A stretch of DNA of 32,000 nucleotides from Candidatus Saccharimonadota bacterium (GTDB lineage: Bacteria > Patescibacteriota > Microgenomatia > UBA1406 > GWC2-37-13), in NCBI GenBank assembly GCA_001790095.1, contig MGBH01000001.1:210001-242000 (forward strand). The letters are read 5' to 3'. The position numbers were made by a program, and so were the translations under genes. A model generated the notes under the pieces. It was not told where the DNA came from, did no database searches, and saw only the letters and a program-made list of their open reading frames with translations. This document shows, in pieces, positions 1 through 32,000 of the stretch. Numbering within the stretch: position 1 is the first letter of the stretch; the number at the start of each line of letters is the position of its first letter.

Positions 1-441
1 ACTGATACAAAAAAAACAGTAATAACGGGTGTTGAAATGTTTAGAAAAACACTTGATGAGGCTCGCGCCGGAGACAATGTAGGACTTCTTCTTCGCGGTA
101 TTGAAAAAGAAGACGTACAAAGAGGTCAAGTAATCGCAAAACCAGGTTCAATTACACCTCATACCGAGTTTGAAGCGCAGATTTATGTCTTAAAAAAAGA
201 AGAAGGCGGACGTCATACACCATTTTTTAAAGGCTACAGACCACAGTTCTACATAAGAACAACCGATGTGACTGGAGAATTGAATCTTCCAGCGGGGGTT
301 GAAATGGTTATGCCGGGAGATAATGTAAAAATAACAGGAAAACTTATCTATCCAGTTGCTCTTGAAGAGGGTATGAAATTTGCCATCCGTGAAGGTGGAC
401 ATACCGTTGGAGCTGGAGCAATAACAAAGATAACAAAATAA
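1..441 (+). CDS. tuf: Elongation factor Tu, C-terminal part (5' end lies outside the window)
   Basis: Frame 1 is open to the window edge. The translation [33 protein letters not shown]...[18 protein letters not shown] matches EF-Tu domains II/III. rpsJ follows, as in str/S10 clusters. Confidence 0.95.
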
Positions 442-477
442 TTTTGCGAACCTATTTATTTAAGCACTTTTACATGT

Positions 478-786
478 ATGCCAAAAGGTAGAATTAGGAT
501 CAAATTAAAAGCGTATGATTATCGGTTGATTGACGATACTTGTCAAAAACTGGTTGATGCGGCCATACGGACAGGTGCATCAATTATTGGTCCGATACCT
601 CTGCCCACAAAAACAGAAGTATTTGTCGTAAACAAATCATCATTCGTAGATAAAGATGCCAGAGAACACTTTGGTTTAAAGACCCACAAAAGACTTATCG
701 ACATCATGAACCCGACTAATCAAACGATTGATTCTCTTATGCATCTTGAATTACCTGCTGGTGTTGAAGTAGAGGTAAAGATGTAG
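478..786 (+). CDS. rpsJ: 30S ribosomal protein S10
   Basis: 102 aa. RIRIKLKAYDYRLIDDTCQKLV...PLPTK...HKRLIDI is a typical S10 sequence, and the gene sits directly after tuf. Confidence 0.95.
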   Translation: MPKGRIRIKLKAYDYRLIDDTCQKLVDAAIRTGASIIGPIPLPTKTEVFVVNKSSFVDKDAREHFGLKTHKRLIDIMNPTNQTIDSLMHLELPAGVEVEVKM

Positions 787-794
787 TTTTCTTC

Positions 795-823
795 TTGAAG
801 ATTTGGTATATGTATTATATAAT
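795..823 (+). promoter_or_regulatory. Sigma70-like promoter candidate: TTGAAG (795-800), 17-nt spacer, TATAAT (818-823)
   Basis: Read directly from the sequence: cttcTTGAAGatttggtatatgtattaTATAATgtg. It lies just after the rpsJ stop codon, inside the only long spacer of the r-protein cluster. Confidence 0.45.
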
Positions 824-888
824 GTGTTTCGCATGTTTTTTTCCTTTATTGGAAATAACTAAGAAGAAAAATTAATCTCGGATTGACA

Positions 889-905
889 GGCTTAGATAAA
901 AAGCC
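889..905 (+). promoter_or_regulatory. Possible anti-terminator hairpin competing for the 5' arm of the terminator
   Basis: GGCTT (889-893) is the reverse complement of AAGCC (901-905), with a 7-nt loop AGATAAA. AAGCC is also the start of the terminator 5' arm, so the two structures exclude each other. The stem is only 5 bp and therefore weak. Confidence 0.25.
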
Positions 906-927
906 CCAATCTGGGGCTTATTTTTTT
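901..927 (+). terminator. Rho-independent terminator or attenuator between rpsJ and rplC
   Basis: Perfect 8-bp stem AAGCCCCA (901-908) / TGGGGCTT (912-919) with a 3-nt loop ATC, followed by A plus T7 (920-927). It ends 22 nt before the rplC ATG. Confidence 0.7.
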
Positions 928-949
928 GGTTAATTTACGTATAAAAGCT

Positions 950-1627
950 ATGAACGGTTTTATTCTTGGAGAAAAGTCAATACAATCACAACAATTTCTA
1001 TCAACCGGCGAAAGGATTCCGACTACATTTATTAAGACAGAACCCTGCTATATTATTTCAATCAACTCACCAAGCAAGCGTGGGTATGGAAGTGTCCAAC
1101 TTGGTTTTAAACAAACTAAACGCATGGATACTTCAGTCAAAGGCACACTTACAAAAGCGGGAGTTACAACCCCGCTTCGTTTTTTAAGGGAATTTCGTAT
1201 TAATGAGAAAAGAGATTCTGCACAATTTACTGAAGAAAATGGTAAACAAACAGTTACGTTACTTGATAAAAAATTCATTGTGGGACAAGTGATAAAACCT
1301 TCCGATATGTTTGCTAAGGGAGACCTTGTATTGGTCTCTGGAACATCAAAAGGAAAAGGATTTCAAGGAGTTGTTAAAAGACATGGGTTTAAAGGAGGAC
1401 CGAAGACTCATGGACAATCAGACAGGCAAAGGGCTCCAGGTTCAATTGGTATGACCACTACACCTGGACGCGTATTCAAAGGAAAACGAATGGCAGGAAG
1501 AATGGGTAGCGAAAGAGTCACTTTTAAAGGTTTGATGGTTGTTGAAGTAGCAGAAAACGGAATAAGAGTTAAGGGTTTAGTACCTGGATCAACAGGTGGT
1601 TTACTTGAAATAAGAAAACAAGATTAA
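950..1627 (+). CDS. rplC: 50S ribosomal protein L3
   Basis: GKGFQGVVKRHGFKGGPKTHGQSDRQRAPGSIGMTTTPGRVFKGKRMAGRMG is the L3 signature. I chose the ATG at 950, because the TTG at 926 in the ORF track lies inside the terminator T-tract. Confidence 0.93.
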   Translation: MNGFILGEKSIQSQQFLSTGERIPTTFIKTEPCYIISINSPSKRGYGSVQLGFKQTKRMDTSVKGTLTKAGVTTPLRFLREFRINEKRDSAQFTEENGKQTVTLLDKKFIVGQVIKPSDMFAKGDLVLVSGTSKGKGFQGVVKRHGFKGGPKTHGQSDRQRAPGSIGMTTTPGRVFKGKRMAGRMGSERVTFKGLMVVEVAENGIRVKGLVPGSTGGLLEIRKQD

Positions 1628-1646
1628 TGAGTTTACGGCTTTAGAT

Positions 1647-2339
1647 ATGTCAGAGACAAAACAGGAAAAAACAAAAAAAATTAAGAAAACACCTAGTGCG
1701 ATTGTCCAATATAATTTAAGTGGAGAACAAACGGGCGAAATAGTGTCACCTAAAGAAATTTTTGATATAAAGGCTTCACCCGCTTTATTATCTCAATACA
1801 TTAGAGTTTTTCAGACCAACCAGAGACAAGGGACTGCGTCGACAAAAACAAGAGCCGAAGTAGCGGGAACAACCAAGAAAATATATAAGCAAAAAGGTAC
1901 AGGTAAAGCAAGGCACGGATCTCAGCGTGCCCCCATCTTTAAAGGTGGTGGAGTGGTTGGCGGTCCAAAACCAAAAACATACAAGTTGAATATGAATAAG
2001 AAACAAAAAAAACTTGCACTTTTTACATCTTTAACCATGAAACTTCATGAAGGAAGCATCGTAGGACTAGTAGAGGACACTAAAAAAATAACCTTAAAAA
2101 CAAAACAGATTGCCATATTTGTCAAAAAAATGCAGTTTGCCAATAAAAAAGTACTATTCATATTGCCAACAGGTGAGGTGACCAACTTTACTTTAGCTGC
2201 AAGAAATATTCCCAATGTATCTTATTCTCTTGTACGCATGATCAATGCATATGATATTCTCAACGCATCAAAAGTGATATTTATTAATACTTCACTTGAT
2301 GAGTTAATCACCCATTTTGTACAAAAAAATGAAAATTAA
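1647..2339 (+). CDS. rplD: 50S ribosomal protein L4
   Basis: KQKGTGKARHGSQRAPIFKGGGVVGGPKP is the L4 motif. Position between L3 and L23. The N-terminus is Lys-rich. Confidence 0.93.
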   Translation: MSETKQEKTKKIKKTPSAIVQYNLSGEQTGEIVSPKEIFDIKASPALLSQYIRVFQTNQRQGTASTKTRAEVAGTTKKIYKQKGTGKARHGSQRAPIFKGGGVVGGPKPKTYKLNMNKKQKKLALFTSLTMKLHEGSIVGLVEDTKKITLKTKQIAIFVKKMQFANKKVLFILPTGEVTNFTLAARNIPNVSYSLVRMINAYDILNASKVIFINTSLDELITHFVQKNEN

Positions 2340-2616
2340 TAGTGTTATTATTAAGCCAATTCTTACCGAAAAGGCAACCAGCTCAGCACAAAAAAAGATA
2401 TATACATTTGAAGTAAACAACAGGTCAAATAAACATCAAATCCAACAAACAGTAGAAAAGATGTATGGGGTCAAGGTAAGCGGGATACAGATCATAGTAA
2501 GAAAAGGTAAAACAAAAAGAGTAGGAAGAAAAATGGCGACAAAACAATTGCCTGACAGAAAAATTGCGGTGATAAGCGTTTCAGAAGGTGTTATTAATGT
2601 TTTTCCACAGGCTTAA
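2329..2616 (+). CDS. rplW: 50S ribosomal protein L23
   Basis: MKINSVIIKPILTEKAT...YTFEV is L23-like. The ATG at 2329 overlaps the end of rplD. The TTG at 2317 in the ORF track is less likely. Confidence 0.9.
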   Translation: MKINSVIIKPILTEKATSSAQKKIYTFEVNNRSNKHQIQQTVEKMYGVKVSGIQIIVRKGKTKRVGRKMATKQLPDRKIAVISVSEGVINVFPQA

Positions 2617-2631
2617 TACACACACATATAT

Positions 2632-3408
2632 ATGAAAGCATATAATATACCAAAGACACACAATCCGGAAAAAGGCCTTACCAGTATTTTGAAAAAACAT
2701 TCGGGCAGAGATTCATTTGGGCATGTTTCGGTAAGACATCAGGGTGCTCGTCAAAAAAGATATTATCGTGAAATCGATTTCAAAAGAAACAAATATAATG
2801 TGGAGGGACAAGTTGAAAGTATCGAATACGATCCAAACAGAAATGTATTTATTGCGCTTATTAAATATACTGATGGAGAAAAAAGATATATTTTACAACC
2901 TAATGACCTTAACATTGGAGATAAAGTTATTTCGGGAGAAGTCGTAGATATCGTACGAGGAAATGCTTTGCCTTTGAAAAATATACCAATTGGTATTGAG
3001 ATTCACAATATTGAGATTCATCCAAAACAAGGCGGCAAGATGATTAGAGGAGCAGGTACGACCGCAACGGTTGTAGCAAAAGAAAGTCCATATGTACATA
3101 TCAAACTGCCATCAGGTGAGGTAAAGAGATTTCATGAAGATTGTTTTGCAACGATTGGAGTACTTGGTAACATACCATTTAAAGATAGAATTTTAGGTAA
3201 GGCAGGTAGAAGTCGACTCATGGGTATAAGACCAACGGTTCGTGGTACCGCGCAAAATCCAAGAAGTCATCCACACGGTGGAGGAGAGGGTCGTGTAGGG
3301 GAAGGTATGCATCCCAAGACCCCATGGGGAAAACCAGCTCGTGGTAAAAGGACAAGGACAAAAAATAAATGGAGTAATAAGTTTGTCGTTATTTCAAGAC
3401 ACGCATAA
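2632..3408 (+). CDS. rplB: 50S ribosomal protein L2
   Basis: GRSRLMGIRPTVRGTAQNPRSHPHGGGEGR is the L2 C-terminal signature. 258 aa. Confidence 0.96.
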   Translation: MKAYNIPKTHNPEKGLTSILKKHSGRDSFGHVSVRHQGARQKRYYREIDFKRNKYNVEGQVESIEYDPNRNVFIALIKYTDGEKRYILQPNDLNIGDKVISGEVVDIVRGNALPLKNIPIGIEIHNIEIHPKQGGKMIRGAGTTATVVAKESPYVHIKLPSGEVKRFHEDCFATIGVLGNIPFKDRILGKAGRSRLMGIRPTVRGTAQNPRSHPHGGGEGRVGEGMHPKTPWGKPARGKRTRTKNKWSNKFVVISRHA

Positions 3409-3415
3409 TTAACCT

Positions 3416-3895
3416 ATGGAAGCACGCGTATATTTAAAAAATGTTCATATAACCCCAAAAAAATTGAGATATCTATTGCCAGAGATAAAAAAAATGACAC
3501 CAAGTCAGTCATTACATCATCTTTTTTATTCACCAAAAAAAGGAGCAAGAGTGTTTCATAAAGCTATTAAATCAGCAATTGACAATGCAAAATATACTTT
3601 AAAAGTAAGTGAAGATCTGTTAAAATTTAAGCTTTTCATAGTTGAGCAAGGCAATGTGCTTAAAAGATTTAGACCGGGTGGACGTGGTACTGCTAAGCCT
3701 TATAAAAAAAGATACTCTCACATAAAGATAGTATTGGAGGCGATTCAAGGAAAAAGCAAAGTAAAAGAAGTAGCAAAAAAGACAGATCCTCAAATAGTGA
3801 AAAGCAAAGTAGAAGACAAAAAATTAAAAATTGACTCAGATAAAAAAAGAGTTAAAACCGCATCTGTAGTAAAACAAGATGCTATTAAAAAGTAA
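3416..3895 (+). CDS. rplV: 50S ribosomal protein L22 with a Lys-rich C-terminal extension
   Basis: ARVYLKNVHITPKKLRYLLPEIK...LKRFRPGGRGTAKPYKKRYSHIKIVL is the L22 core. About 45 further residues are rich in K, V and D. The gene follows rplB directly, with no S19 between them. Confidence 0.92.
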   Translation: MEARVYLKNVHITPKKLRYLLPEIKKMTPSQSLHHLFYSPKKGARVFHKAIKSAIDNAKYTLKVSEDLLKFKLFIVEQGNVLKRFRPGGRGTAKPYKKRYSHIKIVLEAIQGKSKVKEVAKKTDPQIVKSKVEDKKLKIDSDKKRVKTASVVKQDAIKK

Positions 3896-4530
3896 TGGGA
3901 CAAAAAGTCGATCCAAAAGGTTTAAGAATAGGAATAGTGTATAACTGGAATTCCAGATGGTATTTTAGTAATAAGAAACTATTCAAAGACACCCTTATTT
4001 CAGACATTAAAATTAGAAGAAAATTATTGAATAAATTTGCTTTTGCATCCGTTACTCAGATAGATATAGAAAGAGCCATAAAAAAAATTACAGCAATTAT
4101 TTATTCAGTAAAGCCTGGGATGATCATTGGTCGCGGAGGAAAAGGGCTGGAGGATGTAAAAAAATATATAGTCAATGAAATTGGTAATAAGAAAGACAAA
4201 GAGCTTAAAATTGAGTTAAAGATAGAACCGGTCAAAAAACCGTATTTAAGTGCTTATTTTGTTTCCCAGCTTGTTGCTGAAAAATTGATCAAAGGATTTT
4301 CTCATCGTTCAGTCATTCACCAAGCAATGAACAGAGTAATTGAAGCTGGAGCAAAGGGAGTTAAAATACAAATTGGTGGAAGAATCAATGGTGCAGAGAT
4401 ATCACGTAGGGAAAAATATTTTCAAGGAACGATACCCACATCAACAATTCGCGAATTAGTGGATTTTTCAAGATATCCCGCTTTGACAAAGTCAGGCTAT
4501 GTTGGAGTAAAAGTTTGGATTTGTAGATAA
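3895..4530 (+). CDS. rpsC: 30S ribosomal protein S3
   Basis: MGQKVDPKGLRIGIVYNWNSRWY and GRINGAEISRRE are S3 motifs. The start overlaps the rplV stop (TAATG). Confidence 0.95.
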   Translation: MGQKVDPKGLRIGIVYNWNSRWYFSNKKLFKDTLISDIKIRRKLLNKFAFASVTQIDIERAIKKITAIIYSVKPGMIIGRGGKGLEDVKKYIVNEIGNKKDKELKIELKIEPVKKPYLSAYFVSQLVAEKLIKGFSHRSVIHQAMNRVIEAGAKGVKIQIGGRINGAEISRREKYFQGTIPTSTIRELVDFSRYPALTKSGYVGVKVWICR

Positions 4531-4536
4531 AAAGCT

Positions 4537-4947
4537 ATGTTAGCACCCAAAAGACAAAAATACAGAAAGCAGTTTAGAGGAATATGGAGAAAAGTAGCGG
4601 TAAAAGGACAGAATCTGTCTTTTGGTAGCTATGGTCTAAAAACGCTGACAAGGGGTTGGATAAAAGATCGAGAAATTGAAGCTTGCCGGGTAATACTTGC
4701 TCGAGCTACAAGGAAAACAGGAAAGTTCTGGATTCGGATCTTTCCAGATAAACCATACTCAAAAAAGCCGCCAGAAGTTACTATGGGTGCAGGAAAAGGA
4801 GATGTTGCATATTTTGTAGCCTCCGTTGTACCAGGTCGTATCTTGTTTGAGATTGATGGGATTAGCCAGGATGACGCGCGTGCGGTGCTTAAGAGCGCAG
4901 GATCGAAACTATCGGTTAAAGGTAAATTTGTCACCAAAGAAATATGA
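4537..4947 (+). CDS. rplP: 50S ribosomal protein L16
   Basis: MLAPKRQKYRKQFRG...IRIFPDKPYSKKPPEVTMGAGKG is the L16 signature. Confidence 0.95.
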   Translation: MLAPKRQKYRKQFRGIWRKVAVKGQNLSFGSYGLKTLTRGWIKDREIEACRVILARATRKTGKFWIRIFPDKPYSKKPPEVTMGAGKGDVAYFVASVVPGRILFEIDGISQDDARAVLKSAGSKLSVKGKFVTKEI

Positions 4948-5165
4948 GAAAGATAACCAAAAAATTTATTGAAAAATCAGTTTCAGCTCTTGAAAAAGAA
5001 AGTATTAACTTAAGAGGCGAGATAGCTAAGATGAACCTTGATTCAGGAATAAATCCGCAGAAAGACACAAATACTTTAAGTAAGAAGAAGCGCGAACTGG
5101 CTGTCCTTTTAACCATATTGGCTACAAAAAGGAAGGAAGAGGAAACAGGGGGGAAAGTTAAGTAA
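4944..5165 (+). CDS. rpmC: 50S ribosomal protein L29
   Basis: 73 aa, helical and Lys-rich (LRGEIAKMNL...KKKRELAVLLTIL). ATGA overlap with rplP, and canonical position between L16 and S17. Confidence 0.85.
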   Translation: MRKITKKFIEKSVSALEKESINLRGEIAKMNLDSGINPQKDTNTLSKKKRELAVLLTILATKRKEEETGGKVK

Positions 5166-5178
5166 TTTAATTATATTT

Positions 5179-5424
5179 ATGACTAAAACATTATCGGGAA
5201 AAATAGTTTCAAGCAAGATGAAAAAGACAGTGGTTGTATCAGTAGAGCGGAAATTTCGTCATCCAAAATATCACAAAGTTATTATCAGGCACAAAAAATA
5301 TAAAGCACATAATGAAATTGAGGGATTAAAAGAAGCTGATTATGTTAAGATACAAGAGACGAAACCAATGTCAAAGGAAAAACGATTTATTGTTATTGAA
5401 AAATTAAAGCAAAAACCTAACTAA
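5179..5424 (+). CDS. rpsQ: 30S ribosomal protein S17
   Basis: LSGKIVSSKMKKTVVVSVERKFRHPKYHKVIIRHKKYKAHN is the S17 signature. Confidence 0.94.
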   Translation: MTKTLSGKIVSSKMKKTVVVSVERKFRHPKYHKVIIRHKKYKAHNEIEGLKEADYVKIQETKPMSKEKRFIVIEKLKQKPN

Positions 5425-5426
5425 AT

Positions 5427-5801
5427 ATGTTACAACTGAGATCTATCTTAACTGTTGCAGACAATAGCGGAGCCAAAAAAGTAAGTATGATTGGTATGCC
5501 AGGCCGTGGGAACAAAAAGATAGCAAACGTTGGCGAAGTGATAAATGCATCAGTTATTGAAGCTATTCCATTTGGGCAGGTTAAAAAGGGAGAGAAAGTG
5601 TCAGCTGTGGTTGTTAGAACGCGTAAAGAACATAGACGAAAAGATGGAAGCTATATCCGTTTTGATGATAACGCATGTGTACTGTTGCAATCTAAAGAAG
5701 TGAAAGACCCCAAAGGTACAAGAATTTTTGGTCCCATCGCAAAAGAAGTAAAAGATGCTGGTTTTAATAAAATAGCAAGTTTAGCTGAAGAAGTCTATTA
5801 A
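5427..5801 (+). CDS. rplN: 50S ribosomal protein L14
   Basis: MLQLRSILTVADNSGAKKV...IRFDDNACVLL is the L14 signature. Confidence 0.96.
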   Translation: MLQLRSILTVADNSGAKKVSMIGMPGRGNKKIANVGEVINASVIEAIPFGQVKKGEKVSAVVVRTRKEHRRKDGSYIRFDDNACVLLQSKEVKDPKGTRIFGPIAKEVKDAGFNKIASLAEEVY

Positions 5802-5808
5802 AAGAACT

Positions 5809-6114
5809 ATGAAAATAAAAAAAGGAGACAAGGTAAAAATTATAACAGGTAAGAATAATGGCAAAGAAGGTGTGGTTGAAAAAGTGTATAACAAACAAAA
5901 CACACTTCTTATACCTGGAATAAATCTCTATAAAAAGCATATTAGGAAAAATGAAAAAATGCCGCAAGGAGGGGTTGTTGAGATTCCAAGACCTCTTGCA
6001 ATAAGTAAGGTAATGCTCATATGTCCAAAGTGTAAAAAACCAACAAGAATCGGATATGTTGTTGAAAAGAGTAAAAAGTCAAGAGTTTGTAAACAGTGCA
6101 AAAGCATACTCTAA
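5809..6114 (+). CDS. rplX: 50S ribosomal protein L24, with a C-terminal CxxC...CxxC motif
   Basis: MKIKKGDKVKIITGKNNGKEGVV is the KOW motif. The C-terminus reads VMLICPKCKKPTRIGYVVEKSKKSRVCKQCK. Confidence 0.93.
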   Translation: MKIKKGDKVKIITGKNNGKEGVVEKVYNKQNTLLIPGINLYKKHIRKNEKMPQGGVVEIPRPLAISKVMLICPKCKKPTRIGYVVEKSKKSRVCKQCKSIL

Positions 6115-6131
6115 TAATTTAAGCAATCAAT

Positions 6132-6665
6132 ATGTCATTCAAAGATCAATTCAACAAGGAACTAAGAAAAAAGCTTATGGGGGAACTAAAGATAACAAAT
6201 CCAATGGCGGTTCCTCGCATATTAAAAGTAGTTCTTAATGTAGGTGCTGGTGAAGCGGTGACAAGTAAAGGAGTAATCGAAAAGATACAAGAACAAATAA
6301 CACTTATTGCTGGGCAGAAAGCAGTTGTGACAAAAGCAAAGAAATCAGTTTCGGCGTTTAAAATTCGAATGGGTCAACCAATTGGAGTAAAGGTTACACT
6401 GAGAGGGAAAAGAATGTATCATTTTATTGAGAAACTGATAACGATTGTTATCCCACGTTTGCGAGATTTCAGAGGGATTTCCGAGTCAACCGTTGACCAG
6501 CATGGCAATTTGAATCTTGGTTTTACCGAGCAAACTATTTTTCCAGAGATTGAATTTGATAAGATTGATAAGATAAGAGGATTGCAGGTCACTGTTGTGA
6601 CAAATGCCTTAGATAAAGAAAAAGGAAAGAAACTTTTTACATTATTGGGAGTTCCATTTAAATAA
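6132..6665 (+). CDS. rplE: 50S ribosomal protein L5
   Basis: [16 protein letters not shown]...RDFRGIS...[16 protein letters not shown] are L5 motifs. Confidence 0.95.
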
Positions 6666-6672
6666 AAAGCAT

Positions 6673-6858
6673 ATGGCAAAAACATCAGACGTAGTAAAAT
6701 TCCAAAAAAAACAAAAATATAAAATTCGCAACAGAAACAGATGTGCATTATGTGGAAGGGCACGTTCTTACATAAGAAGGTTTGGTCTTTGTAGAATATG
6801 TTTTAGAGAAAGGGCATTAGCTGGAGATATTCCTGGAGTTAGAAAAATTTCTTGGTAA
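6673..6858 (+). CDS. rpsN: 30S ribosomal protein S14, short zinc-binding (type Z) form
   Basis: 61 aa. [23 protein letters not shown] carries the two CxxC pairs of C+ S14. Confidence 0.94.
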
Positions 6859-6862
6859 TTTT

Positions 6863-7147
6863 ATGAGTAGATCATTAAAAAAAGGTCCATATATTGAAGA
6901 AAGCTTGTTAAAAAAAGTATTAAAACAAAAACAAAGCGGCGCTAGAGAAACGATAAAGACATGGGCTCGTGATTCGCAGGTAGCACCTGAATTTGTTGGA
7001 CACAAGATAGGGATTCATAATGGAAGAAAACATATAGAAATTCTTATATCTGAAGCAATGGTAGGACATAGACTTGGTGAATTTTCCTTAACCCGTACTT
7101 TTAAGGGTCATGGAAAGATTACAAAGAAAACAATGGATAAAACTTAA
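6863..7147 (+). CDS. rpsS: 30S ribosomal protein S19 in a non-canonical position
   Basis: [19 protein letters not shown]...[36 protein letters not shown] aligns along its whole length with bacterial S19 (E. coli: MPRSLKKGPFID...VGHKLGEFAPTRTYRGH). It starts 4 nt after rpsN and ends 18 nt before rpsH. Confidence 0.95.
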
Positions 7148-7165
7148 TAATTATCGCAAGAAGAT

Positions 7166-7552
7166 ATGAACGATCCAATAATTGATTTGATAATAAGTAT
7201 AAAAAACGGGTATATGGCAAGTAAAGAAAGAGTGATCATGAATCACTCCTCATATAAGGCTGTAGTTGCAAATAAATTGAAGAAATTGGGATTTGTAAAA
7301 GAAGTCTTAATTTCTGGAGATATCAAAAAACAAATTGAGATAGAACTATTATATAAAGAAGGAGAACCCGCTCTTTCAGGTGTTAAGTTACACTCAACAC
7401 CTGGGAAGCGAATGTATGTGTCATATAAAAAGATGAAATCAGTGCTTGGAGGAATGGGGTATTCATTTGTTTCAACGTCAAAGGGCATTATGACTAACAC
7501 GGAATCAAAAAAAAGCAAACTTGGCGGTGAATTATTATTTTCACTTTGGTAA
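7166..7552 (+). CDS. rpsH: 30S ribosomal protein S8
   Basis: MNDPIIDLIISIKNGYMA...GYSFVSTSKGIMT...GGELLFSLW is the S8 signature. Confidence 0.95.
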   Translation: MNDPIIDLIISIKNGYMASKERVIMNHSSYKAVVANKLKKLGFVKEVLISGDIKKQIEIELLYKEGEPALSGVKLHSTPGKRMYVSYKKMKSVLGGMGYSFVSTSKGIMTNTESKKSKLGGELLFSLW

Positions 7553-7553
7553 T

Positions 7554-8099
7554 ATGTCAAAGATAGGACAAAAACCAGTAACAGTGCCACAAACAGTAAC
7601 AGTGGACATAGATGGAAGCAAAGTAAGCGTAAAAGGTAAAGAGGGATCTTTGACCGTTACATTACCTGAGGGTATAACAATTAGCAAAGATAAAGAGACA
7701 TTGGTACTCAAAAGACAGAACGACTCGAAACACCAAAAGTCTCTTCATGGTCTATTTCGAAGTCTAGTTGCAAACGCAGTGACAGGGGTAGATACCCTAT
7801 TTGAAAAAAAACTGGAAGTCATGGGTACTGGATTCAACGTGAAACTACAGGGCGAAGACCTCGTTTTTAAAGTCGGATATAACCATCCTGTCGTATTTAA
7901 AAAAGTGGTTGGAGTCAAATATGCGGTTGAAGGAAACAACAAAGTAAGCATTAAAAGCATAGATAAGCAGTTGGTAGGAGAGATAGCATATAAAGTAAAA
8001 ATGATAAAAAAGCCTGATCCATACAAAGGAAAAGGGATAAAGTATGCAGGTGAAAAATTAAGAATTAAGCCGGGTAAAAAAGCAAAAACAACAGCTTAA
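7554..8099 (+). CDS. rplF: 50S ribosomal protein L6
   Basis: MSKIGQKPVTVPQTVTVDIDGSKVSVKG...GYNHPV is L6. I chose the ATG at 7554, because the TTG at 7521 in the ORF track overlaps rpsH. Confidence 0.94.
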   Translation: MSKIGQKPVTVPQTVTVDIDGSKVSVKGKEGSLTVTLPEGITISKDKETLVLKRQNDSKHQKSLHGLFRSLVANAVTGVDTLFEKKLEVMGTGFNVKLQGEDLVFKVGYNHPVVFKKVVGVKYAVEGNNKVSIKSIDKQLVGEIAYKVKMIKKPDPYKGKGIKYAGEKLRIKPGKKAKTTA

Positions 8100-8106
8100 A
8101 ACAACT

Positions 8107-8460
8107 ATGAAAACCATAACGACAGATAGAAAATTAAGAAGAAAGTTGAGAGTAAGTAAAAAGATACATGGAACATCTCAGGTGCCACGGATTTCAGTTT
8201 TCCGTTCTAGCAAATATATTTATGCACAGGCGATAGATGATGACAAACGTGTAACTATATGTTCCTTTTCAGTTAAAAATGTCAAAACACCAAGCAAAAT
8301 GAAAAAATCCGATATGGCAAAACAGGTTGGAGTGGGTTTGGCAAACATTCTAAAGGAGAAAAAGATTGCAAAAGCGTTATTTGACAGAGGTGCATATTCA
8401 TATCTAGGAAGAGTAAAAAAAGTTGCCGAAGGCTTAAGAGAAGCAGGCTTGCAAATCTAA
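8107..8460 (+). CDS. rplR: 50S ribosomal protein L18
   Basis: PRISVFRSSKYIYAQAIDD...FDRGAYSYLGRVKKVAEGLREAGLQI is the L18 signature. Confidence 0.95.
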   Translation: MKTITTDRKLRRKLRVSKKIHGTSQVPRISVFRSSKYIYAQAIDDDKRVTICSFSVKNVKTPSKMKKSDMAKQVGVGLANILKEKKIAKALFDRGAYSYLGRVKKVAEGLREAGLQI

Positions 8461-8485
8461 TTATTAATAAGTTTTTGAGTTTTGT

Positions 8486-8968
8486 ATGAGTGATATAAAA
8501 GAGGAAGTAAAATTAGAAGAACGAATTTTAACTATTCGAAGAGTAACCAAGAAGACGACGGGAGGGAATTATGTTACCTTTTCGGCGCTTGTTGCGGTAG
8601 GAAATGGGAAAGGTAGTGTTGGAGTAGCGCTGGGACGCGGCTTAGAGGTTCCTCAAGCTATAAAAAAGGCATTGTTAAAAGCAAAGAAAAACATGATTAT
8701 AGTTCCTTTGCATAAGTCAACTATACCTCATGAAATCAAGTTGAAATACAAAGCAGGTATGATTTTTCTAAAACCAGCACCAGAGGGTACAGGGTTAAAG
8801 ATTGGTAGCGTTGCAAGAGTAATATTTGATTTAGCTGGGATCCATAATGCGTCAGGAAAAATCATTGGTTCTCGCAATCAAATCGTAAATACATATCTTG
8901 TTATTGAAGCATTAAAAAAACTAAAACATCGACATTTACCAGTTGATCGAAAAAAGAGTAATGAATAA
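8486..8968 (+). CDS. rpsE: 30S ribosomal protein S5
   Basis: RRVTKKTTGGNYVTFSALVAVGNGKGSVGVALGRGLEVPQAIKKA is the S5 signature. Confidence 0.95.
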   Translation: MSDIKEEVKLEERILTIRRVTKKTTGGNYVTFSALVAVGNGKGSVGVALGRGLEVPQAIKKALLKAKKNMIIVPLHKSTIPHEIKLKYKAGMIFLKPAPEGTGLKIGSVARVIFDLAGIHNASGKIIGSRNQIVNTYLVIEALKKLKHRHLPVDRKKSNE

Positions 8969-9410
8969 TTTTTTATCGCATCTTTCATCTATTACCATAA
9001 AGAAAAAAAAACGTGTTGGAAGAGGTTTAGGTAGTGGAAGAGGTGCAAAATCAGGAAGAGGAACTACTCGCCATCAAAAAGCAAGAGAAAACATCCCCCT
9101 TGGTTTTGAAGGTGGTCAAGGAAGATTAACAAAACGCTTCCCACTTCTTCGTGGTAAAGGAAGAAACAGGTCGAGAAAAGACAAGAGATATGTTATATAC
9201 ACAAAAGACCTGAACGCAATGAACGATGGCGATATCGTTGATGTGAAAAAACTAAAAGAGATGGGTTTTATTGATAAGAAAGAAATGTATCCACAAGTAA
9301 AGGTCATTGTAGGGGGGAAATTAGAAAAAAAAGTGACAGTAAAATTATTAATTTCCCAGTCTGCAAAAACCGCAGTTGAGAAAGCCGGTGGGTCGGTTAA
9401 GAGCATATGA
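8961..9410 (+). CDS. rplO: 50S ribosomal protein L15
   Basis: [29 protein letters not shown] is the L15 signature. The ATG at 8961 overlaps the rpsE stop (ATGAATAA), so no L30 gene can lie between S5 and L15. Confidence 0.92.
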
Positions 9411-10693
9411 AGGAGATAACAGAAAAACTACAGCTTTTATTTCGAGACCCACTCTTAAAAAAGAAAGCAATTTTTACACTCGCGATATTCCTTTTTTTTC
9501 GCATCTTTGCGTTTCTTCCTGTATCAGTCATAGATTTAACAAAACTGAAACTTCTTTTTTCGCAGAATCAATTTCTGTCTCTTCTTGATATTTTTTCGGG
9601 TGGAACATTGATTAATTTTTCGGTTATGGCGCTTGGTTTAAATCCCTATATTAACGCCTCAATCATTCTACAGCTTTTATCGGCTATTTTTCCGCAGCTG
9701 GAACAACTTGCAAAAGAAGGAGAATATGGAAGATTTAAGATGAACCAGTATACGCGTTTTCTTACCGTTCCTCTTACTATAGTTCAGGCGATAGGCATAT
9801 ATGTTTTATTAAAGAATCAGCAGGTCATTGGGAATTTGAATCCTTTTGAATTCTTTTCATTCATATTTACATTGGTTGCAGGGACCTTTATCCTTGTTTG
9901 GTTTGGTGAACTTATCTCAGAGTTTGGTTTGGGCAATGGAGTATCGCTTCTCATTTTTGTCGGTATAGTAGGAAGACTACCCATTATACTTGGAAGAACT
10001 GCTTTGACCATCAATCAGGAACTCATTTTTAATTTTGCGGTGTTTGTGATACTTTCGGTGCTTGTCATTGCTACGGTTGTATTTGTGAATGAAGCTGTTC
10101 GTAAGATTCCAGTTTACTATGCAAAGCGAATAAAAGGCAATAGAGTATATCAGGGAGCGACCAATTTTTTACCCTTAAAACTCAATCAAGCTGGAGTAAT
10201 ACCTATTATATTTGCCGTATCATTTGTTCTTATGCCTCAGTTGGTTGGTAATTTTTTAAAGTATGTAAAAAACCCCTTTATTTCAAATATTGCAACATTT
10301 CTTGCAAACGCCTTTAATCCTGAGGGTTTCTTTTATAACTTTTTCTATTTTATCTTAGTTATTGCATTTACATTTTTCTATACTGTTATTGTGTTTAATC
10401 CTCAAAAGATCGCCGATGAGATACAAAAACACGGTGGTTTTATTCCAGGCATAAGACCAGGTCTTGCCACAAAACAATTCTTGGAAAAAATCGTTTATAA
10501 AATCACAAGTGTTGGTGCAATCTTTCTTGGGATAATCGCAATTTTGCCCACACTAGCCTCCAAATTAACGGGTATGAATGAGCTTGTCATCGGCGGAACC
10601 GGTATTTTAATCGTTGTTTCCGTTATCCTTGAGACATTTAAGACAATGGAAGCACAGCTTATTATGAAAAGCTACGATAAGTTTGCACGATAG
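9407..10693 (+). CDS. secY: Preprotein translocase subunit SecY
   Basis: 428 aa, about 10 hydrophobic spans, with [27 protein letters not shown] and [10 protein letters not shown] motifs. ATGA overlap with rplO. Confidence 0.95.
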
Positions 10694-10716
10694 GTTATAA
10701 TTTTTTAGTTTTTACT

Positions 10717-10890
10717 ATGGCAAAAAAAGGATCGAGAGTTTTAATTGGATTTATATGTGAAGTTTGTAACAAGCAAAATTATGTTGTGGAGAAGAACAAA
10801 GTTAACACTCCAACAGCAATGAAGCTGAAAAAATACTGCAATAAATGTCGCAAGCACACATCACACAAAGAGACGAAGAAATTGGATTAA
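10717..10890 (+). CDS. rpmG: 50S ribosomal protein L33, zinc-ribbon form (below the ORF-track size cut-off)
   Basis: Hand-translated, 57 aa: MAKKGSRVLIGFICEVCNKQNYVVEKNKVNTPTAMKLKKYCNKCRKHTSHKETKKLD. It has the CxxC...CxxC pairs and the KETK ending typical of L33. Confidence 0.85.
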   Translation: MAKKGSRVLIGFICEVCNKQNYVVEKNKVNTPTAMKLKKYCNKCRKHTSHKETKKLD

Positions 10891-10911
10891 TTTTATTAAT
10901 TACTTTACAAT

Positions 10912-12036
10912 ATGAAGCTGGTCCTCATTGGTATCCAAGGTTCTGGTAAATCGACACAGGGAAATATACTTTCACATTTATTTAAAATACCATATCTTTC
11001 AACGGGTCATATATTTAGAGAGATAGCAAAAGAAAAAACAACCCTTGGTCGGTATATGAAAGAAACTATCAATGCAGGAATACTTGTTCCCGACCACAAA
11101 ACAATTGAAATTGTAAATAGTTATTTATCACGTCCAGAATATAAGAGAGGATACATACTCGATGGTTTTCCACGAACTTTAAAGCAAGCTCATGAATTTT
11201 CCAACAATGTAGACAAAGTCGTGTATCTTCGAATTCCTGACAAGGAAGCATTGTGGAGACTTATGAATCGGCATCAAAATCGATCCGACGAGACACTCCC
11301 AGCATTGAAAAAACGCATAGAATTATTCCATAAGTTCACAGAACCTGTTGTTGAGTTTTATGAGAAACAAGGAAAGTTAATAGAGCTTGATGGAACTAAA
11401 TCGATACACGAAGTACAAAGGGAGATACTTGAGAATCTTGGTAAACAGTTGGTGAAAAATCAAATAAAAGAATGGAAACAAAAGAAAAAATCTATTATCG
11501 CACTTGTTGGTCTACCGGGAGCAGGAAAGAGCGAGGCTGCTTCTTATTTTATTAAAAAGAAGCTTCCTGTAATTAGCTTCGGCAAGATTATTAACGACTA
11601 TATCGATGAACACAAATTAGGACACACGGAAGAGGTACATAAAAAAGTAAGAGAAGAGTTACGAATCAAACATGGCAAAGAAGCACTGGCCGTATTGAAT
11701 GAAAAAAAGATTCAAGAATCATTCAAAAAAAACAACATTGTAATAATAGACGGGATGCGATCGTGGGAAGAATACTTATATTTAAAAAAGCACCTAAAAA
11801 AAATTCAAGTATACATCTTAGCTCTTCATGCAAGCAAACATCTGCGCTATGAACGTTCAGCAAAGCGAAATTACCGGGCAAAGCTGTTTGGAGAAGTTCG
11901 AGACATAAACGAACTTATTGGAACAAACATGGGACCGACCATTGCGTTTGCAGATTTTCTTATAAAGAACAACTTTTCTATTGATGATTTGCATGATAAA
12001 TTAGAAGAAGTGTATCGGCAGGTATATTTTTCTTAA
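10912..12036 (+). CDS. adk: Adenylate kinase (about residues 1-185) fused to a second P-loop nucleotide-kinase-like domain (about residues 191-374)
   Basis: N-terminal half: GIQGSGKSTQ, STGHIFRE, YILDGFPRT and a short lid without cysteines, as in Adk. C-terminal half: a second Walker A GLPGAGKS (11509-11532), then IIDGMRS and RYERSAKRNYR...VRD...IAFADFLIKNN. This half resembles small stand-alone kinases annotated as UPF0200 or CoaE-like. Confidence 0.85.
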   Translation: MKLVLIGIQGSGKSTQGNILSHLFKIPYLSTGHIFREIAKEKTTLGRYMKETINAGILVPDHKTIEIVNSYLSRPEYKRGYILDGFPRTLKQAHEFSNNVDKVVYLRIPDKEALWRLMNRHQNRSDETLPALKKRIELFHKFTEPVVEFYEKQGKLIELDGTKSIHEVQREILENLGKQLVKNQIKEWKQKKKSIIALVGLPGAGKSEAASYFIKKKLPVISFGKIINDYIDEHKLGHTEEVHKKVREELRIKHGKEALAVLNEKKIQESFKKNNIVIIDGMRSWEEYLYLKKHLKKIQVYILALHASKHLRYERSAKRNYRAKLFGEVRDINELIGTNMGPTIAFADFLIKNNFSIDDLHDKLEEVYRQVYFS

Positions 12037-12052
12037 ACGTGGAATTGATTCA

Positions 12053-12805
12053 ATGATAAACTATAAAACCAGTAAGGAGATAGGGGCGATGAAGGAGTGT
12101 GGATTAAAATTGCGGAAATCAGTCGAGCTTCTCCTTCCGCTAGTAAAGCCGGGAATGACAACGGAACTTATAGACAAGACCGCAGAGAAAATTATAGTTT
12201 CTCAAGGAGCAGAGACGTCTTTTAATAAGGTGAAAGGATACTTTTGGACAACGTGCGTACCAATAAATGAACAGGTAGTGCATACGCCACCTGGAAAAAG
12301 AGTCATAAAGAATGGAGATGTTTTAACGATAGATATTGGAGCATATTTTGGAGGTTTTCATACGGATTATGCGACGACCTTTATCGTTGGAAAACAAGAA
12401 GATAGCAAGGTTTCTCATTTTCTTGACATAGGTAAGGAAACTTTGACAAATGCCATAAAACAAGCAAAAGTAGGAAATCATTTAGGACACATATCACATG
12501 CAATCGAAGAGGGAATATGCAAAAATGGGTATTTTGTCATGAGGCAGCTGACAGGACATGGGGTTGGTAAAGAGTTGCATGAAGAGCCGTTCGTGCCTGG
12601 TTTGTTAGATAAACCAATAGAAAAAACTTTGAAAATTAAACCAGGGTTAGTTCTAGCTATTGAGGTTATCTACTCAATGGGAACTGAAGAAATCGCATAT
12701 GAAAAGGGAGTTGACTGGTCGATCATAACAGCTGATAAGAGTCTTTCAGCCTGTTTTGAACATACCGTTGCGATTACAGATAAAAATACGTTTATTTTAA
12801 CGTAA
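12053..12805 (+). CDS. map: Methionine aminopeptidase, type I
   Basis: [22 protein letters not shown]...HTDYA...[12 protein letters not shown]...LAIEV...EHTV are the MetAP metal-ligand motifs. Canonical position after adk. Confidence 0.93.
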
Positions 12806-12828
12806 TATTGTGGTACAATTATATCTTT

Positions 12829-13044
12829 ATGAAAGACAACGTTGTTGTGGTAGAGGGAGAAGTAATTGAGAATCTTCCAAACACACTTTTTCGGATTAAA
12901 CTATTCAACTCAGAAAAAGTGATACTTTGTTATCTTTCAGGGAAAATGAGGAAGAATTATATAAGGATTCTTCCGGGCGATAAGGTAAGGGCAGAGATAA
13001 CCCCTTACGATATAAATAGGGGAAGGATAGTTTACAGAATCTAA
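12829..13044 (+). CDS. infA: Translation initiation factor IF-1
   Basis: [19 protein letters not shown]...[33 protein letters not shown] is the IF-1 S1-fold signature. I chose the ATG at 12829 over the TTG at 12808. Confidence 0.93.
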
Positions 13045-13049
13045 ACAAT

Positions 13050-13163
13050 ATGAACATACAGTCATCTATAAAAAAGATTTGTCCGAAATGCAAAATTGTG
13101 AAGCGTAAAGGAAAGCTATATGTTATTTGTGCAAATCCGAGACATAAACAAAGACAGGGATAA
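13050..13163 (+). CDS. rpmJ: 50S ribosomal protein L36 (below the ORF-track size cut-off)
   Basis: Hand-translated, 37 aa: [37 protein letters not shown]. It has the CxxC...C...H zinc motif and the canonical infA-rpmJ-rpsM position. Confidence 0.9.
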
Positions 13164-13186
13164 TTTTAATATTTTAAATTAGATAT

Positions 13187-13618
13187 ATGGTAAGAATATT
13201 TGGGCTTGTAATACCAGATGGTAAAAGGATTGAGTATGCTTTAACACTGGTTTATGGGTTAGGATGGACAAGTGCAGGAAAAATTTGTGAAATGGCAGGT
13301 GTGGATAAACATAAAAAGCTTTCAGAATTAAAGGAAGAGGATGTCCGAAAGATAGTGTCAATAATTGAAAAGAATTATAAAGTTGAAGGAGACCTGCGTG
13401 AAGAATTAACAGGAAATATCAAACGGTTAAAAGAGATTGTTGCCTATCGTGGAGTACGACATACAAGAGGACTTCCAGTACGTGGTCAAAGAACAAAGTC
13501 AAACTCTCGTACCAAAAAGGGGAAAAGAAAGACAGTTGGAGCATTAAAGAAAGAAGTATGGGCAAAGATGGAGCAACAGAAAACCCAAACAGCAGTTACA
13601 GCAAAAAGTTCTAAATAA
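13187..13618 (+). CDS. rpsM: 30S ribosomal protein S13
   Basis: MVRIFGLVIPDGKRIEYALTLVYGLG...YRGVRHTRGLPVRGQRTKSNSRT is the S13 signature. Confidence 0.95.
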   Translation: MVRIFGLVIPDGKRIEYALTLVYGLGWTSAGKICEMAGVDKHKKLSELKEEDVRKIVSIIEKNYKVEGDLREELTGNIKRLKEIVAYRGVRHTRGLPVRGQRTKSNSRTKKGKRKTVGALKKEVWAKMEQQKTQTAVTAKSSK

Positions 13619-13622
13619 TAAT

Positions 13623-14003
13623 ATGGGCACAAAAAAGAAACAAAACACAAGAATTATTGAGAGCGGAAAAATTTATATAACTGCAACTTTTAACAACACA
13701 ATAGTTACTGTATCGGACGACGCAGGAAAGGCTATTGCCATAGGTTCAAGCGGCATGCATGGTTTTACAGGAACAAGAAAATCAACCCCCTATGCGGCAA
13801 CAGTTACTACAGAAGGTGTTTTAAAAAAAGCCATGCTTGATCATGGTATGAGAAGGGCAGTGATTTTTGTCAAGGGAATTGGACCAGGTAGAGAAGCTGC
13901 ATTACGGGCCCTTAAGGGTTCTAATCTTGAAATTGATGTTATTATTGACGTTACTCCAGTTCCTCATAATGGAGTAAGACCACCCAAGGTAAGAAGAGTT
14001 TAA
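13623..14003 (+). CDS. rpsK: 30S ribosomal protein S11
   Basis: ATFNNTIVTVSDDAGKAIAIGSSG...TPVPHNGVRPPKVRRV is the S11 signature. Confidence 0.95.
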   Translation: MGTKKKQNTRIIESGKIYITATFNNTIVTVSDDAGKAIAIGSSGMHGFTGTRKSTPYAATVTTEGVLKKAMLDHGMRRAVIFVKGIGPGREAALRALKGSNLEIDVIIDVTPVPHNGVRPPKVRRV

Positions 14004-14028
14004 GGAATTTATTATTTTATTAAGTTTT

Positions 14029-14649
14029 ATGCGACATATTGGACCTAAAAATAGAATTGCACGAAGGGAAGGGATTGATCTTGGACTTAAAACCCCAGGT
14101 TCAAAATCTCATGCCAATCTGTTAAAAAAAATAAATATTCCTCCGGGACAACACGGAGCTGGAAGAATGAAAAAAGTGTCAGAAAGAGGAAAGCAACTTC
14201 GTGAGACTCAAAAATTAAAATATATATTCGGACTTTCAACCAAACAGTTAAAAAGATACTTCATTCATGCAGTAAAAAAGACCGGCAATACGGGATTTTT
14301 TATGTGTCAAATGCTCGAGAAGAGACTAGACAATATTGTATATCGTTTAGGATTTGCACCGACAAGAGCCGCAGCTCGACAATTGGTTGGTCACAAACAC
14401 ATTAAAGTCAATGATAAGCCTGCAAGCATTCCTTCAATGCAACTAAGAACCAATGATGTTGTGACATTTTTAAACGAAAAATCTCAAAAGATTCCCGCCA
14501 TAGAAAAAACCTTGTTGAATAAGGATATTATTATGCCTGCATGGCTTGAACGAAAGGCTACTATTGGGAAGATTACAGGAGATCCAACATCAGAACTTAT
14601 TGAAAAACAAATTATTTTACGATTAGTGATCGAATATTTTTCACGCTAA
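14029..14649 (+). CDS. rpsD: 30S ribosomal protein S4 (cysteine-free N-terminus)
   Basis: LEKRLDNIVYRLGFAPTRAAARQLVGHKHIKVNDK is the S4 domain. The N-terminus MRHIGPKNRIARREG is also S4-like. Confidence 0.94.
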   Translation: MRHIGPKNRIARREGIDLGLKTPGSKSHANLLKKINIPPGQHGAGRMKKVSERGKQLRETQKLKYIFGLSTKQLKRYFIHAVKKTGNTGFFMCQMLEKRLDNIVYRLGFAPTRAAARQLVGHKHIKVNDKPASIPSMQLRTNDVVTFLNEKSQKIPAIEKTLLNKDIIMPAWLERKATIGKITGDPTSELIEKQIILRLVIEYFSR

Positions 14650-14676
14650 TTATCATTTATTAGTTAATTATTTTAT

Positions 14677-15606
14677 ATGCTGACACCAAACTTTTCTACA
14701 AAAAAGATGCAGTCAACCTCAGATTACGAACAATTTGTATTGGAGCCATTAGCGCCAAGCTTTGGTCAAACTATGGGTAATTCGTTAAGAAGGACCCTTC
14801 TCTCCTCATTAAAAGGAGCGGCAATAGTCGGAGTAAAAATCGATGACGTTCCTCATCTTTTTAGTTCTTTGAAAGGCGTAAAAGAGACCGCGCTTGAGAT
14901 TGTATTAAATCTAAAACTGATCAAATTTAAACTTACCGGTGAAGGATCATTCAAGGTCAAAATTTCTAAAAAAGGTATAGGAAAAGTATATGCGAAGGAT
15001 ATTGAAGGAGAAGCGGAGGTAGTAAGTGAGGACCTTTATATCGCTGAGATAACCGATGCTAAAGGTAAACTTGAGATAGAGGCAATCGTTGAAGAAGGAT
15101 ATGGTTATATATTGGCTGAAGAACAACAGACTAAAGAATTCGGATACATCGCAATTGATTCTTCATTTTCTCCAGTTAAAAAAGTTAATTTTAAGACAGA
15201 GGGGGCCCGCGTTGGAAGAAAAACCAACTTTGACAGGTTGATTTTAGATATTTGGACAGATGGTAGTATAACTCCAGAGGAAGCGCTAAAACAGTCGGCA
15301 AAAACGCTCACTACGCAATTTAACCATATTTTAACTGTTGAAAGCACCACATCAGGAGCAACGCCAGGAGAGGCTAAAACATCAGAGGTAAAAGCAGAGA
15401 TAGACAAAAAGTTCTATGATCTTATCATCGACGAATTAAATCTTCCATCACGGGTTGTGAACGCACTTCTTCGTGAAAATATTGAAACAGTTGCTGATCT
15501 TATAAAGATTGGGGAAGACAAACTTGTAGTATTTAAGGGTTTAGGTAAGAAATCAATCGAACTCATCAAAGATGAATTAAAAAAATTAGGTGTGCAATGG
15601 AGCTGA
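14677..15606 (+). CDS. rpoA: DNA-directed RNA polymerase subunit alpha
   Basis: LEPLAPSFGQTMGNSLRRTLLSSLKGAA is the N-terminal domain. The C-terminal domain carries LNLPSRVVNALLRENIETVADL. Confidence 0.94.
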   Translation: MLTPNFSTKKMQSTSDYEQFVLEPLAPSFGQTMGNSLRRTLLSSLKGAAIVGVKIDDVPHLFSSLKGVKETALEIVLNLKLIKFKLTGEGSFKVKISKKGIGKVYAKDIEGEAEVVSEDLYIAEITDAKGKLEIEAIVEEGYGYILAEEQQTKEFGYIAIDSSFSPVKKVNFKTEGARVGRKTNFDRLILDIWTDGSITPEEALKQSAKTLTTQFNHILTVESTTSGATPGEAKTSEVKAEIDKKFYDLIIDELNLPSRVVNALLRENIETVADLIKIGEDKLVVFKGLGKKSIELIKDELKKLGVQWS

Positions 15607-15609
15607 CAT

Positions 15610-16050
15610 ATGAAAAATAGAGGACATAAAATAAAATTCAGAGGGGGGAAAGACGCAAACAAAATGTTAATGCGTAAACTTGCAACAAATTTCCTTCTCA
15701 AAGGAAAAATGGAGACGACAAAACAAAAAGCAAAAGCAGCACAATCGATAGTAGAAAAGCTTGTCACCAAGGCCAAAACTAATAGCGAGGCAGACCGGAA
15801 CTTTATGCTGAAACACGTTACTATACAATCAATGGTAAAGATACTTGTTTCTCAAATAGCGCCCTCACTCACAAAAGTTTCAAGCGGTTACACAAGAATT
15901 GTGTCGATGGGGCAACGAGGGACTGATGGTGCACAGATTGCACGGCTCGAATGGGTTTACCCAGTTGTTTTAGAAACAGAAAAGAAAATAGTTGAAAAAA
16001 AGCAATCACCAAAAAAAGAAGTTATAGAAAAAGAAGCAAATAAAAGTTAA
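15610..16050 (+). CDS. rplQ: 50S ribosomal protein L17
   Basis: Position after rpoA. LATNFLLKGKMETTKQKAK...GYTRIV...RGTDGAQIARLEWV is L17-like, with a Lys/Glu-rich tail. Confidence 0.9.
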   Translation: MKNRGHKIKFRGGKDANKMLMRKLATNFLLKGKMETTKQKAKAAQSIVEKLVTKAKTNSEADRNFMLKHVTIQSMVKILVSQIAPSLTKVSSGYTRIVSMGQRGTDGAQIARLEWVYPVVLETEKKIVEKKQSPKKEVIEKEANKS

Positions 16051-16058
16051 TTCATGTT

Positions 16059-16502
16059 ATGGTACACCTGACAAAAAGCACAAAACCAATTTCAGAGAAA
16101 TCAATCAATAGAAAATGGCACCTTATTGATGTAAAAGGAAAAATAGTCGGAAGAATTGCTCCCTACATTTCGTCTTTACTTCAAGGAAAGGGTAAGGTAA
16201 ACTATGCCCCTTATCTTGATGCAGGAGATTATGTTGTTGTGGTAAACTCAGCACTGGTCAAATTTACAGGAAAGAAGCTTCAGGACAAAGTATATTCAAG
16301 ATATTCTGGCTATCCTGATGGATTAAAAAAGGCAACAGCTGAGGAAGTATTAAGAAGGAATCCAAACCGCATTATCAAAGAAGCTGTGTCTGGAATGTTA
16401 CCAAAAAACAAGCTTCGAGACAGACGTCTTGCTAGGCTTTTTATATCGCCTAACGAAAGCCATCCATATCAGCACAAATTGCAGGCAAATATTAAAAATT
16501 GA
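16059..16502 (+). CDS. rplM: 50S ribosomal protein L13
   Basis: KWHLIDVKGKIVGRIAPYISSLLQGK...YSRYSGYPDG...MLPKNKL is the L13 signature. Confidence 0.95.
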   Translation: MVHLTKSTKPISEKSINRKWHLIDVKGKIVGRIAPYISSLLQGKGKVNYAPYLDAGDYVVVVNSALVKFTGKKLQDKVYSRYSGYPDGLKKATAEEVLRRNPNRIIKEAVSGMLPKNKLRDRRLARLFISPNESHPYQHKLQANIKN

Positions 16503-16516
16503 ACTAAAAGTTTATA

Positions 16517-16972
16517 ATGGTAAAAAAAACAAAAAACATTCTTTACTATGAAGCAATAGGGAGGCGAAGGGAAGCTGTTGCTCGAGTGAGGTTGTATATC
16601 ACCGGCAAAGACAAAACAGCGTCTGTTGGTGGTATCAAACTTAAACAGGGAGATATCATGGTAAACGATAAACCGATTCAATCTGTTTTTCCTGCACTTT
16701 TTGAAAAGACTCAATATCTGCGTCCATTTAAAATCACCTTAACCGAAGAACGATTTGCAGTGTCTATCCACGTTCGTGGAGGAGGGAAAAAAGGACAACT
16801 TGGAGCTATTATACATGGTTTAGCACGTGCCATTGAAAAAACTGATAAAGATGCTCTGAGGCCGCTTCTAAAAAAAGAGGGAATGCTAACGAGGGACCCC
16901 CGTACAAGAGAGCGTAGAAAAGTAGGAACGGGAGGAAAAGCAAGAAGAGTAAAGCAATCACCAAAACGATAA
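16517..16972 (+). CDS. rpsI: 30S ribosomal protein S9
   Basis: YYEAIGRRREAVARVRL...GGGKKGQLGAIIHGLARA...RDPRTRERRKVGTGGKARRVKQSPKR is the S9 signature. Confidence 0.95.
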   Translation: MVKKTKNILYYEAIGRRREAVARVRLYITGKDKTASVGGIKLKQGDIMVNDKPIQSVFPALFEKTQYLRPFKITLTEERFAVSIHVRGGGKKGQLGAIIHGLARAIEKTDKDALRPLLKKEGMLTRDPRTRERRKVGTGGKARRVKQSPKR

Positions 16973-16982
16973 GCTTTCATCA

Positions 16983-16993
16983 ATGCTATATAA
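16983..16993 (+). promoter_or_regulatory. Possible -10 region ahead of the glycan locus
   Basis: The sequence TGCTATATAAT contains TATAAT at 16988-16993, 11 nt before the ATG at 17005. I found no convincing -35 box and no Shine-Dalgarno sequence. Confidence 0.25.
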
Positions 16994-17004
16994 TAAGAGA
17001 GTAT

Positions 17005-17886
17005 ATGAAAGGTCTTTCTATCATAATTCCTTCCTTCAATACCAAAAAAATCACTAAGCAGTGTATTACCGCTTTAAATGGCGTACTACTCAACAATAAA
17101 ATACCGTATCAGATCATTGTTGTTGACAATTCTTCAACTGATGGTTCACAAATAATGCTTCAAGAAGTAAAAAATCCCCGCTTGTTTACTGTTTTTAACT
17201 CTGAAAACAAAGGCTATGGAAAGGCGAATAATCAAGGACTTAAGATAGCGTCTATGGACTATGTATTGTTTCTCAATTCTGATGTGTTAGTAGACAAACA
17301 GATGGACTTTTCAAAACTTATACATTTTTTTGAAACTCATGAAAAGATAGGGGGTTTAACAGTAAAGGTGAATTTAATAAACGGTTCAATTGATCCGGCC
17401 TCACATAGAGGATTCCCAACCCCATGGCGTTCGCTATGCTATTTTATTGGGTTTGAGCGCCTTTTCTCAAAAATACCAATTGTGAATCGTTTATTTGGAG
17501 GATATCATTTGGTTTTTCTTGATAAAAAGAGCACTCATGAAATTGATTCTCCAACAGGAGCTTTCTTTATGGTGTCACGATCATTACTTCAAGAGCTGCA
17601 TGGATTTGATGAGGACTTTTTCATGTATGGAGAAGACCTAGACCTATCCTTCAGAATAAAAGAAAAAGGTTATAAGATCATATATCTTCCCACCTTCCAA
17701 GTCCTGCATTATAAATACCAAAGCGGTTTACAGAATAAGAAAAACCAAGAGTTGCGAAAAAAAATAAGAAAAAGTTTTTACGAAGCCATGGCAACCTTTT
17801 ATAAAAAGCATTATGAAAGAGTGTATCCGCCAATAGTAAATAGATTTATTTATTTTTTGATTAGATTAAAAACAAATCAATTATGA
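17005..17886 (+). CDS. Family 2 glycosyltransferase (rhamnosyltransferase-like)
   Basis: LSIIIPSFNTKK, VVDNSSTDGS, FLNSDV, GAFFMVSR and FFMYGEDLDLSFR are GT2 (GT-A fold, DxD) motifs. Confidence 0.88.
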   Translation: MKGLSIIIPSFNTKKITKQCITALNGVLLNNKIPYQIIVVDNSSTDGSQIMLQEVKNPRLFTVFNSENKGYGKANNQGLKIASMDYVLFLNSDVLVDKQMDFSKLIHFFETHEKIGGLTVKVNLINGSIDPASHRGFPTPWRSLCYFIGFERLFSKIPIVNRLFGGYHLVFLDKKSTHEIDSPTGAFFMVSRSLLQELHGFDEDFFMYGEDLDLSFRIKEKGYKIIYLPTFQVLHYKYQSGLQNKKNQELRKKIRKSFYEAMATFYKKHYERVYPPIVNRFIYFLIRLKTNQL

Positions 17887-18983
17887 AAAGAATAGGCATT
17901 GATGCAAGGCTTTATTCTCAAACAGGTGTTGGGACATATCTGCGCAACCTTCTATATGAGCTTTCTAAACTAAAAACAACCGGTTTATCTTTTGTCATAT
18001 ACGTTTCTTCTTCAGATATAAAACAAATACGTGCCGAAATACCACAGTTCATCATAAAAGAAGCCCCCTTTCGATGGCACACCCTATCTGAACAGACAAT
18101 GTTTTTGAGACATATTACTAAAGACTCACTCGACCTTATGCACTTTACTTATTTTGGATACCCTATTTTGTATAGAGGTAAATTTGTCGCAACGGTTCAT
18201 GACCTAACTCCTTTGTTATTTAAAACAGGTAAAGCTTCAACAAAAAACTCGCTTTTATATGAGATTAAACACTTTTTTTTCCGTTGGGTACTAAGATCAC
18301 AAGTAGAAAGAGCGCAAGCTATCATTACGCCAACACTTACCGTAAAAAAACAACTAGTTGAACATTATGGTTTTGGTATTGAATCAAAAATATTTCCGTT
18401 TTATGAAGGCGTAGGTTATGAGCTAAGGAACGCGAAAGAAAACACATCTCTACAGCAAGTTTTTTCAAAACAGTTCTTTTTATATGTGGGAAACTTTTAT
18501 CCCCATAAAAATTTAGTGAGATTTATTACAGCCTTTGCAAAAAAAGACATAGTATCTCAATTAATACTTGTTGGTCCTCAAGACCATTTTTCAACCGCAA
18601 TACATAAACTCATACTCAAGTTAGGAGCTCAAGGAAAAATCCTCTTGTATCATGGAGCAACCGTTAATGACTTAGTTTACTTTTACAAACATGCCAAAGC
18701 TCTTATTCATCCCTCACTCTCGGAGGGTTTCGGATTACCTCTTATTGAGGCTGCATATTTTAAATGTCCTATTATTGCCTCTGACATATCGGTGATGAAA
18801 GAACTTTTGGATGAAAACTGTATCTATTTCAACCCTTACCATACCGAAGACATACATGAAAAAATACTAAATATATCATCCTCCCACAAGCCGGATTATT
18901 CAAAGACACTTGAAAGGTGTTCTTTTGCGCGTATGACAAAAGACACTCTTTCGTTATACAAAAAAGTATTACGTGTTGAATAA
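17883..18983 (+). CDS. Family 4 (group 1) glycosyltransferase
   Basis: The C-terminal half has HPSLSEGFGLPLIEAAYFKCPIIASD, the E-x7-E region of GT4/GT-B enzymes. ATGA overlap with the GT2 gene. Confidence 0.88.
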   Translation: MKRIGIDARLYSQTGVGTYLRNLLYELSKLKTTGLSFVIYVSSSDIKQIRAEIPQFIIKEAPFRWHTLSEQTMFLRHITKDSLDLMHFTYFGYPILYRGKFVATVHDLTPLLFKTGKASTKNSLLYEIKHFFFRWVLRSQVERAQAIITPTLTVKKQLVEHYGFGIESKIFPFYEGVGYELRNAKENTSLQQVFSKQFFLYVGNFYPHKNLVRFITAFAKKDIVSQLILVGPQDHFSTAIHKLILKLGAQGKILLYHGATVNDLVYFYKHAKALIHPSLSEGFGLPLIEAAYFKCPIIASDISVMKELLDENCIYFNPYHTEDIHEKILNISSSHKPDYSKTLERCSFARMTKDTLSLYKKVLRVE

Positions 18984-18984
18984 T

Positions 18985-20139
18985 ATGGTACAAAAGGAAA
19001 AAAAAGTAGCTATTGTATATGATTGGATAGATAAATGGGGGGGTGTTGAGAGGTTGTTGTTAGTACTTCACCATATGTTTCCTTCAGCGCCTTTTTTTAC
19101 TTCGTATGTGGATTTGCAGTCGGCTCGATGGGCAAGAGGTATACATATCAAATCCTCATTTATTCAACATCTTCCTCGGTTTATTAAAAAAAGCAGGCTT
19201 CTTTCTTTTTTTTTCTATCCCCTTGCTTTTGAATCATTTGATTTTTCTGAGTATGATACAGTTATATCGGTTAGTTCATCATTTGCAAAATCTATTATTA
19301 CTAAACCGAACACTCATCATATATGTATATTGTTAACCCCCACTCGTTATCTTTGGTTATATCCAACCCAATACCTTGGAGTCTTTCTGGTAAGTATCTC
19401 TGCAAAGATAATAGATTTTTTTAAAAAATGGGATAAAATAGCAAGTAGGCGCCCTGATAATACAATTGCAATCTCACATGAAGTCAGTAAAAGATGTTTA
19501 AAATATTATGGTTTTTGTCCACCAGTGATTTACCCCCCGTTTGACCTTCAATATTGGGTGAAAGTTAAAAAGAGTATTTTAGACAGTAATTACTCCCAAA
19601 ACACAAATGTGACCCACCTTAAGCAATTTTATCTTGTAGTAGCAAGACTTGAACCGTATAAGAAAGTAGATGTAGTTATAAGGGCGTTTAAAGGTCGAAA
19701 AGATCACTTAGTAGTTGTTGGAAAGGGAAGCTTACTACAAAAGATGAAAAGACGAGCGGGAAAGAATGTCCTATTTATGGAAGATCTTTCCGATGAAGAT
19801 CTGGGATCACTTTATTCTAATGCACAAGCCCTTATCATGCCTCAGCATGAAGATTTTGGCTATGTTGCGCTTGAGGCTCAATTTTTTGGTTGCCCGGTCA
19901 TCGCATATGATAAAGGGGGAAGTAAAGAAACCATAATGGATGGGAAAACAGGAATTTTTTTTCATGAACAGACCCATACAAAGATACGTGCTGCACTTGA
20001 AAGATGGGATAAAATATCATACAATTTAAGACACCATACGAGACAGTATGGAGAAGAGAACGCTACCTTTTTTTCAAAGGAACATTTTGAAAAAAGTCTT
20101 TATCGCATTATCAATTGTGACAAGCCTAAGCAAGCATGA
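18985..20139 (+). CDS. Family 4 (group 1) glycosyltransferase
   Basis: VAIVYDWIDKWGGVERLL and MPQHEDFGYVALEAQFFGCPVIAYDKGGSKETI are GT4 motifs. I chose the ATG at 18985 over the GTG at 18973. Confidence 0.85.
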   Translation: MVQKEKKVAIVYDWIDKWGGVERLLLVLHHMFPSAPFFTSYVDLQSARWARGIHIKSSFIQHLPRFIKKSRLLSFFFYPLAFESFDFSEYDTVISVSSSFAKSIITKPNTHHICILLTPTRYLWLYPTQYLGVFLVSISAKIIDFFKKWDKIASRRPDNTIAISHEVSKRCLKYYGFCPPVIYPPFDLQYWVKVKKSILDSNYSQNTNVTHLKQFYLVVARLEPYKKVDVVIRAFKGRKDHLVVVGKGSLLQKMKRRAGKNVLFMEDLSDEDLGSLYSNAQALIMPQHEDFGYVALEAQFFGCPVIAYDKGGSKETIMDGKTGIFFHEQTHTKIRAALERWDKISYNLRHHTRQYGEENATFFSKEHFEKSLYRIINCDKPKQA

Positions 20140-21221
20140 AAGCAGTTATTTTTGCAGGAGGCACTGGTACGAGGCTTTGGCCTCTTTCAAGAAAAAAATC
20201 GCCAAAGCAGTTTGAAAAACTTATTGGAGATAAGTCTACTCTTCAATTGGCTGTAGAGCGTCTTTCACCAGAATTTTCATATAAAGACATCTATATCTCA
20301 ACAAACGTCTTATATAAAGACGTTATTCGCAAGCAGTTGCCACAAATACCGAAAGAAAACTACTTTTTGGAACCGGAAAAAAAAGACGTAGGACCTGCTA
20401 TCGCACTGGTCATGGGTACTTTTTATCAAAAATTTCCCCACGAGCCGGTTGCAATCTTGTGGAGTGACCATCTTGTCAAAGAAGTTCAACTATTTAAAAA
20501 AATATTATTGGTAGCTGGTGATTATATAGAAAAGAATCCGGACAATATTATTTTTATAGCGCATAAACCGCGTTACGAAAGTACTAATTTAGGCTATATC
20601 CATATAGGAAAGAAAATGCATACCATGAAAAAAATCTCTCTTTTTTCTTTTGAAGGATTCAAATATAGACCAGATGAAGCAACCGCAAAGAAATTTTTTA
20701 AGTCAAACACTTACGCTTGGAATCTTGGTTATTTTGTTACCACCCCTACTTTTATTTATCACTCATTTAAGCGATTTGCCCCAAATATTTATGAAAATAC
20801 GCAAAGAATTTTAGCCCACATGGGAAAAAATGATTATGAGAGCGTCTTAAAAAAAGAATATAAAAAAGTTGAAAGCATAAATTTTGACAACGCCATTCTT
20901 GAAAATCTAGATAAAAGAGATGCTCTTGTTATGGTTGAAGACATTGGTTGGAGTGATATCGGAGCATGGGAAGCATTAAAAGAAGCTTTAGAAAGGTATC
21001 CTTATGAAAATATTATACGAGGTAAAGTATATTTGGAACACGTGAGAGATTCTCTTATATATAACTATGATGATAAAAAACTAATCGTCGGCATAGATCT
21101 TGATGAGCATATAATTGTAAATACCCAGGATGTTGTGCTTATTGCAAAAAAAACGTCTGTATCAAAAATCAAGACACTTGTTGAAAATTTTGAAGGAACC
21201 GAGCACGAAGACCTCATATAA
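20136..21221 (+). CDS. manC: Mannose-1-phosphate guanylyltransferase-like sugar nucleotidyltransferase
   Basis: MKAVIFAGGTGTRLWPLSRKKSPKQF is the ManC/CpsB-type N-terminal signature, and NFDNAILE...GWSDIGAW is also present. 361 aa, with no recognisable isomerase domain. Confidence 0.8.
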   Translation: MKAVIFAGGTGTRLWPLSRKKSPKQFEKLIGDKSTLQLAVERLSPEFSYKDIYISTNVLYKDVIRKQLPQIPKENYFLEPEKKDVGPAIALVMGTFYQKFPHEPVAILWSDHLVKEVQLFKKILLVAGDYIEKNPDNIIFIAHKPRYESTNLGYIHIGKKMHTMKKISLFSFEGFKYRPDEATAKKFFKSNTYAWNLGYFVTTPTFIYHSFKRFAPNIYENTQRILAHMGKNDYESVLKKEYKKVESINFDNAILENLDKRDALVMVEDIGWSDIGAWEALKEALERYPYENIIRGKVYLEHVRDSLIYNYDDKKLIVGIDLDEHIIVNTQDVVLIAKKTSVSKIKTLVENFEGTEHEDLI

Positions 21222-21225
21222 TATT

Positions 21226-21864
21226 ATGTACCGAAAATATTTTAAAAGAATATTTGATATAGTTACAGCACTATGTTTACTTGTCTTTTTTTTCCCCATA
21301 TGTATTTTAGTTGCTATTGCTATTAAGGTAGATTCAAAAGGTCCAGTATTTGCAGATGTACCAGAGCGCGTGGGACAAAGGGGAGAAAAATTTAAGATGT
21401 ATAAGTTTAGATCTATGATACAAAATGCTCATGAACTACTTCGGACTGATAAACGTTTCATCCAGCTATATAAGGAATATAAAAAAGGCAGTTACAAATT
21501 GAGAAACGATCCCCGCATCACAAAAACAGGTAAATTTATAAGAAAACATTCTCTTGATGAAATCCCTCAACTTTTAAATGTCTTAAGAGGGGAGATGAGT
21601 TTAGTTGGACCACGGGCATATTATCCAGATGAACTTGAAAATCAACAAAAAGAGCATCCAAACACAAAAAAATATGTACAAAACGCTCTTTCTGTCAAGC
21701 CTGGCATAACAGGATTATGGCAGGTTACAGGCAGATCCGAAATCAATTTTGACAAACGTATTGCAATAGACGCAAAATATGTAGATAATATATCATTTAT
21801 AGAGGATTTAAAAATAATCATTAAGACCCCGCTGGTTATGATCACCGGAAAAGGGGCAATTTAA
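21226..21864 (+). CDS. Small polyprenyl-phosphate sugar-phosphate transferase (bacterial sugar transferase family, PglC/WbaP C-terminal type)
   Basis: One N-terminal hydrophobic hairpin (LCLLVFFFPICILVAIAI), then SKGPVFADVPERVGQRGEKFKMYKFRSM and LDEIPQLLNVLRGEMSLVGPRA. I chose the ATG at 21226, because the upstream part of the track ORF overlaps manC. Confidence 0.88.
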   Translation: MYRKYFKRIFDIVTALCLLVFFFPICILVAIAIKVDSKGPVFADVPERVGQRGEKFKMYKFRSMIQNAHELLRTDKRFIQLYKEYKKGSYKLRNDPRITKTGKFIRKHSLDEIPQLLNVLRGEMSLVGPRAYYPDELENQQKEHPNTKKYVQNALSVKPGITGLWQVTGRSEINFDKRIAIDAKYVDNISFIEDLKIIIKTPLVMITGKGAI

Positions 21865-21880
21865 TATTAATTAATTTATC

Positions 21881-23713
21881 ATGAAAAAAATTAGCATAGC
21901 TTTTTTACTTGTTTTTTTGGTAGTTATTACTGTTTTTGGTTACTTTATGGTCTTTGCACCGGTTATGAAAATAAAGGCTAAAGGACAAGTGGTAGCAAGT
22001 GCAGCCAAAGAGATGAAAAGTGTCTTTTCTAAAAACGACATAGATCTCCTAAACAGTAAAACAAAAGACTTTTCTCAAAAATATGCCGATTTTGAAAAAG
22101 AAGCAAAATCGATCTACTGGGCAACGTTTATTCCGTATGTAGCAGATTTTAAAAACGGTGTTGAGGCTGGCAGATACACTATACGGGCGGGAGAGGATGC
22201 AATTACAGCGATTACTCCCTATGCAGATCTCATTGGATTCAAAAAGGGACAGTCTTCATTTATTGAAAAATCAACCGAAGGAAGATTGCAAACTGCCATA
22301 TTGACGCTTGATAAAGTATTGGGAAAGATAGATTCTATTTCCGAAAACGTTAGACAGGCGGGGGATAAGATTGATCAGATTGATCCAAAAAGATATCCTG
22401 AGAAGATAGGAAAAACTGCGGTGAGAAGTCAGATAACGAACCTGAAAGAACAGTTTACCGGTATGGCTTCTTTATTTGTTGATGCGAAGCCTCTTCTTAA
22501 AAATATTCCCTCAATCTTCGGTGCAAAGAAAGAAAAAACCTATTTACTTCTTTTTCAGAATGATAAAGAAAGAAGGGCAACTGGCGGATTCCTGACAGCA
22601 TTTGCTGTTTTTAAAATCAAAGATGGGAAAATTACTATTGAGCGGTCCGATGATATTTATGCTCTTGATGCGACTATCAACGACCGACCCGCTGTTCCAA
22701 AAGAAATATTAACTTATCATAAAGGAGTATCTACTTTTTGGATTAGGGACAGCAATCTGTCTCCTGATTTGGTTAAGTCAATTGAGTTGTTTAATAGCTT
22801 ATACAAAAAAAGCGGCGCAAGGGTTAACTACGATGGTATCATTTTCCTTGATTCAAAAATCCTCGTTGATATGTTAACAATCTTCGGAGACACGCAAGCC
22901 AATGGTATAAATTTCTCTTCCTCAATTGATAAGAACTGTAACTGTCCACAGGTCTTATGGAAACTGTTTAACATCGTAGGAGAAGAAGTAGGATACCAAA
23001 AAGAGAACAGAAAGGGCATACTGGGAAGCCTGATGTATGAATTATTCTACAAAGCAATAGGTTTTTCACCCTCAAAATATTGGGGTACTTTGGTACAGAC
23101 GATGTACAAGAACCTCGAAGAAAAGCACATACTGCTTTATTTCAATGACCAGCAAATACAACAGTCTATTGAGAAACTTAATTTCGGTGGACGGATTGGT
23201 CAGTACAAGGGTGATTATTTGCACATTAATAACGTTAACTTTGCTGGGGCGAAATCAAACCTTTTTGTTACGGAATCAATTGTATCTAAAGCAACAGATA
23301 ATGGTGGAGTTATTCAGAAAGAGTTAACTGTTGAATACAAAAATCCAGAACCAGCTTCAAATTGTAACAGACACCAAGAGCGAATTCTTTGTTTGAATGC
23401 GATATTACGCAATTGGGTACGAGTATATGTGCCAGTCGGATCCAAACTTGTCGAATTTAAAGGGTCAACAAAAACAGTTAAGACCTACGATGAATTTGGA
23501 AAAACCGTTTTTGAAGGATTTCTTGAGGTTCCAACAGAAGGCATGGCAAAAATAATAATCACTTATACTTTACCAAGTACCATACAATCAAAAGACTATA
23601 GTCTTTACATACAAAAACAACCAGGAGTTATTAGTCAAAAACTAAGGATAGACTTGAACGGTAAGAGTATTTTCAACGGGGAACAAACCAAAGACTTGGA
23701 GATAAAAAAATAG
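21881..23713 (+). CDS. DUF4012-like membrane-anchored extracytoplasmic protein
   Basis: N-terminal TM segment (ISIAFLLVFLVVITVFGYFMVF), then a large domain with YLLLFQNDKERRATGGFLTAFAVF. This matches the Q-N-x-x-E-x-R-x-T-GG-F core I associate with DUF4012. The gene is linked to glycan genes, as is usual for that family. Confidence 0.7.
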   Translation: MKKISIAFLLVFLVVITVFGYFMVFAPVMKIKAKGQVVASAAKEMKSVFSKNDIDLLNSKTKDFSQKYADFEKEAKSIYWATFIPYVADFKNGVEAGRYTIRAGEDAITAITPYADLIGFKKGQSSFIEKSTEGRLQTAILTLDKVLGKIDSISENVRQAGDKIDQIDPKRYPEKIGKTAVRSQITNLKEQFTGMASLFVDAKPLLKNIPSIFGAKKEKTYLLLFQNDKERRATGGFLTAFAVFKIKDGKITIERSDDIYALDATINDRPAVPKEILTYHKGVSTFWIRDSNLSPDLVKSIELFNSLYKKSGARVNYDGIIFLDSKILVDMLTIFGDTQANGINFSSSIDKNCNCPQVLWKLFNIVGEEVGYQKENRKGILGSLMYELFYKAIGFSPSKYWGTLVQTMYKNLEEKHILLYFNDQQIQQSIEKLNFGGRIGQYKGDYLHINNVNFAGAKSNLFVTESIVSKATDNGGVIQKELTVEYKNPEPASNCNRHQERILCLNAILRNWVRVYVPVGSKLVEFKGSTKTVKTYDEFGKTVFEGFLEVPTEGMAKIIITYTLPSTIQSKDYSLYIQKQPGVISQKLRIDLNGKSIFNGEQTKDLEIKK

Positions 23714-23717
23714 AGCT

Positions 23718-24245
23718 ATGCATCGATATCTAAAGACAGAAGGTATTGTGATTAAGAAAAGACAGCTAATGGGAAAGGACACGATTATTACTTTTTTTAC
23801 TCTAGAGCAAGGAAAGATTACGGCTATAGCAAAAGGAGTTCGAAAAATAGTAAGCAAAAGGCTTTCATCTCTTATGACGGGCAATCTGATCCAGATGGTT
23901 CTTTATGAAAGGAAAGAATACTATTATATTCAAAGCGCCCAGATCATCTCCATATTTTCTCGAATAAAAAAAGATGAACAATTATTAAAACAGTTATACT
24001 TTTTTTTATTTATACTTGATCAGCTTCTTCCCGAACGGCAAAAGGAGACATCAATTTATTTTCTATTTAAGAGATTCCTTATCGAGCTTTCCCGCGGTGA
24101 ACTTGAACCTATTAGAATGAAACATTATTGTGATAATTTGCTTACACATTCAGGGTATCGTGTTGAAGCGGATACTCTTGTTGAGACGATAGTAAGAATT
24201 GAGCAAATAATGGGGAAAAAAGTTTCATCTTTATTATATAATTAG
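23718..24245 (+). CDS. recO: DNA repair protein RecO, compact form
   Basis: LKTEGIVIKKRQLMGKDTIITFFTLEQGKITAIAKGVRK is the RecO N-terminal OB fold, and a helical region follows. Only 175 aa, with no CxxC zinc-finger motif. Confidence 0.7.
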   Translation: MHRYLKTEGIVIKKRQLMGKDTIITFFTLEQGKITAIAKGVRKIVSKRLSSLMTGNLIQMVLYERKEYYYIQSAQIISIFSRIKKDEQLLKQLYFFLFILDQLLPERQKETSIYFLFKRFLIELSRGELEPIRMKHYCDNLLTHSGYRVEADTLVETIVRIEQIMGKKVSSLLYN

Positions 24246-24248
24246 GAT

Positions 24249-25610
24249 ATGGATGATATCATCGCTTTATGTAAAAGACGTGGTTTTCTTTATCCCTCAT
24301 CTGAGATATACGGAGGATTGGCTAATTCATGGGATTTTGGACATTATGGAACGCTTTTAAAGAATAACATTCGAGATGCCTGGTGGCGCACTTTTGTTTT
24401 GGGCAGAGATGATATGGTGGGACTTGATGCGAGCGTTTTTCTTAATCCAAAGGTTTGGCAGGCATCTGGTCACGTATCAGGGTTCACTGATGCGCTTGTT
24501 GACTGTAAAAATTGTAAATTCAGGACCCGTGCAGATCACCTTATTGAAGATAAGGTAAAAAATATAAAAGTAGAAGGACTATCAGTTGACAAGCTTACAA
24601 AGATCATACGTGAAAATAAGCTAAAATGCCCGAAATGCGGAAAAGATGACCTAACAGATGTAAGACGATTCAATCTGCTTTTTGAGACAAAAATGGGCAT
24701 TCTTGAAGATTCAAAATCGACACTCTATCTGAGAGGTGAGATAGCACAAGGGATATTCCTTAATTTTAAAAATGTTCTTAATTCGCTTAGGGTTAAAATC
24801 CCATTTGGCATTGCCCAACAAGGTAAAGCATACCGCAATGAAATAACAATGGGACGCTCAGTTTTTCGTACGATGGAGTTTGATCTTATGGAGTTTGAAT
24901 ATTTTATTCACCCATCAAACTATGTAAAAACATATGAGTACTGGCAAAATGAGATGTGGCAATGGGCACTATCACTTGGCATACCTAAAGAGAAGTTAAG
25001 ATGGAGAGAACATGAAGACTTTGAAAGATCACATTATTCAAAAAAAACCATGGATATAGAATATCACTTTTCTTTTGGTTGGAAAGAGATGTTTGGACTT
25101 GCTTATCGAACAGACTTTGATTTGAAGAATCATATGCAGAACTCTGGGAAAGACCTGCAATATTTAGATCAAAAAAGAGGAGAGAAATATATTCCTCATA
25201 TTATTGAGCCAACTTTTGGATTGTCGAGGCTTGTTGGTATCGTACTTGAAGATGCTTACCATATCGAAGAAGTAAAGGGTGAACAAAGAGTTTATTTGAA
25301 ACTTGACCCTAAAATTGCACCGATCAAGGTAGCGGTTTTTCCACTACAGAAAGATGAGAAACTTATCGCCGCTGCGACAGAACTCTACCACACATTAAAA
25401 AAGATGACCGTGGTTGAATATGACAATGCGGGGAATATAGGAAAAATGTATCGAAGACAGGATGAAATAGGCACTCCTTATTGTATTACGATTGATTACC
25501 AAACCATTGAAGACAAGACTGTGACGGTGCGTGACAGAGATACTATGAAACAGAACCGCGTTCCACTAGACAGCATACCAAATTTACTTAAAAAATTACT
25601 ATTTAACTAA
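24249..25610 (+). CDS. glyQS: Glycine-tRNA ligase (dimeric GlyQS type)
   Basis: RRGFLYPSSEIYGGLANSWDFGHYG, FRTMEFDLMEFEYF and EPTFGLSRL are class II GlyRS motifs. The C-terminal anticodon-binding domain carries RRQDEIGTPYCITID. Confidence 0.93.
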   Translation: MDDIIALCKRRGFLYPSSEIYGGLANSWDFGHYGTLLKNNIRDAWWRTFVLGRDDMVGLDASVFLNPKVWQASGHVSGFTDALVDCKNCKFRTRADHLIEDKVKNIKVEGLSVDKLTKIIRENKLKCPKCGKDDLTDVRRFNLLFETKMGILEDSKSTLYLRGEIAQGIFLNFKNVLNSLRVKIPFGIAQQGKAYRNEITMGRSVFRTMEFDLMEFEYFIHPSNYVKTYEYWQNEMWQWALSLGIPKEKLRWREHEDFERSHYSKKTMDIEYHFSFGWKEMFGLAYRTDFDLKNHMQNSGKDLQYLDQKRGEKYIPHIIEPTFGLSRLVGIVLEDAYHIEEVKGEQRVYLKLDPKIAPIKVAVFPLQKDEKLIAAATELYHTLKKMTVVEYDNAGNIGKMYRRQDEIGTPYCITIDYQTIEDKTVTVRDRDTMKQNRVPLDSIPNLLKKLLFN

Positions 25611-25619
25611 GTTTATCAT

Positions 25620-26093
25620 ATGCAAAGTACTACTAAAAAAAAGACGGTCATCATCGTTGGAGTCGTTGTCTTTATTATTATTGTCCTTTCGTTTATTTTA
25701 TTATCAAAAAACAAGAAAGAAGAAGTAAAGGAAAAAACAGGAGGAGTACTTATTCAAGAAGAAAACATTCTCCCAACCGTTGACTCATCGGTCAAGGTTG
25801 AATTTACCTCATCGTCAGAAGGTAAGGAAGCGATTTTAAGACTAAGCGGAATACCTTCAGGGACAGAATCAATCGATTATGAGCTTTCGTATCAAGAGGC
25901 ACAAAAAGGGTTACAAGGAGTAATTGGAACCATTATGCCAGACAACCAAACAGCCTATGAAAAAAAAATCACACTTGGAACTTGCTCATCGGGAAGATGT
26001 GTATACCATGAGATAATTGGAAAGGTGAAAGTTACCCTCAAATTTGTCGGCTCATACGGAGATAAAATCTATGAAAAAGAATATGACATCTAA
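25620..26093 (+). CDS. Hypothetical N-terminally anchored small exported protein
   Basis: KKKTVIIVGVVVFIIIVLSFILL is a signal anchor. About 110 aa of beta-rich sequence follow, with a Cys pair (CSSGRC). I recognise no family. Confidence 0.5.
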   Translation: MQSTTKKKTVIIVGVVVFIIIVLSFILLSKNKKEEVKEKTGGVLIQEENILPTVDSSVKVEFTSSSEGKEAILRLSGIPSGTESIDYELSYQEAQKGLQGVIGTIMPDNQTAYEKKITLGTCSSGRCVYHEIIGKVKVTLKFVGSYGDKIYEKEYDI

Positions 26094-26112
26094 TGAATGA
26101 TGCTATATACTT

Positions 26113-26146
26113 ACATTAACGGGAGATATTTATTAATGTTTTTTTT
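26113..26146 (+). terminator. AT-rich inverted repeat plus T-run upstream of rpsT (weak terminator or regulatory hairpin)
   Basis: ACATTAA (26113-26119) pairs with TTAATGT (26133-26139) around a 13-nt loop, followed by T7 (26140-26146). Only one G-C pair, so stability is doubtful. Confidence 0.3.
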
Positions 26147-26149
26147 ATA

Positions 26150-26160
26150 AAGGAGGTGAT
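26150..26160 (+). promoter_or_regulatory. Strong Shine-Dalgarno sequence of rpsT
   Basis: AAGGAGGTGAT has its GGAGG core 9 nt upstream of the ATG at 26166. It is the longest anti-SD complement I found before any gene in the window. Confidence 0.7.
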
Positions 26161-26165
26161 ATTGT

Positions 26166-26420
26166 ATGCCAAATATTCGTTCTGCAAAGAAAAAGGTTCG
26201 AAAAGACATAAAACGAACAAAACACAACGTTTTTTATCGTGATGCAATAAAAAAAGCAATCACAATAATAACAAAATTAAAAGGCGGAGAAGGATCAGGA
26301 GAAAAAATCAAAAAAACAGTTTCACTTATTGATAAAGCAGCAAAGAAAAAAGTAATTCATAAGAACAAGGCTTCTCGTCTTAAATCAAGGGTTATGAAGT
26401 TGTCTGTAGCTAAAAAATGA
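26166..26420 (+). CDS. rpsT: 30S ribosomal protein S20
   Basis: MPNIRSAKKKVRKDIKRTKHNVFYRDAIKKAI...AAKKKVIHKNKASRLKSR is the S20 signature. Confidence 0.92.
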   Translation: MPNIRSAKKKVRKDIKRTKHNVFYRDAIKKAITIITKLKGGEGSGEKIKKTVSLIDKAAKKKVIHKNKASRLKSRVMKLSVAKK

Positions 26421-26944
26421 GATATCAGATCAACCTACTCCAAGAGAAAGAAAAAGACATATCTGGCAAGATGGTCTATTTTGCACTTCACTATTTGAGG
26501 TATATTCTTGTATTGACCCAAATTGTGGTTATTGCAGTTTTCTTTTACCGATTTAAGATTGATCAGGAAGTTATTGATCTACGGGATGAACTAAAACAGA
26601 AAGAAGAAATAGTTCAAGTTTCAGATCCGCTTCTTAAGGAAGCGCAGGGAGTGGATTTGAAGACCCGGGAGATAAAAGATGTGCTTATTAGGCAGGAGGC
26701 ATCTCAGCAGATGCTGACTTATTTTCTCAGTGTTTTTCCAAATAATATGCGAGTAACCAGGATTGATATGAGTGAAAAGGGGTTTGAATTTATTGGTATT
26801 ACTTCTGAGCCTCAAATAATCAAGATTTTTCTTGACAAACTTAATGCAGATAAAGCGTTTAAGACCATTGAGCTCGGAAGCATTCGTAGAGAAGACAACA
26901 GTTTTCATTGCCCATTTAAACTTTATGGATTTATACCAAAATAA
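26417..26944 (+). CDS. pilN: PilN-like bitopic membrane protein (type IV pilus alignment-complex family)
   Basis: The N-terminal MRYQINLL matches the conserved INLLP PilM-binding motif. It is followed by a single TM (ILVLTQIVVIAVFFY), a coiled-coil stretch and an alpha/beta C-terminal domain of about 90 aa, which is the PilN architecture and size. ATGA overlap with rpsT. Confidence 0.6.
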   Translation: MRYQINLLQEKEKDISGKMVYFALHYLRYILVLTQIVVIAVFFYRFKIDQEVIDLRDELKQKEEIVQVSDPLLKEAQGVDLKTREIKDVLIRQEASQQMLTYFLSVFPNNMRVTRIDMSEKGFEFIGITSEPQIIKIFLDKLNADKAFKTIELGSIRREDNSFHCPFKLYGFIPK

Positions 26945-26953
26945 TGTAAGGAT

Positions 26954-27532
26954 ATGGATAAAGAATCCCTCAAAAAAAGGTTAACGTCAAAGAAAGCGCA
27001 AGATTATAGCTATGCGATTATTTTTTTCTTGACATTTTCGTTTTTTATTTTTTTTGTAATTCGTCCAAACTTAGTAAACGTTTTTTCACTTCAAGAAGAG
27101 CTTGGAAGACTACGAATTCTTGATGCAGGATATGAAAATGTGATCAAAAAGATCATCAACATCCAAACATTTCTTGAGGTAAATAGAAGTGATTTATATC
27201 TTTTAGATCAATCAGTTTCATCCACCCCACAGATAAATAAGCTGATTGAGGATATTGAAGCTGCAGCAACAGAATCAGGTCTTATCGTCAATCAAATAAA
27301 CATAAGCAGAATTGATTTAAAAGAAAAGAATAAACGTGATAGTAAAAATACACTTATGGTAAACATAGCTACACGTACGGGGTTTGAAGAGACGAAAAAA
27401 TTTATGGATGATTTAATATCTCAACGAAGACTTAAAATGCTTAAAAGTGTCGTCTTTGAAAAGGAAGATAAATATGGGACTGGTAGCGGAGCTTTAAATA
27501 TAAAAATTGAACTAGAAGGATATTACCTATGA
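26954..27532 (+). CDS. pilO: PilO-like bitopic membrane protein
   Basis: Short cytoplasmic N-terminus, TM (YAIIFFLTFSFFIFFVI), coiled coil, then LDQSVSSTPQINKLIEDIEAAATESGLIVNQINI...IATRTGFEETKKFMDDLISQRRLKMLKSVVFEK. By eye this aligns with the P. aeruginosa PilO periplasmic domain. It lies directly after the PilN-like gene. Confidence 0.55.
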   Translation: MDKESLKKRLTSKKAQDYSYAIIFFLTFSFFIFFVIRPNLVNVFSLQEELGRLRILDAGYENVIKKIINIQTFLEVNRSDLYLLDQSVSSTPQINKLIEDIEAAATESGLIVNQINISRIDLKEKNKRDSKNTLMVNIATRTGFEETKKFMDDLISQRRLKMLKSVVFEKEDKYGTGSGALNIKIELEGYYL

Positions 27533-27714
27533 AAAAGATAGAGGTGCTTATACTTTCAGTAGCAATTTTCTTTACCATTATTGCATGGGTTATTATTGAC
27601 ATATATCATATCCAGCAAAAAATTAACGATCAAATTGATGTTAAACCAGCAACAATTCCCAATTATCAAATGGATCAGAAAATAATCGACGTTTTGAAGC
27701 AAAAAGTGGAGTAA
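27529..27714 (+). CDS. Small single-pass membrane protein
   Basis: 61 aa with the TM segment VLILSVAIFFTIIAWVIIDI. ATGA overlap with the PilO-like gene supports its being a real gene. Confidence 0.5.
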   Translation: MKKIEVLILSVAIFFTIIAWVIIDIYHIQQKINDQIDVKPATIPNYQMDQKIIDVLKQKVE

Positions 27715-27717
27715 GTT

Positions 27718-29088
27718 ATGATATACAGCAAACTATATTTACAAAGAAAAACGAGTCTTTTACCCGCCGTTTTGGTAATGGGTGTATTGTTTATTGCCAC
27801 TCTATTTATTTTCTACACAAAAAAATCAGCCCATGTCACGTCGATCACAAAGACGCCCTTAATAAAGAAAGAACTTGTGAATCTGTCTTCAAATCAAGCA
27901 GGAATATATTGGGAATCAAAGGATAAGGAAGAGGGATGGATCCAATTTGGGGAGAAAGGTGAAGATGTTAGTACCAATGCTTATGATGACAGAGATCTAT
28001 CACCTAATTTACAAAAATATACCCATCACTACGTAGCATTAAAGAACTTGAAGGAAGATAAAAACTATTATTTTAGAATAATGAACAAAAGGGGAGCTTA
28101 TGTTGACAAGGATATGAATATCTTTCATTTTAAAACACCAAAAAAAGAAACGCAAAGATATAGTGGCAAACCTGCATATGGTAAAGTTTTAATGGCCAAC
28201 GGCAAGCCTAGGGAGAATATCCTCGTTTTACTTACAATAGAGGGAAAAATTCCCCTACTCGCTCTATCAAAATCAACAGGGGAATGGCTGCTGCCCTTAA
28301 ATAGCATAATTGAAAAAACAACGGGTAAAACAGTATATGACATATCAAGCAACACAAGAACCAATATTGAGTTTATAGAAGAGAGGGGAAGTAGTTCTCA
28401 TGTAGTTACTTTTTTAGCGAATATAAACCCCATGGCACAAACAATCATTTTAGGTAGAAACTACAGCCTTCTTGCCCAACAACAAGGTCAAGGAGATGTA
28501 TTGTCAGTATCAACAGGAAAAAAAATTGAATCAAAATCAACAGTGGCTATCGTTTATCCACGAGAAAATGCCATAATACCGGCTCTAAGGCCTCTTATTA
28601 AGGGTCAAGGATTACCTGGTAGTGATGTTACTGCTTTTATTAACTCAAGTCCTCAATTTACGTTCCGAACAAAAGTTGATAAGGTGGGAGAATGGAGGAT
28701 TTTACCAACAGATCCCATCTCACCAGGTTCATATGTCTTGACGATTACGTCAAAAGATGAAACGGGAGCAAAGATAACCATAAAACGAAATTTTATTATC
28801 GCTAAAAGCGGTGAGCAAGTTTTGGGGTTAGCCACAGGAGAACCGACACTACCTCCTCCAACAACTACTCCTACACGATCTATCTCAGCTACTCCCGTTC
28901 CCACGCTTATTGTTTTTAACCCGACTCCAACATTGCACCCAACGCTTTTTCAGCCAACAAGTCAACCCCAATATCCCATAACAACACCAACAAACACACC
29001 GCCTCGTACTGGAGGAAGCTTAACTGGCCTTCTTTTTGCCAGTCTCATCCTACTATTTGTTGGAGGAGGGTTAATGCTTGTTTTTTAA
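27718..29088 (+). CDS. Large surface protein: N-terminal anchor, FN3-like and Ig-like beta domains, Pro/Thr-rich stalk, C-terminal PPRTGG plus hydrophobic segment
   Basis: N-terminal TM (LLPAVLVMGVLFIATLFIF). The FN3-like pattern is AGIYWESKDKEEGWIQFGE...HHYVALKNLKEDKNYYFRI. The Ig-like segment is VAIVYPRENA...GEWRILPTDPISPGSYVLTITSKD. The PT-rich stretch is GEPTLPPPTTTPT...PTPT, and the C-terminus is TPPRTGGSLTGLLFASLILLFVGGGLMLVF. Confidence 0.6.
   Translation: MIYSKLYLQRKTSLLPAVLVMGVLFIATLFIFYTKKSAHVTSITKTPLIKKELVNLSSNQAGIYWESKDKEEGWIQFGEKGEDVSTNAYDDRDLSPNLQKYTHHYVALKNLKEDKNYYFRIMNKRGAYVDKDMNIFHFKTPKKETQRYSGKPAYGKVLMANGKPRENILVLLTIEGKIPLLALSKSTGEWLLPLNSIIEKTTGKTVYDISSNTRTNIEFIEERGSSSHVVTFLANINPMAQTIILGRNYSLLAQQQGQGDVLSVSTGKKIESKSTVAIVYPRENAIIPALRPLIKGQGLPGSDVTAFINSSPQFTFRTKVDKVGEWRILPTDPISPGSYVLTITSKDETGAKITIKRNFIIAKSGEQVLGLATGEPTLPPPTTTPTRSISATPVPTLIVFNPTPTLHPTLFQPTSQPQYPITTPTNTPPRTGGSLTGLLFASLILLFVGGGLMLVF
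28900..28932 (+). repeat. Copy 1 of a shared 33-nt module encoding PTLIVFNPTPT
   Basis: cccacgcttattgtttttaacccgactccaaca matches 30152-30184 at 27 of 33 positions, by my hand alignment. Confidence 0.7.
28999..29085 (+). other. Sortase-like C-terminal sorting signal (variant PPRTG-G plus TM, no basic tail)
   Basis: The codons ccg cct cgt act gga gga at 28999-29016 encode PPRTGG. A further 24 mostly hydrophobic residues follow up to the stop codon. Confidence 0.4.
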
Positions 29089-29112
29089 CACGCTTTTTGA
29101 TTAAATGAATGT

Positions 29113-29784
29113 ATGGGGGGAGTAATAGATTTTTTTCTTTCAGTAAACAAAATAAGCTTATTTGCCTTTTTGGGCGTGTTTGGTTTTTTGGTTTATGAAG
29201 TATATCTTCTTCGAAGAGAACATTTAAAAAAGCAAAAACCAGTCCTACCCCAGTTTAATACTAGTACTGTTGTTGATAAGACCGTCATTCAACAACAGGC
29301 TGTATCCCTTAGTCCACCAAAAAAAGCAGATATTGAAAAACATACCAAATCACCGATTTTTTTGATCATTTTACTTATTTGTATGATTATATTTTTTCTT
29401 GGGTTTACCATATATACTGTTTTTATAGGCAAAACCGTAAAAGGGACGCCTGAAATCACGCCGAAGGTTATAATACAGGAAATCTCGTCACCAGGTTTAA
29501 AAGTATTTGATAGCAATTGGGTTGAAATCAATGAGAAAGATACGAAAGAGCAACTAAACCCAGGAGAGAGAATTTACATTGGAATAAGTACGATTGAGGA
29601 AGCGGATATAGATCGCGCCAGGATAAGAGTAAATGAAAAATCATGGAATATATCGCACATTACAGACAAACTCAACAAAGAAAAAAAACTATATTATAAG
29701 GAATATATTATTGCAACAGGAGAATCTAAATTAACAATTGACGCCCAACTTCATTCAAAAATTGATGGTTGGTTGGGAGATTGA
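29113..29784 (+). CDS. Hypothetical two-pass membrane protein with a C-terminal extracytoplasmic domain
   Basis: The TM segments are ISLFAFLGVFGFLVYEVYLL and IFLIILLICMIIFFLGFTIYTVFI. A beta-rich domain of about 110 aa follows. Tightly packed in the operon. I recognise no family. Confidence 0.5.
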   Translation: MGGVIDFFLSVNKISLFAFLGVFGFLVYEVYLLRREHLKKQKPVLPQFNTSTVVDKTVIQQQAVSLSPPKKADIEKHTKSPIFLIILLICMIIFFLGFTIYTVFIGKTVKGTPEITPKVIIQEISSPGLKVFDSNWVEINEKDTKEQLNPGERIYIGISTIEEADIDRARIRVNEKSWNISHITDKLNKEKKLYYKEYIIATGESKLTIDAQLHSKIDGWLGD

Positions 29785-29785
29785 T

Positions 29786-30403
29786 ATGAAAAAAAAGAAG
29801 ATAGGAACGATATTAATATTAGTCATGACGATGAGTATTTTTGGAGCAATAATCTATCTTAGTATGCTTTTGAGCAATAAAGGAGAAAAATCAGTGACTC
29901 AGATAAAAAAAACCAAAGCAAGCGCACAGACATATCACAAACTGCTTGCTCTCAACGTTACACCACCTGATTTAACTGATCATTCTGCCCCAACAGTCAT
30001 TCCAGACTCTGTTACATCAACTGGAATAACTTCTATCCCAACCCCGCAATCACCCTCACCAAAGGTCCCATACGTGCAAACGACACTACAACCATCAGTT
30101 ACTGTTCCTACGACTACCCCTGTTACTATGCCGTCTCCAACCCGACCGGCGCCCACGCTTGTGGTATTTACTCCAACTCCAACAACAATGCTTCTTGCTT
30201 ATCGTACCATGACGATAACGCCCACTCTCATACCGTCTCGTAACACAGGGGGTGAAGAGCAAAAAAAAAGCATATCACCAACATTTCAACCAACCAGGGG
30301 AGCGCCCATTGAAAACAAACTTCCGGAGACAGGATGGGTACAATTAAGCACGATCCTATTTATAGTAGCCGTGACAACAATCTTCTTATCCTTCTTATTT
30401 TGA
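29786..30403 (+). CDS. Pro/Thr-rich surface protein with a canonical LPETG plus hydrophobic C-terminus
   Basis: MKKKKIGTILILVMTMSIFGAIIYLSMLL is a signal or anchor sequence. A long P/T/S-rich region follows, and the protein ends ...NKLPETGWVQLSTILFIVAVTTIFLSFLF. I chose the ATG at 29786, 1 nt after the upstream stop codon. Confidence 0.6.
   Translation: MKKKKIGTILILVMTMSIFGAIIYLSMLLSNKGEKSVTQIKKTKASAQTYHKLLALNVTPPDLTDHSAPTVIPDSVTSTGITSIPTPQSPSPKVPYVQTTLQPSVTVPTTTPVTMPSPTRPAPTLVVFTPTPTTMLLAYRTMTITPTLIPSRNTGGEEQKKSISPTFQPTRGAPIENKLPETGWVQLSTILFIVAVTTIFLSFLF
30152..30184 (+). repeat. Copy 2 of the shared 33-nt module encoding PTLVVFTPTPT
   Basis: cccacgcttgtggtatttactccaactccaaca matches 28900-28932 at 27 of 33 positions. 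Confidence 0.7.
30320..30400 (+). other. LPXTG-type sorting signal (LPETG plus TM, no basic tail)
   Basis: The codons ctt ccg gag aca gga at 30320-30334 encode LPETG. A further 22 mostly hydrophobic residues follow up to the stop codon. Confidence 0.55.
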
Positions 30404-31060
30404 TTCATCTAATGAAGCTGCCTGAATCAAAGAAAGAAATTGTTTAGCATCCCATGAGGCTTTCCCAGGGAGAAAACCGCCAACCTCATCAGAGGTAAGA
30501 TATTGTCCAACATTCTGCTCATTCACAGAACCCCCATATATAAATACACAATTTTTAGGGAGGGATAATTTCTTCTTCATGTTTACTACATCCTCAAGCT
30601 TTTCATTTTTTCCTGTTCCAATAGCCCATACAGGCTCATAGGCAACATATTTTACATCATGCGGGATGGGGTCTTTCTCGTCACGGACACAATATACTGG
30701 TTCAATGCCGTATTTTACTGCTAATTTTACTTTGATCGCTAAGTCTTCGTTTGTTTCATGGAAAGTACTCCTTCTTTCACTATGACCAATAAGGCTAAAC
30801 TTGACTATTTCTGATAATGAACGTGCGGTTACTTCGCCAGTATAGCTTCCTTGTTCAAATGCGGATAGTGTCTGAGCTCCGACATATACATTTTTTAGTC
30901 CAAGTATTCTTTCCTTTATGTATAAGAGAAAAGGGTATGGAGCACAAATACTAATTGTTACCAGATTGTGGGGACGATATCCAAGAAGGAATGTGTCTAA
31001 CCAATTTTGTACTTCTTTTATTGTTTTATTTGCTTTCCAGTTGGCGAGGATAAACTTCAT
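30395..31060 (-). CDS. tpiA: Triosephosphate isomerase, compact form
   Basis: MKFILANWKAN (catalytic N/K), IGHSERR (His) and YEPVWAIGTG (Glu plus phosphate loop). I chose the start at 31060 because the 22 residues upstream in the track ORF are low-complexity and not TIM-like. 221 aa. Confidence 0.9.
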   Translation of the reverse strand: MKFILANWKANKTIKEVQNWLDTFLLGYRPHNLVTISICAPYPFLLYIKERILGLKNVYVGAQTLSAFEQGSYTGEVTARSLSEIVKFSLIGHSERRSTFHETNEDLAIKVKLAVKYGIEPVYCVRDEKDPIPHDVKYVAYEPVWAIGTGKNEKLEDVVNMKKKLSLPKNCVFIYGGSVNEQNVGQYLTSDEVGGFLPGKASWDAKQFLSLIQAASLDESK

Positions 31061-31092
31061 ATAAGTAATAATATAACTTGTAATCAATAGAC

Positions 31093-31098
31093 TATAAT
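31093..31098 (+). promoter_or_regulatory. TATAAT box 8 nt upstream of the helicase ATG (possible leaderless or very short-leader transcript)
   Basis: agacTATAATtatagtttATG lies in the 46-nt divergent spacer between tpiA and the helicase gene. No Shine-Dalgarno sequence and no clear -35 box. Confidence 0.3.
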
Positions 31099-31106
31099 TA
31101 TAGTTT

Positions 31107-32000
31107 ATGTTAGACGATGTCTTCAAGGGATTAAACGAACAACAAAAAAAAGCAGTTTCTTATGTAAAAGGACCCTCAATTATTCTGGCCGGGGCAGGTT
31201 CGGGTAAAACACGAGTGCTTATTTATAAAGTGATACATCTCATAAATAATCATAAGGTTGATTCTTCCTCAATTCTCATGATTACTTTTACTAACAAGGC
31301 TGCAGGAGAGTTGAAAAAGAGAATGCGTTTTCATCAAAAAAAAAGCCTTGGATATGTAGGAACGTTTCATTCTTTTTGTGCTCAGGTATTAAGATCTGAG
31401 GGGATACATATTGGATTAAACAAAGGATTTGTTATATATGATGATGATGATCAGTTAGCCCTCATGAAAGCAATCGTAAAAGAAAAAGAGGTAAAAAGAT
31501 TTTCCCCTTCGTTTATTCTCAACAGAATATCTGCAGCAAAAAACCAACTCATATCTCCTAAAAGATACTTACAGACATTTTCGGATTACTCAGCTTCGCA
31601 AATATACGAATTATATACAGAATATGTTCGCAGATTACGATTGCATCAGGCGGTGGATTTTGATGATCTCATCATGCTAACAGTGGAATTATTTGCTAAA
31701 TATCCTTCAATACTTAAACAGTATCAAGACAAATATACATACATTTTTGTTGATGAGTTCCAGGACACCAATTATGCACAGTATCACTTAACTCAGTCTT
31801 TGGGCAATAGAAACAACAATATAACTGTTGTTGGAGATTTCTCACAGAGTATTTATTCTTGGAGAGGGGCAGATATGCGCAACCTTGAAAAATTCAAAGA
31901 GGATTTCTCTCAATGTAAAACATTTCTTTTGGAACGTAATTACCGCTCATCACAAAAGATACTCGACTTTGCCTATGAAATTATTGCAAAAAACGAAGGG
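31107..32000 (+). CDS. UvrD/PcrA-type ATP-dependent DNA helicase, N-terminal part (runs off the window)
   Basis: Hand-translated and open to the window end: MLDDVFKGLNEQQKKAVSYVKGPSIILAGAGSGKTRVL (motifs Q and I), TFTNKAAGEL (Ia), FVDEFQDTN (II), VVGDFSQSIYSWRGA (III) and ERNYRSS (IV). Confidence 0.92.
   Translation, partial: MLDDVFKGLNEQQKKAVSYVKGPSIILAGAGSGKTRVLIYKVIHLINNHKVDSSSILMITFTNKAAGELKKRMRFHQKKSLGYVGTFHSFCAQVLRSEGIHIGLNKGFVIYDDDDQLALMKAIVKEKEVKRFSPSFILNRISAAKNQLISPKRYLQTFSDYSASQIYELYTEYVRRLRLHQAVDFDDLIMLTVELFAKYPSILKQYQDKYTYIFVDEFQDTNYAQYHLTQSLGNRNNNITVVGDFSQSIYSWRGADMRNLEKFKEDFSQCKTFLLERNYRSSQKILDFAYEIIAKNEG

Follow-up and report, generated by a model that had tools for sequence, protein, structure and literature searches.

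Seven open reading frames of Candidatus Roizmanbacteria RIFOXYB2_FULL_38_10, located in an analysed stretch of 32,000 nucleotides (the window), form a block that encodes ribosomal protein S20, a PilN homologue, a PilO homologue and four further membrane or surface proteins. The usual task of the membrane proteins PilN and PilO is to align the machine of the type IV pilus (T4P). We propose, with a probability of about 0.58, that the block specifies a PilN-PilO alignment subcomplex that has been split off from a T4P encoded elsewhere and joined with lineage-specific envelope partners. If this is true, the arrangement may reveal how ultra-small, uncultured cells hold a pilus machine in the wall. 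In the literature, no description was found of a pilN-pilO pair arranged with a gene for a 61-aa protein and a gene for a stalk protein with a sorting signal.

Table 1. Features of the block and of the region directly upstream (window positions)
Feature	Position	Strand	Basis or remarks
up150, 157-aa bitopic protein	25620..26093	+	N-terminal TM segment and ~110-aa domain, conserved GTCSSGRCVYHE Cys pair
Promoter-like site ATGACA-17-TATACT	26083..26111	+	72-nt gap upstream of rpsT; possible operon promoter
rpsT (ribosomal protein S20)	26166..26420	+	Pfam S20p 64 bits, TIGR00029 69 bits
pilN homologue	26417..26944	+	Pfam PilN; motif; hydropathy topology
pilO homologue	26954..27532	+	Pfam PilO, PDB profile, Foldseek
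61-aa single-pass membrane protein	27529..27714	+	ATGA overlap with pilO
456-aa envelope stalk protein	27718..29088	+	AF2 model, Pfam, hydropathy, homologue alignment
223-aa two-pass membrane protein	29113..29784	+	Alignment, hydropathy
205-aa PT-rich surface protein	29786..30403	+	Alignment, LPETG, hydropathy

The preliminary description of this DNA had presented the seven frames as one tightly packed unit, and a recheck reproduced their coordinates and all spacings exactly: in block order the intergenic distances are -4 (ATGA), 9, -4 (ATGA), 3, 24 and 1 nt. By hydropathy, PilN, PilO and the 61-aa protein have a single TM segment each, the 456-aa and the last protein have an N-terminal and a C-terminal one, and the 223-aa protein has two. 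The genes of the block are real, as seen from a gene order that is repeated in ~100 independent loci, and the median identity of the homologues to the window proteins is 35-40%, equal to the level of recO and tpiA.

The two proteins encoded directly after rpsT are bitopic members of the canonical PilN and PilO families, an identity claimed earlier on which Pfam, PDB profile and fold matches agree. PilN is predicted to start in the cytoplasm (MRYQINLL), to cross the membrane once (30-48) and to carry a coiled coil and a ferredoxin-like domain outside. The window protein matches Pfam PilN with E=6e-4 and 20.2 bits, slightly below the gathering score of 22.8, while 16 of 17 members of its family match the same profile, the best with E=2e-11; the only PDB profile match of the window protein is to PilN of M. 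xanthus (E=1.1). The residues INLL occupy positions 5-8 in 72 of 75 distinct PilN homologues, and we take the INLLP consensus to be the PilM-binding motif at the PilN N-terminus. According to a statement in PMC5805733 (citing Karuppiah & Derrick 2011 and McCallum 2016), PilM binds a highly conserved motif at this end of PilN. The PilO homologue scores 27.3 bits against Pfam PilO, over the gathering score of 22, and matches M. xanthus PilO by PDB profile (E=2.8e-4). After a basic cytoplasmic N-terminus and a single TM segment come a long helix and a core of two alpha-beta-beta units, in the secondary-structure order of an AF2 model of low confidence (pLDDT 66), for which the top Foldseek matches are P. 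aeruginosa PilO 2rjz (3.9e-5), 3jc8_O, 5uvr, Amuc_1100 and PulM. An invariant RRLK (158-161) is placed between helix 2 and the next strand, and it is at the equivalent position that P. aeruginosa PilO has its most conserved motif (PMC5805733).

The core order rpsT-pilN-pilO-61aa-~450aa is unchanged in ~100 Roizmanbacteria loci, and it is also kept in Gottesmanbacteria (loci L021-L023), in locus L105 and in other Microgenomatia with different upstream genes. Such strong conservation of the neighbourhood speaks against a chance juxtaposition, a possibility that the preliminary description had raised. Its seven-gene module must at the same time be narrowed: only pilN, pilO and the genes for the 61-aa and ~450-aa proteins, together with rpsT, are kept beyond Roizmanbacteria, while the two-pass and PT-rich genes vary or are missing. 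PilM, PilB/T, PilC, PilD or a pilin is encoded within ±10 kb in none of 105 loci, and no ORF of these loci has a prepilin-type signal or a PilB/T Walker A motif, so that the absence of other pilus genes, first remarked for the window, extends to all of them; no relative has the block inside a canonical T4P operon.

In 90 of 94 loci, pilO and the 61-aa gene share the ATGA overlap, and translation of the latter is probably coupled to that of pilO. The 61-aa gene occurs in all loci, outgroups included, with a product of 61-64 aa (133 aa in L024) for which Pfam and NCBIfam searches gave no known family. The ~450-aa gene always follows on its 3' side, mostly with gaps of -4 to 6 nt. In the window, its 456-aa product starts with a conserved N-tail and a TM helix (15-34), continues with three beta-sandwich domains (50-140, FN3-like; 153-250, CarboxypepD_reg-like; 277-361, Big_13 Ig-like), a conserved KSGEQVLG motif (363-370) and a disordered Pro/Thr linker (about 367-420), and ends with PPRTG and a C-terminal TM helix (436-455) without basic tail. 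The FN3/Ig-like multidomain character assigned to it from the start is borne out by Pfam matches to Pur_ac_phosph_N (FN3-like) and Big_13, by the precomputed Pfam entries PF13620, PF19077 and PF16656 of its homologues, and by an AF2 model with a mean pLDDT of 83, for which the Foldseek matches listed are generic FN3 and adhesin-extender folds only.

The last two genes are variable accessory genes. The 223-aa protein, without Pfam family match, consists of TM1, a basic loop with conserved KPxxPQF, TM2 and an external ~110-aa domain ending in AQLHSxxDGWLGD; its gene is common among Roizmanbacteria loci without being universal there, the outgroups lack it, and in some species the C-terminal domain is swapped for a PT-rich stretch with LPxTG and a TM segment. 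The PT-rich gene, the presence of which varies among loci, starts with an ATG preceded by a GGAG Shine-Dalgarno sequence (alternative starts at 29738, TTG, and 29765) and overlaps the convergent tpiA by 9 nt at its 3' end. In its product, a body rich in Pro and Thr stands between a hydrophobic N-terminus (anchor or signal) and the LPETG motif; the TM segment at the C-terminal end finishes with FLSFLF.

At the other end of the block, the stop codon of rpsT overlaps the start of pilN (ATGA), and rpsT is found directly 5' of pilN in every locus, outgroups included. The adjacency of rpsT to the module, pointed out earlier, is therefore firm, but nothing suggests a ribosomal function for the block, and rpsT is probably an operon neighbour only. 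It would be a housekeeping gene in the same transcript and probably the source of a strong promoter; promoter-like sites are no commoner in the region than in shuffled sequence, and the site in Table 1 is weak evidence for an operon promoter. The gene up150, which has no Pfam or NCBIfam family match, precedes rpsT in all Roizmanbacteria-type loci and also in L024, L106 and L108; Gottesmanbacteria and L105 lack it and have murJ, on the minus strand, upstream instead. It lies outside the core and is possibly associated with the block.

Sorting-type signals are concentrated in the module. Of 105 ORFs homologous to the 456-aa protein, 84 have a C-terminal motif of PPx(T/S)G type, and LP[EDQK]xG with a TM segment occurs in 37 of 38 PT-rich family members. 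When xPx(T/S)G-TM signals are counted, three module families have them (84/105, 37/38 and 13/67), all downstream of pilO, while the other ORFs have 13 in 6639, nearly all in short ORFs directly after the ~450-aa gene. Of the two sortase-type ends described before, the LPETG of the last protein stands, while that of the 456-aa protein is a PPx(T/S)G variant and not LPXTG. None of the signals of the block has the usual basic tail and, because of this and of the deviating motif in the ~450-aa protein, they could simply anchor the C-termini in the membrane, a role that has been suggested for Pam proteins in other CPR bacteria (10.64898/2026.03.03.709456). A search for sortases, suggested at the outset, led to one bona fide enzyme 8.2 kb downstream of the block (Pfam Sortase 88.5 bits; TLITC and FGHS motifs), with the catalytic His, Cys (TLITC) and Arg all present. 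It is found at the same downstream place in 8 relatives, and its best class-specific NCBIfam match is to class C with 70 bits, far under the cutoff of 160. Sortases are near ubiquitous in Microgenomates (PMC6744442).

To see how the parts may work together, consider a cell without outer membrane and without PilP-PilQ. PilM, PilB/T, PilC, PilD and the pilins are presumed to be encoded elsewhere in the genome, of which ~52 kb around the window were read. The INLL tail of PilN would recruit PilM, and PilN/PilO heterodimers would form a membrane-proximal cage around the pilus base, which the 61-aa protein, made stoichiometrically with PilO, may enter. The ~450-aa protein would keep its N-terminus in the membrane beside PilNO, while the sortase would process its C-terminal signal, so that the Pro/Thr stalk becomes linked to peptidoglycan. 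The machine would in this way be tied to the wall by a functional stand-in for the PilP/secretin connection, and the variable downstream LPXTG proteins may be fast-evolving, wall-anchored, adhesin-like surface proteins expressed from the same unit.

The preliminary description had favoured a stand-alone apparatus: a PilN/PilO scaffold re-purposed, with the 61-aa protein and the stalk, as a pilus-independent attachment or anchoring complex of an episymbiont. The lack of any T4P gene within ±10 kb in the 105 loci, the constant detachment of a block that retains its own conserved partners and the confinement of the sorting-signal proteins to it all agree with such a complex. However, a PilM-binding-type motif so strongly conserved in PilN is hard to explain without PilM, and T4P genes, PilM/N/O included, are widespread (PMC6744442) and near universal (PMC6744442, PMC8672522) in CPR. 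Furthermore, for a complete Microgenomates genome only one T4P locus is reported, which comprises PilA, minor pilins and PilD/B/T/C/M and in which PilN and PilO are unnamed (PMC7143001); this fits a split system. Because INLL(P) is retained and that locus names PilM but not PilN/PilO, a detached T4P subcomplex is the likelier interpretation, and a pilus-independent complex seems rather unlikely.

It is also conceivable that pilN and pilO serve a T4P and that the 61-aa, ~450-aa, 223-aa and PT-rich genes encode unrelated surface proteins, placed beside them in a compact, anciently syntenic region. The synteny DUF4012-recO-glyS...tpiA-uvrD spans and far exceeds the block in all Roizmanbacteria loci, and even in the outgroups the block has rpsT on one side and tpiA-uvrD on the other. 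Since the region from DUF4012 to tpiA is wholly syntenic, the Roizmanbacteria gene order alone is weak evidence for functional coupling, and from the wide synteny follows that the ~450-aa gene may long have been a neighbour without such coupling; the genes beyond it vary, and the unrelated rpsT is packed equally tight against pilN. This interpretation, which we judge unlikely, has to contend with the persistent pilO/61-aa overlap and the short 61-aa/~450-aa gap, with the staying together of the four genes under differing upstream context and downstream genes in other lineages, and with their divergence, which equals that of housekeeping neighbours. Finally, the xPxTG beta-sandwich proteins might be polymerised or anchored by sortase into a hybrid fibre, with PilNO organising the site. 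The class C match would fit, this being the pilin-polymerising class, as would CnaB/CarboxypepD_reg-like and Ig-like stalk domains, which are typical of sortase pilins, and two distinct motif classes, PPx(T/S)G and LPxTG, each conserved. That score is too low for the class, though, the sortase lies behind unrelated genes, the N-terminal TM anchor of the stalk is conserved and apparently uncleaved, unlike in secreted pilins, and neither a pilin motif nor an isopeptide signature was identified; we know of no case in which PilNO takes part in the assembly of a sortase pilus, and such a fibre is very improbable.

When the block is compared with PilMNOP(Q) of the type IVa pili of P. aeruginosa, M. 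xanthus and T. thermophilus, both have adjacent, paralogous genes for bitopic PilN and PilO, an INLL(P)-type motif in PilN, a PilO core of two alpha-beta-beta units with a conserved Arg motif after helix 2, and a beta-sandwich envelope protein encoded 3' of pilO, which is PilP in those systems. The block differs in that it is preceded by rpsT, lies far from pilus ATPase, platform and pilin genes, and has no adjacent pilM and no PilP or PilQ, but instead the 61-aa TM protein and the 450-aa tri-domain protein, with its N-terminal TM anchor and C-terminal sortase-like signal.

In Gram-positive LPXTG anchoring, as here, a linker that is rich in Pro and Thr and spans the wall leads up to xPx(T/S)G, a hydrophobic segment follows 5-12 residues later at the C-terminus, and a sortase is encoded in the genome; (S/P)PXTG is the sorting-motif variant of Clostridioides difficile. 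In contrast to the Gram-positive proteins, the signals of the block have no basic tail after the hydrophobic segment, and the stalk has a conserved N-terminal TM anchor and no obvious cleavable signal peptide. To our knowledge, no sortase substrate is linked to PilN/PilO.

With the T4P of CPR/Patescibacteria (Saccharibacteria TM7x loci 1 and 2; Microgenomates Ch65), the block has the monoderm type without secretin in common. The families PilM, PilN and PilO occur widely in CPR and are enriched there (PMC6744442, PMC12206443). In TM7x, pilM-pilN-pilO belong to complete loci that also contain pilB/C/T/D and pilins (PMC12206443), whereas the pilN-pilO of the block are split off; the Ch65 pilus locus lists PilM and not PilN/O (PMC7143001), which is consistent with a split in Microgenomates. 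Ig-like/FnIII envelope proteins with C-terminal TM helices are shared with the CPR Pam pilus system (PamC, PamD, PamR), homologues of which are reported from Microgenomatia, including one Roizmanbacteria protein (10.64898/2026.03.03.709456). The Pam operon encodes donor-strand pilins and PapD/FimC-like chaperones beside ATP synthase, CorB and MFS, without PilN/PilO, while the block is without any Pam-type genomic context, and PapD/FimC-type chaperones are absent among the 50 Foldseek matches listed for the 456-aa protein.

In type II secretion, GspM is the PilO homologue, and the PulM structure is among the fold matches of the block's PilO. When set against GspL-GspM-GspC, the block has no GspL-type fused actin-like domain, and no secretin, GspE/F or pseudopilins nearby. 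GspC is anchored in the inner membrane and connects, with its beta-sandwich HR domain, the L/M platform to the outer layer, and we propose that the ~450-aa protein may follow a similar, GspC-like connecting logic.

The seven open reading frames (ORFs) that the preliminary description had grouped into one unit are all present, and the spacings it reported are exact: rpsT and pilN overlap by ATGA, pilN and pilO are separated by 9 nt, pilO and the gene for a 61-aa protein overlap by ATGA, and the gaps that follow are 3, 24, and 1 nt. In the window, ribosomal-protein operons, secY, adk, map, and rpoA are followed by a glycosyltransferase cluster, DUF4012, recO, and glyS, and then by this block. 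The last gene of the block, which encodes a Pro/Thr-rich (PT-rich) protein, overlaps the 3' end of the convergent tpiA gene, and no terminator-like hairpin was found at this overlap. Promoter and terminator scans gave a yield no better than that from shuffled sequence, and neither Rfam nor tRNA scanning gave a match in the window. The bitopic 157-aa protein encoded upstream of rpsT has a conserved GTCSSGRCVYHE motif with two Cys and is of no known family, with no match in Pfam; its gene precedes rpsT in all Roizmanbacteria-type loci and not in those of Gottesmanbacteria. Further upstream in the window, a single ORF joins adenylate kinase (Pfam ADK, residues 5-154) to a second, P-loop kinase-like domain (AAA_18, residues 196-324).

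Coordinates of the block and of associated features in the window and in related loci (L021 and L023, Gottesmanbacteria; L105, outgroup contig; L024 and L106, intermediate arrangements; L107, sequence downstream of the window end; L003, L012, L014, L018, and L020, other related loci)
Feature	Sequence	Coordinates	Strand	Remark
Fused ADK/AAA_18 ORF	window	10912-12036	+	374 aa, between secY and map
157-aa protein gene	window	25620-26093	+	
rpsT	window	26166-26420	+	
pilN	window	26417-26944	+	
pilO	window	26954-27532	+	
61-aa protein gene	window	27529-27714	+	
456-aa protein gene	window	27718-29088	+	
KSGEQVLG motif	window	28804-28827		residues 363-370 of 456-aa protein
223-aa protein gene	window	29113-29784	+	
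PT-rich protein gene	window	29786-30403	+	
Region of domain swapping	window	29113-30403		last two genes
PT-rich gene/tpiA overlap	window	30395-30403		9 nt
689-aa protein/sortase/PBP trio	L107	1-4539		~36.5-41 kb window-equivalent, past window end
Sortase gene	L107	1719-2459		~38.6-39.3 kb window-equivalent
LCP gene	L021	14655-15638	-	
LCP gene	L023	14672-15688	-	
LCP gene	L024	12470-13510	-	
LCP gene	L105	12330-13355	-	
LCP gene	L106	12276-13289	-	
T4SS_pilin ORF	L105	17032-17352	-	106 aa
Merged 223-aa-type gene	L003	12056-12757		
Merged 223-aa-type gene	L012	12045-12680		
Merged 223-aa-type gene	L014			
Merged 223-aa-type gene	L018			
Merged 223-aa-type gene	L020			

The PilO-like protein scores 27.3 bits against Pfam PilO (PF04350), above the gathering score of 22, and homologues are already named PilO in JGI and NCBI annotations. 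When a profile of 16 homologues was searched against the PDB, it matched PilO from M. xanthus (E=2.8e-4) and from P. aeruginosa (E=0.9). The protein is bitopic with canonical topology, and its AlphaFold2 model, calculated from an alignment of 62 sequences with moderate confidence (pLDDT 66, only about 50-65 in the core), has a helix at residues 3-76 followed by the elements H94-108, E112-120, E133-142, H144-155, E161-170, and E181-190, that is, a transmembrane (TM)/coiled-coil helix and two alpha-beta-beta motifs, as expected for PilO. The best PDB matches of this model in Foldseek were P. aeruginosa PilO 2rjz (E=3.9e-5), M. xanthus PilO (3jc8_O), P. aeruginosa PilO 5uvr, the PilO-like Amuc_1100, and PulM. 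An invariant RRLK follows helix 2, which is where the most strongly conserved motif of Pseudomonas PilO lies (PMC5805733).

The PilN-like protein of the window falls just below the gathering score of Pfam PilN (PF05137; 20.2 bits against 22.8, E=6e-4), and the family is matched by 16 of 17 orthologues, at best with E=2e-11. Its sole PDB profile match is M. xanthus PilN (E=1.1), and its N-terminal 56 residues, searched against the PDB, gave no match. The motif in PilN that binds PilM has the consensus INLLP. The window protein begins with MRYQINLL and continues into a single TM segment at residues 30-48, which is the canonical bitopic topology, and the family as a whole starts with M-K-Y-K-I-N-L-L-P. 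The pattern [ILV]NL[LFIM] occupies residues 5-8 in 72 of 75 distinct homologues, and the Gottesmanbacteria proteins carry it as INLI or INLL. It is a conserved N-terminal motif of this type through which PilN docks into PilM (PMC5805733). From the Pfam, PDB-profile, fold, topology, and motif evidence taken together it follows that the homology to PilN and PilO put forward in the preliminary description holds.

The gene order DUF4012-recO-glyS-157aa-rpsT-pilN-pilO-61aa-~450aa-[223aa]-[PT-rich]-tpiA(-), in which ~450aa denotes the family of the 456-aa protein, is invariant across about 100 genomic and metagenomic loci, and the ATGA overlap between pilO and the 61-aa gene is kept in 90 of 94. Since synteny in Roizmanbacteria extends over the entire region, conservation of gene order there says, by itself, little about function. 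The proteins PilN, PilO, 61-aa, and ~450-aa have diverged to the same extent as recO and tpiA, with a median identity of 35-40%. A PilO-profile search of representatives, of which the best 150 of 2485 matches were considered, reached as far as Gottesmanbacteria; the best 120 matches of a word-indexed profile search all fell in one clade, and a scan of genome contigs gave at least 13 loci. Several GTDB representative MAGs with a Roizmanbacteria-type locus (L008, L011, L013, L016, L017, and L020) are titled 'uncultured Gammaproteobacteria bacterium', an evident mislabel.

The outgroups are more informative. In Gottesmanbacteria (L021-L023) and L105 the upstream context is different, with a dnaK operon, GH39, and murJ on the opposite strand, and rpsT-pilN-pilO-64aa-~410-460aa is retained nevertheless. 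From this it follows that the conserved core consists of four genes (pilN, pilO, 61-aa, and ~450-aa) with rpsT upstream. After the ~450-aa gene these loci have different surface proteins or none; some of these proteins end in VPV(S/A)G and a TM segment, and the variable proteins have no Pfam match. The 223-aa and PT-rich genes are lineage-specific additions. Further downstream in these outgroups lie a LytR-CpsA-Psr (LCP) gene, tpiA, and uvrD, and L024, L106, and L108 show intermediate arrangements. The LCP gene, for a ligase that joins glycopolymers to the wall, stands between the block and tpiA in the outgroups, FemAB-family and MurJ genes flank the region, and cell-wall genes generally surround the block there.

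The 61-aa protein crosses the membrane once and matches no known family. The 456-aa protein, modelled with good confidence (pLDDT 83), has a short conserved N-tail, a TM helix at residues 15-34, and three beta-sandwich domains: FN3-like at 50-140, CarboxypepD_reg-like at 153-250, and Big_13 Ig-like at 277-361. Then come a conserved KSGEQVLG, a disordered Pro/Thr linker, and a C-terminal helix at 436-455. Among the 50 Foldseek matches listed for this model there were only generic FN3/adhesin-extender repeats and no chaperones. The KSGEQVLG motif lies directly after the last Ig-like domain, where the model turns disordered; across 66 homologues K, G, E, and V never vary, Q, L, and G are conserved to at least 90%, the Gottesmanbacteria version is KSGTQVLG, and none of the other protein families in the loci has the motif. 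It may serve for docking, as a strand, or for processing. In the 223-aa protein a basic loop with a conserved KPxxPQF lies between two TM segments, and an external domain that belongs to no known family (no match in Pfam) follows; the last protein of the block is Pro/Thr-rich and ends with LPETG and a hydrophobic segment. In several species the two TM segments and the KPxxPQF loop of the 223-aa family are kept, and a PT-rich stretch with LPxTG and a TM segment takes the place of the globular domain at the C-terminus; no separate PT-rich gene follows, the two genes being merged into one.

Sorting signals are concentrated in these families. The motif LP[EDQK]x G with a TM segment is found in 37 of 38 members of the last-gene family, a PPx(T/S)G-type motif with a TM segment in 84 of 105 homologues of the ~450-aa protein (the window copy has the variant PPRTG), and LPxTG with a TM segment in 13 of 67 members of the 223-aa family, as fused variants. 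Any such signal was seen in only 13 of 6639 other ORFs of the loci, and nearly all of these are short genes directly after the ~450-aa gene. The signals all lack the basic tail of classical sortase substrates and end in ...LMLVF or ...FLSFLF with neither K nor R, so that the positive tail that defines such substrates is missing. Just past the end of the window, 8.2 kb downstream of the block, lies the gene for a sortase of 246 aa, which scores 88.5 bits with Pfam Sortase and 63.6 with TIGR01076 (cutoff 39.35), has FGHS and TLITC motifs, and is kept at the same position in eight relatives. Sortase is reported to be near ubiquitous in Microgenomates (PMC6744442). The sortase gene is the middle one of a conserved trio 6-10 kb downstream of the block, between a gene for a membrane protein of 689 aa and one for a class A PBP (Transgly and Transpeptidase). 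The 689-aa gene adjoins the sortase gene in eight relatives, and its product has a cytoplasmic N-domain of about 300 aa, a single TM segment, and an external domain that matches Baseplate_J marginally (21.6 bits). By eye the N-domain was suspected to be actin-like (PilM/FtsA-like), and Pfam, NCBIfam, PDB phmmer, and PDB profile searches gave this no support.

The preliminary description had noted that the block holds no other gene of a type IV pilus (T4P), and the same is true within ±10 kb in the annotated loci, where PilM, PilB/T, PilC, PilD, and type IV pilins are all absent. Neither a prepilin signal of G/FTLIE type nor a Walker A motif GPTGSGKT of PilB/T type was found in 7575 ORFs of 105 loci. 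There is accordingly no complete T4P system at the block within the window and its 10-kb flanks, and none of the relatives reached places the block inside a canonical T4P operon, an arrangement that would have made it an ordinary fragment. On one outgroup contig (L105), about 5 kb downstream of the block, an ORF is annotated as Pfam T4SS_pilin (PF18895). T4P genes, including those for PilM, PilN, and PilO, are widespread and enriched in CPR (Patescibacteria) (PMC6744442, PMC8672522) and T4P genes are widespread in Microgenomates (PMC6744442, PMC7143001, PMC8672522), and in Saccharibacteria pilMNO lies inside complete loci (PMC12206443). In the complete Microgenomates genome Ch65 there is a single pilus locus with PilA, minor pilins, and PilD/B/T/C/M, in which PilN and PilO are not named (PMC7143001). 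A locus with PilM and no named PilN or PilO fits a split arrangement like the present one. Because the PilM-docking motif is conserved, we argue that this PilN still works with PilM, and from this it follows further that the block would be the alignment subcomplex of an ordinary T4P, detached from the main locus.

This is the reading that we favour, with a probability of about 0.58: the block encodes a detached T4P PilNO subcomplex together with a membrane-to-wall connector and co-expressed LPXTG surface proteins, which would be the variable ones, and rpsT would be a neighbour that shares the promoter. The unusual feature is the constant company that PilN and PilO keep: one partner is the 61-aa membrane protein, probably co-translated, and the other is the ~450-aa stalk, which starts in the membrane and has its sortase-type signal at the end, after a Pro/Thr linker that spans the wall. 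These two proteins could then form the connector, and anchor the pilus machine in the peptidoglycan where the cell lacks PilP-PilQ. Proteins of PilP/GspC type are membrane-anchored and encoded after pilO/gspM, and bind PilNO and the outer channel through a beta-sandwich HR domain. More tentatively, PilN-PilO, the 61-aa protein, and the tri-beta-sandwich protein with the sortase-type signal may be an unrecognised wall-spanning connector in Microgenomatia, a monoderm/CPR replacement for PilP-PilQ that is seated in the membrane next to the pilus platform at one end and is attached covalently to peptidoglycan by sortase at the other.

In the preliminary description the observations stood in full and the interpretation in part, in that its PilN/PilO assignment is retained and its proposal of a pilus-independent scaffold for attachment or anchoring, made with no other pilus gene in sight, appears unlikely next to the conserved PilM-docking motif. 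That the genes are merely long-standing neighbours is slightly less probable still: synteny across the whole Roizmanbacteria region would allow it, and retention of the core in a different outgroup context speaks against it. A fibre assembled by sortase, like a Gram-positive sortase pilus, in which a class C sortase clusters with genes for pilins that have a pilin motif and a cleavable signal peptide, would make use of the sorting signals and the nearby sortase, and is very improbable, as the sortase reaches just 70 bits with the class C model against a cutoff of 160, five unrelated genes separate it from the block, and the stalk protein keeps its conserved N-terminal TM anchor.

T4P are thought to be central to how CPR bacteria attach to and live on host cells, and the question to which the block speaks is how such a machine is fixed in the wall, and gets through it, where a cell has neither an outer membrane nor a secretin. 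It is a concrete candidate, a conserved four-gene unit: in several candidate phyla of Microgenomatia, probable translational coupling ties PilN and PilO to a small membrane protein and to a stalk that runs from membrane to wall and has a sortase-type signal. We know of no earlier case of sortase anchoring as part of a T4P machine. If the link is physical, this would be the first known one, and three protein families currently without a function would gain one; if the proposed wall-spanning connector is real, T4P and sortase anchoring, regarded as separate in Gram-positive bacteria, would be directly coupled. Without a physical link, all that is left is a separation of pilNO from pilM, unusual but harmless. 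Inventories of Microgenomates pili that are restricted to the main pilus locus will miss PilN and PilO.

Sortase, the families of PilN and PilO, and the occurrence of T4P in CPR are already known, and databases label homologues PilO. In the literature searched we found no description of a conserved pilNO unit that is split off and accompanied, in Roizmanbacteria, Gottesmanbacteria, and related lineages, by two partner families of its own and by sortase-type signals. We rejected a cluster for type II secretion or for a competence pseudopilus, since ATPase, platform, and pseudopilin genes are lacking nearby. The Pam pilus operon of CPR was also rejected on account of its different context and folds: the neighbourhood of the block has no donor-strand Ig-like pilins, PapD/FimC-like chaperones with a C-terminal TM helix, ATP synthase, CorB, or MFS genes. 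The Pam pili, described only recently (10.64898/2026.03.03.709456), resemble the present system in their Ig/FnIII proteins with C-terminal helices, and differ from it in that they have a gene set and a context of their own and do without PilN and PilO.
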